Part shown: piece by piece, positions 1-64,000 of the stretch
Layout: every line of letters starts with the position of its first letter
How positions within the stretch are numbered: the first letter of the stretch is position 1
DNA from: Escherichia coli
Lineage (GTDB): Bacteria > Pseudomonadota > Gammaproteobacteria > Enterobacterales > Enterobacteriaceae
Length of the DNA: 64,000 nucleotides
NCBI RefSeq assembly: GCF_003018255.1
Contig: NZ_CP027440.1
Direction: 5' to 3' (one strand)
Translations under genes and position numbers: made by a program
The notes under the pieces: generated by a model
Seen by the model: only the letters and a program-made list of their open reading frames with translations
Database searches by the model: none
Told to the model about the DNA's origin: nothing

Positions 1-1362
1 TACTGGCAGGAAGACGGTGAATGCCTGGCTGACTTTGTCGTACAGGTCCGCTTTACGCAGTTCTTCAATGAAGATGGCGTCAGCACGGCGCAGCAGGTCA
101 CAATACTCTTTCTTCACTTCTCCCAGAACACGAACGCCAAGGCCTGGTCCCGGGAACGGGTGACGGTACAACATGTCATACGGTAGGCCCAGCTCCAGAC
201 CAATCTTACGCACTTCGTCTTTGAACAGCTCTTTCAGCGGTTCAACCAAGCCCATCTTCATCTCTTTCGGCAGGCCACCCACGTTGTGGTGAGATTTGAT
301 GACGTGTGCTTTACCGGTTGCAGAAGCAGCAGATTCGATAACGTCAGGGTAGATAGTGCCCTGCGCCAGCCACTTCACGTCTTCCAGTTTCAGCGCTTCT
401 TCATCGAATACTTCAACGAAAACGCGCCCGATGATTTTACGTTTTGCTTCCGGATCATTTTCGCCAGCCAGCGCTGACAAGAAGCGATCTTCTGCCGGTA
501 CGTGAACAATATTCAGACCAAAGTGATCGCCAAACATATCCAGAACCTGCTCTGCTTCGTTGAGACGCAGCAGGCCGTTGTCGACGAATACGCAAGTCAG
601 GTTTTTACCGATAGCGCGGTGCAGCAGCATTGCAGTCACGGAGGAATCCACGCCACCAGAGAGGCCGAGGATCACTTTATCGTCGCCTACCTGCTCGCGG
701 ATACGGGCTACAGCATCGTCGATAATTTTCGCTGGCGTCCACAGGGCTTCACACTGGCAGATATCACGCACAAAACGCTCCAGCATGCGCATACCCTGGC
801 GGGTGTGAGTCACTTCCGGGTGGAACTGTACGCCATAGAAGCGTTTTTCTTCGTTAGCCATAATGGCAAACGGGCAGCTTTCGGTGCTGGCTACGGTGAC
901 GAAGTCGGACGGGATAGCGGTAACTTTATCGCCGTGGCTCATCCAGACATCGAGCAGAGGTTTACCGTCTGCGGTCAGCGCATCTTCGATACCGCGAACC
1001 AGTGCGCTGTCGTTTACGACTTCAACCTGCGCGTAGCCAAATTCACGTTCGTTAGAGGCTTCAACGTGACCGCCCAACTGCATCGCCATGGTCTGCATGC
1101 CATAGCAAACGCCGAATACCGGTACGCCTGCTTCAAAAACATACTGCGGCGCACGCGGGCTGTTTTCTTCAGTGGTACTTTCCGGGCCGCCGGAAAGAAT
1201 AATGCCGCTTGGGTTGAAGTCACGAATTTGTGCTTCTGTCACATCCCACGCCCACAGTTCGCAGTAAACACCCAGTTCACGCACGCGGCGCGCAACCAGT
1301 TGAGTGTACTGAGAACCGAAGTCCAGAATGAGGATGCGATGCTTATGAATGTTTTCCGTCAT
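1..1362 (-). CDS. guaA: GMP synthase (glutamine-hydrolysing), N-terminal 454 codons; 3' end lies left of the window
   Basis: The reverse frame stays open from position 1 to the ATG at 1360-1362. The reverse complement reads [14 protein letters not shown]..., the GuaA N-terminus. It is absent from the ORF track only because no stop lies in the window. The + ORF 502-1365 is its antisense shadow. Confidence 0.95.
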
Positions 1363-1401
1363 TGACGCTTATTCCGAGGCAAGTGAAACAGATAATATAA
1401 A

Positions 1402-1424
1402 TCGCCCGACATGAAGTCGGGCGA
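1402..1424 (-). other. 9-bp stem / 5-nt loop hairpin in the 68-bp guaB-guaA spacer
   Basis: tcgcccgac-atgaa-gtcgggcga is a perfect inverted repeat between the guaB stop (1431) and the guaA start (1362). On the coding strand only TTTATATT follows. It is therefore at most a weak attenuator or an mRNA structural element inside the guaBA operon. Confidence 0.4.
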
Positions 1425-1430
1425 AGAGAA

Positions 1431-2897
1431 TCAGGAGCCCAGACGGTAGTTCGGGGACTCTTTAGTAATGGTCACGTCGTGAACGTGGCTTTCCTGAATG
1501 CCCGCACCGCTGATACGTACAAACTCCGCTTTAGTACGCAGTTCGTCGATAGTACCACAGCCGGTCAGGCCCATACAGGAGCGCAGGCCGCCCATCTGCT
1601 GGTGAATGATCTCTTTCAGGCGACCTTTATAGGCCACGCGACCTTCGATACCTTCCGGCACCAGTTTGTCGGCAGCGTTGTCACTCTGGAAGTAACGGTC
1701 AGAAGAACCTTTGGACATCGCGCCCAGGGAACCCATACCACGGTAAGATTTGTAAGAACGGCCCTGGTAGAGTTCAATTTCACCCGGAGATTCTTCAGTA
1801 CCTGCCAGCATGGAACCCACCATTACCGCGCTTGCGCCAGCGGCGATAGCTTTGGCGATGTCGCCAGAGAAACGGATACCGCCGTCAGCAATAACAGGAA
1901 TACCGGTGCCTTCCAGGGCTTCTACTGCATCAGCAACGGCAGTGATCTGCGGAACACCGACGCCAGTCACGATACGAGTCGTACAGATAGAGCCTGGGCC
2001 GATACCCACTTTAACCGCGCTGCAACCTGCTTCTGCCAGAGCGCGGGCGCCCGCAGCTGTTGCCACATTACCGCCGATGATTTGCAGATCCGGATATTTA
2101 GCACGAGTTTCACGGATACGCTGCAGAACGCCTTCAGAGTGACCGTGAGAGGAGTCGATCAGCAGAACGTCAACGCCTGCGGCAACCAGCGCGTCGACAC
2201 GCTCTTCGTTACCAGCGCCAGCGCCAACCGCTGCACCAACACGCAGACGGCCTTGCTCGTCTTTACAGGCGTTCGGTTTACGTTCCGCTTTCTGGAAGTC
2301 TTTCACAGTGATCATGCCGATCAGGTGGAATTCGTCATCAACCACCAGCGCCTTTTCAACGCGTTTTTCGTGCATTTTTGCCAGCACCACTTCACGGGCT
2401 TCGCCTTCACGCACGGTTACCAGACGCTCTTTCGGCGTCATGTAAACGCTAACCGGTTGATTCAGATCGGTCACAAAACGCACGTCACGACCGGTGATGA
2501 TGCCGACCAGTTCGTTTTCTTCGGTAACCACCGGGTAACCCGCAAAGCCGTTACGTTCGGTCAGTTCTTTCACTTCACGCAGGGTGGTTGTCGGCAGCAC
2601 GGTCTGCGGATCAGTTACCACGCCAGATTCGTGTTTTTTCACACGGCGAACTTCTTCTGCCTGGCGTTCAATGGACATGTTTTTGTGGATAAAGCCGATA
2701 CCGCCTTCCTGAGCCAGAGCAATAGCCAGGCGCGCTTCCGTTACGGTATCCATTGCTGCGGAAAGCATAGGGATATTCAGACGAATAGTTTTCGTCAGCT
2801 GGGTGCTGAGGTCAGCAGTATTCGGCAGAACGGTAGAATGAGCAGGAACGAGGAGAACGTCGTCAAACGTCAGAGCTTCTTTAGCGATACGTAGCAT
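1431..2897 (-). CDS. guaB: IMP dehydrogenase (488 aa)
   Basis: ORF-track frame 1431-2966. The conserved N-terminus [18 protein letters not shown] starts at the internal ATG 2895-2897. A CBS-pair region and the catalytic loop [11 protein letters not shown] are present. Confidence 0.97.
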
Positions 2898-2932
2898 GGG
2901 CAATATCTCGACCAGAGTGGTTAATAAATATT

Positions 2933-2969
2933 GCCGCGGCATTATACAGAGCGTAACCGATTGCATCTA
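2933..2969 (-). promoter_or_regulatory. candidate guaBA promoter (-10 TATAAT with GC-rich discriminator)
   Basis: On the - strand, TATAAT (2941-2946) is followed immediately by GCCGCGGC (2933-2940), a stringent/growth-rate-type discriminator. This lies ~40 nt upstream of the guaB ATG. A weak -35 TAGATG sits at 17-bp spacing (2964-2969). Confidence 0.5.
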
Positions 2970-3028
2970 CCCCTTTTTGCAAAAAATGCTTGCTATCCCC
3001 GGAGGGCGGGTTACTATCGACTGAATAA

Positions 3029-4433
<1,405 letters not shown>

Positions 4434-4435
<2 letters not shown>

Positions 4436-4470
4436 ACCGGATAAGAGGCGCCAGCATCGCATCCGGCAAT
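4434..4470. repeat. REP (repetitive extragenic palindrome) element at the xseA 3' end / left island junction
   Basis: gtagaccggataagaggcgccagcatcgcatccggca has the CCGGATAAG...GCATCCGGC imperfect-palindrome signature. The same signature recurs at 35457, 42656 and 53939. Confidence 0.8.
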
Positions 4471-4503
4471 AGCTCCCAGGCTACACCAGATCCGCCATGC
4501 TGG

Positions 4504-7500
4504 TTACTGGAAGCAGGTCACCAGACCCGGTTTATTTTTTATTAGCGTGATACTACAATCCTGCGCTCCAGTACCTTCGTCCATCCCACACTGTTGAGAG
4601 GACAAATAAGGAAAACTGGGTGAAGACGGCCATCCCAGTGAATTAAAAACAGTATGCAACAACTCTAATTCATTGTATGTCGGTGCATTTTCTATGCTGC
4701 CACACTGCCTTGCGATATCCCATTTACTGGCATCAATGATATGTGCAGAAGCCCAGTTTTCGTAGTTAATAATCGGTGAGGATACGGGATTAGCCCCGGA
4801 CGGCAATTCCGTCGTTAACAACGGTCGATGTAGCGATTTACTAGTCACCACTACCGTGTCTGCCATATGTCCCCAAAAGTGCGCCGATGAAACATTTGGG
4901 CTGGTTGGCACCGTAAAAATAGCATCCAGCGTGTCTGTCGCGGAAGCGTAATTAGCCAGAGTAACCGTCAGTGGCATTTTATAACCAGGGGTATTATCCT
5001 GGCGGAGCGTAAAACTTGCCGTCCCATCCGCGCCTGTCATGCCACTAATGGTATTACCGCTTTCACTCAGCGTAACAGCCGAACCTGATAACGGCTGAAC
5101 GACGAGATCGTCCATCGCCACTACATTGCCATACAACGTTGCCCCAGCGTTACGCGGCGATGCCTCACCACGTTTCAAAGTAAATTCAACATTCGGCACC
5201 GTATTCCCGGCGCTGTCTTTCACCGTCACGGTTACGGACATGGCTTCGCCTTTTTTCACTTTCGCCGCCTGAGTGGCTGCATCAAACGCTGTTGAGGTAA
5301 GTGTGACGCTGGAAACGGTTGAACGCGCGTTAGCCAGGCAAGGCTGAAATGATTTTGTTGAACCCGTATACAGCGTGCCATTTCTCAAATCAACCGACTG
5401 GTCTTTACCATCGGCGGATTTATCCTCTGCCCACCAGGTGTAATACGCAGGCCAGCCAGTTTCAGTGACAAACGTGTTATTCGGATAACGCGCAGACAAC
5501 GAACTTAAATCATTGAATAGTGGCTGCCTTGCTACTTCACAAGGGCTCACACTCGCATCTGATTTCTGTGTTGGGGTAAAGTACGGCCAGTCTTCATTAT
5601 TGTTATTGATCTTGCCGACGCCAGAAGTCGATGTCAGTTCACTCCACAATTTCGGGCGTTCAAATACCGCACCATTCACTGCCGTCAAGGTTGCTGGCAT
5701 ATGCCCCCAGTAGTTAGCCTTCGCAGAATCCGGGCTGGTCACTACCGTGAATATCAGGTCCTGATTAGCCGTAACCTGCGGATTTCGCGCCAATGAAGCT
5801 GTAAACGGCGTTACCAGACCGACGGTGTTATTTTGGGTAACGTTGAACGTTATCGTGCCATCACTGCCGGTGAAGCCGCTCCATGCCGACGTATTCTGGT
5901 TGAAGGAGATACGCGCCGATGTTGGGGTGACTTCATCTAAAATGAGATCATCTACGGTATTGGAGGATACAGAGATCCCTGAACGGCTTTTCGCCTGCAC
6001 GCGCTTGAGCGTAACACCTTCGCCGCCAACAGGATTACCATTGGCATCTTTGATCGTCACCACGATGGGAAGCATCTCACCTTTTTTCACAGATGACGTG
6101 GGGGTACCACCATTGCTGGCAGTTCGGCCCTCATCATAGGCAGTCGATGACAGCGTAAGGCTTGCTGGTGCCGAATGTGGCTGCGTCAGACAGAGCATTA
6201 AAGCGTATCCATTAATAGTCGTCGTCGATTGTCCCGTTTTCAAATTAATGACGCCGTAATACCACGTCAACGCGTCAGTGGTGCTCATTTCATAAGTCCA
6301 CCAATTTCCACTTCCGGCAGTTATAGGCAACCCCAAATCTGTCAGTATTGTCCCGCCTGGATGATCATTATATAGCCCCTGTAACTCATTGAGACGCGGC
6401 TGATACTCAACCGGGCAATCCGGCGTAACTTTATTGGTATAAAAAAGGTATGACCACGACTCATTATTATTACTTACCGAGGACCCCAAGGTCGCTTCTG
6501 CTGCCAGTAGCGGTCGTTTAAAGGTCACCCCCGCCCTACTGGTAAACGTGTCGGGCATATGACCCCAGTATTTTGCTTTCGGTGAGTTCGGACTGGTTAT
6601 CACAGTGAAAATAACATCCATCGTGGCACTTTTTGTGGTGTCGCGCATCAATGTTGCAGTGAGCGGAGTTGCCAGCCCATAAGTCTCGTTTTGCGTCACA
6701 TCAAAAGTCGCTTTACCATCACTTCCTGTCGTCAGAAGTGCCTGTGCCCCATTATTATAGAGTGACATGTTTACTCCGGCAGGGGTGACCGGCACGATAG
6801 TAAGATCATCATACGTAGAATCTAGCCTGTTTTTTGCACGATCCAACGCAGTCCCGCGTATGAGATTAAAGTTTGCGCCTGGCAACAGATTTCCTCCGCT
6901 ATCCCGCACAATCACCGTCATCCGGATCGCCGTACCTTTCGCCGCCGTTGCACTAGGGCGACCATCGTTGCTGGCCGTTTTCTCCGCATCCAGTGCCGTG
7001 GAGGTCATCTCTATAGAAGCTGCCACTGCATGAGGGTTTACCAGACAGGACACAAATGCCACGGTGTTTGATAATGCCCTGGAGCTTGATCCATTCGATA
7101 AATTAATAGACTGATCGTACCAGACGTTCGCGTAGGCAATTTTATCGTAAGCCCACCAGGTGTTAGTCAGCGGAAGGCCTAAATCGGTCCCTATCGCACC
7201 ATTAGGATGTTCACTGTATAACTCTTGAAATTCGCTTAATAACGGTTGATAAGGTTCGCCGCAGTCTGATTTGCTGACATCATTTTTTGCTGCCGTATTC
7301 AAAGAAAGCCATGATTCATTATTAGCCATGGTTGACTGCCCCGCTGGATGCTCGGCAGTAAGCAATGGCCGCTTAAAGGCAATTCCCGACCGGGTAGTAA
7401 ACGTTTCAGGCATATGCCCCCAGTAACTTGCCAGTGGCGTATCCGGGCTGGTTATGACGGTAAACATGACCGGTAATTTGTTGGATTCTATCGTCAGCTG

Positions 7501-10500
7501 ATACAACTGGGCGTACATATTGGTTACCAGGCCCATAGAATCATCTTGTTTTACCGTAAAGGAGGTAGTCCCGTCCGCGCCAGTCACCCCATAAAGCAGG
7601 CTTGAAGAACTATTCATCCTCGCAGAAGCGCCTGCCGCGTTAATTACCGTAATCGACTTATTTATCATCTCGGCATTTTGACGGTTCTTCGAGCCTTCAC
7701 GTCTGAGAATAAAGGGGACATTGGGCACGCTATTTCCCTGCGTATTTTTAGTCACCACGCGAATCACCGCGTCTTCGCCTTTTTTCACTTTCAACGCACT
7801 CAAGGTGTCGTCAACTTTGACAAATTGCGCCGTATCATTCGCCTCAACAATGATCTGACTGGCAACGGCGACAGGCGTGGTCCGGCAGCTCAGTAATGCA
7901 CCACCAGATGAGGGCATCTGCGTTTCATCTCCTGTCTTCAGCGAAACGACATCATACGTAAAGGTTTGAGTGAACGTATCTGCAACGGTATTCGAGATAT
8001 AGAACCTCGACACTGGCCAGCCAATAGCATCATGTAATGCGCTACTCCCCTGGTGCGCATAAATGGCCCTAAGTTCATTGTCAGTTGGAACATACTCCGC
8101 GCCACAACCATTTATCGAGGTATCGTTAGCCTGGCCCGACGGGAACGTAGACCAGGCCTCCCCCTCTTCCACCAGGGTACCGATACTGGTGGTAGCACTA
8201 TTCTCGTCCCTCAGCAAAGGCCTTCGATAAATAAGACCGTCATCGCCTGTCGCCGTTTCAGCCATATGCCCCCAGAATTTGGCTTTTGGCGAATCCGGGC
8301 TGGTAAGCACCGTAAAGACAACGGGAAGCGTCGATTTAGTGCTGCTGGAGGAATCCAACGCTGCCGTGAGTTCTGTTTTTAGCCCGGTAGTCTGGTCTTG
8401 CTTCAATGTGAAAGTGGTGATGCCATCAGCCCCCGTCACGCCATAAATAACCAGGGTCGTTGAAAGAAAATCATCTTGAGTATTTCCCCAGGCATCCGTT
8501 ACCGCCAGCGAAGCAATCGACGTCGTAGTTGACACATTGGCCCTGTTCACGCTGGTGTTTCGTTTGAGGGTAAATGCGGTATTTCCCACAGGGTTACCCT
8601 GCGCATCTTTAGTGGTCACTCGTAATACGGCTTCTTCGCCTTTTTTCGCTTTGACAACATTATTCGTACTGTCAAATTTTGTGGGGTCTGCAGCTTCAAG
8701 AACAATTTGGCTTGCCTTAACAATCGGCGTCGTCTGGCAGGTAAGCAGTTCTTTTGTGGCAGATGGAATTATCGAACTGGTGCCTGAACTGAGATTGACG
8801 GCCTTGAAGTCACGCTGTTCCAGGCTACTACTACCTGTTGTGCTGGAAAGGTAACTTGAGGCGACGGGCCAGCCCTGAACCGTTTTCATCGCATTGCCGC
8901 GGTTGGCTTCATACAATGACTCCAGCCCGGCCTGGGAGGGAACATATTCACTACCACAACCATTAGAGGCTGTGCTTATAGCCTGGGTTTGGGTAAATTG
9001 CGCCCAGTCTTCATTCTCTTCTGCAATCGCTGTTCGACCCGACGTACTGGATAACTCTTTCAACAATAATGGGCGTTTAAAGACCGTTCCATCTGCAGCC
9101 GTCACTGTTTCAGGCATATGCCCCCACATTTTCGCCTTATCGCTGTCCGGGCTGGTGACAACGGTAAAAATGGTATCGAGGGTCGCTTTTTTCGTTGTGT
9201 CTGAATAGAGCGCGACGGTCAGCGACGTTTTTGTGCCATGGGTATCCGGGCGGGTAATAGTGAGAATTTTAGTGCCATCGCTGCCGGTCATCGCGCTGTA
9301 TGCTGCGGCGGTATCATTGAGCGAAGTTTCATCCGCCAGGCCACTATTGATCACAACCGGCGCAACCAGCGCATCACCGCCACCGGCAATGTGTTTTTCG
9401 TTTGATCGGGTATAACCATCGCCACGCTTCAGCGTAAAAGGCATATCACCCAATGGATTGCCCTGAGCATCTTTTACCGTCACCTTCACCTGTAGCGTTT
9501 CGCCTTTTTTCAGCTTCGCCGCATTTGCTGCCGCGTTCCACTGCGCCGGGTCCACCACTTCCAGCGTAATGCTGCTGGCAGGATTGTTAGCCGTCGTCAG
9601 GCAACTGACATAAACCGCCGTGCTACCGCCAACGGTCCGCGCGCCATCGTTGAGGGCTATGGTGTAGTAATGCGGCACCTGATCCGCGGGCGAACTGCTC
9701 CAGTAGGGCTGACGCTGCGTTGGCCAACCGTGTACCGTTTGAACGGCGTTACCGCTGTTAGCATCATAGAGCGCGTTAAGCTGGGAACGGCGTGGGAGCA
9801 TATTGGCACCACAGCCACCTTTACTGGTGCTGGAAGTGTTGGCCTGGCTAACGCGCGACCACACTTCGTTATTTTCCGTTAATGTGCCGTCCGGGCTGGA
9901 CACTTCCGCAGCCAGCCGGGGTCGGGCAAAGGTTAATGCATCGACGGTAATCGTCTCATCCATATGACCCCACATCTGCGCGCCAACCGCATCCGGACTG
10001 GTGAGCGTAGTGAAAATCACATTGTAATTAACAGTATTGGGAATATAGGAGTTTACAGGCGCAATATTCAGCGGCGTCGCTAAGCCCACACCTTGCGGTT
10101 GCTTAATTTCCACAGTAGCAAAACCCTGCGCATCCGTAGTACCGGCATAGACTAAAGACGGTTGCGATGTTCCGTAGAGTGTGCCATTCATCTCGATTGC
10201 GCCGCGGGTTGGATCATCAAAACCTGTAGTCTGCCCCTGACGATTTTTCCCCATATCTTTAGTGATGGTGAACGCGGTATACGGCACGGGCGCATTATTC
10301 AAGGCATTAAAGGTGCGTACCGTCATGGTAATCGTTTCACCCTCTTTAGCCTGCGCTCTGCTGCTTGTGGAAACATCATGATCGGTGGTCGCAGCAATCT
10401 GGGCGACCATCTCATTGCCCGAACAAGAAAGGTAGTTTTGCTTAAAGCCGGAATAGGTGTCGATGTTGCCCGTGGCCAGGTTCACCGACGCGTGCGACGT

Positions 10501-12558
10501 CTCTTCCACCGCACTAAGATACGCTTTTTGCAACGTTGGCCAGCCATATTCGGTGCCGATGACATTGGCTGGATGTGCGGCAAACAAACTGTGCAATGAG
10601 CTTTGGCTCGGAATATGACCTAAACCACACTCAGCCTGCATACTGCTATTCTGATCAAACAGCGCCCAGTCTTCGTTATTTTCCCGCACTGCTCCCAGTT
10701 CGTTGTCGGTTTCATCCGCCAGCCGTGGGCGTTTAAAGATATTATTCGCTTCAATAATGCCTAACATATGTCCCCACATCCGCGCTTTGTCGGAATCAGG
10801 GCTGGTGATCACCGTAAAAATAACGTCTTTCTCATCCGAGGCGGTAAAATCACTGCGCATTTTCGCGGTGATGTGTGTTTTCACCCCCACGCCGCCTGGC
10901 TGGGTCAGCGTCAGAGAGGCCTCTCCGTTAGCATCAGTGATCCCTTCATAGGTATGCGCGTCAACTTTGCGAACGTTACTGCCACCATCAATTTGTACCG
11001 GATGCGTCTCCCACGCAGCGTCAGTTTGATTCTTACGGTTAACACCGTCATCCAGATGCAGCGAAAAGTAGTAGTAAGCCAGCGGCTGATCGTTGTTCTT
11101 GCTATCGGTAATCGTCAGGCGTAAAGAAGCCTCTTCCCCCACCTTTACTTTCATCGCTTTTATCGTCGAATCATAACTGCCCGGCGTCAGTACCAGCTTC
11201 GGTTCAACATCGGGCGCTTCTTTATCGACACAGCTCACAATAAACGTCGTATCGTCCGGTTTTTGCGCTTCGCTGCGGTTCGAAACATCCGCCGCATGGT
11301 GCTGCCCGCTCATCCCCGCCAGTGATGACCAGTAGTAGTTACCCTGCATCGGCCAACCAGCCACATCCTGCACTGACGTTGGCACCACCGTCGCCAGCGC
11401 ACCGAACTGACGCATTCCGGGCAAAATGTCGCAATGTTTATCCGCACCACTCCAGGTAAAGGTGGACCAGGTTTCATTGTGATCGTTAACCGTACCGTCT
11501 TCATTATCGACTTCCGCCGCCAGTTTTGGTCGACTAAAAGTGTAATCACGGGCCTTCAGCGTATCGGGCATATGACCCCACATTGTGGCCTGCGGGACAT
11601 CCGGGCTGGTGAGGACGGTAAAGATCACTGCCGTTTCACTGGTCTGAGCAATACCCGCGAGGCTCGCGACCAACGGCGTTTTTACACCAGGGGCGTTGGC
11701 CTGGGTGACCGTAACCGTGGCAACACCATTCGCATCGGTAGTACCACGATATTCCGTCGCGGTGGTGGTTAATTCGGTCGTGCCCAGTTTTACCGGCGCA
11801 GTATTGTTCACTACACCCTGGCGGTTTTCAGCATCTTTGCGTTTGATAACAAAAGGAATATTCCCCACAACATTACCGACGCAATCTTTGGTGGTGACCG
11901 TTAACGTGATACTGCCGCCAACCGTCGTTTTCGCCGCACCGGAGGATTCGTCATAGCCCGCGGCGCTGACGGAAATAAGGTCACCCTGCGCGGGCGCAAT
12001 CTTCAGCGTCACTTTCTGATCGGCGAGGGTCAGAACACTTTCATAGGGATAGCCCGTCGAGGTAAGTAGATATAACAGCGGCATGGTCTGCTGGGGGTCT
12101 GGCTGCGCCCAGGCGATCAGCGAACGCCCGGCAAGGCCCTGTGCGCAAAATGAGCGATCTGCGACTGGCTGTGGGTCCAGTAAGGTGTCCGGCGTCGCGG
12201 CATCCGCCCAAACTAAAGATACTGTCGGTGGCGTTTGGTTTTCCCAACGTGGTGTGGCAATGATATCGCCTTCTCTGTCTTGCGGGTTGGTGACGAGCAA
12301 TTTAGAGACGCTAACATCCGCGCTGAATTCACTCGGTTTAGCGGTAAACGCTACCTCATGCGTCTTTGCAGGATCCAGAAAGACACTGCCCTGGTAGACG
12401 GGTATGCTGGCACTGTCGGCGGTGGGCACGGTACCGTTAAATTCGCCGACCGTATCTGAAGAGTCTTGCCATGCAGATTCTGCCCATGCCCCCCCAGGCA
12501 GCATTGCGCTTATCAGCAATGCGCAAAACACAAGGATTTTATTCAGGGTCAGGGACAT
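4504..12558 (-). CDS. ratA: giant secreted repetitive Ig-like protein, RatA family (2684 aa)
   Basis: Uninterrupted 8055-nt ORF with GGAG 8 nt upstream of the ATG. The N-terminal Sec signal is [26 protein letters not shown]|ES. It contains nine reiterated modules, each holding a Big_1/invasin-like segment (KKGE..L.V.V.KDA.GNP...FTLKR...G.TG.DG...). It lies downstream of sinH-sinI between xseA and yfgJ, as in the Salmonella CS54 island. Confidence 0.85.
4507..12006 (-). repeat. nine tandem divergent coding modules (~804-858 bp each) inside ratA
   Basis: The protein motif (I/V/M)FT(V/T)xTSP(D/N)...(M/F/Y)WGHM recurs nine times. Its WGHM codons appear on the + strand as CATATGNCCCCA at 11569, 10765, 9961, 9115, 8263, 7411, 6556, 5698 and 4864. 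The spacings are 804, 804, 846, 852, 852, 855, 858 and 834 bp. Apart from this motif the copies differ substantially at nucleotide level. Confidence 0.9.
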
Positions 12559-12602
12559 GACAGAAACTCCACCGGTTGTTAAACGGACGCTTGTCGCATC
12601 AA

Positions 12603-12637
12603 CATATTTTGCTTAATCCGGGATTAAGCAAAATATG
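12603..12637 (-). promoter_or_regulatory. 35-bp perfect palindrome (17-nt arms, 1-nt centre) in the sinI-ratA spacer
   Basis: catattttgcttaatcc-g-ggattaagcaaaatatg. It lies 45 nt upstream of the ratA ATG and downstream of the hairpin at 12644-12667. It could be an RNA stem-loop (processing or stability) or a dimeric-protein operator. Confidence 0.5.
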
Positions 12638-12643
12638 CGGAAA

Positions 12644-12667
12644 CAGCATTCCCTTGCGGGAATGCTG
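12644..12667 (-). terminator. terminator-like hairpin just after sinI (possible attenuator before ratA)
   Basis: cagcattccc-ttgc-gggaatgctg is a perfect 10-bp stem with a 4-nt loop, 12 nt after the sinI stop. On the coding strand only TTTCC follows, so termination is likely partial at most. Confidence 0.4.
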
Positions 12668-12678
12668 CTGAGTACGCG

Positions 12679-13656
12679 TTATTTGTGTTTGTAAATAATG
12701 TGAAGTTTGTACCCCTGTACCCCGTCGCCGTTGGTCGGGATGGTAAGAGCTTCTTTACCATCGCGCGCAGGGCCGTTAAGGTTGGTTCTGGCGTCTTCGT
12801 TGGTCGCAGGGATGACCAGATTGTTATTATCGAAGCTTGAGTTGACGATACCACCCGAGGTGCCGAGCTGTTGGCTGCTGCCAGAAAGTACCCAACGGAA
12901 GTCATAATTGGCGGTAACGTCAGCATCGGTATCCGCATCAAACTTGCCATTTTTGTTCTCATCCGAGTACAGTTTGGCCACGTAGGTTTTGCCAAGTTCG
13001 ATTGGCGTACTGCCGTTGATAAGGTTGATACTGGTACCATCAACAAAGATGGCGACTTTCAGGTTCTGGTTAACTACCGGCCCTGGCGCAACGTTGTCGC
13101 TGTCGCTTCCGCCGCCGCTGGCAGTGGAAATGTCATAAAGATGCAGCGCAGTCCCGACGTTTGGCGTACCGGTCTGCGTGGTCGGCGTAATTTCAATACC
13201 GATATAACGACCACGGTCGTCATCGGTAAGAGTGTAACTGGTCACCTTCGTTGCCAGCTCTTTCGGATCGCCCCCCTGAGCGTCCTTGTAGCTCATCCAG
13301 CGGATAGTATCGATAGTCTTTGCGTTATCGCCCAATCCCCCAAGATCCACGTCGCCTTCGGTATCACCAATTTCCCAACTTACGGTTAATTTATCACCCG
13401 AGTAAAGACGCTTGTCCGTTTCACTGCCTGTCGGGCGAGCGCCTTTTAGATCAGAAGTCAACGTTACATGGTCGGCATCTGTCGTAGCGCTTCCCCCTTC
13501 CGAATAGAGCCACGGAATGGTTCCCTGGAAAATATTGGTTTCGCCGCTGTCGACCCAGGCGCTTTCTTCCGCCAGCGCCACAGGTGCCACACAATAACCT
13601 GCCAGTGCCAGCGCCAATGCGATCCGGGTCAGACCGCGTCTTTTATCCTGCTTCAT
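12679..13656 (-). CDS. sinI: secreted SinI-family protein (325 aa)
   Basis: ORF with the SD AAGGAGAG upstream and the Sec signal MKQDKRRGLTRIALALALAGYCVAPVALA|EE. It sits between sinH and ratA. Its C-terminal ~130 aa are paralogous to the SinH C-terminus, and its mature N-terminus resembles that of RatA. Confidence 0.85.
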   Translation of the reverse strand: MKQDKRRGLTRIALALALAGYCVAPVALAEESAWVDSGETNIFQGTIPWLYSEGGSATTDADHVTLTSDLKGARPTGSETDKRLYSGDKLTVSWEIGDTEGDVDLGGLGDNAKTIDTIRWMSYKDAQGGDPKELATKVTSYTLTDDDRGRYIGIEITPTTQTGTPNVGTALHLYDISTASGGGSDSDNVAPGPVVNQNLKVAIFVDGTSINLINGSTPIELGKTYVAKLYSDENKNGKFDADTDADVTANYDFRWVLSGSSQQLGTSGGIVNSSFDNNNLVIPATNEDARTNLNGPARDGKEALTIPTNGDGVQGYKLHIIYKHK

Positions 13657-13710
13657 TGATGCTCTCCTTAATGAACCTTCAGCGACTGGCCGACTGGCCT
13701 TACGCCAATC

Positions 13711-15888
13711 TTATTTTTTGGTATACAGCACGCGTAAACCGTATCCCTGCAAGCCATCTCCCGCTTGTGCGCCATAGGTTTGCGCTGCTTCGCGGTTAGT
13801 GGCCGGAATCACAATGTCCTCATTGGAAGAGTTCGCCTGTGCACCCACTTCACCATTGATGCTCTTGCCGGTAAATTCCCACTTGTAGTCGTACTGCGCC
13901 ATCTCTTCGTCAGTCAGTTTTTCGACCTGCTGGAAGACACCGTCTTTATTGCTGTCACGCCACAAAACAAATCGATAAGTGTTGTTGAGCGGCAGCGGTT
14001 CTTTATCTTTACCTATCAGGTTGCTGGGTTTAGCTGCCCCCACACGATAGATAAATGCATTTAGCCCACCAATTTCTGCCCCGAGGAAAGTGACATCCAC
14101 ATAGTTACTGTCGTCGTAGGGCGCAGCTTTTGCTTTCCAGCGATAGGTGCCGGGTAAGGTACTGGAGAGGGTGACAGTGCCCTTTTCTTTATCTTGTTTA
14201 GCGATAAAAACGCAGGGGTTGTCGGTCGAGCAAGGCTTGTTGGTTAACGTCACTCGTTTGTCCTGCGCGTCGTAAAGCCGCGGCGTGAGGTTATCTTCCG
14301 GCAGCGCATCGCCATTGCGGTCGGTGTTATCGCCAAAGCTGTCGGTTACATCGAGATCCATCACCACACCATCAACGCCATCTGCCTGGGCGCTGGCTTC
14401 GTGGCTGTGGTTGTTCTCTTCCGGCACGTTCGCGATGTTATTAACAATCAACTCAATTTTACGGTCCTGCTGAACGGTGATTTCCACCACACCAGAGTTC
14501 TGTCGGTTGCCCTTTTCATCTTCCAGTGCCAGACGTACTCGCCAGGTATTGAGTTTTTCTTGTTCGGCTTTGTCAGAGCTGTACTGCCAGGCGGGCAGCA
14601 CCAGGTTCCAGTGGTTATTGTTACCCTCTGTCAGGGTATTCTCTTTGATAACCGGCATAACCAGCGTGCGGGCAGCATTGTTTTTCGCCTGCCATGACGC
14701 AGCGACAATTTTGTAGTGGTGGTTGATAAGCGCGTTAATGGTCCACTTACATTTTTCCAGCCCGACCGCCGCTTCAGGCGTATCTTTAATGACACACTCG
14801 GGGTGTTCGTTGGTGGCATCCGCTTTTAACCACAGGGTGACATCAAGCGGATCTTTTTCTTTGTATTCCAGAACAATAAAGTTATTACGCTCAACAAAAT
14901 CATGACGACTGCCCATCAACGAGTGAGCCGCTTTCACTTTATCGCTATCCAATTGATCTTTTAGCGGAACGCCGAACTGATAATTAAGAGTGGCATTAAT
15001 GCTGACATCGCTGTTATCTCCGGTCCCCGCTTTATAGTCCGCCCCAACGGTTAGTAATGGCACCGGTTGATAATTCAGTCCAAGTGTTACCGCGTAGGGA
15101 TCTTTCTCCAAATTATCCGTACCAAAAAGGGCAACTTCATCGCCGTAATATTGCTCGAAGACAACTTTGCCCCCCAGTTGCGGATAAGAAGGTAACCAGG
15201 CTTCGGCGCGAATATCCCAGCCGCGCGCAGGACGCTCCTCATAAAAATCGAAATCTTCGGAGTCTTTCCAGTCAGAAAGCGGATGATAATAGTTGCCAGA
15301 GAATTTTAAATAATCAGTCCACGCTTCGCCGCCTAAACCTAAACGGCGATGTCCTCGGGTAAAATCATAATCATAAAATATATTCCCGCCCAATAACCAT
15401 TCATTAAAATTATGTCTTACCCCAAGACCAATATTCCCGATTGTACGATCTTCTTTTCGCTGCGCAGAAAATTGACTGAAATAAACAGTGGTTTGATTAT
15501 CGTACCAGGGAACAAAATAATCGATGGAACTGCCATCCAGATCGCCGCCCTGGCCAATGGAGAGGTTCGAACGGACCTTACCGTAGGGAGAGAGAGTGTC
15601 TTCAATATAAGATTGTGCGGTTGAGGTGATTTGACTTTGCAGATAGCTTCTGGCCTGAGATTCCAGCGCCTCAGGGGTCAAGTTTTCAAACCCTTGCGTG
15701 GCGGAGTTGATGATGTAATCGGCTCCGCGCTCTTTCAGCGATTTACCCTTGTTGGTTTGTTCATCCTGCTGTGCTGCCTGGCTACCTAAATCAGGTAACG
15801 ATTCGTTTTGCTTAACATTTATCTCTGGTGCCGCGAAAGCAGCACCAGAGATAAATGTTAGAATAATACAGCGTTTCCATCGCAGCAT
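13711..15888 (-). CDS. sinH: intimin/invasin-like inverse autotransporter outer-membrane adhesin SinH (725 aa from ATG 15888)
   Basis: The ORF-track entry begins at 15918, but that codon is TTG. The ATG at 15886-15888 has AGGGAAAG upstream and yields the signal peptide MLRWKRCIILTFISGAAFA|AP. Diagnostic inverse-autotransporter beta-domain motifs are present: GWDIRAEAWLPSYPQLGGKVVFEQYYGDEVALFG and MGSRHDFVERNNFIVLEYKEKD. Compare intimin GYDIRAEAYLP...EQYYGD and LGSRYDLVQRNNNIILEY. Confidence 0.88.
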   Translation of the reverse strand: MLRWKRCIILTFISGAAFAAPEINVKQNESLPDLGSQAAQQDEQTNKGKSLKERGADYIINSATQGFENLTPEALESQARSYLQSQITSTAQSYIEDTLSPYGKVRSNLSIGQGGDLDGSSIDYFVPWYDNQTTVYFSQFSAQRKEDRTIGNIGLGVRHNFNEWLLGGNIFYDYDFTRGHRRLGLGGEAWTDYLKFSGNYYHPLSDWKDSEDFDFYEERPARGWDIRAEAWLPSYPQLGGKVVFEQYYGDEVALFGTDNLEKDPYAVTLGLNYQPVPLLTVGADYKAGTGDNSDVSINATLNYQFGVPLKDQLDSDKVKAAHSLMGSRHDFVERNNFIVLEYKEKDPLDVTLWLKADATNEHPECVIKDTPEAAVGLEKCKWTINALINHHYKIVAASWQAKNNAARTLVMPVIKENTLTEGNNNHWNLVLPAWQYSSDKAEQEKLNTWRVRLALEDEKGNRQNSGVVEITVQQDRKIELIVNNIANVPEENNHSHEASAQADGVDGVVMDLDVTDSFGDNTDRNGDALPEDNLTPRLYDAQDKRVTLTNKPCSTDNPCVFIAKQDKEKGTVTLSSTLPGTYRWKAKAAPYDDSNYVDVTFLGAEIGGLNAFIYRVGAAKPSNLIGKDKEPLPLNNTYRFVLWRDSNKDGVFQQVEKLTDEEMAQYDYKWEFTGKSINGEVGAQANSSNEDIVIPATNREAAQTYGAQAGDGLQGYGLRVLYTKK
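14854..15636 (-). other. SinH inverse-autotransporter beta-barrel plus linker region (approx. ORF residues 95-355)
   Basis: The region spans SQITSTAQSYIED... to ...FIVLEYKEKD and carries the intimin/invasin beta-domain motifs listed for sinH. Boundaries were estimated by eye. Confidence 0.6.
15813..15860. repeat. 19-bp perfect inverted repeat with 10-nt spacer inside the sinH signal-peptide codons
   Basis: taacatttatctctggtgc (15813-15831), spacer cgcgaaagca, then gcaccagagataaatgtta (15842-15860). It begins 28 nt downstream of the ATG at 15888 and encodes LTFISGAAFAAPEINV. Confidence 0.9.
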
Positions 15889-15918
15889 GCACTTTCCCTG
15901 TGACAATGATACAGTCAA

Positions 15919-16097
15919 AAATAAGCTTTAATATTGTATCCCTGATTATTCAGAAAGGCATGTCATAAAGAATAAATATACTCTTAATTATTTAAATTAG
16001 TGATTTCACTCAATTACATTAGTTATTCCACTAATAACAGATTGTTTTACCATTCACATATTAAATATAAATGATAAAACAATATATTCACATGATA
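15919..16097 (-). promoter_or_regulatory. AT-rich ~180-bp region upstream of sinH (presumed operon promoter / right island junction)
   Basis: This non-coding stretch between the yfgJ stop and sinH is visibly much more AT-rich than its flanks, with runs such as aataaatata, ttaaatataaatgataaaac and tatttaaattag. One sigma70-like pair on the - strand is TTCTGA-N16-TATTAA. No GATC sites and no simple-sequence tract were seen. Confidence 0.35.
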
Positions 16098-16313
16098 TTA
16101 AGCAATAACAAATTCAACGCGTTTTTTAGATATTAAACCGTGCCCATGTTGGCAGAAATAATCCACAACACCACAAGCTTTTAACACTTGTAACGGCTGA
16201 TGACACTCAGGGCAAAGTGCCTGGACGGTAAAGTCTTTGTCGCAAGTTGCACAGTGGGCAGTCTCGCCATTGCGTTCGAGAGGGATTTTGCAGGTTGGAC
16301 AGTTGAGTGCCAT
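16098..16313 (-). CDS. yfgJ: small double zinc-ribbon protein YfgJ (71 aa)
   Basis: The ORF has cysteine pairs CPTC, CATC and CPEC plus C..H.H. Its C-terminal half QPLQVLKACG.VDYFCQHGHGLISKKRVEF matches my recollection of YfgJ. SD GAGGAG lies upstream. Confidence 0.85.
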   Translation of the reverse strand: MALNCPTCKIPLERNGETAHCATCDKDFTVQALCPECHQPLQVLKACGVVDYFCQHGHGLISKKRVEFVIA

Positions 16314-16375
16314 AAATACTCCTCACGTGTTATTCGGTTTCCCTCTCCGTGTGGAAAGGGAAACCAGATAAGTGA

Positions 16376-17848
16376 TTACTTACTTTTCTTGATATGCTTC
16401 ATCAGGCGCTTACGTTTACGCATCTGGGTTGGCGTCAGGGTGTTACGCTTGTTCGCATACGGGTTTTCCCCTTCTTTGAACTGAATACGAATCGGCGATC
16501 CCATTACGTCCAGCGATTTGCGGAAGTAGTTCATCAAGTAACGCTTGTAGGAATCAGGCAGGTCTTTCACCTGGTTACCGTGAATCACCACAATCGGCGG
16601 GTTATAACCACCAGCGTGGGCATATTTCAGCTTCACACGACGACCGCGTACCAACGGCGGTTGGTGATCTTCAACAGCCATCGTCATGATGCGCGTCAGC
16701 ATAGAGGTCCCCACACGACGGGTGGAGCTGTCATACGCTTCACGTACTGATTCAAACAGATTACCAACACCACTGCCGTGCAAGGCTGAGATAAAATGCA
16801 CACGAGCAAAATCGATAAAGCCCAGACGGAAGTCCAGCGTTTCTTTCACCTGCTCTTTCACTTCCTGGCTCAGGCCATCCCACTTATTCACTACAATGAC
16901 AAGTGAGCGCCCACTATTGAGAATAAAGCCCAGCAACGAGAGATCCTGATCGGAAATACCTTCGCGGGCGTCAATCACCAACATCACCACGTTGGCATCT
17001 TCAATGGCCTGCAACGTTTTGATTACCGAGAATTTCTCTACAGCATCGGTGATTTTGCCGCGTTTACGTACGCCAGCGGTGTCAATGAGCACATACTCAC
17101 GTCCGTCGCGTTCCATTGGAATGTAGATGCTGTCACGCGTCGTGCCAGGCATGTCGTAAACAACAACGCGCTCTTCACCAAGAATACGGTTCGTGAGTGT
17201 AGACTTACCTACGTTCGGACGACCCACAATCGCCAGTTTGATCGGCAGACTTTGCGGGTCGAAGTCATCTTCCTCTTCTTCTTCGCCGTTTTCTTCTGCT
17301 TCAAATTGCGCCCAGTATTCAGCGTCTTCATCCACTTCTTCTTGTGGTGCGAGATCTTCCATCCACGGCAGCAGCACGTGCTCCAGCAGACTTAATACGC
17401 CACGACCGTGAGACGCGGCGATCGGGTAGATTTCCCCTAAACCAAGCGAGTAAAAATCAACTACCGCCTGATCAGGATCCAGCCCGTCAGTTTTGTTTGC
17501 CACCAGGAAGGTTGGCTTTTCGCGGGAGCGCAGATGTTTAGCAATAGCTTCATCCGCAGGCATCAGACCCGCGCGCGCATCGACCATAAACAGCACAACG
17601 TCCGCTTCTTCAATCGCCAGCAGCGACTGTTCCGCCATACGTGTCTCTACACCGTCTTCGGTGCCATCAATCCCGCCAGTATCAATACAAATAAACTCGC
17701 GGCCTTCAATTTCTGCACGACCGTATTTACGGTCACGAGTCAGACCTGGGAAATCCGCAACCAGCGCATCTCGTGTGCGAGTTAGACGGTTAAATAACGT
17801 GGATTTTCCTACGTTAGGGCGCCCGACAAGCGCGACCACAGGTACCAT
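16376..17848 (-). CDS. der: ribosome-associated GTPase Der/EngA (490 aa)
   Basis: ORF-track frame trimmed to the ATG 17846-17848 ([22 protein letters not shown]). There are two tandem GTPase domains, each with GRPNVGKST and a DT(A/G)G motif, and a KH-like C-terminus. Confidence 0.96.
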
Positions 17849-17907
17849 GTTTAAAGCCTCATTTTTATAAATCATCAGACAACGCACGCTATATTCGTGT
17901 CGTTGTT

Positions 17908-17944
17908 AAAAACAGGAAAACGGCCCCTGTCCAGGAGCCGTTTT
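17908..17944 (-). terminator. rho-independent terminator after bamB
   Basis: On the - strand: aaaacggctcctggacaggggccgtttt, followed by cctgttttt. It lies 22 nt after the bamB stop. Confidence 0.7.
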
Positions 17945-17965
17945 CAAAGTGAACGACAGAGACGA

Positions 17966-19144
17966 TTAACGTGTAATAGAGTACACGGTTCCGTCTTTTG
18001 CCTGGATCAGCAGTTTGCCGTCAGCAGCAACCGGTTCAGTCTGGAAACCGGAACTATCAACTTTTTGCTGGGCAACGAAACGACCATCTTCGACGTTAAT
18101 CCAGTGCAGATAACCTTCGCTGTCACCTACCACCAGGTTGTCATTATACAGCACCGGAGAAGTCAGCAGGCGATGCAGCAGATCGCTTTGTGTCCACAGC
18201 GTAACGCCGCCATCAATGGTCAACGCCATCACCCGGTCATTTTGATCGACCAGATAGATGCGGTTGCCGTCGACGATGAAATCATTCACCGAACCCAGTT
18301 CGCGTTTCCACATAATCTGACCGCTGCGCAGATCAAGCGCCGTCAGGTTACCATTATAGGCCAGCGCGAAAACAACGCCGTTAACAACGACGGGAGTCGT
18401 GTCAACATCGCTCAGACGGTCAATTTCGGTAGAACCGGTCGCCTGGGAAATACGCTGCTGCCAAATCATCTGGCCCTGTTCCATCAGCACTGCGCTGACG
18501 CGACCATTATCGCCACCCACGACGGCCGCACCAAAAGCCGTTGCCGGCGCAGACTCGCCACGCAAAGAGAGCGAAGGCATATCGAGGTTAACTGTCCATT
18601 TGACAGCGCCGTCAGCTTCGTTCAGCGCTTGTAACTGACCGTTACTGGTGTGGATTAACACCAGACCGTCGCTGACCACCGGGCGCGAAAGTGCTTCACC
18701 CGCGACTTTAGTTTGCCATGCCACAGTACCATCGCTGGTATTCAGCGCGTAAACCTGCGCCTTTTCGGTGCCAATGTAGACATGCCCACCAGACACGGTC
18801 ACGCCGCCAGAAAGTAATGCAGGATCTTTAGAGAACCAGCCATCTTTCTCGGCCAGGTTGACAGACCAGATTTCTTTGCCGTCATCCGCATTCAGCGCTT
18901 TTACTAAACCAGCGCGGTCCGCTGCATAGACAACGTTGTCCGCCAGTGCCGGATGAAGATTGGAATAGAAGTTGCCAATGCCGCTACCAACGGAAGTGCT
19001 CCACACAGTAGTCGGCGTAAACTGGTTTTCAACGGTTGGCAATGGGGACATCTTTACCACATCTTCTTCGCTGTTAAACAGCGAACAGCCGCTTAAAAGG
19101 GTAACGGAAAGCAGTCCTGGCAGCAGTAATTTACGCAATTGCAT
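17966..19144 (-). CDS. bamB: outer-membrane protein assembly lipoprotein BamB (392 aa)
   Basis: Lipobox LLSGC within MQLRKLLLPGLLSVTLLSGC. The protein has PQQ-like beta-propeller repeats and matches E. coli BamB in sequence and length. Confidence 0.96.
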   Translation of the reverse strand: MQLRKLLLPGLLSVTLLSGCSLFNSEEDVVKMSPLPTVENQFTPTTVWSTSVGSGIGNFYSNLHPALADNVVYAADRAGLVKALNADDGKEIWSVNLAEKDGWFSKDPALLSGGVTVSGGHVYIGTEKAQVYALNTSDGTVAWQTKVAGEALSRPVVSDGLVLIHTSNGQLQALNEADGAVKWTVNLDMPSLSLRGESAPATAFGAAVVGGDNGRVSAVLMEQGQMIWQQRISQATGSTEIDRLSDVDTTPVVVNGVVFALAYNGNLTALDLRSGQIMWKRELGSVNDFIVDGNRIYLVDQNDRVMALTIDGGVTLWTQSDLLHRLLTSPVLYNDNLVVGDSEGYLHWINVEDGRFVAQQKVDSSGFQTEPVAADGKLLIQAKDGTVYSITR

Positions 19145-19154
19145 CGGGTCCCTC

Positions 19155-19775
19155 TCAGATGGACAAATTATTAATTTTCATCTGCATCATTTCGCTCAGT
19201 GCCGGGGTAACATCGCTTTTCACGCCTGCTTCCCATGCACTACGCGCACCTTGCTTATCACCTTTGCTCAGCAATGCTTCACCACGCAGGTCGGCAACAA
19301 TGGCAGCCCACCCTTCACCTTTGATGGTATCAAGGGTTTTCAGCGCGGCATCAGCCTGCTTGAGCTGAACCTGAACGCGAGCAAGACGCAGATTTATCAC
19401 GGCTTTGAGATTTTCATCGCTCGTGTCTGCCAGCCCCTGTTGTAACTGGGCGGCAGCTTTCTCTAGTTCATTTTTGTCAACAAATTGCTGCGCAAGTTCC
19501 AAAGAAGCCAGCGCACCATAAGTATTTTTATTTTCAGCAGCAAATTTTTCCGCCGCCGGAATGCTATCCGGTTTGCCTTCGCTCACTGCGGTAACCGCAT
19601 TTTGATAGGCAAGAGAAGCGGAGCGTGCAGAATCAACCTGATGGCTGTTCCAGTAGCGCCAGCCAATTAGTGCGCCAACGCCCAAAATCACCCCAACAGC
19701 CAGTGCTTTGCCATTTTCAGCAAAAAAGCGTTTAACCGCTTCTACCTGGTCGTTTTCGTTCTCGTAAATTTCCAC
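19155..19775 (-). CDS. yfgM: ancillary SecYEG-associated TPR-like membrane protein YfgM (206 aa)
   Basis: Full ORF starting MEIYENENDQVEAVKRFFAENGKALAVGVILGVGALIGW, with a single TM segment. It lies between hisS and bamB. Confidence 0.92.
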   Translation of the reverse strand: MEIYENENDQVEAVKRFFAENGKALAVGVILGVGALIGWRYWNSHQVDSARSASLAYQNAVTAVSEGKPDSIPAAEKFAAENKNTYGALASLELAQQFVDKNELEKAAAQLQQGLADTSDENLKAVINLRLARVQVQLKQADAALKTLDTIKGEGWAAIVADLRGEALLSKGDKQGARSAWEAGVKSDVTPALSEMMQMKINNLSI

Positions 19776-19792
19776 GCTGTCCTTCTCCTTCC

Positions 19793-21067
19793 TTAACCCA
19801 GTAACGTGCGCAAATGCGCGGCTACGCTATCCTGCGCAACTGCCGTTTGCTCACCAGAGCGCAAATCCTTCACTACTGCTGTGCCGTTAGCCACTTCAGA
19901 CTCACCCAGCACCACAGCAACGCGGGCACCCCATTTATCAGCACGGGCAAACTGTTTCTTAAAGTTGCCGCCGCCGTGGTTGGTCATCAGTTTCACGCCC
20001 GGTAATTCATCACGCAGACGCTCTGCTAATGCCATAGCCGCAGATTGTGTATCAGCACCTGAAGCCACCAGGTATATATCGACAACAGGATCGGCCTTAA
20101 ATTCCGGATTAACGGCCTGAACTAACAATACAAGACGTTCGAGGCCCATCGCAAAACCGACAGCCGGTGTTGCACGACCACCCAGTTGTTCCACCAGACC
20201 GTCATAACGACCGCCTGCACACACGGTGCCCTGGGAGCCGAGACTGTTAGTCACCCACTCGAAAACGGTACGGTTATAGTAATCCAGACCACGCACCAGA
20301 CGCTGGTTGACGGTGTAAGCGATCCCCGCGCTCTCAAGCAGTTTGCACAGACCGGCAAAATGCTCACGAGATTCCTCGTCCAGATAATCGCCTAATGCCG
20401 GAGCGTCGTTGAGAAGCACCTGCACTTCCGGATTTTTTGAATCGAGTACGCGCAACGGGTTAGTGTACATGCGGCGTTTGCAGTCTTCGTCCAGCTTTTC
20501 TTTATGCTGCTCAAGGAATGCCACCAGCGCATCGCGGTAATTCGCACGAGCTTCCAGCGAACCGATAGAGTTCAGCTCAAGAGTTACGTGCTCGGAAATA
20601 CCCAGCGCGCGCCACCAGCGGGCAGTGAGCATAATCAGTTCGGCGTCGATATCCGGACCTTGCAGACCGAAAACTTCGCAGCCCAACTGATGGAACTGAC
20701 GATAACGCCCTTTCTGCGGACGCTCGTGACGGAACATCGGCCCGATATACCACAGACGCTGTTCCTGATTGTACAGAAGACCATGCTCGATGCCGGCGCG
20801 TACACAGCCCGCCGTCCCTTCAGGGCGCAGAGTCAGGCTGTCGCCATTGCGATCCTCAAAGGTGTACATCTCTTTTTCAACCACGTCGGTGACTTCACCA
20901 ATCGCACGTTTGAATAGCGGGGTCTGCTCTACAATCGGCAAGCGGATTTCACTGTAACCGTAGCTGCCGAGCACGTTTTTCAGTGTGCCTTCAATGCGCT
21001 GCCAGATGGCCGTTTCGCCAGGCAGGTAATCGTTCATGCCGCGAATGGCTTGAATGTTTTTTGCCAC
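19793..21067 (-). CDS. hisS: histidine--tRNA ligase (424 aa)
   Basis: Starts [27 protein letters not shown]. Class II aaRS motifs are present, including the [16 protein letters not shown] motif 2 region. Confidence 0.97.
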
Positions 21068-21177
21068 GTTTATTCTCTTTCTGAATATAAAAATGAACCC
21101 TCAACGCTTCCCTCAATGTTTCGGGAGCCATGCGGGTTCAATCATACACGGGAAGCGAGGCGCTTCCCATCACGTTA

Positions 21178-22296
21178 TTATTTTTCAACCTGCTGAACGT
21201 CAATTCGACGCGCTTCGTCCAGCTGACTGGCTTTCGCACGAATGCGCGCTTCCAGCTGATCGATCATATCGTTGTTGTCCAGACGGTCTTTGCGCACGCC
21301 ATCTTCATAGAGGCCGCTTTTCTTGTTGCCGCCGGTGACGCCGAGTGTAGAAACCAGCGCCTCACCAGGGCCATTCACCACGCAGCCGATAATCGAAACG
21401 TCCATCGGAGTGATGATATCTTCCAGGCGTTGCTCCAGCGCGTTAACCGTACCGATAACATCAAATTCCTGACGCGAACAGGTCGGGCAGGCGATGAAGT
21501 TGATCCCGCGCGAACGGATACGCAGCGATTTCAAAATATCGAAACCGACTTTGATCTCTTCGACCGGATCGGCCGCCAGCGATACGCGCAGCGTGTCGCC
21601 GATGCCTTCAGACAGCAGCAGACCTAAACCAATAGCGGATTTTACTGCCCCGCTACGCGCACCACCGGCTTCGGTGATCCCCAGATGCAGCGGCTGATCG
21701 ATTTGTTTTGCCAGCAAACGATAAGACTCAACAGCGAGGAAGACGTCAGACGCTTTCACGCTGACTTTGAACTGATCGAAGTTCAGGCGATCGAGATGAT
21801 CAACATGACGCATGGCAGATTCCAGCAACGCCTGCGGCGTCGGTTCGCCATACTTTTCTTGCAGATCTTTTTCCAACGATCCGGCATTAACGCCAATACG
21901 GATCGGAATGTTTTTATCGCGCGCACAGTCAACCACCATGCGAATACGCTCTTCATTACCGATATTGCCAGGGTTAATACGCAGACAATCGACGCCGTAT
22001 TCCGCTACTTTCAGCGCAATGCGATAGTCGAAGTGGATGTCAGCCACCAGCGGCACGTTAACCTGCTGTTTGATGAGTTTGAACGCTTCTGCCGCGTCCA
22101 TCGTCGGTACGGAGACACGGACGATATCAGCGCCAACACGTTCCAGCGCCTTGATTTGATTGACCGTTGCTTCGACGTCTGTCGTACGCGTATTGGTCAT
22201 GGACTGTACGGCGATGGGAGCACCATCGCCAATCGGCACATTCCCAACGTAAATACGTGTTGATTTTCTACGTTGAATTGGAGCCTGGTTATGCAT
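21178..22296 (-). CDS. ispG: 4-hydroxy-3-methylbut-2-enyl diphosphate synthase IspG (372 aa)
   Basis: Starts [36 protein letters not shown]. The [4Fe-4S] cysteines CPTC...C are in the C-terminal domain. Confidence 0.97.
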
Positions 22297-22322
22297 GAAA
22301 AATCTCCCGCGTTACCCGTCTG

Positions 22323-23330
22323 TTACTGCGCCGGTGGTTGTTCGGCATTGAGGGTCAGACGCGCAACCTGGTTAGTTCTGATAAAACGACTCAGATCGAC
22401 AGGTTTCCCTTGATACTGGATCTGTACTGCGGCTGGCGCACCAATTTTCAGTTTGTACGGTGCCTGGCCGGTTAAGTTCAAATTACCGTCTTTACGCTGC
22501 ATACCGCTAAACAGTTTTTTACCGGTAGCATCGGTGACTTCCAGCCAGCAATCGGCAGTAAAGTTCATCACCAGCGCATTCGGGTCAACCGCCGGCGTGG
22601 TCACGCCAGCCTGATCGGTTGGCAACGGCGCAGCGCCATCTGGTGTTGTTGTTGCCGCTGGTGCCGGAGTCGCAGCGGTATCAACATTTGCCTGCGAAGG
22701 TGGAACAACCGCATTCTGTTGCGGATCAACAGCTGGTGCTGGCGCAGTTACGGCAGGTGTTTGCGTGTTGGTTGCGGTGGTATCCACAGGTGATGTCGGC
22801 GTGGTCGCCATAGCCTGATCTGTGGTTGTCGACGTATCTAACGGTACACTCTGGCTTTGATTATTATTCAGTTCCGCAGAAGATTGATCGGCCATAGTGG
22901 TGATCTCTTCCTGCTGAGCTTTGTGGTCTTGCCACCACCAGGCACCGCTCAGGCCAATAACCACAAACAATACCAGCCAGGTGAAGGTCATCAGCCAGCC
23001 GTCACGTTTTTTGCGGCGTTTACCGAGGGAAAAACTCTGCATCGGCGCAACTTTTGCAGCCCGTAGTGGAGCCTGCTTTTCCAGCCCTGGCAGCAGTTCT
23101 TCTTCTGGAATATGTACCAGACGCGCATAAGAGCGGATATATCCGCGCAGGAATGTTGAAGCAAGATCGGCGGGTGCCTTATCTTCTTCAATGTCGCGTA
23201 CCGTGGAAACCTTCAGGCAAAGTCGCTCGGCAACGGCCTGTTGACTAAGTCCTAGTTGTTCGCGAGCATTACGCAGGCGAGCGCCGGTAGTAAGTGCTTC
23301 ATTTTGGTCGTGCGTGGCTTCAGTATTCAT
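22323..23330 (-). CDS. rodZ: cytoskeleton protein RodZ (335 aa)
   Basis: It has an N-terminal HTH ([23 protein letters not shown]), a single TM segment and a Thr/Pro/Ala-rich periplasmic linker. It lies upstream of ispG. Confidence 0.95.
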
Positions 23331-23566
23331 TCGCTGCAGGTACGTTTAAATGAGAATTGAGATGCCGGTGAACCATCATGCCCACCCACACCGCGAAACA
23401 TCCGTTAAGTTAACCGTTATCATACAGTATAAGACCGTCTGTGTGCTCGTGACAAAGCCCACATTCACTAAGGCTAACTTACTGTTGCATCGTTACATAC
23501 TGCCTTAAAGTCAGCAAAAACGCACCGTTAATATTGACCAGACAATTGCAACTTAATACTTCATTC

Positions 23567-23608
23567 ATAAAAGATTACGCCACGGTACATAAAGTAACCG
23601 TGGCGTAA
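23567..23608 (-). terminator. rho-independent terminator after rlmN
   Basis: Perfect 12-bp stem ttacgccacggt/accgtggcgtaa (23575-23586 / 23597-23608), followed on the - strand by TCTTTTAT. Confidence 0.75.
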
Positions 23609-23614
23609 TGGCTA

Positions 23615-24769
23615 TCAGACCGCTTTAATGTCGATGGCTTCACCCTGCATCCGTTTACGCAGGGTACGTTTCGTACGGTCGATAACATCGCCCGCCAACT
23701 GACCACAGGCAGCATCAATGTCATCACCACGCGTTTTACGCACAATAGTGGTGAAACCGTAGCTCATCAGCACTTTTGAGAAACGGTCGATACGGCTGTT
23801 CGAACTGCGTCCATACGGCGCGCCCGGGAACGGGTTCCACGGGATCAGGTTGATCTTACACGGTGTATCTTTCAGTAGTTCCGCCAGTTGGTGCGCGTGT
23901 TCAGTGCCGTCGTTAACGTGATCAAGCATCACGTATTCAATAGTAACTCGGCCCTGATTGGCGTTGGATTTCTCCAGATAACGGCGCACCGCCGCAAGGA
24001 ACGTTTCGATATTGTACTTTTTGTTGATCGGCACAATCTCGTCACGAATTTCGTCGTTCGGCGCGTGCAGGGAAATTGCCAGCGCTACGTCGATCATATC
24101 GCCCAGTTTATCCAGCGCCGGAACCACACCGGAAGTGGAAAGCGTGACGCGACGTTTTGACAGGCCAAAACCGAAATCATCAAGCATGATTTCCATCGCC
24201 GGAACGACGTTGTTCAGGTTGAGCAGCGGCTCGCCCATACCCATCATCACTACGTTAGTGATTGGGCGCTGACCGGTGACTTTTGCTGCGCCGACAATTT
24301 TCGCCGCACGCCACACCTGGCCGATAATTTCCGATACCCGCAGGTTGCGGTTAAAGCCCTGCTGGGCGGTGGAACAGAATTTACACTCCAGCGCACACCC
24401 CACCTGCGAAGAGACGCAGAGCGTGGCACGGTCGTCTTCCGGGATATATACCGTTTCAACGCGCTGATCGCCAACGGCGATCGCCCATTTAATGGTGCCG
24501 TCAGATGAACGCTGTTCTTCAACCACTTCCGGTGCACGGATTTCCGCCACCTCTTTCAGTTTGCCGCGCAACACTTTATTGATGTCGGTCATCTCATCAA
24601 AGTTGTCGCAGCAATAGTGATACATCCACTTCATCACCTGATCGGCGCGGAAGGGTTTTTCACCTAAATCTTTAAAAAACTCCCGCATCTGCTGACGGTT
24701 GAGATCCAGCAGGTTGATTTTTCCATCTTTCGTGGTGACGTTTTCAGGTGTGACTAATTGTTCAGACAT
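23615..24769 (-). CDS. rlmN: radical SAM rRNA/tRNA adenine-C2 methyltransferase RlmN (384 aa)
   Basis: Starts [32 protein letters not shown]. It carries the radical-SAM CALECKFC (CxxxCxxC) motif. Confidence 0.96.
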
Positions 24770-24816
24770 ATGCTATTCCGGCCTCGTTATTACACGTTAT
24801 GGCCCCTGGAGGGTTG

Positions 24817-24858
24817 AAAAAAGAAACGCCCCGGTGAGCGGCTGCTCGTCCGGGGGCG
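24817..24858 (-). terminator. rho-independent terminator after ndk
   Basis: On the - strand: gcgcccccgg...ccggggcg stem (one bulge), followed by TTTCTTTTTT. Confidence 0.75.
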
Positions 24859-24918
24859 CTGCATTGTACAAATTCTGGCGCACGGATGCCACGTTTGCAC
24901 GCGGCATTTACGAAATTA

Positions 24919-25350
24919 TTAACGGGTGCGCGGGCACACTTCGCCTTCGCCGAAGAAATAAGCGATTTCGCGAGCGGCAGATTCGACGGAATCAGAACCG
25001 TGGGTACCATTTTCGGTCAGGCTGTCAGCGTAATCAGCACGCAGAGTACCGGCCAGTGCGTTTGCCGGATTGGTCGCGCCCAGCAGATCGCGGTGACGCT
25101 GAACAGCATTTTCACCTTCCAGCACGGAAACAACGATCGGGCCAGAAGTCATGAATTCAACCAGACCATCAAAGAACGGTTTTCCATCGTGTTCAGCATA
25201 AAAGCCACGAGCCTGTTCAACGGTCAGGTGCAGCATTTTGGTGCCGACAATTTTGAACCCTGCAGCTTCAAAGCGCGCAAAGATACTACCAATCACGTTT
25301 TTTGCTACCGCGTTCGGTTTGATGATGGAAAAAGTACGTTCAATAGCCAT
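24919..25350 (-). CDS. ndk: nucleoside diphosphate kinase (143 aa)
   Basis: Starts [36 protein letters not shown]. The active-site NGTHGSD motif is present. Confidence 0.97.
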
Positions 25351-25498
25351 TTTTACCTCTGTAAATTGTTCTGTTGTTGTCTGTACCAGCGTACGAGATG
25401 GCGCGGATTATAATGAGCAACAGGGCCGTTGACTATTGATGAAGGTAACATTTTTTTAAAATAAACCCAGTTTAAGCAACAATCAGGGACAAAACAGA

Positions 25499-27811
25499 CT
25501 ATTGCATGACAAATTTCACTGTCGCTATTTGCCCCACGTCATCCATCACCAGCAATTGATAATCGCCTTTATCCGTCAAATGCAGGGTCACGTTGCGCCC
25601 ACGTTCAGTTAACGGTTCGCCATTCAGAAACCACCAGCGTTCACCTGCCCCTCCACTTGATTGCAACGGCAAAGTCGCTTCCGCTGCGCCCGGTAAACGT
25701 TTAATAATCGCGCCATCGCGCACACCTGTTAGCTGCAGCGGGAGTTGTGCATCGTGACCGTATGGCGGGCAAATTGTCGAGGCCGGTGGCAAGCGCACAG
25801 CGCGACGTTCTGATGCGGGCAGCCAGGGTTCCAGCGGTAGCGGCCAGACATTTATCATTTCTTGTCGCGCCTGAGGGCAATCAGCGGCAACACGTTTGCC
25901 GTTTTCATCCAGCCAGATGGGGAAACGAATGCCATTAATGCCTTCCTGCTCCGGCAGTAATAGAGTTGGCGGCTGGCTCCCGTCCAGCAGCCAGGTTGCC
26001 AGGCGGCGGCGACAGTTACCGTCACCTTCCGGCAAAGACTGTCCGCCCGGCCAGCAGATAACGCCACGACTTACAGAGTCAGGACGTGGGTCTTCCGGCA
26101 AATTCACACTGCGCGACAGTAAGATATTATTAACCTGATTCAACAGCGGTACGGCACTGGCAAAGCCAAACTGACCAACAACGGGCGTGCCGTCCGGTCT
26201 GCCAGTCCAGATCCCAATGACATAGCGAGCGTTAACCCCAATCGCCCAGGCATCACGATAGCCATAGCTGGTGCCCGTTTTCCATGCCAGTGGGGCGACG
26301 CGCGGCAAGGCACCATCCGGCAAGGGTTGCGCTTCATCAGCCATAATCCGGCGAATGATCCACGCAGCCCCCGACGACATTAAAGGCCGTTCAAGCAGCG
26401 GATCGTCAGGCTGTAAGCGCAATTTGCCTGCCTTGCCGTGGCGAGCAAACGCGGTATACGCTGCCGCCATATCTTCCAGTTTTGCGCCAGCGCCGCCGAG
26501 AATGAGCGAAAGATTCGGTGCAGCACCGTTGGGCAAATACAACGGCAATCCAACATTGCGTAACTTTGCCGCAAACCGTTTCGGTCCATAGGATTCCAGC
26601 ACCTGCACAGCAGGTAAGTTCAGCGATCGCACCAGCGCCTCACTCATGCTGATCGGGCCATGAAAACCGCTGTCAAAGTTGCCAGGTCGGTAATCACCGG
26701 TGCGTCGGGGGACGTCTTGCAACAGCGATGCCGGGTGGATCAAGCCTTCATCCAGCGCCAGACCATAAACAAACGGTTTGAGCACCGATCCTGGCGATCG
26801 GATCGCATTGACCATATCAACATGACCAAAGCGTGAATCATCGTTGAGATCAACTGATCCCACCCAGCCGCGAACACGCATATCGGTATGATCAACCACG
26901 ATCATCGCCAGTGAGCTGCGCGGTGGCAATCGTCCTTTCCAGTTTTGCGCCAGTTCTTCCAGACGTCGTTGAAGACCGGCATCCAGCGTAGTAACGATTT
27001 TGTCGCTTTTGCTTTTACCGAGCATCATGCGCGAAAACAGCGGTGCCAGTTGCGGCATTTGTCGGGGTGCCAGCCAGATGGGTTCTTCCCTTGACTCTTT
27101 TACCCGCTCACGGGACCACACACCTTGCACGGCCATCCGTTCGAGCACTTTATTACGCGCGGCTTCGGCACGCTCCGGCCAACGATCCGGGCGAAGACGG
27201 CTGGGCGCTTGCGGCAACACCGCCAGCATTGCCGCCTCGGAATAGCTTAAATTCGCGGGCGATTTCCCGAGGTAAGCCCAACTTGCCGCACCAATCCCCT
27301 GCAACGTACCGCCAAACGGGGCACGGTTAAGATACAAGGTCAGAATTTCACGCTTAGACAGATGCCATTCCAGTTGCAACGCGCGCCAGAGCTGGCGAAT
27401 TTTGCCGCCAAACGTTTTGGGATGAGGATCAAGCAGGCGCGCCACCTGCATGGTGAGCGTGCTGCCGCCGGAAATGACCCGACCCGACGTGAGATCTTGC
27501 CAGGCTGCACGCGCCACCGAGAACGGATTCACCCCCGGATGCATCCAGAACCAGCGATCTTCATAATTGATCAGCGCTTCAAGGTAACGTGGAGAAACAT
27601 CTTCGATTGTTACCGGATAACGCCAGATACCGTCAGCATCGGCGAAACGCCAGAGTGGCGTACCATCCTGCGCCACCACCACGCGTGCAGGATTCACTTC
27701 TTGCAATGGCAGAGGCCAGAGTTTATCTGCTGCCCATGCTGCCAGAATGATGATAAAAGGCGCGGCTGCCAGCATTATCCAGCAGCCGCGTTTGGTTAAC
27801 AGGCGAGGCAT
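25499..27811 (-). CDS. pbpC: penicillin-binding protein 1C, glycosyltransferase/transpeptidase (770 aa)
   Basis: It has GT51 motifs (EDRWFWMHPGVNP, GGSTLTMQ) and a transpeptidase SxxK region. Its ATG directly abuts the yfhM stop (TAAATG). Confidence 0.95.
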   Translation of the reverse strand: MPRLLTKRGCWIMLAAAPFIIILAAWAADKLWPLPLQEVNPARVVVAQDGTPLWRFADADGIWRYPVTIEDVSPRYLEALINYEDRWFWMHPGVNPFSVARAAWQDLTSGRVISGGSTLTMQVARLLDPHPKTFGGKIRQLWRALQLEWHLSKREILTLYLNRAPFGGTLQGIGAASWAYLGKSPANLSYSEAAMLAVLPQAPSRLRPDRWPERAEAARNKVLERMAVQGVWSRERVKESREEPIWLAPRQMPQLAPLFSRMMLGKSKSDKIVTTLDAGLQRRLEELAQNWKGRLPPRSSLAMIVVDHTDMRVRGWVGSVDLNDDSRFGHVDMVNAIRSPGSVLKPFVYGLALDEGLIHPASLLQDVPRRTGDYRPGNFDSGFHGPISMSEALVRSLNLPAVQVLESYGPKRFAAKLRNVGLPLYLPNGAAPNLSLILGGAGAKLEDMAAAYTAFARHGKAGKLRLQPDDPLLERPLMSSGAAWIIRRIMADEAQPLPDGALPRVAPLAWKTGTSYGYRDAWAIGVNARYVIGIWTGRPDGTPVVGQFGFASAVPLLNQVNNILLSRSVNLPEDPRPDSVSRGVICWPGGQSLPEGDGNCRRRLATWLLDGSQPPTLLLPEQEGINGIRFPIWLDENGKRVAADCPQARQEMINVWPLPLEPWLPASERRAVRLPPASTICPPYGHDAQLPLQLTGVRDGAIIKRLPGAAEATLPLQSSGGAGERWWFLNGEPLTERGRNVTLHLTDKGDYQLLVMDDVGQIATVKFVMQ

Positions 27812-30800
27812 TTACGGTCTGACTATCAACAGATCGTCAGCCGCACCAGTCGCCCGCCATTGAGGAACATACATTGATTCCACCATAGGCTGCGGCACCT
27901 GATACGTTCCCGGCGTCACCGCCCGCGCCAGATACACCAGCGTTACCGGTTGATATTCATCAACGGCAACCGCCGCCACAAAGCGATCGTCACGGAACTC
28001 TATGTGCTTAATGCTCGCCTGCTGCATCTGGTTCAGCAAGTTCTGCACTTCACCACCACTTTGCTCCAGGCTGGCGCTGCCGTTCGCCAGATTCTGGTTT
28101 TCCAGTTCCAGCCCCGCAGGCAACAGATCCACGACTAACGCATCCGGTACACTGTTACTGGCTTTAACCTGCAACCACACCAGCACCAGATCGCCGCTAC
28201 GTAACGAGTCCAGCGATTTGCTCTTACCGTCAGTACCCAGAATATGACGCTCAATTTGCAGCACATTGCTCGCCGGTAAAGGTGCGGATTGCGGATAACC
28301 GCTGGCATCCACACGCAGCCATAACGGCTGATCGCCACTGTTGGTCACCTGCAAGGTGGCAAGTTGATCGCTATTCAGATTGCTGGTTTGCGCTTTCTCG
28401 CCTGTCAACGGCTCAGCAGAGAAAGTGGTTTGCGCCTGCCATTTGCCCGGTAAATCCTGAAGAGTACGGGCAGCCAGGAACAACGCGTTACTTTCCTGCG
28501 TCGATAGCCAGCGTTCACCGAACGCCTGCTGCGAAAGTGTGTTTAACAGGGAGTACTGCTCATCGGGTAGCAGTTTGTTCTCTTCCAGCAATGAGAGCAT
28601 CAACGCGCTGTCTCGCAGTGGACTACCGTAATCACCCAGCCATATCCGCTCATCACTATTACGCGGCGTTTTCAGCGCCAGCGCAATCGCTTCTTCACCA
28701 CGCGTCGCATCACCCATGATTTTCAGCGCAACGCCAAGTTGCAGCAGCGGTAAACCAGAAGCGGCATCTGCACGATGCTCCCAGATTTCACGCAGCGCAC
28801 CCAGTGGTGCTTTTTGCTGACGGGCCAACACCAGCGCAGCGTAAGACTGTACGGCGAATTTACTGGCTTTGAGATTATCAGCGTACGGGATCGACATCAT
28901 GCCCGGATCTTGTAAATAGCGCAGCAGACGCTCATTACCCCGGTTAATGGCGTCTGTCGGTACGCTGTAACCCTGTTCGCCTGCGCGGACCAGGAAATCC
29001 ATCACGTAAGCCGTCAGCCAGTACTCTTCGTCACCGTTTTTATCCCACAGCGTAAAGCCGCCGTTATCACGTTGCATTTGCAGCAAACGGGAAATGCCGA
29101 TATCGACCGATGCACGGCGTTTCTCATCACTGTCGCCTTTGATGCCCAACGCCTGCAGTTGGGCTGCATTGGTATAAAGTGACGGGAACAGGCCGCTGGT
29201 GGTTTGCTCGAGACAGCCGTACGGATACGCTTTTAACTCTTTGATATAACGTGCGATGTTCAGCGGTGGTTTGCCGCTCAACAACAATTGCCCTTCCAGC
29301 GTAACAGGCGAGAAGTTTTGCAATCCATCAGCCGGGAGCGCCCAGGTTTCACCAGGCTGTAACGCCGTACCGTAATTGACCGTTTGTGCCGGGAATGCCG
29401 GACGGACGCCGATTTTCCACTGCTTATGCTGATCGGCAACGGTTTCCCCGGGTAACGCTAACCCGCTAATGGTGGCCTGAATGTCTCCATCGCCATAACC
29501 CGGCAATGCACGCACCGGGATAAACAGCGTAGTACGCACCCCTGGCGCTAATTCAACAGGTGCGGGGGAATTACTCACCAGTTCAAGCAAGCCACTGGCG
29601 GTCAGAGCAACATTAAGTTTTTGCGGTTTATCGGTAAGATTAGTGATATCCAGCGTCAGGCGCGAGGTATCGCCACTCGCCATAAAGCGTGGCATGTTCA
29701 GTTCAGCAATCACCGGTGCAGCAACAATCACTTTGCTTTCGTTGCTTCCGAAGTCATCTGCCGTCCAGGCTTGCGCCATGACGCGCAATTCACCGTTAAA
29801 ATCGCCAATTGGCAGTGTAACCGAGCCTTCGCCCTGTTCGTTGAGCGTTACCGGCAGCGCCTGCTGCGCGACAATATTGACGTGATTGACCGGCGGTTTA
29901 CCACCACGTTTCAGCTCATCACCATCACCACCAAAACGCAGAGCTGCCAGACGCCCCTGACCTTCAATGACCTGACCGTAAATATCGTAAATGTCTGCGC
30001 CATAGCGTTTCTGACCAAAGAACGCCTGCCACGGATCTGGCGTGACGTAATCAGTAATATTCAGCACACCGCTATCAACGGCAGACACCAGCACATTCAC
30101 CTGTTTTGGCATCTCACCATTTTTATTGCTGGCTTTAATTTTCACGGTTAATGGCTGATTGGGGCGCATTTTGGTAGGGGTTTCCAGCGCCAGATCGAGG
30201 CGACGGTTTTCATCACCAAGCGGCAGATGCAACACCCCAACCGCGCGTTTTGGCGTCGCGGAGCGAGATTTATCGCCAGGACGTACCACCAGCGTACTTA
30301 AATACAGATCATGACGATTCCAGGTTTTATCGACCGGAATCGTCAGATCCAGCCCTTGAGCCGGAACATCAATCTCTTGCCACCACAGCGGCCCTTCACT
30401 GGACTCGACCATCGCATAACCTTTACCCGCCGTTGGCGCGGCAATATGCAACTTAATGGTATCGCCAGGGCGATAGCTGGCTTTATCCAGTTTCAGCGTG
30501 ACACGGTCGGGTCGCACTGCACCACCCCCGTCGCTGTTATCCTGCCAGCTATAACCAGCCCAGAAACGCACACTACTGACCGCTTCATTCGGCGCTTTAA
30601 CTTCCAGACGATAAGCGCCCCACTCTACCGGGAAACTGACCTTACCGGTTTCGTCCGCTTTCAGATCCAGAGTTTGTTCATTTTCGATCAGATCTTTTTG
30701 ATCAAACTGTGACTGCCAGCCTTCATATTCCGACCAGTTCCAGTAGTAATCGCGGCGTTCGCGAATCAGGCGCACCTGCAAGCCCGACACGGCTTTTTTC

Positions 30801-32773
30801 ACGCCTTGCGCATCGCTATAAACGATGTCAAAAGCGGCGTTACTGCCTTCATCAACAATGGGCTGTTTCACCGTGCTGTCGGTGCGATAATCGTAAACCG
30901 ATTTCGAGGCGAACTGCGGACGGATCCCCGGCAATGCATCGGCAGGCCAGATAGCCTGCTCAGCACGGCGCGTCACCGGGCGACCGCCCGATTCCAGCAA
31001 ACTACCCTGGAAAATAACCTGTAATGGGGAATGCGTTTCCTTCCACTGGCTTTCTGTAGAAACTTCGCCGCGCCCTTTATCATCCAGCGTCAACTGAACT
31101 TCATCCAGCGTGCGGGAAAGATTTTCGGCAGCTATATCGCCGAATTCAAAACCAGGTAAGGCTGATACAGCTTCACGCAGTGGGCGCAGGAAAAGTTGCC
31201 CTTGCAAAGTATTACCATTAGCAGGTGCGCCATACAGGTAGTACCCCACCACGGAGAATTTCACTTCATCTTTCGGCGTTAGCGGGGTTTTCTCACCGGT
31301 CAGATTCAGCGCCATACGCTCTGGCATAAAATCTTCGACGTGGAAATCCCACATCCGATACTGGTTATCGCCCGTGTTAGCGCGAATATGCCACATACCG
31401 GTTGCCGCATTGCTATCGAGTGGCCAGGTAAAGTGGTAGAGGCCATTCTCCGGCTGACTAACGACGCTCCTGAGTACCTGCCCGTCGGGTTTAATCACGT
31501 CCAGCTTGACAGGTTGATCGGGCAACGCTTTACCGTCTGCATCACGCAGCAAACCATTGAGGATGACCGTTTCACCCGGGCGATAAAGATCGCGCGGGCC
31601 AAACATGAAAAACTGTTTGCTATAGCCCGGCGCGCCAGCAATGTTAAATTCCGCTAAGTCCAGCGCCGGGAGTTTTAAATCGAGCAGCGTTGTCTGACCG
31701 TTTTTACGCGCCAGCAGTAATGCCGCGTTTTTATCATTTTCCAGCTGCACATGCCCTTGAGCGTCACTGCTTGCCTGAGTCAGAGTCTGCCCTTTCTCAT
31801 TTAATAAAGAGACTTCAATTCCTTGCTGGGCCGCGCCGTTTTCCAGACTTTGGGTAAAGATATCCAGACGATTGTGATAACGGTGAGCTGAAACGCCAAT
31901 ATCACTTAACGTAAACAGCGTCGCGGGATTACTGTAATCGTAACGTCCAGCCTGATTCATCACAGCCAGATACACGCCCGCCTGCTGAAGCGGTTTGATA
32001 TCGCCCAGCGGCAGCAATAATTTTTCACGGGTGTTACGCGCAGGATTGAGATCAAACCGTCCGGTGTAGACCAGATCCGCCATCTGCAGCAGTTTATCTG
32101 ACTGCCAGTTCGCCAGCGAATTGCGGTATTCCCACTGGCTAATGAAAGCGGGCAGTGATTCTGGTTTCACACGGAAGAAGTTAACATCGACATTGTTAAC
32201 GTTAAGCGCCATTACCGGCAGCCCTTCAACGACCTTACCAGGAAGCAACGAACCACGACTGGCAAAACCGACGCTGGGTTGGATATCGCGGGTAGTTATA
32301 GTTTTTTCGTCATCTTTACTAAAGGTTGCGTTATTGAGCGCTTTGACCTCCTTGCCAATAGTGACGATCAAATCACGTTTCGGTTCGAGGTGGCGTAAAC
32401 GCAGCTCTTTAAGATTATCTGACAGCTCCCAGGCACCATCCACTTTGCCGCTTTTTTTATCGACGACATGAATAACGCGTGAGAAATCCTGATCCGGGTC
32501 GAGAGGGATGGAGAACGTCAGCACCAGCGTGGCTGCGCCATCGAGTTGAACTTCAGAGAGATCCAGCAATGTCAGCGCCTTACCGGCACTCTGTTGGGCC
32601 AGTTTTTGTCGCTCCGGCGCGGAAAGTTTTGCTGAACTCACGTTTTCTGAAGAGGCCGCTTTAGTAACTTCAGAAGGCGCATCTTTTTTCACCGCTGTTG
32701 GCGCGTTATCGTTGTTGTCGCACCCTGCCAGCGCCAGCATTAGCATGCAGGCGGCTACGCGTAACTTTTTCAT
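27812..32773 (-). CDS. yfhM: bacterial alpha-2-macroglobulin family lipoprotein (1653 aa)
   Basis: Lipobox LALAGC within MKKLRVAACMLMLALAGC. The thioester motif CLEQ is present (YPYGCLEQTTSG). Length and sequence match E. coli YfhM. Confidence 0.95.
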   Translation of the reverse strand: MKKLRVAACMLMLALAGCDNNDNAPTAVKKDAPSEVTKAASSENVSSAKLSAPERQKLAQQSAGKALTLLDLSEVQLDGAATLVLTFSIPLDPDQDFSRVIHVVDKKSGKVDGAWELSDNLKELRLRHLEPKRDLIVTIGKEVKALNNATFSKDDEKTITTRDIQPSVGFASRGSLLPGKVVEGLPVMALNVNNVDVNFFRVKPESLPAFISQWEYRNSLANWQSDKLLQMADLVYTGRFDLNPARNTREKLLLPLGDIKPLQQAGVYLAVMNQAGRYDYSNPATLFTLSDIGVSAHRYHNRLDIFTQSLENGAAQQGIEVSLLNEKGQTLTQASSDAQGHVQLENDKNAALLLARKNGQTTLLDLKLPALDLAEFNIAGAPGYSKQFFMFGPRDLYRPGETVILNGLLRDADGKALPDQPVKLDVIKPDGQVLRSVVSQPENGLYHFTWPLDSNAATGMWHIRANTGDNQYRMWDFHVEDFMPERMALNLTGEKTPLTPKDEVKFSVVGYYLYGAPANGNTLQGQLFLRPLREAVSALPGFEFGDIAAENLSRTLDEVQLTLDDKGRGEVSTESQWKETHSPLQVIFQGSLLESGGRPVTRRAEQAIWPADALPGIRPQFASKSVYDYRTDSTVKQPIVDEGSNAAFDIVYSDAQGVKKAVSGLQVRLIRERRDYYWNWSEYEGWQSQFDQKDLIENEQTLDLKADETGKVSFPVEWGAYRLEVKAPNEAVSSVRFWAGYSWQDNSDGGGAVRPDRVTLKLDKASYRPGDTIKLHIAAPTAGKGYAMVESSEGPLWWQEIDVPAQGLDLTIPVDKTWNRHDLYLSTLVVRPGDKSRSATPKRAVGVLHLPLGDENRRLDLALETPTKMRPNQPLTVKIKASNKNGEMPKQVNVLVSAVDSGVLNITDYVTPDPWQAFFGQKRYGADIYDIYGQVIEGQGRLAALRFGGDGDELKRGGKPPVNHVNIVAQQALPVTLNEQGEGSVTLPIGDFNGELRVMAQAWTADDFGSNESKVIVAAPVIAELNMPRFMASGDTSRLTLDITNLTDKPQKLNVALTASGLLELVSNSPAPVELAPGVRTTLFIPVRALPGYGDGDIQATISGLALPGETVADQHKQWKIGVRPAFPAQTVNYGTALQPGETWALPADGLQNFSPVTLEGQLLLSGKPPLNIARYIKELKAYPYGCLEQTTSGLFPSLYTNAAQLQALGIKGDSDEKRRASVDIGISRLLQMQRDNGGFTLWDKNGDEEYWLTAYVMDFLVRAGEQGYSVPTDAINRGNERLLRYLQDPGMMSIPYADNLKASKFAVQSYAALVLARQQKAPLGALREIWEHRADAASGLPLLQLGVALKIMGDATRGEEAIALALKTPRNSDERIWLGDYGSPLRDSALMLSLLEENKLLPDEQYSLLNTLSQQAFGERWLSTQESNALFLAARTLQDLPGKWQAQTTFSAEPLTGEKAQTSNLNSDQLATLQVTNSGDQPLWLRVDASGYPQSAPLPASNVLQIERHILGTDGKSKSLDSLRSGDLVLVWLQVKASNSVPDALVVDLLPAGLELENQNLANGSASLEQSGGEVQNLLNQMQQASIKHIEFRDDRFVAAVAVDEYQPVTLVYLARAVTPGTYQVPQPMVESMYVPQWRATGAADDLLIVRP

Positions 32774-32979
32774 TTTTCATCCCTGCCACAATGGCCCGTT
32801 AGCAACGTCGAATAATTATTATGCGTGAGAATTTACGTTATGTAATTCAGTATCACGCCCATACAATCCGAATTTTAGTGAGAATTGTGGCTCAGACAGC
32901 CAAATCAGCCTCTTTTGCTTGTCGCTTTTCACTAAACATCCGACAATTTAGCCTAACCCCGGCAAAAATGGAGATGCCT

Positions 32980-33825
32980 ATGTCCACGACATGGTTTGTA
33001 GGAGCCGACTGGCTCGCCGAACATATTGATGACCCGGAAATTCAGATTATCGATGCCCGCATGGCGTCGCCTGGACAGGAAGATCGTAACGTTGCTCAGG
33101 AGTATCTGAATGGACATATTCCCGGCGCAGTGTTTTTTGATATCGAAGCGCTTTCTGATCACACTTCTCCGCTTCCGCACATGCTGCCGCGCCCGGAAAC
33201 GTTCGCCGTGGCGATGTGTGAATTAGGCGTTAACCAGGATAAGCACCTGATTGTCTATGACGAAGGTAATCTTTTCTCAGCCCCACGAGCATGGTGGATG
33301 CTGCGCACCTTTGGTGTAGAGAAAGTGTCGATTCTGGGTGGTGGACTTGCAGGCTGGCAGCGTGATGATCTGCTATTAGAAGAAGGCGCAGTAGAGCTGC
33401 CGGAAGGAGAGTTTAACGCCGCGTTTAATCCTGAAGCCGTGGTGAAAGTAACCGATGTGTTATTGGCAAGCCATGAAAATACGGCGCAAATTATCGATGC
33501 CCGCCCGGCTGCACGTTTTAACGCAGAAGTTGATGAACCTCGCCCAGGTTTACGTCGCGGACATATTCCCGGTGCACTAAATGTTCCGTGGACGGAACTG
33601 GTGCGCGAAGGTGAACTAAAAACGACCGATGAACTGGATGCGATATTTTTTGGTCGCGGCGTAAGTTATGACAAACCTATTATCGTCAGCTGCGGCTCTG
33701 GTGTAACGGCAGCCGTGGTTTTGTTGGCACTCGCGACACTTGATGTGCCAAACGTGAAACTGTACGACGGCGCATGGAGTGAATGGGGCGCACGAGCAGA
33801 TTTACCAGTTGAGCCAGAGAAATAA
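32980..33825 (+). CDS. sseA: 3-mercaptopyruvate sulfurtransferase (281 aa)
   Basis: ORF-track frame trimmed to the ATG at 32980 (MSTTWFVGADWLAEHIDDPEIQIIDARM), which is preceded by TGGAGA. It has tandem rhodanese domains and the active-site CGSGVTA. Confidence 0.95.
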   Translation: MSTTWFVGADWLAEHIDDPEIQIIDARMASPGQEDRNVAQEYLNGHIPGAVFFDIEALSDHTSPLPHMLPRPETFAVAMCELGVNQDKHLIVYDEGNLFSAPRAWWMLRTFGVEKVSILGGGLAGWQRDDLLLEEGAVELPEGEFNAAFNPEAVVKVTDVLLASHENTAQIIDARPAARFNAEVDEPRPGLRRGHIPGALNVPWTELVREGELKTTDELDAIFFGRGVSYDKPIIVSCGSGVTAAVVLLALATLDVPNVKLYDGAWSEWGARADLPVEPEK

Positions 33826-33841
33826 GCTTTTAACAGGCAAT

Positions 33842-33869
33842 AAAAAACCGCCGAATCTGGCGGTTTTTT
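33842..33869. terminator. bidirectional rho-independent terminator (sseA on +, sRNA copy 1 on -)
   Basis: aaaaaa-ccgcc-gaatct-ggcgg-tttttt: a GC stem flanked by an A-run and a T-run. Confidence 0.8.
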
Positions 33870-33941
33870 ATTGCTGGTCTGGTTCGCGGCCTTTCCAGCA
33901 GATTGGCTTGTGTTGCATGAGCAACGCAGGTGCTTCACAGC
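33842..33941 (-). ncRNA. candidate ~100-nt sRNA, copy 1 (RyfB/RyfC/TimR-like paralog with diverged 5' seed)
   Basis: - strand promoter TTGACA (33971-33976), 17 bp, GAGTAT (33948-33953), identical to copy 2. The transcript would end at the 33848-33863 hairpin plus U-run. The 5' end is predicted only from the promoter position. Confidence 0.5.
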
Positions 33942-34163
33942 AAAGCAATACTCGCCAGTAACTCTCTTTTTGTCAAGCGAAAGAGAGTAATCATTGTTTA
34001 TTTAGCGTATTATCGACACCGGCCCTTTCCGCCGTGTTCGGTAATAAAATAACCTAGCTTATTAGTCCGAATTCAGACAAATATAAACAAATCCTGCTCA
34101 AAATTAAAAATACTAACCGGTAAAAGATATTACTTAAACATGTAAATTCACTTTCCTTTAAAA

Positions 34164-34263
34164 AACAAAAAACCGCCAAAATCAGGCGGTTATTTGTTGC
34201 TGGTTTGGTTCGCGGCCTTTCCAGCAGATTGTATTACCGTAGTAATGCAAGCGCGTCTCAGCG
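34164..34263 (-). ncRNA. candidate ~100-nt antitoxin sRNA, copy 2 (RyfB/TimR-like), divergent from ryfA
   Basis: - strand promoter TTGACA (34293-34298), 17 bp, GAGTAT (34270-34275). The terminator is ccgcc-tgatttt-ggcgg followed by TTTTTTGTTTTTT. The predicted 5' end cgctgagacgcgcttgc is perfectly complementary to 34407-34423 in the ryfA 5' UTR. Confidence 0.6.
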
Positions 34264-34486
34264 GACACAATACTCGCCAGTAACTCTCTTTTTGTCAAGT
34301 AAAAGAGAGTTATTATTGTTCTGTTAGTGTATTATCCACTGCGGACCTTTCCGCCGTCTCGCAAGCGGGCGCTGGCTTAAGGAAAGGATGTTCCGCGACC
34401 GTTAGAGCAAGCGCGTCTCAGCGCTTGCTATCGCGGCAATATCGCCAGTGGTGCTGTCGTGATGCGGTCTTCGCATGGACCGCACA

Positions 34487-34612
34487 ATGAAGATACGGTG
34501 CTTTTGTATCGTACTTATTGTTTCTGGTGCGCTGTTAAGCGAGGTAAATAATAACCGGAGTCTCTCCGGCAACAATTTACTGGCGGTTAACAACCTTCAG
34601 AGCAGCAAGTAA
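34487..34612 (+). CDS. 41-aa hydrophobic small protein, TimP-like type I toxin candidate
   Basis: ATG...TAA translates to MKIRCFCIVLIVSGALLSEVNNNRSLSGNNLLAVNNLQSSK. The N-terminal segment is hydrophobic and TM/signal-like. It lies inside ryfA, is below the ORF-track length cut-off, and has no obvious SD, which is common for tightly repressed type I toxins. Confidence 0.55.
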   Translation: MKIRCFCIVLIVSGALLSEVNNNRSLSGNNLLAVNNLQSSK

Positions 34613-34618
34613 GCCCGA

Positions 34619-34645
34619 ATGCCGCCCTTTGGGGCGGCATATTTT
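34619..34645. terminator. rho-independent terminator of ryfA (also abuts the convergent sseB stop)
   Basis: atgccgccc-tttg-gggcggcat followed by ATTTT. Confidence 0.8.
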
Positions 34646-35420
34646 AGATTATCCGGTTCTGTTTAAAGTCACGCAAAAAACCACCCCAGCGACGTTCATA
34701 GAATGGCGCAATATGTTCGGTAATAAAGTGGCTAATTCCTTTTTCCCCTTTTTTCACCTGACAAATATCGATGGGTTCATCGCCAGGTAATGTATCGGTC
34801 GCTACACTTCCCGCCGCCTGAATAATTTCTTCGATATCACCATCGGCTTCAATGCCAATAAGTAAATTAGGCTGTGCCTCTTCGTTCTCTTTAATTGAAC
34901 AAATAAAAGCACGCTTCACCGGCTTAATAGTTTTAAATAAGGTGGTGAGTGAATCAATCATTTGTGCTGGTGGCTCTGCGACTTCCGATAATATCAGCGA
35001 TTCACCGCCTTCCAGTACTTCCTGGCTGCTCAGCGGATTTCCTTCTTCACCAATCAGCAAACTGATTTCACGCGGCATAAATTCTTTACCGGTTGGCAGT
35101 TTGGCATTAAGGAAGAGCGTTTCGCCAAGGGTCATCTCAAACAATGTGCGAACGGGCATTACGACAAATGCCTGTTCGTCTTCAACCGCCTGTTGAAGTG
35201 CTTCTAACGAGGTAAAAAAAGGAATGACGCTGGTGCCGTCTTCTTTTTCCCAGTGCTGTAAATCAAGCGCGCTATCTTCAACCACAGCCTCGCCCTGCGC
35301 CGCCGTACCCGGCACCCAGACGGTGGATTCCAGTAGAGTACGGAAAAAGGCCGGGCGGTGCGCCGGTTCGGTTGCTGCTTTTTCCAGCAGGTCTTCAAGT
35401 TCGTTTTTTGTTTCGGACAT
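34644..35420 (-). CDS. sseB: enhanced serine sensitivity protein SseB (258 aa)
   Basis: ORF-track frame trimmed to the ATG 35418-35420 (MSETKNELEDLLEKAATEPAHRPAFFRTLLES). Confidence 0.93.
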   Translation of the reverse strand: MSETKNELEDLLEKAATEPAHRPAFFRTLLESTVWVPGTAAQGEAVVEDSALDLQHWEKEDGTSVIPFFTSLEALQQAVEDEQAFVVMPVRTLFEMTLGETLFLNAKLPTGKEFMPREISLLIGEEGNPLSSQEVLEGGESLILSEVAEPPAQMIDSLTTLFKTIKPVKRAFICSIKENEEAQPNLLIGIEADGDIEEIIQAAGSVATDTLPGDEPIDICQVKKGEKGISHFITEHIAPFYERRWGGFLRDFKQNRII

Positions 35421-35456
35421 AAGAACCACAATTCATTCAACGTTCGGGGCACAAGT

Positions 35457-35545
35457 GCCTGATGCGCTACGCTTATCAGGCCTACAAGGGAATCTCAATC
35501 TATTGGATTTTCGCAATTTTGTAGGCCAAATAAGACGTTTACGCC
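35457..35545. repeat. REP/BIME cluster between sseB and pepB
   Basis: gcctgatgcgctacgcttatcaggcctac (35457-35485) plus a degenerate second REP, gtaggccaaataagacgtttacgcc (35521-35545). The second overlaps the pepB stop. Confidence 0.75.
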
Positions 35546-36822
35546 GTTAACAGATTAGCAATCGTGCGCACACCTAGCCCGGTCGCGCCCGCAGACCACT
35601 GTTCAACCGGCGCTTTACGGTAAGTCGCCGAGCAGTCGATATGCAGCCAGCCTTGCTGATAGTTCTCAACAAAGTGCGACAGGAAGCCCGCCGCCGTGCT
35701 TGCACCTGCCGGATACGCCGCGCTTCCGGTATTGTTCAGTTCGGCAAAGTTAGACGGCAGCTGGCTGCGGTGGAACTCCGCCAGCGGCAGACGCCAGAAT
35801 GGTTCATTCTCCTGCGCGGCACTCGCCAGCAAGCGAGCGGCAAGCGCATCGTCAAAACTGAACAGCGCGTGATAATCATTACCCAGCGCGGTTTTCGCCG
35901 CCCCGGTGAGGGTCGCCGCATCAATGATCAGTTCCGGTTTCTGCGCACTGGCATCAATCAGGCCATCGGCCAGCACCAGACGCCCTTCCGCATCGGTGTT
36001 CATCACTTCAACTTTTTTACCGTTGCGATAGGTAATGATATCGCCCAGCTTGAACGCATTGCCGCTGATCAGGTTATCCGCACAGCAGAGGAACAGCTTC
36101 ACGCGCTTGTTCAGTCCGCGCGTAATGGCAAACGCCAGCGCTCCGGTAACCGTTGCCGCGCCGCCCATGTCCGACTTCATCGAGTCCATAAATGCGGTCT
36201 GTTTGATACTGTAGCCGCCGGAATCAAAGGTGATGCCTTTACCAACCAGGCACGCGTACACTGGCGCTTCTTTATCGCCTGTTGGGTTGTAATCCAGCGC
36301 CAGCAATACCGGGGAACGTTCTGAACCGCGCCCGACCGTGTGCAGCCCCATATAACCTTGATCACGCAGATCTTCGCCTTTGGTGATCCGGTAAGTCACA
36401 CGATCGCCCGCGACGTTGCTGATCAGATCAACAGCACGCTGTGCCAGTTGCGATGGCCCCAGTTCTTCCGCCGGTGCGTTGATGGTGTCACGCACCCAGT
36501 CGATGATCATCAGGCGGTTATCCAGTTCCTGCCGTTGGGCATCGTCCAGATCCGGCCACTCCACTTTACGTGTGCCTTTCGGGGCTTTGTAACCTTGCCA
36601 GAATGCCCAGCAGCGATCCGCATCCCAGTCTTCACCGCTTAACTGAACATGCTTGATGCCCAGACCGTCAATCTTGCGCGCCGCACGCTGGATCAGCCCC
36701 AGATCGTCTGTCCCGTTCAAATGCAGGGTAATGCCATCATTATTAATGCTGTAAGTCGCTTTTTCTCCCCAGCGCGCGTCGGCAGGTTGGGTAGAAAGGG
36801 TAATTTTCATCGCTTCTGTCAT
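35539..36822 (-). CDS. pepB: aminopeptidase B, M17 leucyl aminopeptidase family (427 aa)
   Basis: Starts [37 protein letters not shown]. The M17 signature [12 protein letters not shown] is present. Confidence 0.95.
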
Positions 36823-36843
36823 TTTAGTTATCCTTATTCGTTT

Positions 36844-36877
36844 AACAGCAAAACGGGCTACCCCCAGGCAGCCCGTT
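36844..36877 (-). terminator. rho-independent terminator at the end of the isc operon (after iscX)
   Basis: On the - strand: aacgggctgcctgggggtagcccgtt followed by TTGCTGTT. Confidence 0.7.
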
Positions 36878-36880
36878 CAT

Positions 36881-37081
36881 TCACTCGGCTTCGTCCAGCC
36901 AGACCAACAAAATCGCTTCGAGGATTTTCTCGTTCGATGCCTGCGGGTCGTCGTCGAAATCTTCCAGATCGCAAATCCACTGATGCATATCGGTGAATCG
37001 AACCGTTTTCGGATCAAGATCGGGATACGCATCGTACAGTGCTTCGCCAATTTCGCGGCTATCGGTCCACTTAAGTCCCAT
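36881..37081 (-). CDS. iscX: Fe-S assembly accessory protein IscX (66 aa)
   Basis: Starts [46 protein letters not shown]. It is the last gene of the isc cluster. Confidence 0.95.
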
Positions 37082-37092
37082 ACTAACCTCTG

Positions 37093-37428
37093 TTAATGCT
37101 CACGCGCATGGTTGATAGTGTAACGCGGGATTTCGACCACTAAATCTTCGTCGGTAACGCGCGCCTGGCAGCTTAAACGGCTTTCCGGCTCCAGTCCCCA
37201 GGCTTTGTCCAGCATGTCGTCTTCCTGCTCTGAGCTTTCCGGCAGCGAGTCAAAACCTTCGCGAACGATGCAGTGGCAGGTGGTGCAAGCACAGGATTTT
37301 TCACAGGCGTGTTCAATCTCGATACCGTTACGCAGCGCAACGTCGAGAATGGTTTCACCACTATTCGCTTCCAGAACAGCGCCATCAGGGCAGAGATCCT
37401 GATGAGGCAAAATAACAATCTTTGGCAT
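37093..37428 (-). CDS. fdx: [2Fe-2S] ferredoxin (111 aa)
   Basis: Starts [21 protein letters not shown]. The adrenodoxin-type cysteines [12 protein letters not shown]...C are present. Confidence 0.96.
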
Positions 37429-37429
37429 A

Positions 37430-39280
37430 TTAAACCTCGTCCACGGAATGGCCTTTCAGCGCACGACGAACCGACTGGTCCATGCGGCGAGCGGCGAAAT
37501 CCTGGGTTTGTTTGTCTACGTTTTTAATCGCTTGTTCGATGGCGTCAACATCATCGCCCTGCGCCACTTCACTCAGGTGAGCGGCAGCATCGTCAATGAC
37601 CTGACGCTCTGCGGTGCTTAACAGCGCGGCATCAGCAGCCAGCGCGCCGTGCAAACTTTCCAGCACACGCGCCGCTTCTACTTTTTGTTCTGCCAGCATA
37701 CGGGCTTTTACGTCCTGCTCGGCATAGCTCATTGAGTCTTTGATCATCGAGGCGATTTCGCTGTCGGTCAGACCGTAGGACGGTTTGACCTGAATAGATG
37801 CCTCAACGCCGGTGGATTTCTCCATCGCCGTCACGCTCAAAAGACCGTCGGCATCGACCTGGAACGTCACGCGAATATGCGCGCCGCCAGCCGGTAACGC
37901 CGGAATACCACGCAGCGCAAAACGCGCCAGCGAGCGGCAGTCCTGCACCAGTTCGCGCTCACCCTGCATTACATGGATAGACATCGCCGTCTGACCATCT
38001 TTAAAGGTGGTGAAATCCTGAGCGCGCGCCACCGGAATAGTGGTATTACGCGGAATCACTTTCTCCACCAGGCCGCCCATCGTTTCGAGGCCCAGCGACA
38101 GCGGGATCACATCCAGCAACAGCATTTCGCTGTCCGGCTTGTTACCCACCAGAATATCCGCCTGAATCGCCGCGCCAATAGCGACGACTTTATCCGGGTC
38201 GATAGAAGTCAGCGGTGGACGACCGAAAAATTCGCCTACTCGTTCACGCACTAGCGGCACGCGAGTAGAACCGCCAACCATCACCACTTCCAGCACTTCA
38301 TCAGCTTCTACGCCAGCGTCTTTCAGCGCGCGACGACAAGCCAGCAAGGTTCGTTTTACCAGTGGCGCGATCAGTTCGTTGAATTGTTCACGGCTGATTT
38401 CGCCCTGCCAGCCCGCAACATTCACAGTCACGGAGTCCGCATCGCTCAGCGCGATTTTGGCTGCAATGGCGGCATCCAGCAGTTCACGCTGAACGCGGTT
38501 ATCGCTACGATCAGGAATGCCCGCCTGCTCGCGAATGTAATCCGCCAGCAGATGGTCGAAATCATCGCCGCCGAGCGCGGAATCACCGCCGGTCGCCAGC
38601 ACTTCAAACACGCCGCGACTTAAGCGCAGAATGGAAATATCAAACGTCCCGCCGCCGAGGTCATAAACGGCGATCACGCCTTCCTGACCGGAATCCAGCC
38701 CGTAGGCGATAGCCGCAGCGGTCGGTTCGTTAAGTAAGCGCAGAACATGCAACCCCGCCAGACGCGCCGCGTCTTTGGTGCCCTGACGCTGGGCATCGTC
38801 AAAGTACGCCGGAACGGTGATAACTACACCATCCAGCTCGCCTGCCAGGGCTTCAGTTGCCCGCGCCGCCAGTGCTTTGAGGATGTCCGCAGAAACGCGC
38901 ACCGGGTTCAGCAGCCCCGCCGCCGTTTCAATCATCGGCAGGCCGTTTTCGCTGGCCTGGAATTGATAAGGCAGATGTGGATAGCGTTGCTGGATATCAG
39001 CCAGCGAGCGCCCCATCAGGCGTTTAACAGAACTAATGGTGTTGGCGGTATCGAGCGCTGCGTTAGTACGCGCATCATAACCCACCGAATGCCCTTGCTG
39101 TTGATAGTGAACAACAGACGGCAGCAGGTGACGGCCTTCATGGTCGGCTAACGTTTCGGCCTGACCGCTGCGCACTGTCGCCACCAGCGAGTTGGTTGTG
39201 CCAAGGTCGATACCGGCCGCCAGACGACGCTGATGCGGCGCAGCACTCAAACCAGGTTCACTAATTTGTAATAAGGCCAT
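37430..39280 (-). CDS. hscA: Hsp70-type Fe-S chaperone HscA (616 aa)
   Basis: ORF-track frame trimmed to the ATG 39278-39280 ([34 protein letters not shown]). Confidence 0.96.
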
Positions 39281-39296
39281 GTTTAGCTTCCAGAAA

Positions 39297-39812
39297 TTAA
39301 AAATCGAGCAGTTTTTCTTCGAGTTGTTCGGCACTGCTTCGCAGTTTATCGAGAAAACGCAGCTTACGCACGGTATCCGCCGCCGCGTCCCACGTCTCGT
39401 TGTCTAACTGTTCAACCATCAACTGATGGCGGGTATCAAACATCTTTTTCACACGTTTGATAAAGCTTTCCAGCCGCGCTTCATCTTTCGCCTGTTCGAT
39501 CTCGTCCAGCTCTTCGCGCAGTTCCAGCTGTTCCATCAGGAACGCGGTGTCGCGCACAGTATGCTGCTCGCTGGCAAGATCAAAACCGTGCAAAGAAAGC
39601 AAATATTCCGCGCGCATTAACGGATGACGCAGCGTTTGCCAGGCCTGGTTAATGGTTGCAGATTGCTGTACGGCGGCGAGTTGTTCCGCCTGGCTTCCGC
39701 TGGCGAATTTATCAGGATGATACTGACGTTGTAGATCCTGAAAACGCAGGCTCAGCGCCTGGGTATCGAGTTGATAACAGGCAGGCAAGCCAAAGAGGGT
39801 GAAGTAATCCAT
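39297..39812 (-). CDS. hscB: J-domain co-chaperone HscB (171 aa)
   Basis: Starts [36 protein letters not shown], with the HPD motif. Confidence 0.96.
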
Positions 39813-39907
39813 AACATTCTCAGGGCTGCGATCCGCCGCGATAACGGCGAATCAGGTAAAACAAACCCCACGCGCAGGCGACCACGGTGGGGTTATCGGT
39901 ATGCGCA

Positions 39908-40231
39908 TCAAACGTGGAAGCTTTCGCCGCAACCACACTCATCTTTGACGTTCGGGTTGGTGAATTTAAACCCTTCGTTCAGGCCTTCTTTTACGAAGTC
40001 CAGCTGCGTACCGTCCAGAAATTGCAGGCTTTTGCCATCGACCACGACTTTCACGCCTTTGTCTTCAAACACGATGTCTTCCGGCGTCGGTTCGTCAACA
40101 AATTCCAGTACATAAGCCATACCTGAACATCCGGAGGTTCTCACGCCCAGACGCAGGCCAAACCCTTTGCCGCGGTTAGCCAGAAAGGTATTTACTCGCG
40201 CTGCTGCACTGTCGCTCAGTGTAATCGACAT
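39908..40231 (-). CDS. iscA: A-type Fe-S carrier IscA (107 aa)
   Basis: Trimmed to the ATG 40229-40231 ([23 protein letters not shown]). The C-terminal motif is CGCGESF. Confidence 0.96.
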
Positions 40232-40247
40232 AACCAAACCTCAACTC

Positions 40248-40634
40248 TTATTTTGCTTCACGTTTGCTTTTATAGTCCGCAATGGCGGCTTTGATCGCGT
40301 CTTCTGCCAGAATAGAACAGTGAATTTTCACCGGCGGCAGTTCAAGTTCTTCAGCAATATCGGTGTTTTTGATCGCCTGCGCTTCGTCGAGAGACTTCCC
40401 TTTCACCCATTCGGTGACCAGGGAGCTGGAAGCGATAGCAGAACCGCAGCCGTAAGTTTTAAAACGCGCGTCTTCAATGATACCTTCATCGTTGACTTTA
40501 ATCTGCAACTTCATCACGTCGCCACAGGCCGGTGCACCCACCATGCCGCTGCCGACGTTCTCGTCGTTGTTGTCAAAGGAACCCACGTTACGCGGATTCT
40601 CGTAATGGTCGATAACTTTTTCGCTGTAAGCCAT
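40248..40634 (-). CDS. iscU: Fe-S scaffold IscU (128 aa)
   Basis: Starts MAYSEKVIDHYENPRNVGSF. It carries GAPACGDVM, the LPPVK motif and conserved cysteines. Confidence 0.97.
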   Translation of the reverse strand: MAYSEKVIDHYENPRNVGSFDNNDENVGSGMVGAPACGDVMKLQIKVNDEGIIEDARFKTYGCGSAIASSSLVTEWVKGKSLDEAQAIKNTDIAEELELPPVKIHCSILAEDAIKAAIADYKSKREAK

Positions 40635-40661
40635 TATAAATTCTCCTGATTCCGATACCGA

Positions 40662-41876
40662 TTAATGATGAGCCCATTCGATGCTGTTCAGATCCACGCC
40701 CTGCTTGTACATTTCCCACAGCGGAGAAAGGTCACGCAGACGACCGATGGATTTACGAACTAACTCGATGGTGTAGTCGATCTCTTCTTCAGTAGTAAAA
40801 CGACCTAAAGAGAAACGGATAGAGCTATGTGCCAGCTCGTCGTTCAGCCCCAGCGCGCGCAGCACGTAGGACGGTTCGAGGCTTGCTGACGTACAGGCGG
40901 AACCTGAAGAAACCGCGAGGTCTTTCAGCGCCATAATCAGCGACTCACCTTCAACGTAGTTGAAGCTGACGTTGAGAATGTTCGGCGCACCGTGTTCCAG
41001 GTCACCGTTCAGGTAAACTTCTTCGATATCTTTGATGCCGTTCCACAGACGGTTACGCAGGCCGCGCAGACGTTCCATCTCGGTCGCCATCTCTTCTTTT
41101 GCGATGCGATAGGCTTCGCCCATACCGACGATCTGGTGAACAGGCAGAGTGCCGGAACGCATACCGCGCTCGTGACCGCCGCCATGCATTTGTGCTTCGA
41201 TACGTACGCGCGGTTTACGACGCACATACAGCGCACCAATACCTTTCGGGCCATAGATTTTGTGACCGGAGAAAGACATCAGGTCAACTTTCAACTGGCT
41301 CAGATCGATAGGCAGTTTGCCCACGCTCTGGGTTGCATCAACGTGATAGATAATGCCACGAGCACGGCACATTTCGCCGATAGCCGCGATATCCTGCACC
41401 ACGCCGATTTCGTTATTTACGTGCATGATGGAAACAAGGATGGTGTCGTCACGCATCGCTGCTTCGAGTTCTTTCAGGTCGATAATGCCATTACGCTGCG
41501 GTGCCAGGTAAGTGACTTCAAAACCTTCGCGCTCCAGCTGACGGCAGGTATCCAGTACCGCTTTATGTTCGGTTTTACTGGTGATGATGTGCTTGCCTTT
41601 TTTCTGATAAAAGTTGGCTGCACCTTTGATCGCCAGGTTGTCAGATTCGGTTGCACCAGAGGTAAAGACGATTTCACGCGGGTCAGCGCCGACCAGATCG
41701 GCAATCTGATTACGGGCGATATCAACCGCTTCTTCAGCCTGCCAGCCGAAACGGTGAGAACGGGAGGCCGGGTTACCAAAGGTTCCGTCCATCGTCATAA
41801 ACTGCATCATTTTCTCGGCAACACGCGGGTCCACCGGCGTGGTTGCGGAGTAGTCGAGATAAATCGGTAATTTCAT
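40662..41876 (-). CDS. iscS: cysteine desulfurase IscS (404 aa)
   Basis: Trimmed to the ATG 41874-41876 ([23 protein letters not shown]). The PLP lysine context [12 protein letters not shown] and the active-site loop SSGSACTS are present. Confidence 0.97.
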
Positions 41877-41900
41877 TGCTCTATAAACTCCGTACATCAC

Positions 41901-41987
41901 TCAATGCAAGGAACCAGGCTACCGGCTGGATGTACGACCGTGTTTACGGAGTGTTTAGCACTCCGGCCTGATTCTGAATTCTTTTTA
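41901..41987 (-). promoter_or_regulatory. structured iscR-iscS intercistronic region
   Basis: This 87-nt spacer contains, for example, the stem-loop cggagtg-tttag-cactccg (41947-41965). In E. coli this spacer and the iscS start are the established target of RyhB-dependent differential decay of the isc mRNA. I did not map the pairing site. Confidence 0.4.
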
Positions 41988-42476
41988 TTAAGCGCGTAAC
42001 TTAACGTCGATCGCGTCTTGTGTGCGGGTGCGTGGCGCGTCGTGAGTATGCTGACGACCAGACACATCCAGCACTTCCTGGTTATTAACCAGTTCGCCTA
42101 AAGTAATGTTATTGAGAAAACCGGTAAGACGGTCGCTCAAATCACGCCACAGCGCGTGGGTCAGGCATTTATCGCCGCCCTGGCAGCCGCCTTTACCCTG
42201 ACAACGGGTGGCATCTACAGATTCGTCAACGGCGCTAATCACTTCGCCAACGGCGATGCTGCTGGCATCTTTGCCTAACAGATAACCACCGCCTGGTCCA
42301 CGTACGCTGGAAACCAGACCATTTTTACGCAGACGGGAAAACAGTTGTTCCAGATAAGAAAGGGAAATTCCCTGACGTTCGGAAATATCAGCCAACGGTA
42401 CCGGGCCCGCTTCAGAGTTGAGCGCAACGTCAAGCATTGCGGTCACGGCATAGCGCCCTTTAGATGTCAGTCTCAT
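41988..42476 (-). CDS. iscR: Rrf2-family [2Fe-2S] transcriptional regulator IscR (162 aa)
   Basis: Starts [46 protein letters not shown]. The cluster ligand region is [16 protein letters not shown]. Confidence 0.97.
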
Positions 42477-42559
42477 GTCTTACTTCACCTCAAACTCGCC
42501 CCTGCCCGGGGTTTTTTATTGTAAAAGTGGGGGTATTGCATAGCAGGGTCAAGTCTGAC

Positions 42560-42609
42560 ATTCCCGAGTAAATTGGTCAACTATTTACTTGACTGATTTA
42601 GTCGGGTAT
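42560..42609 (-). promoter_or_regulatory. two adjacent type-1 IscR operator sites in the iscR promoter
   Basis: Read on the - strand, ATACCCGACTAAATCAGTCAAGTAA (42585-42609) matches the type-1 consensus ATASYYGACTRWWWYAGTCRRSTAT at 24 of 25 positions. ATAGTTGACCAATTTACTCGGGAAT (42560-42584) matches at 22 of 25. The second contains a TTGACC -35-like hexamer. Confidence 0.8.
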
Positions 42610-42655
42610 TTAACCTTCAGTGCCATTTTTTTATCGTGGCGTTTGTACCTGTTGT

Positions 42656-42737
42656 CGGATGCGACGTGAACGCCTTATCCGCCCAGGGGCTCTGTGCACT
42701 GCAGGCCTGATAAGACGCGTTAAGCGTCGCATCAGGC
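42656..42737. repeat. REP/BIME pair between the iscR promoter and trmJ
   Basis: cggatgcgacgtgaacgccttatccg (42656-42681) and gcctgataagacgcgttaagcgtcgcatcaggc (42705-42737). Confidence 0.8.
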
Positions 42738-42745
42738 AACCACTA

Positions 42746-43486
42746 TTATTCGGCCTTGTTACCTTTATTCTGCTGCTCTATAGAAGCCAGAATCCCGCGC
42801 AGGATATTCAATTCCTGGCTTTCCGGGCGCGCACGGGTAAACAGACGGCGCAATTTATTCATCACCTGCCCCGGATGGTTTTCACGAATAAAACCGGTTG
42901 CCAGCAGCGTTTGTTCCAGATGACCATAAAAACGCTCCAGATCATCGACCAGCGGATACGGCGTCTCTTCATGCTCGACCTGCTCGCCATTTTCCTGAGT
43001 TGCCAGCCAGGCCATGCGCACTTCATAGGCAATAACCTGAACCGCCATCGCCAGGTTCAGCGAACTGTATTCCGGGTTAGCCGCAATCGCGACATGATAA
43101 TGGCATTTCTGCAGCTCTTCATTGGTCAAGCCGACGCGCTCGCGACCAAACACCAGTGCCACCGGGGTATTTGCCGCTTCAGCGACGCTTTTCAGACCGC
43201 ATTCGCGCGGGTCGAGCATCGGCCACGGCAGCGTGCGGGAGCGTGCGCTGGTGCCCACCACCAGGCTACAACCGGCTAACGCTTCGTCGAGCGTATCGAC
43301 GATGTGAGCATTACCAATCACATCGCTGGCCCCTGCTGCCAGGGCAATCGCCTGGGAGTCAGGTTTCACCAGTGGATTAACCAGCCACAGATTGGTTAAT
43401 CCCATTGTTTTCATGGCACGGGCAACAGACCCCATATTGCCGGTGTGTGACGTCTCCACCAGCACAATTCGAATATTTTGCAGCAT
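42746..43486 (-). CDS. trmJ: tRNA (cytidine/uridine-2'-O-)-methyltransferase TrmJ (246 aa)
   Basis: Starts [38 protein letters not shown], a SpoU/TrmH-family fold. Confidence 0.94.
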
Positions 43487-43532
43487 TGTCTTTCTTCATC
43501 TAAAGATTATTCACGCATCTTATCATAAAACG

Positions 43533-43561
43533 AAGACAGATGCCGATCTCGCTGCTATACT
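43533..43561 (+). promoter_or_regulatory. candidate suhB promoter
   Basis: AAGACA (43533-43538), 17 bp, TATACT (43556-43561), ~44 nt upstream of the suhB ATG. This is a sequence-only prediction. Confidence 0.35.
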
Positions 43562-43604
43562 CTGCGCCGTTTTCCCGTTCTTTAACATCCAGTGAGAGAG
43601 ACCG

Positions 43605-44408
43605 ATGCATCCGATGCTGAACATCGCCGTGCGCGCAGCGCGCAAGGCGGGTAATTTAATTGCCAAAAACTATGAAACCCCGGACGCTGTAGAAGCGAGC
43701 CAGAAAGGCAGTAACGACTTCGTGACCAACGTAGATAAAGCTGCCGAAGCGGTGATTATCGACACGATTCGTAAATCTTACCCACAGCACACCATCATCA
43801 CCGAAGAAAGCGGTGAACTTGAAGGTACTGATCAGGATGTTCAATGGGTTATCGATCCACTGGATGGCACTACCAACTTTATCAAACGTCTGCCGCACTT
43901 CGCGGTATCTATCGCCGTTCGTATCAAAGGCCGCACTGAAGTTGCTGTGGTTTACGATCCTATGCGTAACGAACTGTTCACCGCCACTCGCGGTCAGGGC
44001 GCACAGCTGAACGGCTACCGTCTGCGCGGCAGCACCGCTCGCGATCTCGACGGTACTATTCTGGCGACCGGCTTCCCGTTCAAAGCAAAACAGTACGCCA
44101 CTACCTACATCAACATCGTCGGCAAACTGTTCAACGAATGTGCAGACTTCCGTCGTACCGGTTCTGCGGCGCTGGATCTGGCTTACGTTGCTGCGGGTCG
44201 CGTTGACGGTTTCTTTGAAATCGGTCTGCGTCCGTGGGATTTCGCGGCAGGCGAGCTGCTGGTTCGTGAAGCGGGCGGCATCGTCAGCGACTTCACCGGT
44301 GGTCATAACTACATGCTGACCGGTAACATCGTTGCTGGTAACCCGCGCGTTGTTAAAGCCATGCTGGCGAACATGCGTGACGAGTTAAGCGACGCCCTGA
44401 AGCGTTAA
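43605..44408 (+). CDS. suhB: inositol monophosphatase family protein / Nus-complex factor SuhB (267 aa)
   Basis: Starts MHPMLNIAVRAARKAGNLIAKNYETPDAVEASQKGSNDFVTNVDK. The IMPase motifs WVIDPLDGTTNF and WDFAAG are present. Confidence 0.96.
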   Translation: MHPMLNIAVRAARKAGNLIAKNYETPDAVEASQKGSNDFVTNVDKAAEAVIIDTIRKSYPQHTIITEESGELEGTDQDVQWVIDPLDGTTNFIKRLPHFAVSIAVRIKGRTEVAVVYDPMRNELFTATRGQGAQLNGYRLRGSTARDLDGTILATGFPFKAKQYATTYINIVGKLFNECADFRRTGSAALDLAYVAAGRVDGFFEIGLRPWDFAAGELLVREAGGIVSDFTGGHNYMLTGNIVAGNPRVVKAMLANMRDELSDALKR

Positions 44409-44552
44409 TGACTCTGGCGGGTGATGTCACTCACCCGCCCTCGCCTTTCAGGCGCTATTCCGAAATACTTCCTCACCGCTTTACTTTCTTTCGCCACTCT
44501 CCCACCATCTTTCCCCGATTAATGGATGATAAAGAAGTCGCAAGGAAAGGTT

Positions 44553-45407
44553 ATGGCGCTGCCAGTGAACAAACGCGTTCTCAAAATTCTGTTTATTCTC
44601 TTTGTTGTTGCCTTCTGCATTTATTTAATACCGCGCATCGCCATCAATTTTTTCTATTACCCTGACGACAAAATCTACGGCCCCGATCCCTGGTCAGCCG
44701 AATCAGTAGAATTCACCGCTAAAGATGGCACTCGCCTACATGGTTGGTTTATCCCTTCTGCAACTGGCCCCGCTGAAAAGGCCATTGCCACCATTATTCA
44801 TGCTCACGGCAATGCCGGAAATATGTCCGCCCACTGGCCGCTGGTCAGTTGGTTACCCGAGCGTAATTTCAACGTTTTTATGTTTGATTATCGCGGGTTT
44901 GGTAAATCAAAAGGCACGCCGTCCCAGGCCGGATTGCTGGACGATACGCAAAGTGCCATCAATGTGGTGCGCCATCGCAGTGATGTAAACCCACAACGGC
45001 TGGTGCTGTTCGGGCAGAGTATTGGCGGGGCGAATATTTTGGATGTTATTGGTCAGGGTGATCGTGAAGGCATACGTGCGGTGATCCTCGACTCCACATT
45101 TGCCTCTTATGCGACCATCGCCAACCAGATGATCCCCGGCAGTGGCTACTTACTTGATGAGAGTTACAGCGGCGAAAATTACATCGCCAGCGTCAGCCCG
45201 ATCCCGCTTTTACTGATTCACGGTAAAGCTGATCACGTTATCCCATGGCAGCACAGCGAAAAGTTGTATAGCCTGGCAAAAGAGCCAAAACGGTTGATCC
45301 TAATCCCGGATGGCGAACACATTGATGCTTTTTCCGATCGTCACGGCGATGTTTATCGCGAACAGATGGTGGATTTTATCCTTAGCGCGTTGAATCCGCA
45401 GAACTAA
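44553..45407 (+). CDS. yfhR: alpha/beta-hydrolase family membrane-anchored protein YfhR (284 aa from ATG 44553)
   Basis: The ORF track starts at 44526, but the ATG at 44553 has a strong SD (AAGGAAAGG) 3 nt upstream. The protein has an N-terminal TM segment, the nucleophile elbow GQSIGG, and later D and H residues. Confidence 0.88.
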   Translation: MALPVNKRVLKILFILFVVAFCIYLIPRIAINFFYYPDDKIYGPDPWSAESVEFTAKDGTRLHGWFIPSATGPAEKAIATIIHAHGNAGNMSAHWPLVSWLPERNFNVFMFDYRGFGKSKGTPSQAGLLDDTQSAINVVRHRSDVNPQRLVLFGQSIGGANILDVIGQGDREGIRAVILDSTFASYATIANQMIPGSGYLLDESYSGENYIASVSPIPLLLIHGKADHVIPWQHSEKLYSLAKEPKRLILIPDGEHIDAFSDRHGDVYREQMVDFILSALNPQN

Positions 45408-45597
45408 CCCATGATCGCTAGCACGATAATCATTCACAAAACCACCTTAAGACATGCTAATCCACTGGTCAGAACAGTTTAAGATGAGAAAAATTCTGTG
45501 ACGCTTGCCAACATTTCTGATGATTAGCATTCCCTTCGCCATTTCCCTGAGCAAACTTTAGCTATTCTTATCAATTATGCTTATGGGAGATCTACAG

Positions 45598-46878
45598 ATG
45601 ATGCCTACGCTTGCTCCACCATCTGTCCTTTCGGCTCCCCAGCGCCGCTGCCAGATCTTGCTGACGCTCTTTCAGCCGGGGTTGACCGCCACCACGGCAA
45701 CTTTCAGCGAGCTTAATGGTGTGGATGATGATATTGCCAGTCTTGATATCAGCGAAACAGGACGGGAGATCCTGCGCTATCATCAACTCACACTGACTAC
45801 TGGTTATGACGGTAGCTACCGGGTTGAAGGTACAGTGCTTAACCAACGTTTGTGTTTATTTCACTGGCTACGACGTGGTTTCCGTCTGTGTCCGTCATTT
45901 ATTACCAGCCATTTCACCCCCGCCCTGAAGAGTGAACTGAAGCGGCGCGGAATTGCGCGTAACTTTTACGACGATACCAATCTACAAGCGTTAGTGAATC
46001 TCTGCTCCCGACGGCTGCAAAAACGCTTTGAAACGCGCGATATTCATTTCCTGTGTCTGTATCTGCAATATTGTTTGCTGCAACACCACGCTGGAATTAC
46101 GCCTCAGTTTAATCCGCTCCAACGTCGCTGGGCGGAATCCTGCCTTGAATTTCAGGTAGCGCAGGAAATTGGACGCCACTGGCAGCGTCGGGCGCTCCAG
46201 CCTGTACCGCCTGATGAGCCACTGTTTATGGCATTACTTTTTTCCATGTTGCGGGTTCCCGATCCACTGCGGGATGCGCATCAGCGGGACAGACAACTGC
46301 GTAAGTCTATCAAACGTCTGGTAAACCATTTTCGTGAGCTGGGAAATGTTCGTTTTTATGATGAACAGGGGTTATGCGATCAGCTTTATACCCACCTCGC
46401 CCAGGCGTTAAATCGCAGTTTGTTTGCCATCGGTATTGATAACACCCTGCCGGAAGAGTTCGCCCGCCTGTATCCACGCCTGGTGCGCACCACCCGCGCG
46501 GCGCTGGCCGGATTTGAAAGTGAATACGGCGTCCATCTTTCTGATGAGGAAAGCGGTCTGGTCGCGGTGATTTTTGGTGCCTGGCTAATGCAGGAAAACG
46601 ACCTGCATGAGAAACAGATTATTCTACTGACCGGGAATGATAGCGAGCGAGAAGCGCAGATTGAGCAGCAGCTACGCGAACTAACGTTACTGCCGCTCAA
46701 TATTAAACATATGTCGGTAAAGGCATTTTTGCAGACAGGCGCTCCGCGCAGCGCGGCACTGATTATTGCTCCTTATACCATGCCGTTACCGCTCTTTTCA
46801 CCACCGCTGATCTATACGGACCTGACGTTGACAACACATCAACAGGAGCAGATCCGCAAAATGCTCGAATCAGCATGA
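45598..46878 (+). CDS. csiE: stationary-phase inducible protein CsiE (426 aa)
   Basis: Trimmed to the ATG 45598 (MMPTLAPPSVLSAPQRRCQILLTLFQPGL), preceded by GGGAGA. Its 3' end overlaps convergent hcaT by 9 bp. Confidence 0.92.
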   Translation: MMPTLAPPSVLSAPQRRCQILLTLFQPGLTATTATFSELNGVDDDIASLDISETGREILRYHQLTLTTGYDGSYRVEGTVLNQRLCLFHWLRRGFRLCPSFITSHFTPALKSELKRRGIARNFYDDTNLQALVNLCSRRLQKRFETRDIHFLCLYLQYCLLQHHAGITPQFNPLQRRWAESCLEFQVAQEIGRHWQRRALQPVPPDEPLFMALLFSMLRVPDPLRDAHQRDRQLRKSIKRLVNHFRELGNVRFYDEQGLCDQLYTHLAQALNRSLFAIGIDNTLPEEFARLYPRLVRTTRAALAGFESEYGVHLSDEESGLVAVIFGAWLMQENDLHEKQIILLTGNDSEREAQIEQQLRELTLLPLNIKHMSVKAFLQTGAPRSAALIIAPYTMPLPLFSPPLIYTDLTLTTHQQEQIRKMLESA

Positions 46879-48009
46879 GGGAACAACTTTCGGGCGCAAA
46901 AACATTGCCGGAAGCGCCACCAGCGCCATCACCCAGAACACGCCGTGGCCCAGATATTGATACAGGAAACCGGCGAAAACGGTCATGATCGCAATACTGC
47001 CGCCCATCGCGACGGCAGAGTAAACCGCCTGTAAACGGATGACTTCGCTACCCTGGCGAGCGGCAATATAGCGCATGGCGGCCAGGTGGCAGACCGTGAA
47101 GGTGCCACAATGCAGAATTTGCACCACTATCAACCACGGCAACGCCGTAGTTGCTCCCATAATGCCCCAGCGCACTACGCCGCAAATCGCTGAGATCAAC
47201 AGCATATCGCGTGCACTACAACGGCGGAAAAGTTTATTACTCAGCGCAAAGATAATGACTTCCGCCACCACGCCCAGCGACCACAAATAGCCCACCGCCG
47301 AGGCCGAGTAGCCAGCAGCCTGCCAGTAAATGGCGCTAAAACCGTAATAGGCCGCATGCGCCCCCTGCAATAAACAAACGCAGGCCAGAAAGCGCCAGTT
47401 CTGGCGAACCAACGCCAACCACGCAGACCAACCGGTGCTCTCCTGCTGGCGGCTTGCCCCTTGTGGCTGAATCGTCGGACGGATGAGAAAGCCGAGCAGC
47501 ATGGATGCCACGCCCAACGTCAACAGCGCGAGGATCACCCGATAATCAAACATAGTGACCAGTTTGCCCGTCAGCGACGAGCCAATGACAAACGCCACCG
47601 AGCCCCACAATCGCACTTTGCCGTAATCAAGCGGGAACTGCTTTTGCCACGTATTCGCCAGTGCATCGGTCAACGGTACCAGCGGTGAGAAAAAGAGGTT
47701 AAAGCCAATCATCACCAGCATCAGCCACGCTACGTGCGCCCCCGCCCAGAAGGCGACAGCAAAGAGAAGTGTCAGCAGTGCCAGCACGCGCAAGGCGGAA
47801 ATCAGGCGAGAAGGATCGCTGACGCGGGGCGCGATGAGCAAGCTCCCGAGAAAACGGGCAACCAGACCTGCCCCCAATAACAGGCCGATGGTTTCTGGCG
47901 TTAAACCAATCCCCTTAAGCCAAACGCTCCAGAAAGGTAGAAAAATGCCGTAACTAAAAAAGTATGTGAAATAGCCGAGCGCCAACCAGCGCGTGGATTG
48001 CAAAACCAT
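46870..48009 (-). CDS. hcaT: MFS transporter, probable 3-phenylpropionate importer (379 aa)
   Basis: Polytopic hydrophobic ORF starting MVLQSTRWLALGYFTYFFSYGIFLPFWSVWLKG. It is adjacent to hcaR. Confidence 0.93.
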   Translation of the reverse strand: MVLQSTRWLALGYFTYFFSYGIFLPFWSVWLKGIGLTPETIGLLLGAGLVARFLGSLLIAPRVSDPSRLISALRVLALLTLLFAVAFWAGAHVAWLMLVMIGFNLFFSPLVPLTDALANTWQKQFPLDYGKVRLWGSVAFVIGSSLTGKLVTMFDYRVILALLTLGVASMLLGFLIRPTIQPQGASRQQESTGWSAWLALVRQNWRFLACVCLLQGAHAAYYGFSAIYWQAAGYSASAVGYLWSLGVVAEVIIFALSNKLFRRCSARDMLLISAICGVVRWGIMGATTALPWLIVVQILHCGTFTVCHLAAMRYIAARQGSEVIRLQAVYSAVAMGGSIAIMTVFAGFLYQYLGHGVFWVMALVALPAMFLRPKVVPSC

Positions 48010-48168
48010 GAGTCCCTCCCGTCAGGAGGCGTTAGTCTGGGGTTAATCGAATGTTGGTGCAAGTTGAAAAATAAGAATATTCGAGCCTGCTTCCCGATGT
48101 CTGTAACGCCAGTTCACAAGCACTAAAAAACTGCGATCCGCGACGCGTTTTGCAAAAATAATGCGTAA

Positions 48169-49059
48169 TTATGCCGTTACGCTTGCCAAACGTTCCTGCA
48201 CAATGGCGATGAAATCGCGTAATGCCGGCTTCATCTCCCCTTTCTTCCACGCCATCAGTAAAGCAATGGCAGGCACATTTCCGGCAATGGGTCGAAATAC
48301 CACCTGGCCGGTATTAAAATTATTCATATAACCGGGTATCAAAGTGACGCCCAGCCCCATCCCCACCAGATTCATGGTCACCAGAATATTCGTTGCCACC
48401 TGGACGATATTTGGCTGGCTGTTTTCTTGCGCAAACCACGCTTTAACGATCGGCGCAAGCGAACCGGAATACGCTGGATCAGTACTGACGAAATTCACGC
48501 CATCCAGTTGCGCGGCAGTGATCTCTTTTTCATGTGCTAAAGGGTGATCAACCGGTAACACCACCACTAATGGTTCGTCAAAAAGCTCCAGATAATCAAT
48601 CTCCGGGCTATAAACAGGATGGCGCATTAAGCCGACGTCGAGTTCACCACGGCGAATTTTTTCTTCCTGTTCCGTGGTGATTAAACTCACCAGCTCAATT
48701 AAGGTGTCTGGCTGTCTGAGACGAAACATCGGTAATACTTTTGGCAGTAAATTCACTTCCGCCGATGGCACAAAGCCAATGGTTAATTGTCTGTCTTCCT
48801 GAACAATTTTCCGCGCCCGTAATTTGGCATTTTCCGCTTGTTCGAGGATTGCCAGCGCGTCCTGGAGAAAACATTCTCCCGCCGCCGTCAACGCGACTTT
48901 GCGCTTATCCCTCACCAGCAACGGAACACCGACACAGTTTTCAAGATCGCGGATCTGGCTGCTTAACGAAGGCTGTGAGGTATGCAGTTTTTCCGCCGCA
49001 CGGGTAAAGTTCAGTGCCTGCGCCACTGCGACGAAATAGCGTAAATGCCGTAGTTCCAT
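48169..49059 (-). CDS. hcaR: LysR-type activator of the hca operon (296 aa)
   Basis: Trimmed to the ATG 49057-49059 (MELRHLRYFVAVAQALNFTRAAEKLHTSQPSLSSQIRDLE). It is divergent from hcaE. Confidence 0.95.
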   Translation of the reverse strand: MELRHLRYFVAVAQALNFTRAAEKLHTSQPSLSSQIRDLENCVGVPLLVRDKRKVALTAAGECFLQDALAILEQAENAKLRARKIVQEDRQLTIGFVPSAEVNLLPKVLPMFRLRQPDTLIELVSLITTEQEEKIRRGELDVGLMRHPVYSPEIDYLELFDEPLVVVLPVDHPLAHEKEITAAQLDGVNFVSTDPAYSGSLAPIVKAWFAQENSQPNIVQVATNILVTMNLVGMGLGVTLIPGYMNNFNTGQVVFRPIAGNVPAIALLMAWKKGEMKPALRDFIAIVQERLASVTA

Positions 49060-49158
49060 CACCTTCCCCTTGTTATCGAAAAAACGTCTCAGCTGGTAGA
49101 AATTAACTATTTCACATATCAGCAACCAACCAGCAACATCCTTATGGCACAAAAATAG

Positions 49159-51070
<1,912 letters not shown>

Positions 51071-51071
<1 letters not shown>

Positions 51072-51391
51072 TGAATCGAATTTATGCGTGTCCCGTTGCG
51101 GATGTGCCGGAGGGTGAGGCTCTCCGGATCGATACCTCGCCCGTCATCGCCCTGTTCAACGTAGGCGGCGAGTTTTATGCCATTAACGATCGTTGCAGCC
51201 ATGGTAATGCGTCGATGTCAGAAGGGTATCTGGAAGATGACGCCACGGTGGAGTGCCCGCTGCACGCCGCCAGTTTTTGCCTGAAAACGGGGAAAGCGTT
51301 ATGCCTGCCCGCCACCGATCCGCTAACCACTTATCCAGTACACGTTGAAGGTGGTGACATCTTCATCGACTTACCGGAGGCGCAGCCATGA
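51071..51391 (+). CDS. hcaC: Rieske ferredoxin component (106 aa)
   Basis: The Rieske ligands are CSHG...CPLH. Its start overlaps the hcaF stop (TGATG). Confidence 0.95.
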
Positions 51392-52200
51392 GCGATCTGC
51401 ATAACGAGTCCATCTTTATTACCGGCGGCGGATCGGGATTAGGCCTGGCGCTGGCCGAGCGATTTATCGAAGAAGGCGCGCAGGTTGCCACGCTGGAACT
51501 GTCGGCGGCAAAAGTCGCCAGTCTGCGTCAGCGATTTGGCGAACATATTCTGGCGGTGGAAGGTAACGTGACCTGCTATGCCGATTATCAACGCGCGGTT
51601 AATCAGATCCTGACTCGTTCTGGCAAGCTGGATTGTTTTATCGGCAATGCGGGCATCTGGGATCACAATGCCTCACTGGTTAACACTCCCGCAGAGACGC
51701 TCGAAACCGGCTTCCACGAGCTGTTTAATGTCAACGTACTCGGTTACCTGCTGGGCGCAAAAGCCTGCGCTCCGGCGTTAATCGCCAGTGAAGGCAGCAT
51801 GATTTTCACACTGTCAAACGCCGCCTGGTATCCCGGCGGCGGTGGCCCGCTGTACACCGCCAGTAAACATGCCGCAACCGGACTTATTCGCCAACTGGCT
51901 TATGAACTGGCACCGAAAGTGCGGGTGAATGGCGTCGGCCCGTGTGGTATGGCCAGCGACCTGCGCGGCCCACAGGCGCTCGGGCAAAGTGAAACCTCGA
52001 TAATGCAGTCTCTGACGCCGGAGAAAATTGCCGCCATTTTACCGCTGCAATTTTTCCCGCAACCGGCGGATTTTACGGGTCCGTATGTGATGTTGGCATC
52101 GCGGCGCAATAATCGCGCATTAAGCGGTGTGATGATCAACGCTGATGCGGGTTTAGCGATTCGCGGCATTCGCCACGTAGCGGCTGGGCTGGATCTTTAA
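51388..52200 (+). CDS. hcaB: cis-dihydrodiol dehydrogenase, SDR family (270 aa)
   Basis: It has TGGGSGLG cofactor motif and the YTASKHA catalytic motif. It overlaps hcaC by 4 bp. Confidence 0.95.
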
Positions 52201-53412
<1,212 letters not shown>

Positions 53413-53508
53413 CCAGGATAATTAGCGAATATCTCAATGCCAGGGGCGTGGCGAGGTGCAAGAGTGTGTATTACGTTTAAATCACATTATCTTGCAAAGG
53501 GATTGGTT

Positions 53509-53931
53509 ATGAACTCACTACGTTATTTTGATTTTGGTGCTGCACGCCCCGTTTTGTTATTAATTGCCCGTATCGCCGTGGTCTTAATTTTCATTATTTT
53601 TGGTTTTCCCAAAATGATGGGCTTTGACGGTACGGTCCAATATATGGCCTCGCTGGGCGCGCCGATGCCGATGCTGGCAGCGATTATTGCGGTAGTTATG
53701 GAAGTGCCCGCCGCGATATTAATCGTGCTTGGCTTTTTCACCCGTCCGCTGGCGGTGCTGTTTATTTTCTACACGCTGGGTACGGCGGTGATTGGTCACC
53801 ATTACTGGGATATGACCGGCGATGCGGTTGGGCCAAATATGATTAATTTCTGGAAGAATGTCAGTATCGCTGGCGCATTCCTGCTGTTGGCAATTACCGG
53901 GCCGGGGGCGATTTCTCTCGATCGGCGTTAG
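53509..53931 (+). CDS. yphA: DoxX-family inner membrane protein YphA (140 aa)
   Basis: Trimmed to the ATG 53509 ([35 protein letters not shown]), preceded by AAGGGA. It has four hydrophobic segments. Confidence 0.9.
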
Positions 53932-53938
53932 GAAAGAT

Positions 53939-54070
53939 GCCGGATGCGGCGTGAACGCCTTATCCTGCCTACCGTTCCAACACCAATTGTAGGCCTGATA
54001 AGACGCGGCAAGCGTCGCATCAGGCATCGTGCGCCGAGTGCCGGATGCGGTGTGAACGCCTTATCCGGCA
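53939..54070. repeat. BIME with three REP units between yphA and yphB
   Basis: gccggatgcggcgtgaacgccttatcc (53939-), gtaggcctgataagacgcggcaagcgtcgcatcaggc (53989-) and gccggatgcggtgtgaacgccttatccggc (54040-). Confidence 0.85.
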
Positions 54071-54079
54071 TTTTATAAA

Positions 54080-54952
54080 TTACAGTAACGCAACCCGCAA
54101 CGACATCTCTGAAGTTGTTGATTCCCCTGGTGCAAGCGCAATGAGGTCACCACCTTCCGGGCGATGATGGTCATCTGGCGCATGGCTCATCGGTTCCAGA
54201 CAGAAGAAATCAAACGCATATCCTTTATCAAACGCCGGGTCGGAAACAAAGATGAAATAACACGGTGCAGGTGGCGTCGTTTCTATGATGATGGCATAAC
54301 CCTCCTGCGGCTGCTCGATGCGGGCCTGACCATTCCATCCGGCAAAACCATTGTTCACCCACTGGCGCGGCAACGGCGCGAGCTGGTTAAAATCCAATTC
54401 TTGCGGTAGCTGCTCGCAAAACTCACCCGCCAGCCACTGCTCCCGCTCCAGCCAGTAACCGCTCGCCTGTGCCTGAATCCGCGTTTGCGGCGACAACGGA
54501 AAATAAGGATGCCAGCCGGTACCAAATGGCAGCGTCTCTGCCCCTTGATTGGTGACAGAGAGTGTCACCGTCAGCGTATCCGCCGTTAAATGAAACGTCT
54601 GGCTTACCCGATAGTGATAAACACCGCTGCGATGTTCATACACCAGACACAAGATATCATCATTGCGCGAGACACATTGCCACTGCCCCAGCCAGCCGTC
54701 GCCGTGCAGATAGTGCGCATCCCACTCAACATTCGGTTGCAGTTGATACTCACGCCCCTGCCAGACAAAACGGTTGCCGCTCACCCGGTTTGCAAATGGC
54801 ACCAGCGGAAAACAAGAGGCATCGGTTGCCACACCGTTTTTTTTACCAGGACGTAAGAGCGGCGTCGTATCGCGCCAGAAGCCTTCGATTACGCCGCCCT
54901 GGTCAGAAACGCCCAGCTTTAGCGACCCGTGGGATAAGGTATAGATGGTCAT
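54080..54952 (-). CDS. yphB: aldose 1-epimerase family protein (290 aa)
   Basis: Full ORF starting MTIYTLSHGSLKLGVSDQGGVIEGFWRD, with a mutarotase-like fold. It is the last gene of the yphGFEDCB string. Confidence 0.9.
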   Translation of the reverse strand: MTIYTLSHGSLKLGVSDQGGVIEGFWRDTTPLLRPGKKNGVATDASCFPLVPFANRVSGNRFVWQGREYQLQPNVEWDAHYLHGDGWLGQWQCVSRNDDILCLVYEHRSGVYHYRVSQTFHLTADTLTVTLSVTNQGAETLPFGTGWHPYFPLSPQTRIQAQASGYWLEREQWLAGEFCEQLPQELDFNQLAPLPRQWVNNGFAGWNGQARIEQPQEGYAIIIETTPPAPCYFIFVSDPAFDKGYAFDFFCLEPMSHAPDDHHRPEGGDLIALAPGESTTSEMSLRVALL

Positions 54953-54963
54953 CCGCTAACTCC

Positions 54964-56025
54964 TTAATCCGGGAAGTTAATCACAACTTTCCCGCATTTG
55001 CCGCTTGCCATCAGTGCATAAGCATCTCCCGCCTGTTCCAGCGAGAAGCGGTGGGTAATGGCGTTACGCGGCCACAGTTTCCAGTCCGTTAAATCGTGGG
55101 CGCATTTTTCCATATGGAACAGACTGGTCACCCAGGAGCCGATAATCCGCCGTTGATGGTGCATCAGGTCGGCGCTAACCTCGAACTCGACTTTTCCGGT
55201 TTCACCAATGTAAACCACGCGTCCCCAGTCAGCGGTGGATTGCAGTGCCAGTAAGCGACCTGCGGCATTACCGGAACAATCAAGCGCAACATCCGCGCCG
55301 CCGTGAGTGAGTTCGGCGATTATCTGCGGCAGACCTTCGGTGGTCGCTAAATAGCCGTGATCCATCACTCCTAACTGTTTCGCCATCGCCAGACGTTCCG
55401 GCAGCATATCAACGCCGATGATCCTTTTTGCACCGCGACCTTTCGCCAGCATCATCGCCATCATGCCGACCGGCCCCAGACCGACCACCAGTACGTTATC
55501 ACTGCCGGAAACTTCGCCGCGCAAAATCCCTTCATACGCTGTACCAACGCCGCAACTGATAAACGCACCATCTTCGTAACTCAGTGCATCCGGCAGGAGG
55601 ATCAGATCTTTTTCTTCCGCCAGCAGATATTCGGCATGACCGCCGTCACGCTGCCAGCCGTAAGCCGCTTTTCCTTCGCCAGTACAAGAGATAGGAAAGC
55701 CGCGACGGCAGTTCGGGCAAAAACCACAGCCAGAAATGTGATACACCAGCACACGGTCGCCCTCTTTAAAATGGCGGCAGCCTTGCCCCATCGCCACAAT
55801 CTGCCCGCACGGTTCATGACCGTTGATAAATCCCTGGTATAACGGTTTATCGGGTGCCGCTGCCGTGGCACGGTGTTGATGATAGATATAGTGGACATCG
55901 CTTCCGCAAATCCCGGAGGATTTCATTTTGATCAGTACCTGGTTAATCCCCGGCGTCGGCACCGCAACTTCCCGCAGATCGACGGTCGAATTTCCTGGTA
56001 AATAAGCTGCCAGCATCGTTTTCAT
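54964..56025 (-). CDS. yphC: zinc-dependent alcohol/polyol dehydrogenase family protein (353 aa)
   Basis: Trimmed to the ATG at 56025 (MKTMLAAYLPGNSTVDLREV). Motifs present are GICGSDVH, GHEPCG and GLGPVG. Confidence 0.9.
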   Translation of the reverse strand: MKTMLAAYLPGNSTVDLREVAVPTPGINQVLIKMKSSGICGSDVHYIYHQHRATAAAPDKPLYQGFINGHEPCGQIVAMGQGCRHFKEGDRVLVYHISGCGFCPNCRRGFPISCTGEGKAAYGWQRDGGHAEYLLAEEKDLILLPDALSYEDGAFISCGVGTAYEGILRGEVSGSDNVLVVGLGPVGMMAMMLAKGRGAKRIIGVDMLPERLAMAKQLGVMDHGYLATTEGLPQIIAELTHGGADVALDCSGNAAGRLLALQSTADWGRVVYIGETGKVEFEVSADLMHHQRRIIGSWVTSLFHMEKCAHDLTDWKLWPRNAITHRFSLEQAGDAYALMASGKCGKVVINFPD

Positions 56026-56090
56026 AAATCCCTCATTAACAATACGATTAATTTTCATCCCTGCCGCACCCGCGCCAGGGGCGTTAAGGT

Positions 56091-57089
56091 TTAGCGTTTC
56101 GCTTTACTGCTACGCTGAGTCAGCAAGATATTCGCCAGCACCGCCACCACGATGATGACGCCGCGCACCACCTGCTGGAAAAAGGAGTTAATCCCGAGCA
56201 GCACCAGACCGTTACCGATTAGCGTAATCACCAGTACGCCAAGCAGCGTACCGAACAACGAGCCGCGACCACCGGAAAGCGCCGTACCGCCAACCACGAC
56301 CGCGGCGATGACGTCAAACTCCAGACCGTTTGCGGCACCTGCGTTACCGGAACCGAGGCGCGCCGCCAACAAAATGCCGGTCACCGCCGCTAATAATCCC
56401 GAAAGGGTAAAGATAAGAATGCGTACCCGACGAACGTTAATACCGCACAACTGTGCTGCAGTGGCATTACCGCCAACGGCAAAAACCGAGCGCCCGAAGG
56501 CGGTTTTGCGGCTGATGAACACAAACAGCGCAAACAATACCATCATGATCAGCGCGGATACCGGCACACCGAGAAATTGTCCCCCCAGCCAGTCCAGCAC
56601 TTCGTTTTCATCAATCGGCACTGGCAAGGCGTTGGTCATAAACAGCCCCATTCCGCGCAGGGCGCTCCATAAACCCAGCGTGGCAACAAAACTTGGCACG
56701 TTAAACACGCCGCGCAGCACCCCGGCGAGCGTTCCCATCAGCGCGCCTAACAGCAACACCAGCAGACACGCCACCGCCAGCGGAACTTCAAATTGCAGCA
56801 AAAATGCCAGGCACACCGAGACAAAAGCCACCATCGGACCAACGCTGACATCAATTTCACCGGAGATAATAATCAGCGTCATCGCCCATGCGGCGATCCC
56901 GATGGTGGCGGCATCGCGCAGCACGTTCATCTGGTTATTCAATGAGATAAAGCCAGGCGCGTTCAGAGAGAAGACCAGATAAAGAATGGCGATCACCACC
57001 AGCAAACCGATCTCATTAATATGGCGACTGACAAATTGTTTGAGCGAGACGCTCTTGCCCTGCGGCAATAGTAATGACGAAGCAGACAT
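56091..57089 (-). CDS. yphD: ABC sugar transporter permease (332 aa)
   Basis: Polytopic membrane ORF of the ribose/xylose-type permease family, adjacent to yphE. Confidence 0.92.
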   Translation of the reverse strand: MSASSLLLPQGKSVSLKQFVSRHINEIGLLVVIAILYLVFSLNAPGFISLNNQMNVLRDAATIGIAAWAMTLIIISGEIDVSVGPMVAFVSVCLAFLLQFEVPLAVACLLVLLLGALMGTLAGVLRGVFNVPSFVATLGLWSALRGMGLFMTNALPVPIDENEVLDWLGGQFLGVPVSALIMMVLFALFVFISRKTAFGRSVFAVGGNATAAQLCGINVRRVRILIFTLSGLLAAVTGILLAARLGSGNAGAANGLEFDVIAAVVVGGTALSGGRGSLFGTLLGVLVITLIGNGLVLLGINSFFQQVVRGVIIVVAVLANILLTQRSSKAKR

Positions 57090-57113
57090 CTTCAGGTTCC
57101 TCGGTAAAATTCA

Positions 57114-58625
57114 TCAGTGCACAGACAGAATGGCGGACATCAGCTCATCCACATTGACCGGAGCGTGAAACTCCTGCGAGAACGTACCGTGCTGTAACAA
57201 CAGAATGCGGTCGCACACCAGCGGCAACTCCTCCACTTCACTGGAGATAAACACCACGCTTTTTCCTTCGGCAGCCAGCTCGCGGACAATACGGTAAATC
57301 TGCTGTTTGGCTTCGATATCGACGCCACGCGTTGGCTCGTCGAGCAACAAAATCTGGCTGGCGGCATAGACCCAACGACCGATCACCACTTTTTGCTGAT
57401 TGCCGCCAGAAAGCGTGCCGATGGGCGTTTCGCTACTGGCGGCCTTGACCGTCATCCGCTGCATCACCTCTTCGGTCAGGCGGCGGATGGTGGACCATTG
57501 CAGCACACCGTTGGCGCTGATTTTTTGCCGATTGGTCAGCACTGTATTTTCGTCAACGCCCAGCCAGGGAATGATCCCCGCATCTTTGCGGTTTTCTGGC
57601 GTATAGCCAATGCCGCGTTTCAGCATGTCGCCGTAATCGGGGCGAGTGATTTTCTCGCCGTTGATAACAATTTCGCCCTGTTCATACGTCTCCAGCCCAA
57701 CTATGGCTTTCAACAATTCACTGCGCCCTGCCCCCAGCAGGCCAGCAATGCCGAGTACTTCGCCACGACGGAGCGTAAAGCTGATATCCTCCAGCTTGGG
57801 CTTATGGCGTAACGCACGGACTTCCAGCACGGCCTGATCGACAATTTCCTGAGGGGAAACCGGCGCAATATCAACGTGATCGCGCCCGAGCATTAGCGAC
57901 ACAATATGATGCGTGGAGGTGTTTTCGAGCATCACATCGCCCGCCACCTGACCATCGCGCATAACGGTGGCACAGGAGGCAATGCGGCGAATTTCTTCCA
58001 TCCGGTGGCTGACATAAATCACCGCCACGCCCAGTGCCGACATCTTTTTCACCGCGCTGATCACCAGTTCAACCTCCGCACTGGCAAGCGAGCTGGTGGG
58101 TTCATCAAGAATGACCACGCGCGGCTCGCCCTTCATCACCCGCGCAATTTCCACCAGCTGCTTTTGCGCCGGGCTTAGTGTTGAAACAAGTTGTTCAGGA
58201 CTAACGTCAACGCCCAACGCCTGCAAGCAACGTTGGGCGTCCTGCGCCATTTGCAGGTAATCAATCATGCCGTTGCGGCGGGGCCACTGACCGAGGCAGA
58301 GGTTTTCCGCCACTGTCAGCCCTTCCACCAGACTTAACTCCTGATAAACCGCGCGTACCCCCAGTTCAGCGGCACGGCGAGTCAGCGTAGCTTCGTCACC
58401 TTCCAGTCGCGTCTCGCCAATCCAGATATCACCGCTATCCGGACGTTCGCTACCGGTAAGCATTCGAATGAGGGTCGATTTTCCCGCACCGTTTTTGCCT
58501 AACAGCGCACGAACTTCGCCTTTATTGAGCGTGAAGTTAACGTTATCCAGCGCAACGACGCCGGGATAACGCTTATTTCCTGCCACCACTTTTGCTACCG
58601 GGACTGCCTCTGTTGCTGTGAACAT
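57114..58625 (-). CDS. yphE: ABC sugar transporter ATPase with duplicated cassette (503 aa)
   Basis: Walker A GKNGAGKST, signature LSGGNQQK and a second degenerate cassette. Confidence 0.93.
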   Translation of the reverse strand: MFTATEAVPVAKVVAGNKRYPGVVALDNVNFTLNKGEVRALLGKNGAGKSTLIRMLTGSERPDSGDIWIGETRLEGDEATLTRRAAELGVRAVYQELSLVEGLTVAENLCLGQWPRRNGMIDYLQMAQDAQRCLQALGVDVSPEQLVSTLSPAQKQLVEIARVMKGEPRVVILDEPTSSLASAEVELVISAVKKMSALGVAVIYVSHRMEEIRRIASCATVMRDGQVAGDVMLENTSTHHIVSLMLGRDHVDIAPVSPQEIVDQAVLEVRALRHKPKLEDISFTLRRGEVLGIAGLLGAGRSELLKAIVGLETYEQGEIVINGEKITRPDYGDMLKRGIGYTPENRKDAGIIPWLGVDENTVLTNRQKISANGVLQWSTIRRLTEEVMQRMTVKAASSETPIGTLSGGNQQKVVIGRWVYAASQILLLDEPTRGVDIEAKQQIYRIVRELAAEGKSVVFISSEVEELPLVCDRILLLQHGTFSQEFHAPVNVDELMSAILSVH

Positions 58626-58647
58626 AGGGACCTCTGCGAATCAGCGA

Positions 58648-59631
58648 TTAGGGCAGACCATCAACGTGCGTTGCCAGCCACTGTTTACCGTCTTCCGTTT
58701 TGGTATAGAGATCGATTGGCACCTGAATCACTTTTTCACCGTCGGCTTGTTTATTGATAACCTTCAAAGTTTGCGCGAAAACAGCATTGCCCATTTTCTT
58801 ACCGGAAATATCCACCACCGCTTTCAGCACCTGATTGTTTTCCAGCTCCTGAGCAATTTCAGTGGTCATATCCGAACCGAAAACAGCAATTTTTCCGGCC
58901 TGATTTTGATTACGTACCGCTTTTACCGCGCCGAGTGTCGCACCGCCCGATTCCCCCATAATGGCGTTGAGATCCGGCGTGGAGATAATTAGTTTTTCAC
59001 CAACGGAAATCGCTTTATCTAAAACAGTCCCTTCCTGATTAGCGACTATTTGCGCGCCGGGAACGCGGGATTTTAATACCTCTTCAAATCCTTTACGTCG
59101 CTGCACACAAACTTCAAAGGCTTCGCAATTGATGACGGCAATTTTCGGCTGGTCAATTTTATTGGCAATAAAATAATCGGCGGCAGCGTTACCCAGTTTT
59201 TTACCAAATTCCAGCGGATCGCCGACCAGATACGCCGAGACATATTTATCGACACCTTTTTGATTAATACAGGTGTTGTAGCAAATCACCGGAATACCCG
59301 CTTCACTGGCGCGACGAACGGTACGACTACTGCCATTTTCAGACACTGCCGATAAAATAATGGCATCGACATTACGCGCCACGAGGGTATCAACAAAGGT
59401 ACTTTCTTTCGAAATATCGCCCTGAGCGTTAGTTTCAATTAACTGTACCTGTACTGAAGAATCTTTTGCCGCATCCTGAACGCCCTGACGCACTCCGGCG
59501 TAATATCCCTGGGTATCAAGGTATATTGCGCCAATAGTCATTTCTTTATCCGCAGCCCTGGCAAATAGTGCGCTACCCAATAGCGTAGCCATTAATAATA
59601 AATTACGGGTTCTTGTCATTTTTTTAGGCAT
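58648..59631 (-). CDS. yphF: periplasmic sugar-binding protein (327 aa)
   Basis: The signal peptide is MPKKMTRTRNLLLMATLLGSALFARA. It has an RbsB-like type I periplasmic binding fold. Confidence 0.92.
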   Translation of the reverse strand: MPKKMTRTRNLLLMATLLGSALFARAADKEMTIGAIYLDTQGYYAGVRQGVQDAAKDSSVQVQLIETNAQGDISKESTFVDTLVARNVDAIILSAVSENGSSRTVRRASEAGIPVICYNTCINQKGVDKYVSAYLVGDPLEFGKKLGNAAADYFIANKIDQPKIAVINCEAFEVCVQRRKGFEEVLKSRVPGAQIVANQEGTVLDKAISVGEKLIISTPDLNAIMGESGGATLGAVKAVRNQNQAGKIAVFGSDMTTEIAQELENNQVLKAVVDISGKKMGNAVFAQTLKVINKQADGEKVIQVPIDLYTKTEDGKQWLATHVDGLP

Positions 59632-59727
59632 AGTGCCTCCTGTAGGGTTTTTATTTACAACGGCTTATTTTAATTATTTGAGCGTGAGCGGCAGCGCGTG
59701 CCGCTCAAATATTACAGTTAATAAGGT

Positions 59728-62700
59728 TTAGTGAACGTAGCTAAAAATAAAAGGCATCACGGTGGTGAATAATGCCGCTTTCGGCCAGGCTGGATTAATC
59801 GCCATCAATTCAGCGCGAGCAGATTCATAGTGCGCAACCTCCCCGAGTCCCGCGGACGCCAGCATCGCCACCATCAGGCATTTTTCTTTATGCTGCTGTT
59901 GTAAATCGCCATACAGCGACAACAGGTCAGGTTGTGAAACAGCAAAGAAATCCGCCTCGATACTGGTTTTCGCCATCTCTTGCGCCCACTGTTTCATTTC
60001 ACTAAACAGTTGCTGTGCGGTGTGTTGTTCGCCCAGCAGTCGCAGCGCCATTCCTTGCCAGAAGAGATAATCAACCGGCTGATCGTTGTAATAACTGTGA
60101 ATGTTAATGGTGCGATCGCCAGTCGCCGCCAGACGTAAACAACGCGTCGCTTCAGTTTCATCGCCCTGCGCGTTGGCGCATATCGCCTGCCAGAACCAGA
60201 TGTCGTTGTCAGTTTGCCCCGGTAAACGGCCTTCGCTTAAATTCTCCGGATAATGCAACGCGGCATGAAGCAGTTCGCTGGCCTGCTGCGGCTCTCTGGC
60301 ATCAAGATGCTGCCAGGCGCGTAATAACTGGTTGAGGATAAACTGACTGGTGATCTTCCCTTCCCCGCCTTCCCACGGGTGGAATTTGCGCGTGGCGAGA
60401 ATGTCCGCCGCTTTGTCTGCCTGACCCGTGAGATGCCACAAATTGAGCAGTTCTGCGGTCATGTCGTCGCGTTTCAGCGCAATTTCCAGATTATTTTCCA
60501 GACGCGCCAGTCGTTTCTCCGGTGTGACACCGCTTAACTTATCCAGCAAATCCCGTTCGAAAAGCAGACGTGCATCCTGCGGCGCAAGCTGATAAGCATT
60601 ATCAAGATAACGCGCGGCCAGCTCATAATCGTGTTGCTTATTCCACGCATGGATCGCTAACCCGCGCCAGCCGTCGGCAAACTCCGGCGACATCTCTACG
60701 CAACGTTGCCATAAAGTAATGGCTTTGTTGTAGCTGCACTTGTTGTAGTAGAAGCAGGCCAGTAAATGACGGGCAAACCAGCACTCTTCAATACTCTCCA
60801 GCGCCGCCACTTCTTCCAGCGTATTCGGGAAACGGACAAACTGTGGGAAGACATCAATGGCTTTTGTGACCAGTTCGCCGCGTTCAGCTTTCGGCAGCAA
60901 GCTGGCTTGCAAGTAAAGCGGCAGCGTGCGCTGGCAGTCCAGTGCGTTCAGCATCTCTGCCGCCAGGGTGGGCATTCCCCAGTTAATCAGTTGCCCGGCG
61001 GTCATCAGGGCGTTAACGTCGCGTCCCTGACACAGACCGCGCCACTGCGCGAGGGCTGATTCGCTACGACCATCGAACCAGTTCAGCCACCACAGAGTGG
61101 CGTTCAGCGGATAATCACGCAGCAGTTTCTCGCGCTGCAAACGCGCGTTGTCCTGACGACCACTTAACACCAGCAGCAGATTATGCAGGCAAAGCACTTC
61201 CTGATTGGTTGGGCAGGCGCGAAGACTTTGTTGGCAAAAATCCAGACCAGCGTCGAAGTGACCATTACGCGCCGCCAGCCGTGCCAGACCATAATAGCCA
61301 CCTGCTTTACTGTTGCCGCTCCAGACCGCCCGCCAGAAATCCTCTTCGGCTTGTTGATATTGCCCCTGACGTTCGTAAGCACTGGCGCGAATCAAACTCG
61401 CCTGTCCGCACTGCGGATTTTTGTTTAGCGCATGTGCGCGTTTCAGCGCCTGAGTGGCATACGCCACCGCTTGCGGGAAATCTGCTCGGTTATATTCCAG
61501 CATCGCCAGCGCCAGGTTACAGCGATAATCCAGCGGATCCAGCGCCACGCCGCGCAGGTAGTAATCGAACGGTGAACGGCTGGCGTGATGATATTGCTCC
61601 AGATGCTGACCGATAAACCAGGCTTCATCTGTACTGGTAATGTCTTGTGCTGCCAGTGGCGCTTTGGCGACGTCCGGCAACGGCAACTCTTGCGGCTGAT
61701 GTTCCTGATAACTCAGTGTGATATTGCCGTCGGCATCGGAGAGTTCAATGGTCAGCCTTTCAGGATTGATACCGTGCAACACGCCCTGGATGGCGGTCGC
61801 TGGTGTCAGGGCCACGGCATCATCGAGCAACGCGTTGCATTTGCCGATTTCGCGGATCGCCAGACGGTATCCTTTCAACGGAGAGATGGCATACAGCCCC
61901 CACTCAATCCCCCGCTCGCTACGCTGGAGTTTAATCACCGCATCGCGGGAGGCGTTTTGCACCATGCCCAAAGAATGGTAAGGCAGGAAATACTGCTCAA
62001 AACGCTTCTCTTCGTAAGCATCAAGCCAGGTAAAATCGGGCTGGTTATCGGCAAAAATACCAGTCATCAGTTCGATATACGGGCCGTTATTGTCGGTCAG
62101 ACTCTTATCCCACGCCTGGCCAAATTCACTGTGTCCCCAGCTCCACTGTTTTTTACCTGGCGCAATATGGTGGTTGGCAACGTGCAGCAAACCGCCATCT
62201 TCATCGTGACACCACGCGCCAACAAAATCGTACTGTGATTTTTCAGCCATATATGAGGTTGGAACGGGCACATTTTTATAGCGAGAAATGTCCACTCCGG
62301 CGGAGTAGTCCACTTTGTAGTAAGTGCCGGTGGCGATGGGGAAAGCGGAGACGGCCCGTTTGCCGTGATCAAACACCGCCGTTACATCCGGCGGGAAGAC
62401 GCTCTGATGCCCTTCACCCCCTTTCACTGCCGGGTTGGCCCACCACAAGAAATGACGCGGCGTGGCGTTGCCGTTATAGACGCGGCTGGCAATTTCCAGT
62501 GCCGCCCGGTCAGGGCGCAGGGTGAAACCTGTCATCACCTGTAAACCGTGCATCGGCTCCGTTTCGCCGACCCACACGGTTTGTGCGCCGTCTTCATGGG
62601 CTTCGAGGGTGAAATCGACGGGCATAAAGGTGGTCGGGCGATGGTGTTGCGGCCAGTTAAACTCAATCCCGCCGGAGATCCACGGCCCCAGCAACCCCAC

Positions 62701-63009
62701 CAGCGCCGGTTTAATGACTTCATTATGATAGACAAAATCGCGCTGTTTCACTTTATCCCACGCGCGATGCACCCGACCGCCCAGCTCCGGCAGGATCATC
62801 ACTTTGATGTAGTCGTTTTCCAGCCACACCGCCTGCCAGGATTTCAGGGTTTTCTGCTCGCTCAGCGTATCGGTCACGCCGTAGGGATAAACCGCGCCGG
62901 ACGATCCCTGATAAACGCGATTTTCCAGGAACATGGGATGTATATCCTGCGGCCCGGTTTCATAGGTCGGGATCTCAACGCGCTCTTGCCACACTTTTAC
63001 TGGAGTCAT
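59728..63009 (-). CDS. yphG: large uncharacterised protein: N-terminal ~400-aa beta-rich domain plus C-terminal TPR array (1093 aa)
   Basis: Trimmed to the ATG 63007-63009 (MTPVKVWQERVEIPTYETGPQD), preceded by GAGGG. No signal peptide is evident. The C-terminal two-thirds are rich in TPR-like helical repeats. Confidence 0.9.
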   Translation of the reverse strand: MTPVKVWQERVEIPTYETGPQDIHPMFLENRVYQGSSGAVYPYGVTDTLSEQKTLKSWQAVWLENDYIKVMILPELGGRVHRAWDKVKQRDFVYHNEVIKPALVGLLGPWISGGIEFNWPQHHRPTTFMPVDFTLEAHEDGAQTVWVGETEPMHGLQVMTGFTLRPDRAALEIASRVYNGNATPRHFLWWANPAVKGGEGHQSVFPPDVTAVFDHGKRAVSAFPIATGTYYKVDYSAGVDISRYKNVPVPTSYMAEKSQYDFVGAWCHDEDGGLLHVANHHIAPGKKQWSWGHSEFGQAWDKSLTDNNGPYIELMTGIFADNQPDFTWLDAYEEKRFEQYFLPYHSLGMVQNASRDAVIKLQRSERGIEWGLYAISPLKGYRLAIREIGKCNALLDDAVALTPATAIQGVLHGINPERLTIELSDADGNITLSYQEHQPQELPLPDVAKAPLAAQDITSTDEAWFIGQHLEQYHHASRSPFDYYLRGVALDPLDYRCNLALAMLEYNRADFPQAVAYATQALKRAHALNKNPQCGQASLIRASAYERQGQYQQAEEDFWRAVWSGNSKAGGYYGLARLAARNGHFDAGLDFCQQSLRACPTNQEVLCLHNLLLVLSGRQDNARLQREKLLRDYPLNATLWWLNWFDGRSESALAQWRGLCQGRDVNALMTAGQLINWGMPTLAAEMLNALDCQRTLPLYLQASLLPKAERGELVTKAIDVFPQFVRFPNTLEEVAALESIEECWFARHLLACFYYNKCSYNKAITLWQRCVEMSPEFADGWRGLAIHAWNKQHDYELAARYLDNAYQLAPQDARLLFERDLLDKLSGVTPEKRLARLENNLEIALKRDDMTAELLNLWHLTGQADKAADILATRKFHPWEGGEGKITSQFILNQLLRAWQHLDAREPQQASELLHAALHYPENLSEGRLPGQTDNDIWFWQAICANAQGDETEATRCLRLAATGDRTINIHSYYNDQPVDYLFWQGMALRLLGEQHTAQQLFSEMKQWAQEMAKTSIEADFFAVSQPDLLSLYGDLQQQHKEKCLMVAMLASAGLGEVAHYESARAELMAINPAWPKAALFTTVMPFIFSYVH

Positions 63010-63126
63010 GGTGCCCTCAATATTAACAAGACATACTGAATTAAAAGATTTGTGGCAGTGTATTGAACAATCTGGCAATGTTTTCGCGGAATAATCACGC
63101 AATTAACTAAACAAGGTTTAGTGAAG

Positions 63127-64000
63127 ATGAGAGCCTGCATTAATAATCAACAGATTCGCCACCATAACAAATGCGTGATTCTGGAACTGCTGTACCGGCA
63201 AAAGCGCGCCAATAAATCAACGCTGGCCCGGCTGGCGCAAATTTCGATTCCGGCGGTCAGTAATATTTTGCAGGAACTGGAAAGCGAAAAACGGGTGGTG
63301 AATATCGACGATGAAAGCCAGACGCGCGGGCATAGTAGCGGTACATGGCTGATTGCGCCGGAAGGTGACTGGACGTTGTGCCTGAACGTGACGCCCACCA
63401 GTATTGAGTGTCAGGTTGCTAATGCTTGTTTAAGTCCGAAAGGTGAATTTGAGTATTTACAGATTGATGCACCGACGCCGCAGGCGCTGCTGTCCGAAAT
63501 CGAAAAATGCTGGCATCGCCACCGTAAATTGTGGCCGGACCGTACCATCAACCTGGCGCTGGCAATCCACGGTCAGGTTGATCCGGTGACCGGCGTGTCG
63601 CAAACCATGCCGCAAGCGCCGTGGACAACGCCGGTTGAGGTAAAGTATCTGCTGGAAGAGAAGCTCGGCATTCGGGTGATGGTCGATAATGACTGCGTGA
63701 TGCTGGCGCTGGCGGAGAAATGGCAAAATAATTCGCAGGAACGGGATTTCTGCGTGATCAACGTTGATTACGGCATTGGCTCGTCGTTCGTGATTAACGA
63801 GCAAATTTATCGCGGCTGTTTGTATGGTAGCGGACAGATTGGTCACACCATCGTTAATCCGGATGGCGTCGTCTGCGACTGTGGACGTTACGGCTGCCTG
63901 GAAACCGTCGCCTCGTTAAGTGCATTAAAAAAACAGGCGCGGGTATGGCTAAAATCACAACCGGTTAATACTCAGCTTGATCCTGAAAAACTGACAACAG
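63127..64000 (+). CDS. yphH: ROK/NagC-family transcriptional regulator, N-terminal ~291 codons (3' end beyond window)
   Basis: The frame is open from ATG 63127 to the window end: MRACINNQQIRHHNKCVILELLYRQKRANKSTLARLAQISIPAVSNILQELE (wHTH), then the ROK zinc motif CDCGRYGCLE. It is missing from the ORF track because no stop lies in the window. An upstream in-frame GTG at 63121 is an alternative start. Confidence 0.9.
   Translation, partial: MRACINNQQIRHHNKCVILELLYRQKRANKSTLARLAQISIPAVSNILQELESEKRVVNIDDESQTRGHSSGTWLIAPEGDWTLCLNVTPTSIECQVANACLSPKGEFEYLQIDAPTPQALLSEIEKCWHRHRKLWPDRTINLALAIHGQVDPVTGVSQTMPQAPWTTPVEVKYLLEEKLGIRVMVDNDCVMLALAEKWQNNSQERDFCVINVDYGIGSSFVINEQIYRGCLYGSGQIGHTIVNPDGVVCDCGRYGCLETVASLSALKKQARVWLKSQPVNTQLDPEKLTT

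Follow-up and report, generated by a model that had tools for sequence, protein, structure and literature searches.

The window, a 64-kb stretch of Escherichia coli DNA analysed as a whole, carries on its minus strand sinH (iatB), whose start codon is identical in the RefSeq annotation (Table 1). SinH contributes to the fitness of extraintestinal pathogenic E. coli and is a vaccine candidate, and its upregulation in human urinary tract infection was reported (PMC9937491). The only candidate promoter element is a -10 hexamer, kept as TACAAT, TATAAT or TAGAAT in the Escherichia alleles; a sigma-70 consensus scan of positions 15600-16400 called no promoter, and no RfaH ops element was found near the gene. 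An IS1 element near sinH in one strain lies in the upstream intergenic region, away from the repeat described below. No publication on a sinH hairpin or on post-transcriptional regulation of sinH was found in the literature search.

Table 1. Features of sinH and of its inverted repeat, in coordinates of the 64-kb window.
Feature	Position	Strand	Sequence	Remarks
sinH (iatB) CDS	13711..15888	-		725 aa, intimin-like inverse autotransporter (PMC6714894); ATG at 15888
Candidate -10 hexamer	15933..15938	-	TACAAT	putative
Shine-Dalgarno	15895..15899	-	AGGGA	6 nt before ATG; unpaired with the helix; conserved in orthologues
Predicted signal-peptide coding region	15832..15888	-	MLRWKRCIILTFISGAAFA	cleavage site from A-x-A rule
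Predicted signal-peptidase site	between 15832 and 15831	-		between AFA and AP (-3/-1 rule), at spacer end
5' arm in sinH mRNA	15842..15860	-	UAACAUUUAUCUCUGGUGC	codons L10 (last 2 nt) to A16 (first 2 nt); + strand GCACCAGAGATAAATGTTA
Spacer	15832..15841	-	UGCUUUCGCG	10 nt
3' arm in sinH mRNA	15813..15831	-	GCACCAGAGAUAAAUGUUA	codons A20 to V25 and first nt of K26; + strand TAACATTTATCTCTGGTGC
Arms with one T/G position allowed	15813..15834 and 15839..15860			22 nt each, 4-nt loop
Predicted tetraloop	15835..15838	-	UUUC	
Whole helix footprint	15806..15866	-		outer extension 15861-15866 with 15806-15811, A bulge at 15812

Near its start, sinH contains a perfect 19-nt inverted repeat, complementary without mismatch over the 19 nt and separated by a 10-nt spacer, which is the longest short-range inverted repeat of the window. 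The original prediction had described this repeat with correct coordinates, gene and reading frame, and its rough estimate that chance would give about 1e-5 such repeats per 64 kb was of the right order: 64 kb with the base composition of the window should contain 2.6e-6 perfect 19-nt repeats with spacers of up to 10 nt and 5e-6 with spacers of up to 20 nt. No second match to the 19-mer was found in the window with up to 3 mismatches allowed. The 5' arm begins at nt +29 of the coding sequence and encodes the hydrophobic core and c-region of the predicted signal peptide, and the 3' arm encodes the first residues of the predicted mature protein. Third codon positions face third codon positions across the helix, which leaves synonymous room for covariation.

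In the mRNA, bases of the spacer were predicted to pair as well (UGC with GCG, as U.G, G-C and C-G), so that the window allele has 22 contiguous base pairs closed by a UUUC loop; other alleles reach as many as 28, interrupted by one bulge. Four of the six pairs of the outer extension were formed in the window allele and all six in the FUJ80154-type allele (28 bp). The helix spans nt +29 to +76 (from +23 in the extended alleles), just outside the footprint of the initiating ribosome, and dominates the predicted fold of the sinH 5' region. Its modelled energy was -43.7 kcal/mol at 25 °C, -37 at 37 °C, -34.2 at 42 °C and -13.0 at 80 °C, in agreement with the earlier expectation of a very stable helix of about 19 bp past the initiating ribosome.

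The 151-nt region reached -57.1 kcal/mol, compared with -32.8 ± 3.6 in dinucleotide shuffles (z = -6.7). Against protein-preserving recodings the z-scores of the window region were -3.2 to -3.8 (p ≤ 0.002), and the fold of each Escherichia haplotype was more stable than those of synonymous variants coding for the same protein (z from -2.4 to -4.3, p 0.001-0.015). A scan with Rfam 15 returned only sub-threshold look-alikes of miRNA precursors, at 26 bits where 70-95 are required.

This sinH type was present in 1,697 complete E. coli genomes, and in about 98% of them all pairs of the helix were Watson-Crick or G·U. The exact perfect 48-mer was present in 1,020 genomes, a U.G allele in 466 and a G.U allele in 176, any other state being found in at most about 27 of the 1,697. 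The repeat is single-copy and confined to sinH: each of 1,491 genomes has it at a single place, phages gave no match, and the only "plasmid" matches were two 4.9-Mb records. A dispersed repeat (REP, MITE or IS end) was rejected on the grounds of one copy per genome and none in phages or mobile elements.

The repeat is real, non-random and kept self-complementary by matched changes in both arms. This was evident from an alignment of 14 distinct haplotypes of E. coli, E. albertii, E. ruysiae, E. whittamii and Escherichia sp., in which 91% of the alignment cells were paired, compared with 33-49% in slid registers, and both sides had changed at six helix pairs. The covariation score was 0.150 versus 0.105 in shuffles, with none of 500 shuffles reaching 0.150, and RNAalifold gave the same helix. 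Pair 20/57 is U-A in the window, U.G in L001 and C-G in E. albertii. Pair 31/46 occurs as U-A, UxU (L058), A-U (L044) and G.U (L023), all through synonymous third positions of Gly and Ala codons. Other paired changes were non-synonymous: F to L with N to S, and T to L with V to S.

Changes of larger extent were mirrored too. The UTME-7/L059 allele, carried by 11 genomes, has lost GGT (Gly) from the 5' arm and the reverse complement (TGG/CCA; Pro) from the 3' arm, and both triplets are present in outgroups. Adjacent double compensations were found in the arms of E. albertii, and in the FUJ80154-type allele the helix has grown outward through non-synonymous changes. The claim that nucleic-acid symmetry constrains the amino acids at this site is borne out by the paired non-synonymous changes and by the mirrored loss of Gly and Pro codons, and the mirror deletion directly supports the earlier idea of quasi-palindrome template switching.

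Divergence between the window and the other Escherichia species was 5-14% in the arms, 28-31% in the flanks and 50-75% in the loop. The inner arm parts ATCTCTGG / CCAGAGAT (inner 8 bp) were invariant across Escherichia and the outer positions covaried; one or two unrepaired mismatches were present in the other species. The one signal specific to RNA was weak: transitions generating wobble pairs and those generating A.C stood at about 9:3 (binomial p = 0.07), and this asymmetry, not being significant, was not accepted as proof of selection on the sense RNA. No variant with an inverted spacer was found among 48 unique sequences or the genome matches, all of which were at least 95.8% identical to the forward-spacer queries.

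Judging from the sequences compared, the long helix is a feature of the Escherichia lineage and not general to sinH, since it was missing from sinH of Salmonella enterica (z +0.8), of most Citrobacter and of most other genera, as well as from a second E. coli sinH type (57 genomes, E2348/69). Such orthologues show that SinH as a protein can do without the helix. The original prediction had proposed an alignment of orthologues; compensatory arm changes were indeed seen within Escherichia, but the long helix was missing in S. enterica and most other genera.

Most orthologues beyond Escherichia have a hairpin of 6-11 bp at the same place, with a CUGG/CCRG core, which in synonymous-recoding nulls was indistinguishable from the background given by the protein sequence. 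Their whole-region MFE z-scores ranged from -2.4 to +2.0, and the centred hairpin had a mean z of -0.6 (Stouffer -2.7, with lineages that are non-independent). The closest outgroups (Pseudocitrobacter) carry a hairpin of 10-11 bp at this site, that of Pseudocitrobacter vendiensis being the only individually clear one (z = -3.1). Family-wide conservation beyond Escherichia is therefore not claimed.

The reading tentatively preferred here, with a probability somewhat short of even, is a quasi-palindrome kept by template switching whose transcript helix would limit SinH synthesis. It would have arisen in the Escherichia lineage of sinH, within codons of the signal peptide and mature N-terminus, a stretch that tolerates amino-acid change. 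The arms would evolve in concert, a change in one being matched in the other, with intramolecular template switching during DNA replication as the most plausible source of the matched changes, and the matched states would then be retained. Template switching homogenises and expands inverted repeats, coding DNA included (PMC5941160, PMC8604942). The sinH repeat has properties of such a site, as a short-spacer repeat foldable as single-stranded DNA with indels and multi-nucleotide changes mirrored between its arms.

On the RNA side, the sense sinH mRNA would fold into a helix of 22-28 bp immediately beyond the ribosome at initiation. On a sparsely translated message the helix would form and offer RNase III a substrate of two helical turns; during translation it would be an unwinding barrier about 5 codons after the start, so that the lifetime of the message and its output would both depend on translation. 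Roughly 22 bp fit into the RNase III valley, two helical turns are the primary determinant of reactivity, and many in vivo sites fall in coding sequences (PMC6212723, PMC1540722). With 22-28 bp, the predicted helix has the size of a substrate, which is a quasi-continuous duplex of some two turns (about 20-22 bp). The most likely effect of the helix would be to limit SinH synthesis after transcription, and RNase III cleavage and ribosome pausing at the helix are plausible. A more specific proposal makes the helix an RNase III "fuse" of the sinH-sinI-adhesin operon that would be coupled to translation and have its complementarity continually renewed by template switching; this is possible but doubtful.

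Several points count against the preferred reading: the long helix is missing from the orthologues named above, other Escherichia species have unrepaired mismatches, the RNA-specific signal is weak, and structure beyond about +15 generally has little effect on initiation. Neutral template switching also predicts the compensations and the mirror deletion, so that these leave selection on the RNA unproven. A function-free by-product of mutation was considered nearly as likely as the preferred reading: an ancestral short repeat would have been lengthened and kept perfect by template switching, the mRNA helix being unselected and its cost negligible. The proposed ancestral repeat lies in a substitution-tolerant part of the protein, where UCUGG (Ser-Gly) is opposite CCAGA (Pro-Glu), and a hairpin such as the 10-11 bp one of Pseudocitrobacter at the same place could have been the seed. 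The mirrored 3-nt deletions, the adjacent double compensations of E. albertii, the outward growth of the FUJ80154-type helix through non-synonymous changes, the missing long helix in Salmonella and other orthologues and the non-significant G.U excess all agree with such an origin. In relatives of E. coli, perfect inverted repeats are conserved beyond expectation via template switching, which has also been published as rewriting coding sequence (PMC5941160, PMC8604942). However, the T.G and G.T alleles are major and stable (466 and 176 genomes) and non-wobble mismatches rare, a prevalence that rapid DNA-level correction alone would not predict, as it treats all mismatches alike. Furthermore, the G of the L023 allele is not a templated product (the template would give A), the arms are about three times more conserved than the flanks, and spacer inversion, another outcome of template switching, was absent among the sequences examined.

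Three further explanations were considered far less probable. The common T.G and G.T alleles, which break the symmetry of the DNA yet keep the RNA paired, speak against an element acting in DNA, either a palindromic site for a dimeric regulator or a cruciform in the early coding region, and this explanation was judged improbable. The invariant inner arms would suit it, as would the fact that a perfect palindrome works on both strands alike, but the outer arms covary with no fixed sequence, as expected of pairing rather than of base-specific protein contacts, the arms of 19-22 bp, growing to 28, far exceed operator half-sites, and at least about 65 nt separate the site from the only candidate promoter upstream of it. 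A GC-rich centre, such as that of this repeat, disfavours cruciform extrusion. Lower still was the probability given to an RNA thermometer, a hairpin masking the ribosome binding site or an attenuator, even though the hairpin is very stable and the gene, near whose start codon it lies, is associated with virulence. The helix was predicted to stay intact from 20 to 90 °C, with no melting between about 25 and 42 °C, and the ribosome binding site is untouched, the modelled unpaired probability of SD/AUG being 0.58 with the helix versus 0.51 in arm-recoded variants. Masking of the ribosome binding site and the thermosensor suggested by the original prediction were thus rejected, as was attenuation in the sense of an intrinsic terminator: the sequence after the helix, AAGCAAAACG, is no U-tract, and a terminator scan of 15600-16400 found none. 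A stimulator of -1 frameshifting was also rejected, as the upstream CGCUGUAUUAUUC lacks a slippery X XXY YYZ heptamer at the 5-9 nt from the helix where one would be needed. Least credible of all is a coincidence of amino-acid sequence and codon choice. Recodings of the protein do average -16 to -26 kcal/mol, because the SG and PE codons are partly complementary, and the short hairpins outside Escherichia do not stand out from the recoding background; the expected count of about 3e-6 per 64 kb, p ≤ 0.002 against synonymous recoding, and the covariation and mirrored indels across species contradict it.

Hairpins in signal-peptide codons have precedents. The fdnG/fdoG Tat signal-peptide mRNA hairpins, in work of Punginelli et al. 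from 2004, and the lamB signal-sequence mRNA hairpin, in that of Hall et al. from 1982, reportedly modulate translation. They share the location with the sinH helix. In length they fall short of its 22-28 bp, and they work at initiation or engage the ribosome binding site, which the lineage-specific sinH helix leaves open. With the RNase III-cleaved stem-loops of E. coli coding sequences (transcriptome-wide map in PMC6212723) it shares the position inside a coding sequence, an intramolecular helix some two turns long and, as the outcome to be expected, translation-sensitive decay of the mRNA; betT (PMC4067347) and eno (PMC6872547) are reported as such cleaved coding-region stem-loops. The sinH helix differs in being unusually perfect and in lying in signal-peptide codons. 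The map contains no sinH cleavage because the mapped strain, K-12, is without sinH. Quasi-palindromic hotspots of template switching (PMC7202029, PMC5941160; in yeast coding sequence, PMC8604942) show the same mirrored multi-nucleotide and indel changes of the arms, with non-synonymous changes as a side effect in both cases. Unlike them, the sinH repeat occurs naturally in bacterial coding DNA, was followed through several species and about 1,700 genomes, shows no spacer inversion and has wobble-only alleles that persist at high frequency.

For evolutionary analysis the locus calls for caution, as the clustered amino-acid changes found here would mimic positive selection. If the helix limits expression, SinH production could be studied or raised through it in a simple way. 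Should the translation-coupled "fuse" hold true, a mutational mechanism of replication and an RNA function would jointly dictate which amino acids make up the signal peptide and the mature N-terminus of this vaccine-candidate adhesin. Whatever its function, the repeat is a clean natural bacterial example of nucleic-acid symmetry shaping protein sequence, with paired non-synonymous substitutions, mirrored codon deletions and intermediates across about 1,700 genomes.

The predicted perfect 19-nt inverted repeat with a 10-nt spacer in the signal-peptide codons of sinH was reproduced in both coordinates and complementarity. The same open reading frame with the same start is annotated in E. coli RefSeq records as sinH, an intimin-like inverse autotransporter whose E. 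coli name is IatB (PMC6714894), and the window was 99.8% identical to E. coli chromosomes. The N-terminus of the product consists of MLRWKRCIILTFISGAAFA followed, after the predicted cleavage site, by APEINVK. The 5′ arm begins at nt +29 of the sinH mRNA and spans the codons for the hydrophobic signal-peptide core, the predicted A-F-A signal-peptidase site falls at the end of the spacer, and the 3′ arm covers residues one to six of predicted mature SinH. In this frame, codon position 3 faces position 3 and position 1 faces position 2; as one of three possible phasings, this arrangement carries no evidential weight by itself.

Coordinates of sinH, its inverted repeat, neighboring genes and other hairpin-forming repeats in the window
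Feature	Position	Strand	Description
sinH ORF	13711-15888	minus	725 codons; repeat inside, on coding strand
3′ arm (mRNA)	15813-15831	minus	TAACATTTATCTCTGGTGC on the plus strand
Spacer	15832-15841	minus	10 nt
5′ arm (mRNA)	15842-15860	minus	exact reverse complement of 15813-15831
der and zinc-ribbon gene (yfgJ)			upstream of sinH
SinI-family gene and 2,684-aa adhesin			downstream of sinH
First of two adjacent sinI-to-adhesin intergenic hairpins	12603-12637		perfect 17-nt palindrome CATATTTTGCTTAATCC-C-GGATTAAGCAAAATATG
Second intergenic hairpin	within 12603-12665		GC-rich 10-bp stem CAGCATTCCC-GCAA-GGGAATGCTG, then TTTCC
Inverted repeat	16036-16088		AT-rich, imperfect, 24 nt, 79% complementary; directly downstream of yfgJ-like stop codon, upstream of sinH promoter region
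Hairpin-forming repeat	16330-16371		19 nt, 84% complementary; between der and zinc-ribbon gene
Perfect repeat	33837-33874		16 nt, GCAATAAAAAACCGCC / GGCGGTTTTTTATTGC; resembles bidirectional terminator

Given the perfect palindrome between sinI and the adhesin gene, the sinH operon has a second long perfect hairpin. About 920 E. coli genomes carry this intergenic stretch at 99-100% conservation; in about 750 others, the match was confined to the first 100 nt and stood at 78%.

A chance origin of the sinH repeat was confirmed as unlikely, with 2.6e-6 perfect 19-nt repeats with a spacer of ≤10 nt expected per 64 kb of window composition; no other short-range inverted repeat in the window is as long. 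In RNA, the spacer contributes U.G, G-C and C-G pairs, yielding a 22-bp helix with a UUUC loop. The minimum free energy of the 151-nt region was -57.1 kcal/mol, compared to -32.8 ± 3.6 in dinucleotide shuffles (z = -6.7). Under a stricter null, in which synonymous codons were resampled with the protein unchanged, codons 5-37 gave -46.0 against -26.0 ± 5.2 (reached by 0 of 500 resamplings) and the 54-nt window -34.0 against -16.7 ± 5.3 (p = 0.002). A fair amount of structure is already present in this null, since Ser-Gly codons (UCUGG) partly complement Pro-Glu codons (CCAGA), and the repeat was probably seeded by this partial complementarity.

Among 5,426 complete E. coli genomes, 1,754 carry sinH. 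The hairpin region occurs in one copy per genome, with sinH as its sole location, and none was found in a search of phages. The exact perfect 48-mer was present in 1,020 complete genomes, a GCA->GCG allele with one U.G pair (Nissle 1917, ATCC 11775, clone D i14) in 466, a GGT->GGG plus GCA->GCT allele with one G.U pair in 176, a mirror-deletion allele in 11 (8 of them perfectly paired) and other near variants in about 24. Every core-helix pair was Watson-Crick or wobble in about 98% of the 1,697 genomes with window-type sinH. The other 57 of the 1,754 sinH-positive genomes carry a divergent, E2348/69-like sinH type without such a helix.

The divergent type (loci L026 from E2348/69, L074 and L086) is about 69% identical in nucleotides along part of the 5′ region, and its signal peptide reads MLRWSPVLFSIIWASASWA; an IS4 remnant adjoins the gene in E2348/69. 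In E. coli strain 200164 (L105), IS1 has inserted into the intergenic gap that separates sinH from the zinc-ribbon gene, about 230 nt 5′ of the start codon and away from the repeat. Two 4.9-Mb E. coli records with sinH in the plasmid collection PLSDB (H65, H66) resemble chromosomes misfiled as plasmids, and a 426-bp contig labelled Rhizobium wenxiniae (L020), with an encoded fragment 96% identical to E. coli SinH, is probably assembly contamination. In two metagenome contigs of 0.8-1.9x coverage (L066, L083), the sinH frame is broken by the loss of one base within the 5′ arm or immediately ahead of it; most likely these deletions are sequencing errors, and slippage at the repeat may be another source.

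For comparison, 19 genome loci and 77 metagenome loci provided 48 distinct 5′ sequences. Every member of the Escherichia clade (E. coli alleles, E. albertii, E. ruysiae, E. whittamii and Escherichia sp. E1V33) possesses the long helix. Its stability, taken over 54 nt, lies between -23 and -35 kcal/mol, and each sequence beat its own synonymous null (z from -2.4 to -4.3). Across 14 distinct haplotypes, 91.2% of cells were standard pairs, falling to 33-49% when the partner was slid by 1-3 columns; the covariation score was reached by 0 of 500 shuffles, and RNAalifold independently yielded the same helix. The compensatory changes sought by aligning orthologues were thus observed within Escherichia, with six pairs changed on both sides.

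Series at single pairs, numbered by alignment columns, give the likely order of changes. Pair 20/57 is U-A in the window, U.G in locus L001 and C-G in E. albertii, and at pair 19/58 the A-U of the window corresponds to G-C in E. albertii; jointly, these changes convert Phe to Leu in one arm and Asn to Ser in the other. In the UTME-7 allele, the A-U at pair 17/60 and the C-G at pair 18/59 of the window are replaced by C-G and U-A, respectively (Thr->Leu, Val->Ser), with an A x G intermediate in E. whittamii. Pair 31/46 shows U-A, U x U, A-U and G.U states, at synonymous third positions only. In the FUJ80154-type allele, three non-synonymous downstream changes (KQN -> EHK) complete six more pairs, resulting in a 28-bp helix with one bulge. 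The arms of other Escherichia species diverged from the window by 5-14%, compared to 28-31% for the immediately flanking codons and 50-75% for the loop.

Compared with all other Escherichia alleles and the outgroups, the UTME-7 (L059) allele is missing a Gly codon (GGT) from the 5′ arm together with the precise reverse complement of that triplet (TGG/CCA, a Pro codon) from the 3′ arm; its helix is still perfect and the protein two residues shorter. That two 3-nt deletions arose independently as mirror images is very improbable. One intramolecular template switch, with one arm copied from the other, would generate the mirror deletion exactly, in line with the quasi-palindrome correction proposed in the original prediction. 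Such switching at quasi-palindromes is an established process in E. coli (PMC7202029). For proteobacteria it has been put forward as a mechanism by which inverted repeats stay perfect (PMC5941160), and in yeast it was shown to rewrite coding sequence (PMC8604942). From the mirror deletion and these precedents, we infer that template switching is the main source of the paired arm changes, and the repeat has the comparative features of a template-switch site. The paired non-synonymous changes and the mirror codon loss in both arms also upheld the view that the amino-acid sequence is constrained by nucleic-acid symmetry.

The helix may, moreover, be maintained by selection on the sense RNA. T.G and G.T alleles, which break the symmetry in DNA yet still pair in RNA, are both major and stable, templating could not have produced the G of the G.U allele, and non-wobble mismatches are rare in E. 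coli, although one or two mismatches are tolerated in other Escherichia species. The better conservation of the arms than of their flanks points the same way, but is equally expected if each change must suit two codons, and the ratio of wobble-generating to A.C-generating transitions, about 9:3, was not significant (p = 0.07). The helix may be a selected RNA element or a neutral by-product, the data being compatible with either.

Outside Escherichia, most orthologues showed a hairpin of 6-11 bp in the corresponding position, some in a different frame or different amino acids (e.g., Atlantibacter, Superficieibacter, Citrobacter freundii), with a clean 11-bp stem in the closest outgroup, Pseudocitrobacter vendiensis. 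These hairpins were mostly indistinguishable from the synonymous-null background (centred-hairpin mean z = -0.6; Stouffer -2.7, with non-independent lineages), and Salmonella enterica sinH gave z = +0.8. Such values indicate that the long helix is an Escherichia-lineage extension and no general property of sinH; its forerunner may have been a short ancestral hairpin.

Concerning function, the suggested thermosensor was not supported, as the helix is predicted to stay intact at 20-90 °C (-37.1 kcal/mol at 37 °C, -13.0 at 80 °C) and not to alter SD/AUG accessibility (0.58 with the helix versus 0.51), which likewise speaks against masking of the ribosome-binding site. The suggested attenuation by a terminator was not supported either, as no U-tract lies 3′ of the helix. 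A frameshift signal was rejected because no slippery site was present, the helix region matched no Rfam family, and the repeat did not qualify as a dispersed repeat.

The helix starts at +29, or at +23 in extended alleles, beyond the edge of the initiating ribosome at roughly +15; initiation should therefore go ahead, and the first elongating ribosome would reach the helix after about five codons. Reactivity with E. coli RNase III is determined primarily by two helical turns; roughly 22 bp fit into the valley of the enzyme, and many of its in vivo sites lie in coding regions (PMC1540722, PMC6212723). At 22-28 bp, the sinH helix provides this two-turn determinant and is structurally suited as a substrate. 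The best guess from these predictions is a translation-coupled decay and throttle element, which would restrict SinH to low levels except when its message is being translated well. The helix is reminiscent of the signal-peptide hairpins of fdnG and lamB, and the locus behaves like both RNase III-controlled coding-region hairpins and quasi-palindrome hotspots. A literature search on the sinH hairpin found no publication. The repeat offers a natural and experimentally accessible example of nucleic-acid symmetry shaping the N-terminus of a protein, here in an adhesin gene of clinical relevance.

Follow-up and report, generated by a model that had tools for sequence, protein, structure and literature searches.

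The closest described system is the TimR (STnc2070)/TimP pair of Salmonella and E. coli (timR b4811 and timP b4812 in K-12), in which an antitoxin sRNA and a toxin mRNA are transcribed divergently at the sseA-sseB locus. TimR is an RNA of ~100 nt whose 5' seed recognises stem-loop 2 in the timP leader and which ends in a Rho-independent terminator. Duplicated or decayed loci have also been observed among other type I systems, e.g. the zorO-orzO tandem pairs, the Ibs/Sib repeats, and the inactivated hok/sok loci of K-12, and tandem duplication, the discrimination of paralogous toxins through a few nucleotides of the seed, and frequent toxin loss are features of these systems. None of them is related in sequence to timPR, and their sRNAs are overlapping, whereas the timPR sRNA is divergent and trans-acting; therefore, the seed and target of timPR are direct repeats in the DNA and are able to recombine. 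The Rfam family IS128 (RF00125) was reportedly introduced as a candidate sRNA by Chen et al. in 2002. The overexpression of IS128 in K-12 produced no phenotype (PMC4606813). In Salmonella, the 5' end of TimR pairs with stem-loop 2 of the timP 5'UTR, thereby blocking a pseudoknot needed for translation (PMC7667032, PMC11228461). In Shigella dysenteriae, ~100-nt RNAs named RyfB1 and RyfB2 were observed upstream of each of two ryfA siblings (PMC5333039), consistent with the two siblings that the initial annotation mentioned for Shigella. These RyfB1/RyfB2-RyfA1/RyfA2 modules are arranged in tandem, the sRNAs differ in the seed, and the ryfA copies differ in the variable region under the seed.

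The DNA analysed in the present study (hereafter, the window) is a 64-kb stretch of an E. coli genome, and the part considered herein was identified through Rfam matches and synteny as the sseA-timP(ryfA)-sseB locus. Positions 33780-34660 (881 bp) are 99.9% identical to strain DETEC-S792, in which timP is annotated. Much of this region is already known: timR is annotated in K-12 (RefSeq), IS128 is an Rfam family, and timPR/RyfA-RyfB have been characterised, and the window is a strain-level variant of this described toxin-antitoxin locus. The S. dysenteriae locus keeps both toxin transcripts, whereas the window keeps both sRNAs and one toxin. Herein, we propose that the upstream sRNA gene (copy 1, corresponding to RyfB2) is very likely a complete B-type timR located beside the scar of its own deleted toxin gene, in other words, an orphan antitoxin. 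Further Rfam matches above the gathering score were observed in the window for the iscRS stability element (41878-41987), sroE (21087-21178), and naRNA4 (53992-54070), which are ordinary content for a chromosomal region.

Two related segments were aligned, copy 1 at 33838-34035 and copy 2 at 34164-34357, with 81% identity over 199 nt using BLAST (E = 3.6e-40) and 86% column identity using MAFFT. All of the elements that the initial annotation described for copy 1 were recovered in the places it assigned to them. The identical 30-bp promoter block is real and is in fact a 32-nt run, CAATACTCGCCAGTAACTCTCTTTTTGTCAAG (33946-33977 and 34268-34299), the longest block common to both copies; the 3' half of the sRNA contains another identical stretch, 26 nt long (33880-33905 and 34206-34231). 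The 5' seeds have diverged as described, with GCUGUGAAGCACCUGCGUUGC in copy 1 (33921-33941, minus strand) and GCUGAGACGCGCUUGC in copy 2. The TATTAT box is present at 34008-34013, and the ryfA-like 5' end behind this box is retained, but its length of ~25 nt requires correction, as 17 nt of the transcript (34019-34035), or 22 nt past the -10 box, remain. The 32-nt block contains the predicted promoter of copy 1 (33948-33976, minus strand), which reads as a -35 element TTGACA at 33971-33976, a 17-nt spacer, and a -10 element GAGTAT at 33948-33953. The sRNA promoters of both modules were not called in a scan for consensus promoters, because the -10 element matches the consensus at only 3/6 positions. 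An inverted repeat, ACTCTCTTT...AAAGAGAGT, covers the sRNA promoter -35 element at 33961-33988 and again in copy 2 at 34279-34314 (listed as 10- and 14-pair hairpins), and in both modules this repeat is located upstream of both divergent transcription starts. As speculation, the inverted repeat could be a putative regulator binding site; it is absent from the promoter region of the C-type module of O157. On the other side of the sRNA gene, a predicted hairpin with the composition A6-CCGCC-GAATCT-GGCGG-T6 (T1, 33842-33869) is symmetric in sequence, with runs of A and T at its ends. T1 starts 17 nt past the sseA stop codon (sseA ends at 33825); it is predicted to act as the terminator of copy 1 and, probably, of sseA on the opposite strand. 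The corresponding T2 hairpin was scored as a terminator on both strands.

Judged from its sequence, copy 1 does not represent a new paralog; it is orthologous to the timR gene annotated in K-12 and to TimR of CFT073. In the RefSeq annotation of K-12 MG1655, timR (b4811) occupies 2653356-2653455 on the minus strand, and the transfer of these coordinates to the window yields exactly 33842-33941 (100 nt, minus strand), 499 bp upstream of the ryfA start; hence, copy 1, and not the ryfA-proximal copy 2, is orthologous to the TimR annotated in K-12. The 3' end at 33842 and the length of 100 nt previously predicted for copy 1 coincide precisely with the transferred gene. The two genes share position and length, with 95/100 nt identical (95%), and copy 1 is 99% identical to the sRNA of CFT073. 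The latter strain has one module only, of the B type, and across the sRNA, the promoter, and the first 17 nt of the timP leader it differs from copy 1 at 1 nt, in the terminator loop. The predicted fold of copy 1 comprises a free 5' seed, SL1, SL2, and the terminator hairpin (-36 kcal/mol, z = -3.7), and copy 2 is predicted to adopt the same four-part architecture, in which SL1 is preserved between the copies through compensatory changes (GUUGC/GCAAC vs AUUAC/GUAAU in the predicted folds). Thus, copy 1 resembles TimR/RyfB in its location between sseA and sseB, its divergence from a timP promoter region, its orthology to an annotated or detected TimR, and, in silico, its ~100-nt RNA with a free seed, stem-loops, and an intrinsic terminator, but its seed is not complementary to the timP 5'UTR of its own genome. 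Rfam contains no TimR family, and a permissive search against this database returned only sub-threshold chance matches (AgrB, RNAI, OrzO-P).

These features also bear on whether copy 1 might be a silent relic of which only T1 is functional, as the terminator of sseA. The symmetry of T1 and its proximity to the sseA stop codon would be explained in this way, and orphan copies have decayed in S. flexneri and E. ruysiae, as described below. However, the copy 1 promoter is base-for-base identical to that of CFT073, a strain in which TimR has been reported on Northern blots, as in APEC strain CH138 (PMC13188913), and the sequence of copy 1 in the window has no sign of inactivation. A silent relic is therefore considered unlikely, and copy 1 is probably still transcribed to generate an RNA of ~100 nt ending at the T1 hairpin.

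The orphan status of copy 1 depends on the pairing specificity of the seeds. The ryfA/timP mRNA of the window (34341-34645, plus strand; Rfam ryfA, 312.5 bits) contains the timP CDS at 34487-34612 and a type A TimR site at 34398-34423. Copy 2 is a TimR-type sRNA gene of type A at 34167-34262 on the minus strand and is cognate to this timP, with 16 contiguous pairs between its seed and the site at -40.3 kcal/mol; in a scan of the whole window, the best non-self match of copy 2 was likewise the timP 5'UTR (-35.9). For copy 1, which is of type B (RyfB2-like), 19 contiguous pairs at -38.8 kcal/mol were obtained with the B-type timP 5'UTR of K-12, compared with 9 contiguous pairs at -26.4 kcal/mol with the A-type timP of the window, the duplex energies being computed for a seed of 26 nt and the initial 145 nt of the timP leader, with target structure and chaperones ignored. 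Shuffled targets for the B-type sRNA gave -22.2 +/- 2.8 kcal/mol. This seed-based method replaced the folding of the whole sRNA with the ryfA leader, which was dropped because the duplexes obtained were unrealistic end-to-end structures.

In an alignment of the modules of the window, K-12, W, O157, EC488, and TUM13936, three types could be distinguished, in which the seed and its site in the timP 5'UTR change together. Type A (plus-strand seed gcaagcgcgtctcagcg, variable region CGCGT) is found in W and in copy 2 and timP of the window, type B (gcaacgcaggtgcttcacagc, variable region TGTTT, as in RyfA2) in copy 1 of the window, K-12 timR, and the timP sites of K-12 and CFT073, and type C (gcaacgcaggcaccccacagtg, variable region CACCC) in O157, the variable regions being those of Fris et al. 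(PMC5333039). The seed-leader energies were strongly diagonal, ranging from -36 to -40 kcal/mol for cognate combinations and from -22 to -30 kcal/mol for non-cognate combinations. The selectivity of S. dysenteriae RyfB1, which lowers RyfA1 and not RyfA2, although the RyfA siblings are distinguished mainly by 5 nt within the site (PMC5333039), fits an insulation between these specificity types. Because the sole timP of the window has a type A site, for which the adjacent copy 2 provides the match, copy 1 is left as an orphan antitoxin in this genome. In this respect, the locus differs from the TimR/TimP pairs described above, as the timP belonging to copy 1 has been deleted and no match between its seed and a target is left in the same genome. 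We infer from the modelled duplexes that copy 1 has no activity on timP of type A, and the same energies leave room for a weak cross-repression that copy 1 may exert.

An alternative in which copy 1 serves as a second working antitoxin for the timP of the window, providing back-up repression through partial pairing between the B seed and the A site or through pairing elsewhere in the leader, would rest on this residual complementarity (-26.4 kcal/mol, 9 contiguous pairs), on the shared 3' half of both sRNAs, which may bind the same chaperone, and on the conservation of the copy 1 sequence relative to the functional copies in MEW and CFT073. Against this, the energy lies within ~1.5 SD of the shuffled targets, the predicted duplex is discontinuous and displaced from the canonical site, and a difference of 5 nt was sufficient to abolish cross-regulation in S. 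dysenteriae (PMC5333039), whereas types A and B differ more. Such a back-up role appears very improbable.

The region behind copy 1 supports the loss of a toxin gene rather than its ancestral absence. No Rfam ryfA match was obtained in this region, no conserved ORF was observed in the filler or across 33842-34340, and the timP leader is represented only by +1 to +17, in agreement with the initial annotation, which reported that the toxin was missing and that an AT-rich filler of ~130 bp stood in its place. The filler (34036-34166) measures 131 nt, with 26.7% GC compared with 52.5% for the window. A complete type I toxin-antitoxin module with an adjacent small hydrophobic ORF was thus not found at copy 1. 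A 41-aa ORF with a TTG start on the minus strand (34054-34179) was considered as a hidden toxin in the filler and rejected, as it is interrupted or frameshifted in relatives.

Three remnants could be distinguished. First, the -10 box and the timP mRNA from +1 to +17 (34008-34035, plus strand) are the remains of a timP-B promoter and leader; as far as 34035, they share 100% identity with the functional B modules of both MEW and CFT073, and the homology to timP ends there. Second, the 14-mer TGTTCGGTAATAAA (34035-34048), which recurs in the real sseB at 34714-34727 and was recognised through alignments to EC488, TUM13936, and MEW, is the leftover of an sseB 3' fragment; it supplies the first 13-14 nt of the filler and marks the right edge of a 357-bp deletion. 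Third, positions 34049-34166 (~26.5% GC) correspond to the AT-rich spacer that joins the sseB fragment to the following module in the multi-module genomes EC488, TUM13936, MEW, ECNB21-M121, and PE164. The window (33830-34460) is colinear with modules 2-3 of MEW at 94.6% identity with a single gap of 357 bp, and 33880-34035 is 100% identical to MEW. The sequence missing from the window in this gap is timP-B from +18 onwards and 73 nt of the sseB fragment. The colinearity with MEW and the retained sseB 14-mer indicate that the filler is the spacer of a tandem array and that a toxin once followed copy 1. It had been asked whether the filler might be ancestral, with no second toxin ever present; this is excluded, because a full timP follows the B-type sRNA in MEW, and then the sseB fragment, the filler, and the A module. 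The suggestion of an orphan antitoxin left after toxin loss is accordingly supported by the array colinearity, the sseB remnant, and a seed that is non-cognate to the timP of the window.

Positions 34001-34209 (plus strand) form a full-length member of IS128 (258.3 bits against a gathering score of 80, model positions 1-209), which is a candidate for a run-off transcript initiated at the truncated timP-B promoter and ending at T2. On sequence grounds, IS128 is best interpreted as a toxin-deletion scar and not as a dedicated sRNA gene; its components are the promoter and leader of the truncated timP-B, the 14-nt remnant of sseB, the spacer, and T2, which is bidirectional. In the Rfam consensus, the 5' hairpin of IS128 pairs the -10/leader region with the sseB remnant, and since these are its two arms, this hairpin depends on the deletion junction.

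The following history is proposed for the locus. In the ancestor, timR-timP modules would have stood in tandem, with an 87-nt 3' fragment of sseB and then an AT-rich spacer behind each of them. A deletion of 357 bp would then have taken out timP-B, from +18 up to and including its terminator, and 73 nt of the sseB fragment. The sRNA gene and the divergent promoter region would have survived, along with the first 17 nt of the timP leader, the last 14 nt of the sseB fragment, and the spacer. The RNA of copy 1 would still be made from the TTGACA-17-GAGTAT promoter, with no cognate target at the locus. The near-perfect identity of copy 1 to functional copies fits a recent loss of the toxin and equally fits retention for a function.

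Arrays of the type required by this history were observed. The two-module genomes EC488, TUM13936, ECNB21-M121, and PE164 have the order sseA, T1, sRNA, timP, 87-nt sseB 3' fragment, AT-rich spacer, T2, sRNA, timP, and sseB, and strain MEW (extracted locus 81-2003) carries three modules in the order C-B-A. The third module of MEW is a mosaic, with an A seed and an A target combined with a B-like timP promoter. A chimeric 320-nt query for a two-module precursor of the X-A type was uninformative, as it joined non-colinear pieces, and a redesigned query found such genomes. Among 5,426 complete E. coli genomes, the truncated junction was found in 1,799 and the sseB-fragment/spacer junction, indicative of multi-module arrays, in 153. 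The A, B, and C targets were present in 2,982, 1,975, and 526 of these genomes, respectively, the A seed in 4,530, and the B seed in 2,096. The K-12-type chimera, in which an A-type promoter is combined with a B target, accounted for 1,581/5,426 genomes (~29%), and the identity histogram of this query was cleanly bimodal. The counts imply that the arrangement of the window, an orphan B copy with a complete A module, occurs in ~120-220 of the 5,426 genomes (~2-4%).

The opposite mismatch was observed in K-12 MG1655. An unannotated A-type TimR paralog (extracted locus 1182-1277, corresponding to window 34167-34262) lies directly beside ryfA/timP, and the pairing energy of this proximal sRNA with the type B timP site was -29.5 kcal/mol, compared with -38.8 kcal/mol for the distal B copy. 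According to these modelled energies, the mismatched copy in K-12-like genomes is the ortholog of copy 2, and the cognate antitoxin is the distal B copy, ~500 bp away. Orphan and non-cognate TimR arrangements were not described in the literature searched. The terminator flanks track the position in the array and the seeds do not, which suggests that crossovers took place inside the conserved 26-nt block in the 3' half of the sRNA; the combination of T1 with the upstream B copy and of T2 with the downstream A copy requires recombination within this conserved half. In Salmonella enterica subsp. arizonae CCUG 6322T (~1188-1260), the sRNA seed is joined directly to the part of the timP leader that follows the target site (gcaacgcaggcacaccgtagtgcttgctatcacgg), and it looks as if recombination between seed and target has deleted both promoters.

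Orphan copies in two other genomes were also compared. S. flexneri SFBU1023 has the same arrangement as the window. The orphan B copy of this strain (~3206-3240) has a 1-nt deletion in the T1 stem (ggcgg to ggcg), a change that may represent early decay. In E. ruysiae (~5900-6330, reverse-complement), a toxin-less upstream sRNA copy is followed by the AT-rich spacer and then by an A module; 8 nt of SL1 are missing from the upstream copy, and its promoter has diverged. The left junction is different, with no timP leader and no sseB remnant, and the sequence suggests an older or independent toxin loss. The same AT-rich spacer with a different left junction implies that the spacer may predate the E. 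coli arrays.

These orphan copies are relevant to the possibility that copy 1 has been retained for the regulation of other mRNAs in trans or for immunity against incoming B-type timP modules. The promoter, seed, and terminator of copy 1 are intact in sequence, and the shuffling of A, B, and C modules among strains implies that B-type toxins circulate in the species. However, a scan for targets of copy 1 within the 64-kb window revealed nothing above background and hence no candidate target in this window, and the other orphan upstream copies have decayed, in the T1 stem in S. flexneri SFBU1023 and through the loss of SL1 and of the consensus promoter in E. ruysiae, so that strong selection on orphan copies is disfavoured. 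Retention for such functions is quite unlikely, and an orphan antitoxin left after toxin deletion is the preferred reading. A broader proposal, that timPR is a shuffling set of three insulated cassettes in which antitoxin and toxin are often unpaired and in which spare sRNAs, if expressed, provide immunity or other regulation, is put forward only tentatively and is considered rather unlikely.

No new kind of system is revealed in the present study; the results instead explain IS128 as a deletion scar and add the observation that, in E. coli, the specificities of antitoxin and toxin frequently do not match. For annotation, the sRNA gene closest to timP in K-12 has been left without an entry and does not encode the cognate antitoxin. 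Owing to the differing arrangements of the copies, deletions of "timR" or of the region upstream of ryfA may remove different things across E. coli backgrounds. The locus also provides a natural example of the evolution of type I antitoxin specificity through cassettes of covarying seed and target, with toxins lost while antitoxins persist. If timPR is indeed a set of shuffling cassettes and the spare sRNAs are expressed and retained, these RNAs could confer pre-existing immunity to toxin alleles that arrive by recombination or act as regulators of other genes.

Follow-up and report, generated by a model that had tools for sequence, protein, structure and literature searches.

The closest described relative of the locus studied here is the timPR system of Salmonella (Andresen 2020; Eleftheraki & Holmqvist 2024; Eleftheraki 2026), together with the Shigella pair RyfA1/RyfB1 described in 2017. 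In Salmonella, the small RNA TimR binds 18 nt of the timP 5' UTR with its 5' end, as compensatory mutants and translation in vitro have established (PMC7667032). The TimR site lies in stem-loop 2 of the leader, whose loop is protected by TimR (PMC11228461), and repression comes about through disruption of a pseudoknot-dependent structural switch rather than by simple occlusion of the ribosome-binding site (PMC11228461, PMC13000454). Deleting timR in Salmonella raises TimP and does not slow growth (PMC7667032); in APEC the deletion has little effect (PMC13188913). Homologues of TimR have been detected by Northern blotting or RNA-seq in Salmonella, UPEC, APEC and S. dysenteriae (PMC7667032, PMC13188913, PMC5333039), the blots being positive in both UPEC and APEC (PMC13188913). 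In S. dysenteriae, RyfB1 lowers RyfA1 but not RyfA2 (PMC5333039), and in E. coli overexpression of RyfA slows the growth of MG1655 (PMC4606813).

We analyse the corresponding locus in a window of 64,000 nucleotides of E. coli DNA. An initial annotation, made from the sequence alone, had read ryfA as part of a type I toxin-antitoxin pair. RefSeq, NCBIfam, Rfam, the Salmonella TimR and seed-target covariation support this reading, and we are confident that the sseA/sseB interval holds the E. coli copy of the timPR type I module. The reading was right and the system is not new: timP and TimR are already published and annotated, and the value of our main finding lies in confirmation, with a type I module reconstructed from raw sequence agreeing in its details with published timPR. 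Our data show directly the sequence elements, the family membership, the conserved structure and the covariation of seed and target. The sole fresh point is a predicted second TimR-like sRNA gene upstream, which carries a different seed.

The timP gene and its peptide

The timP transcription unit comprises the following features (all coordinates are positions in the window).

34341..34645, + strand: timP mRNA (formerly ryfA), Rfam RF00126
34330..34335, + strand: probable -10 element of the timP promoter, TATTAT, placed by sequence 5 nt upstream of the Rfam ryfA start
34487..34612, + strand: timP CDS, 41 aa plus stop, from NCBIfam and RefSeq
34619..34640, + strand: timP intrinsic terminator, 9-bp stem with 7 GC pairs

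The Rfam ryfA model spans 34341-34645 with 312.5 bits against a gathering score of 80 and is covered from end to end (positions 1-296 of 296). The ryfA/timP region is found in 5425 of 5426 complete E. coli genomes. Within it, the 41-codon ORF singled out by the initial annotation (ATG at 34487, stop at 34610-34612, peptide MKIRCFCIVLIVSGALLSEVNNNRSLSGNNLLAVNNLQSSK) coincides with the CDS that RefSeq names 'small toxic inner membrane protein TimP' in E. coli; the ORF listing gives a 45-aa version that starts at an in-frame upstream ATG at 34475. The peptide passes the NCBIfam TimP model NF040796 over its full length (80.5 bits, cut-off 45, E = 7.5e-23). Its N-terminus is hydrophobic and signal-like, with a Kyte-Doolittle mean of 2.86 over residues 5-17, and the N-terminal sequence MKIRCFCIVLIVSGAL is kept across genera while the C-terminus is variable. 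A protein search with the 41-aa peptide returned TimP of Escherichia and Shigella only. Both general features of a type I system are present, a toxin of fewer than 60 aa (here 41) and sRNA/mRNA pairing potential, and by analogy with Salmonella the E. coli TimP is a putative toxin that would damage the membrane.

Structure of the timP leader

The leader folds, at minimum free energy (MFE), into four stem-loops with z = -4.05. The elements of this fold, and the short sites that could pair across it, are listed below.

34341..34396, + strand: stem-loop 1 (SL1), from the fold, with site 1, CGCUGGC, at 34370-34376
34397..34402, + strand: site 2, GACCGU, complementary to the SL4 5' arm over 6 bp; function from PMC13000454
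34406..34429, + strand: stem-loop 2 (SL2), from the fold, 9-bp stem and 6-nt loop; published TimR site (PMC11228461)
34430..34463, + strand: stem-loop 3 (SL3), from the fold, whose loop bears site 3, GCCAGUG, at 34444-34450
34464..34483, + strand: stem-loop 4 (SL4), 7-bp stem, holding the Shine-Dalgarno GGA at 34477-34479; its 5' arm, 34464-34469, is site 4

The 9-bp hairpin that the initial annotation had drawn at 34406-34429, AGCAAGCGC-GUCUCA-GCGCUUGCU, appears within the MFE fold of the leader and is the published stem-loop 2. The TimR target (34407-34423) takes in the 5' arm of this hairpin, its loop and 3 nt of the 3' arm. Over 18 sequences, 92.8% of the stem-loop cells are paired, against 37-47% when the partners are slid along the alignment, a comparison biased by the structure having been derived from this sequence and by the close relationship of the aligned species. 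In the same 18 sequences, the SL2 stem shows compensatory changes at two pairs, and all 7 pairs of SL4 are invariant and 100% paired. The pairings that would make up the switch are equally well kept: the 7-bp pseudoknot between sites 1 and 3 is 100% paired, with one pair varying between G.U, A-U and G-C, and the 6-bp pairing of site 2 with site 4 is 100% paired as well. For sites 1 and 2, whose pairing would be the inhibitory one of the inactive conformation, the possible duplex is weak, at -8.5 kcal/mol in this window and between -2.9 and -9.7 kcal/mol in homologues.

The proximal timR gene

Divergent from timP lies a predicted sRNA gene, which is the counterpart of TimR (STnc2070, RyfB1).

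34165..34263, - strand: timR, predicted proximal cognate antitoxin sRNA, about 99 nt, from promoter, terminator and conserved architecture
34270..34298, - strand: timR promoter, -35 TTGACA at 34298..34293, 17-bp spacer, -10 GAGTAT at 34275..34270
34247..34263, - strand: TimR seed, 5'-CGCUGAGACGCGCUUGC-3', 17 nt, perfect complement of the timP leader
34171..34191, - strand: timR intrinsic terminator, 7 bp with 5 GC pairs, tail TTTTGTTTTT

The minus-strand promoter described in the initial annotation is present, and the terminator it had placed some 100 nt away is found at 34191..34171. The transcript would begin about 7 nt downstream of the -10 hexamer and end at the terminator T-run. By consensus the -10 element is weak, and because GAGTAT agrees with TATAAT at only 3 of 6 positions, a consensus scan with a threshold of 4 does not list this promoter. 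The element is nevertheless conserved: CTTGAC plus GAnTAT occurs in 19 of 19 aligned sRNA genes, with CTTGAC invariant. One architecture is common to all 19: the seed is hypervariable, the first hairpin co-varies, the body is invariant and a terminator follows.

The E. coli annotation in RefSeq includes timP and lacks the antitoxin, and TimR has no family in Rfam 15, which leaves standard pipelines blind to the sRNA; all that a permissive Rfam scan returned were chance matches below threshold on terminator hairpins. The initial annotation had also suggested a comparison with Salmonella timP/timR and with E. coli ryfA/ryfB/ryfC. The Salmonella half of that comparison fits; the K-12 names 'ryfB/ryfC' would mislead, as we take them to be former names of the unrelated shoB/ohsC locus.

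Seed-target pairing and its covariation

The 17-mer GCAAGCGCGTCTCAGCG was said to occur on the + strand at the predicted sRNA 5' end (34247-34263) and again in the leader (34407-34423), and both copies are there. They are the only two in the 64-kb window, where 0.05 would be expected, and still the only two when 2 mismatches are allowed; none of 100 shuffles reaches two or more matches, and a repeat search of the window lists the pair as well (repeat D4). The target occupies +67..+83 of the timP mRNA, equivalent to the Salmonella site around G76, and lies 64-80 nt 5' of the toxin ATG, the distance originally given. Duplexes of the full-length sRNA with the leader were uninformative because RNAduplex permits huge interior loops, and we replaced them by seed-only duplexes. 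The seed pairs with the leader at -44.0 kcal/mol, beyond all shuffled seeds (-25.0 +/- 3.0, minimum -36.2).

The expectation that the 17-nt match would be conserved in related genomes is borne out in a particular form: seed and target change together. Full or near-full ryfA adjoins sseB in 17 of 80 species loci (iterated nhmmer). In 18 loci of Escherichia, Shigella, Salmonella, Citrobacter and Pseudocitrobacter, the two elements co-vary while their places stay fixed, the seed near -95 upstream and the target near +66 in the UTR, with at least 5 different seed/target sequences; the pair reads GCAAGCGCGUCUCAGCG here and CGCAGGCACACCACAGU in S. enterica subsp. diarizonae. Cognate seed/target pairs share exact matches of 9-18 nt (15-18 nt in 11 of 19 modules), against about 4-9 nt for non-cognate pairs of different seed types and up to 12 for related seed variants. 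Matches are weak or interrupted in C. youngae, C. pasteurii and Pseudocitrobacter (longest exact match 9 nt; 14-17 of 22 positions). The E. albertii locus, where the contig ends, and that of C. sedlakii hold a 3' fragment of ryfA only, and the iterated nhmmer search found no ryfA by sseB in the Enterobacter, Klebsiella, Raoultella, Leclercia and Lelliottia loci.

A further candidate contact, between the invariant sRNA motif GCUGGAAAGGCCGC and the timP 5' end GCGGaCCUUUCC (-22 kcal/mol), was rejected. In S. enterica subsp. diarizonae the mRNA side becomes CCACCUCC and the sRNA carries no compensating change, and the best duplex of the sRNA body with the UTR, at -24.8, is on a level with the mean of the shuffles (-24.5 +/- 3.3), 44% of which are as good.

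A second timR-like gene upstream

The initial annotation overlooked a second sRNA gene that lies upstream of the first. It is accompanied by the Rfam element IS128.

about 33842..33941, - strand: distal timR paralogue, predicted from its own promoter and conserved body; repeats D1 and D2, alignment
34001..34209, + strand: IS128, Rfam RF00125, 258 bits; repeat D1

The distal gene has its own promoter (-35 at 33976..33971, -10 at 33953..33948), and its terminator is common to sseA (33837-33874). Its seed, the complement of GCAGGTGCTTCACAGC at 33926-33941, differs from the proximal one and has no match of 12 nt or more elsewhere in the 64-kb window. With the leader in this window the distal seed reaches -29.5 kcal/mol, within about 1.5 sd of the shuffled mean, and in this direction all five allele differences are true mismatches. 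In this window the adjacent sRNA (seed A) matches timP and the distal one (seed C) is an intact orphan. IS128 has its promoter, of the timP type, and its first ~17 transcribed nt in common with timP (34019-34035 versus 34341-34357); beyond this start it is unrelated AT-rich sequence that holds no ORF. Judged from this layout, IS128 is probably what is left of the timP that belonged to the distal module. The proximal timR terminator hairpin, which lies at the IS128 3' end, is terminator-like on the + strand too.

Plain BLAST identity bands are too coarse to tell these configurations apart, and we counted alleles with chimeric allele-specific 51-mer queries. The configuration seen here occurs in at least 204 of 5426 complete genomes, and the K-12-type timP target (allele C) in at least 1535 of 5426, MG1655 included. 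The allele C target forms an uninterrupted duplex with the distal sRNA (about 20 bp, one of them G.U, -39.4 kcal/mol); its pairing with the adjacent sRNA is only imperfect (-32.7 kcal/mol). We tentatively propose, as a possibility somewhat short of even, that the two TimR genes carry different 'addresses' and that lineages re-address timP by replacing about 10 nt of SL2. The literature searched (links between IS128 and ryfA, RIL-seq or ProQ data) yielded nothing relevant on a second TimR.

Strains differ in which sRNA gene matches timP, and this matters for work on E. coli timPR/ryfA. If both sRNAs are expressed, the functional K-12 TimR would not be the gene adjoining timP, and deleting 'timR', or working in a K-12 background, may take away the wrong partner, or just one of two. 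The two-gene arrangement could help to explain the mild timR phenotypes reported, and orphan antitoxin sRNAs could, if the proposal is true, be spare or cross-immunity antitoxins.

Discussion

Toxicity, membrane targeting, the switch and repression by TimR are carried over from the Salmonella papers, and it is by analogy with that homologue that the whole timPR scheme, with TimR repressing timP in E. coli, would operate in this strain. In this scheme, the timP mRNA would encode an inner-membrane peptide of 41 aa whose signal-like N-terminus stays uncleaved; in Salmonella the peptide makes the membrane leaky on overproduction. The leader would fold into its four stem-loops with the Shine-Dalgarno locked within SL4. 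Activation would begin with the 7-bp pseudoknot between site 1 in SL1 and site 3 in the SL3 loop, which would free site 2 to pair with the SL4 5' arm (site 4) and so expose the Shine-Dalgarno. The divergent ~99-nt TimR, running from 34263 to 34165, would pair through its extreme 5' end with 17 nt of SL2. The initial annotation had suggested that the hairpin presents its loop for a kissing interaction, which agrees with the protection of the SL2 loop by TimR in Salmonella (PMC11228461); in this strain the first contact would probably be loop-loop, UGAGAC with GUCUCA, after which SL2 opens. As in Salmonella, binding of TimR would then destabilise the pseudoknot and block initiation, with no processing of the mRNA.

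One could ask whether the 17-nt repeat is a by-product of local duplication or gene conversion that has no pairing function. The region is indeed a tandem duplication, with blocks 86-87% identical, and duplication yields same-strand repeats of just this kind. The 17-mer, however, lies outside the duplicated blocks and links the sRNA 5' end to SL2, which sit at different registers of the repeat unit. In other species seed and target change together while their flanks stay constant, and compensatory mutagenesis in Salmonella proves the pairing (PMC7667032). The covariation refutes this explanation for practical purposes, and we give it a negligible chance. Nearly as improbable is that both sRNA genes repress timP here through cross-reaction of the distal copy with the target of the proximal one: promoters, bodies and terminators are intact in both genes and some pairing of a K-12-type target is possible with either seed (-39.4 and -32.7 kcal/mol), but the -29.5 kcal/mol of the distal seed with the leader in this window falls well short of the shuffled minimum of -36.2.

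A more serious contender, though one that we still consider unlikely, is that RyfA acts mainly as a regulatory or dual-function RNA, with TimR as its partner or sponge and the ORF irrelevant or rarely translated. Studies in UPEC and APEC ascribe ryfA phenotypes to the RNA (PMC8205139, PMC13188913), and in UPEC the phenotypes in stress resistance, fimbriae and virulence are complemented by ORF-disrupted alleles (PMC8205139). In S. dysenteriae, overproduction of RyfA1 eliminates ompC mRNA, and Fris et al. detected no protein from ryfA1 (PMC5333039). Against an RNA-only role, the ORF is kept from Escherichia to Salmonella, Citrobacter and Pseudocitrobacter with the conserved N-terminus and variable C-terminus of a coding sequence, its peptide passes the TimP protein model, and expression of Salmonella TimP in E. 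coli cells is toxic (PMC13000454). The conserved apparatus for translation control (Shine-Dalgarno in an invariant SL4, pseudoknot, site 2-site 4 pairing) would make little sense in a non-coding RNA. The two roles of ryfA/timP are not mutually exclusive, and we keep the toxin-antitoxin module as our preferred reading.

Comparison with known systems

The timPR locus of Salmonella Typhimurium likewise adjoins sseB and belongs to the same RF00126 and NF040796 families. There as here, a divergent ~100-nt sRNA pairs through its 5' end with 17-18 nt of stem-loop 2, and the leader has four stem-loops, the pseudoknot of sites 1 and 3, the site 2-site 4 pairing and a Shine-Dalgarno locked in SL4. The peptide has 41 aa here and 38 in Salmonella and differs in its C-terminal half; Salmonella has STM2534 between sseA and timP, whereas the E. 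coli type in this window has the additional second sRNA gene and IS128. The S. dysenteriae pairs ryfA1/ryfB1 and ryfA2/ryfB2 (Fris 2017) are also tandem modules, each with a divergent ~100-nt sRNA, and their specificity comes from a short variable ryfA region that overlaps the pairing site. S. dysenteriae has two complete ryfA genes, whereas the distal module here lacks ryfA/timP, with IS128 left, and retains its sRNA gene. Fris et al. read the S. dysenteriae ryfA RNAs as non-coding.

More distant parallels are tisB/istR-1, shoB/ohsC and zorO/orzO, which have no sequence or family relationship to timPR. Like timPR, they combine a small hydrophobic membrane toxin with a divergent sRNA that has no true antisense overlap, and they share 17-20 nt of complementarity in the 5' UTR, far from the start codon, and a buried ribosome-binding site. 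They differ in how the mRNA becomes active: activation of the tisB, shoB and zorO mRNAs needs nucleolytic 5' processing and a ribosome standby site, which the antitoxin blocks, whereas activation of timP is purely structural, through the pseudoknot that TimR disrupts (PMC11228461, PMC13000454).

The timP gene and its divergent sRNA

The initial annotation read the ryfA locus as a type I toxin-antitoxin pair, and we find this reading supported by family matches, the RefSeq annotation, the published timPR system (the toxin gene timP, formerly ryfA, and its divergent antitoxin sRNA, TimR) and the covariation of the sRNA with its target. The predicted 41-aa ORF runs from an ATG at 34487 to a stop at 34610-34612 and encodes MKIRCFCIVLIVSGALLSEVNNNRSLSGNNLLAVNNLQSSK. 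Its proposed likeness to TimP is borne out: RefSeq has a CDS with exactly these bounds (34487-34612), named 'timP, small toxic inner membrane protein TimP', and NCBIfam NF040796 (toxic_TimP; cut-off 45) matches the peptide with 80.5 bits. The Rfam ryfA family (RF00126) matches 34341-34645 at 312.5 bits, and the region, flanked by sseA and sseB, occurs in 5425 of the 5426 complete E. coli genomes. The MKIR start (ATG 34487, 41 aa, as in RefSeq) is conserved at every locus compared. A 45-aa version, found in a mechanical ORF list and used in one UPEC paper, begins at an in-frame ATG further upstream at 34475. That start is improbable: its ATG (34475-34477) falls in the loop of leader stem-loop SL4, and S. 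enterica subsp. diarizonae has AAG there.

As claimed, the 17-nt string GCAAGCGCGTCTCAGCG occurs on the plus strand at both 34247-34263 and 34407-34423; there are no further copies in the 64-kb window at up to 2 mismatches, 0.05 are expected, and no shuffle reached two. The minus-strand promoter (TTGACA 34298..34293, 17-bp spacer, GAGTAT 34275..34270) and terminator (hairpin 34191..34171, then TTTTGTTTTT) were also correctly read, and their positions imply an sRNA of ~99 nt. A consensus scan misses the promoter because GAGTAT fits TATAAT at only 3/6 positions, and TimR has no family in Rfam 15. The TimR 5' end (the seed) forms a predicted duplex with the timP leader of -44.0 kcal/mol, compared with -25.0 ± 3.0 for shuffled seeds.

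Aligning 19 timR copies, we find an invariant -35 (CTTGAC), a conserved -10 (GAnTAT), a hypervariable seed beginning 7-8 nt past the -10, a first hairpin that co-varies (GUUGC/GCAAC vs AUUAC/GUAAU) and an invariant body, GGAAAGGCCGCGAAC, followed by the terminator. Separately, the -35 of each of the window's two timR promoters lies at the centre of a perfect 12-bp inverted repeat, TAACTCTCTTTT / AAAAGAGAGTTA (34281-34312; 33959-33988). The repeat is seen in modules with A- and C-type seeds and is absent from B-type and Citrobacter/Salmonella modules; it may serve as an operator common to the divergent promoters, or as a hairpin insulating timP from upstream transcription.

Structure of the timP leader

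The published stem-loops, the pseudoknot and the site 2-4 pairing are all found in the window's leader. The hairpin described for the UTR copy of the 17-mer, AGCAAGCGC-GUCUCA-GCGCUUGCU (34406-34429), is present in the minimum-free-energy fold as SL2, and SL4 has 7 bp with the SD GGA within its 3' arm. The long-range pairing sites are:

34370-76, plus strand: site 1, CGCUGGC, pairs with site 3, GCCAGUG, at 34444-50 (pseudoknot)
34397-402, plus strand: site 2, GACCGU, pairs with site 4, GCGGUC, at 34464-69

On an alignment of 18 sequences, 92.8% of cells in this structure are paired, against 37-47% with partners slid; the pseudoknot and the site 2-4 interaction are 100% paired, and two pairs of SL2 show compensatory changes. 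Because the fold came from the window sequence itself and the species compared are close relatives, the slid-partner controls are biased; they check consistency and do not amount to independent proof.

Seed and target change together across species

We anchored 80 species-level loci on SseB and sought ryfA by iterated nhmmer. A full or nearly full ryfA adjoins sseB in 17 of the 80 (Escherichia, Shigella, Salmonella, some Citrobacter, Pseudocitrobacter), and two more hold a 3' fragment only; the same search found none beside sseB in most Enterobacter, Klebsiella, Raoultella, Leclercia and Lelliottia loci and some Citrobacter. With so many loci lacking a detectable ryfA, the presence of the module at this site is patchy.

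The repeat itself is conserved in relatives as an arrangement: in each genome a stretch ~95 nt upstream of the ryfA start recurs at ~+66 of the leader, with a sequence that differs by lineage (GCAAGCGCGTCTCAGCG, GCAGGCACCCCACAG, GCAGGTG(C/T)TTCACAGC, ACGCAGGCGCACCTCAG, CGCAGGCACGCCGTAGTG or CGCAGGCACACCACAGT). Cognate seed-target pairs share exact matches of 9-18 nt (15-18 nt in 11 of 19 modules; weakest in C. youngae, C. pasteurii and Pseudocitrobacter), compared with ~4-9 nt between different seed types and at most 12 between related seed variants.

A second timR-like gene and a possibly re-addressed target

The sseA-sseB intergenic region is a tandem duplication, in which 33842-33905 matches 34168-34231 at 86% and 33946-34035 matches 34268-34357 at 87%. 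The duplicated part contains:

~33941 to 33842, minus strand: intact distal timR-like sRNA gene with its own TTGACA/GAGTAT promoter (33842-33976 with promoter)
34001-34209, plus strand: IS128 (Rfam RF00125), ending at the bidirectional terminator of the proximal timR

The distal gene retains the conserved sRNA body and has a terminator in common with sseA. Its seed, the complement of GCAGGTGCTTCACAGC (33926-33941; allele C), is unlike the proximal one (allele A); it has no target in the window, and nowhere else in the 64 kb is it matched over 12 nt or more. Against the window's leader it gives -29.5 kcal/mol, within ~1.5 sd of the shuffled mean of -25.0 ± 3.0 and clearly weaker than the best shuffled seed (-36.2). 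In IS128 a timP-type promoter and the first ~17 nt of the transcript survive (34019-34035 vs 34341-34357), after which follows unrelated AT-rich sequence without an ORF; it is probably a stump left by the distal module's lost timP.

When the 818-nt spacer is aligned with that of a K-12-type strain, both sRNA genes are nearly identical to the window's, and ~10 of the differences cluster within 24 nt of SL2. The K-12 target, GCAGGUGUUUCACAGC, pairs contiguously with the distal seed with one G.U pair (-39.4 kcal/mol) and imperfectly with the adjacent seed (-32.7 kcal/mol; 3/5 changes tolerated as wobbles). Strain 4FM has a complete C-seed/C-target module with the identical G.U. In K-12-type genomes the SL2 target fits the distal sRNA better than the adjacent one. 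Chimeric allele-specific queries against 5426 complete genomes give lower bounds for each combination.

Allele combinations among 5426 complete genomes
Seed A, target C: at least 1559
Seed A, target C, distal seed C (K-12 type; MG1655 100% identical): at least 1535
Seed A, target A: at least 2976
Seed A, target A, distal seed C (the window's type): at least 204
Allele B pieces (seed or target): at least 580

Single-module strains (CUVET17-1136, locus L003; O145, L004) have spacers of 492-499 nt vs 818 nt in the window, with seed A or seed B fused to an sRNA 3' end and terminator of the distal (sseA-proximal) type. The length difference of 326 nt is the repeat period, which suggests that these strains may derive from a 326-nt deletion (or the reverse duplication) in which two timR copies recombined within their conserved bodies. 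Strain 4FM (L005, 933-2112) carries two complete timR/timP modules, B/B and C/C, with an 87-nt piece of sseB, annotated as a pseudogene, between them; this duplication differs from the IS128 type. Three further Rfam matches in the window are ordinary:

21087-21178, minus strand: sroE
41878-41987, minus strand: iscR stability element
53992-54070, minus strand: naRNA4

Mechanism and relation to known systems

Salmonella ryfA was renamed timP by Andresen et al., 2020 (PMC7667032), who used compensatory mutants and in vitro translation to establish that the 5' region of the divergent sRNA TimR (STnc2070) pairs with 18 nt of the timP 5' UTR, and who reported an upstream divergent sRNA for all enterobacterial timP genes examined. 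The leader has four stem-loops, of which SL2 carries the TimR site and SL4 sequesters the SD, and mRNA processing is not involved (Eleftheraki and Holmqvist, 2024; PMC11228461); the SD is freed by the site 2-site 4 interaction, and site 1-2 pairing is inhibitory (Eleftheraki et al., 2026; PMC13000454). From Salmonella experiments come TimP toxicity and membrane targeting, the dependence of translation on the pseudoknot and site 2-4, and the order of repression: TimR binds SL2, the pseudoknot is disrupted and initiation is blocked without processing. In E. coli, RyfA overexpression slows MG1655 growth (PMC4606813), ORF-disrupted ryfA alleles still complement in UPEC (PMC8205139), Northern blots show TimR in UPEC CFT073 and APEC CH138, and in APEC a timR deletion has little effect (PMC13188913).

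For the window we establish the arrangement of the system's sequence elements, the families to which timP and its mRNA belong, the conservation of the leader structure and the covariation of seed with target. By analogy with Salmonella, toxicity, the structural switch and repression by TimR would operate likewise in the window's strain. First contact would probably be loop-loop, with the TimR 5' hairpin loop UGAGAC facing the SL2 loop GUCUCA, which fits the protection of the SL2 loop in PMC11228461.

The timPR system is already known, so the locus as first read is not new. A text search of the timPR, UPEC and APEC papers found no description of the two-sRNA arrangement, and two antitoxins with a re-addressed target would be a modest lead. 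The variable region and sibling sRNAs were already described in S. dysenteriae by Fris et al., 2017 (PMC5333039): ~100-nt divergent transcripts, RyfB1 and RyfB2, lie beside the siblings ryfA1 and ryfA2, their complementarity overlaps the 'variable region', and the action of RyfB1 is specific to RyfA1.
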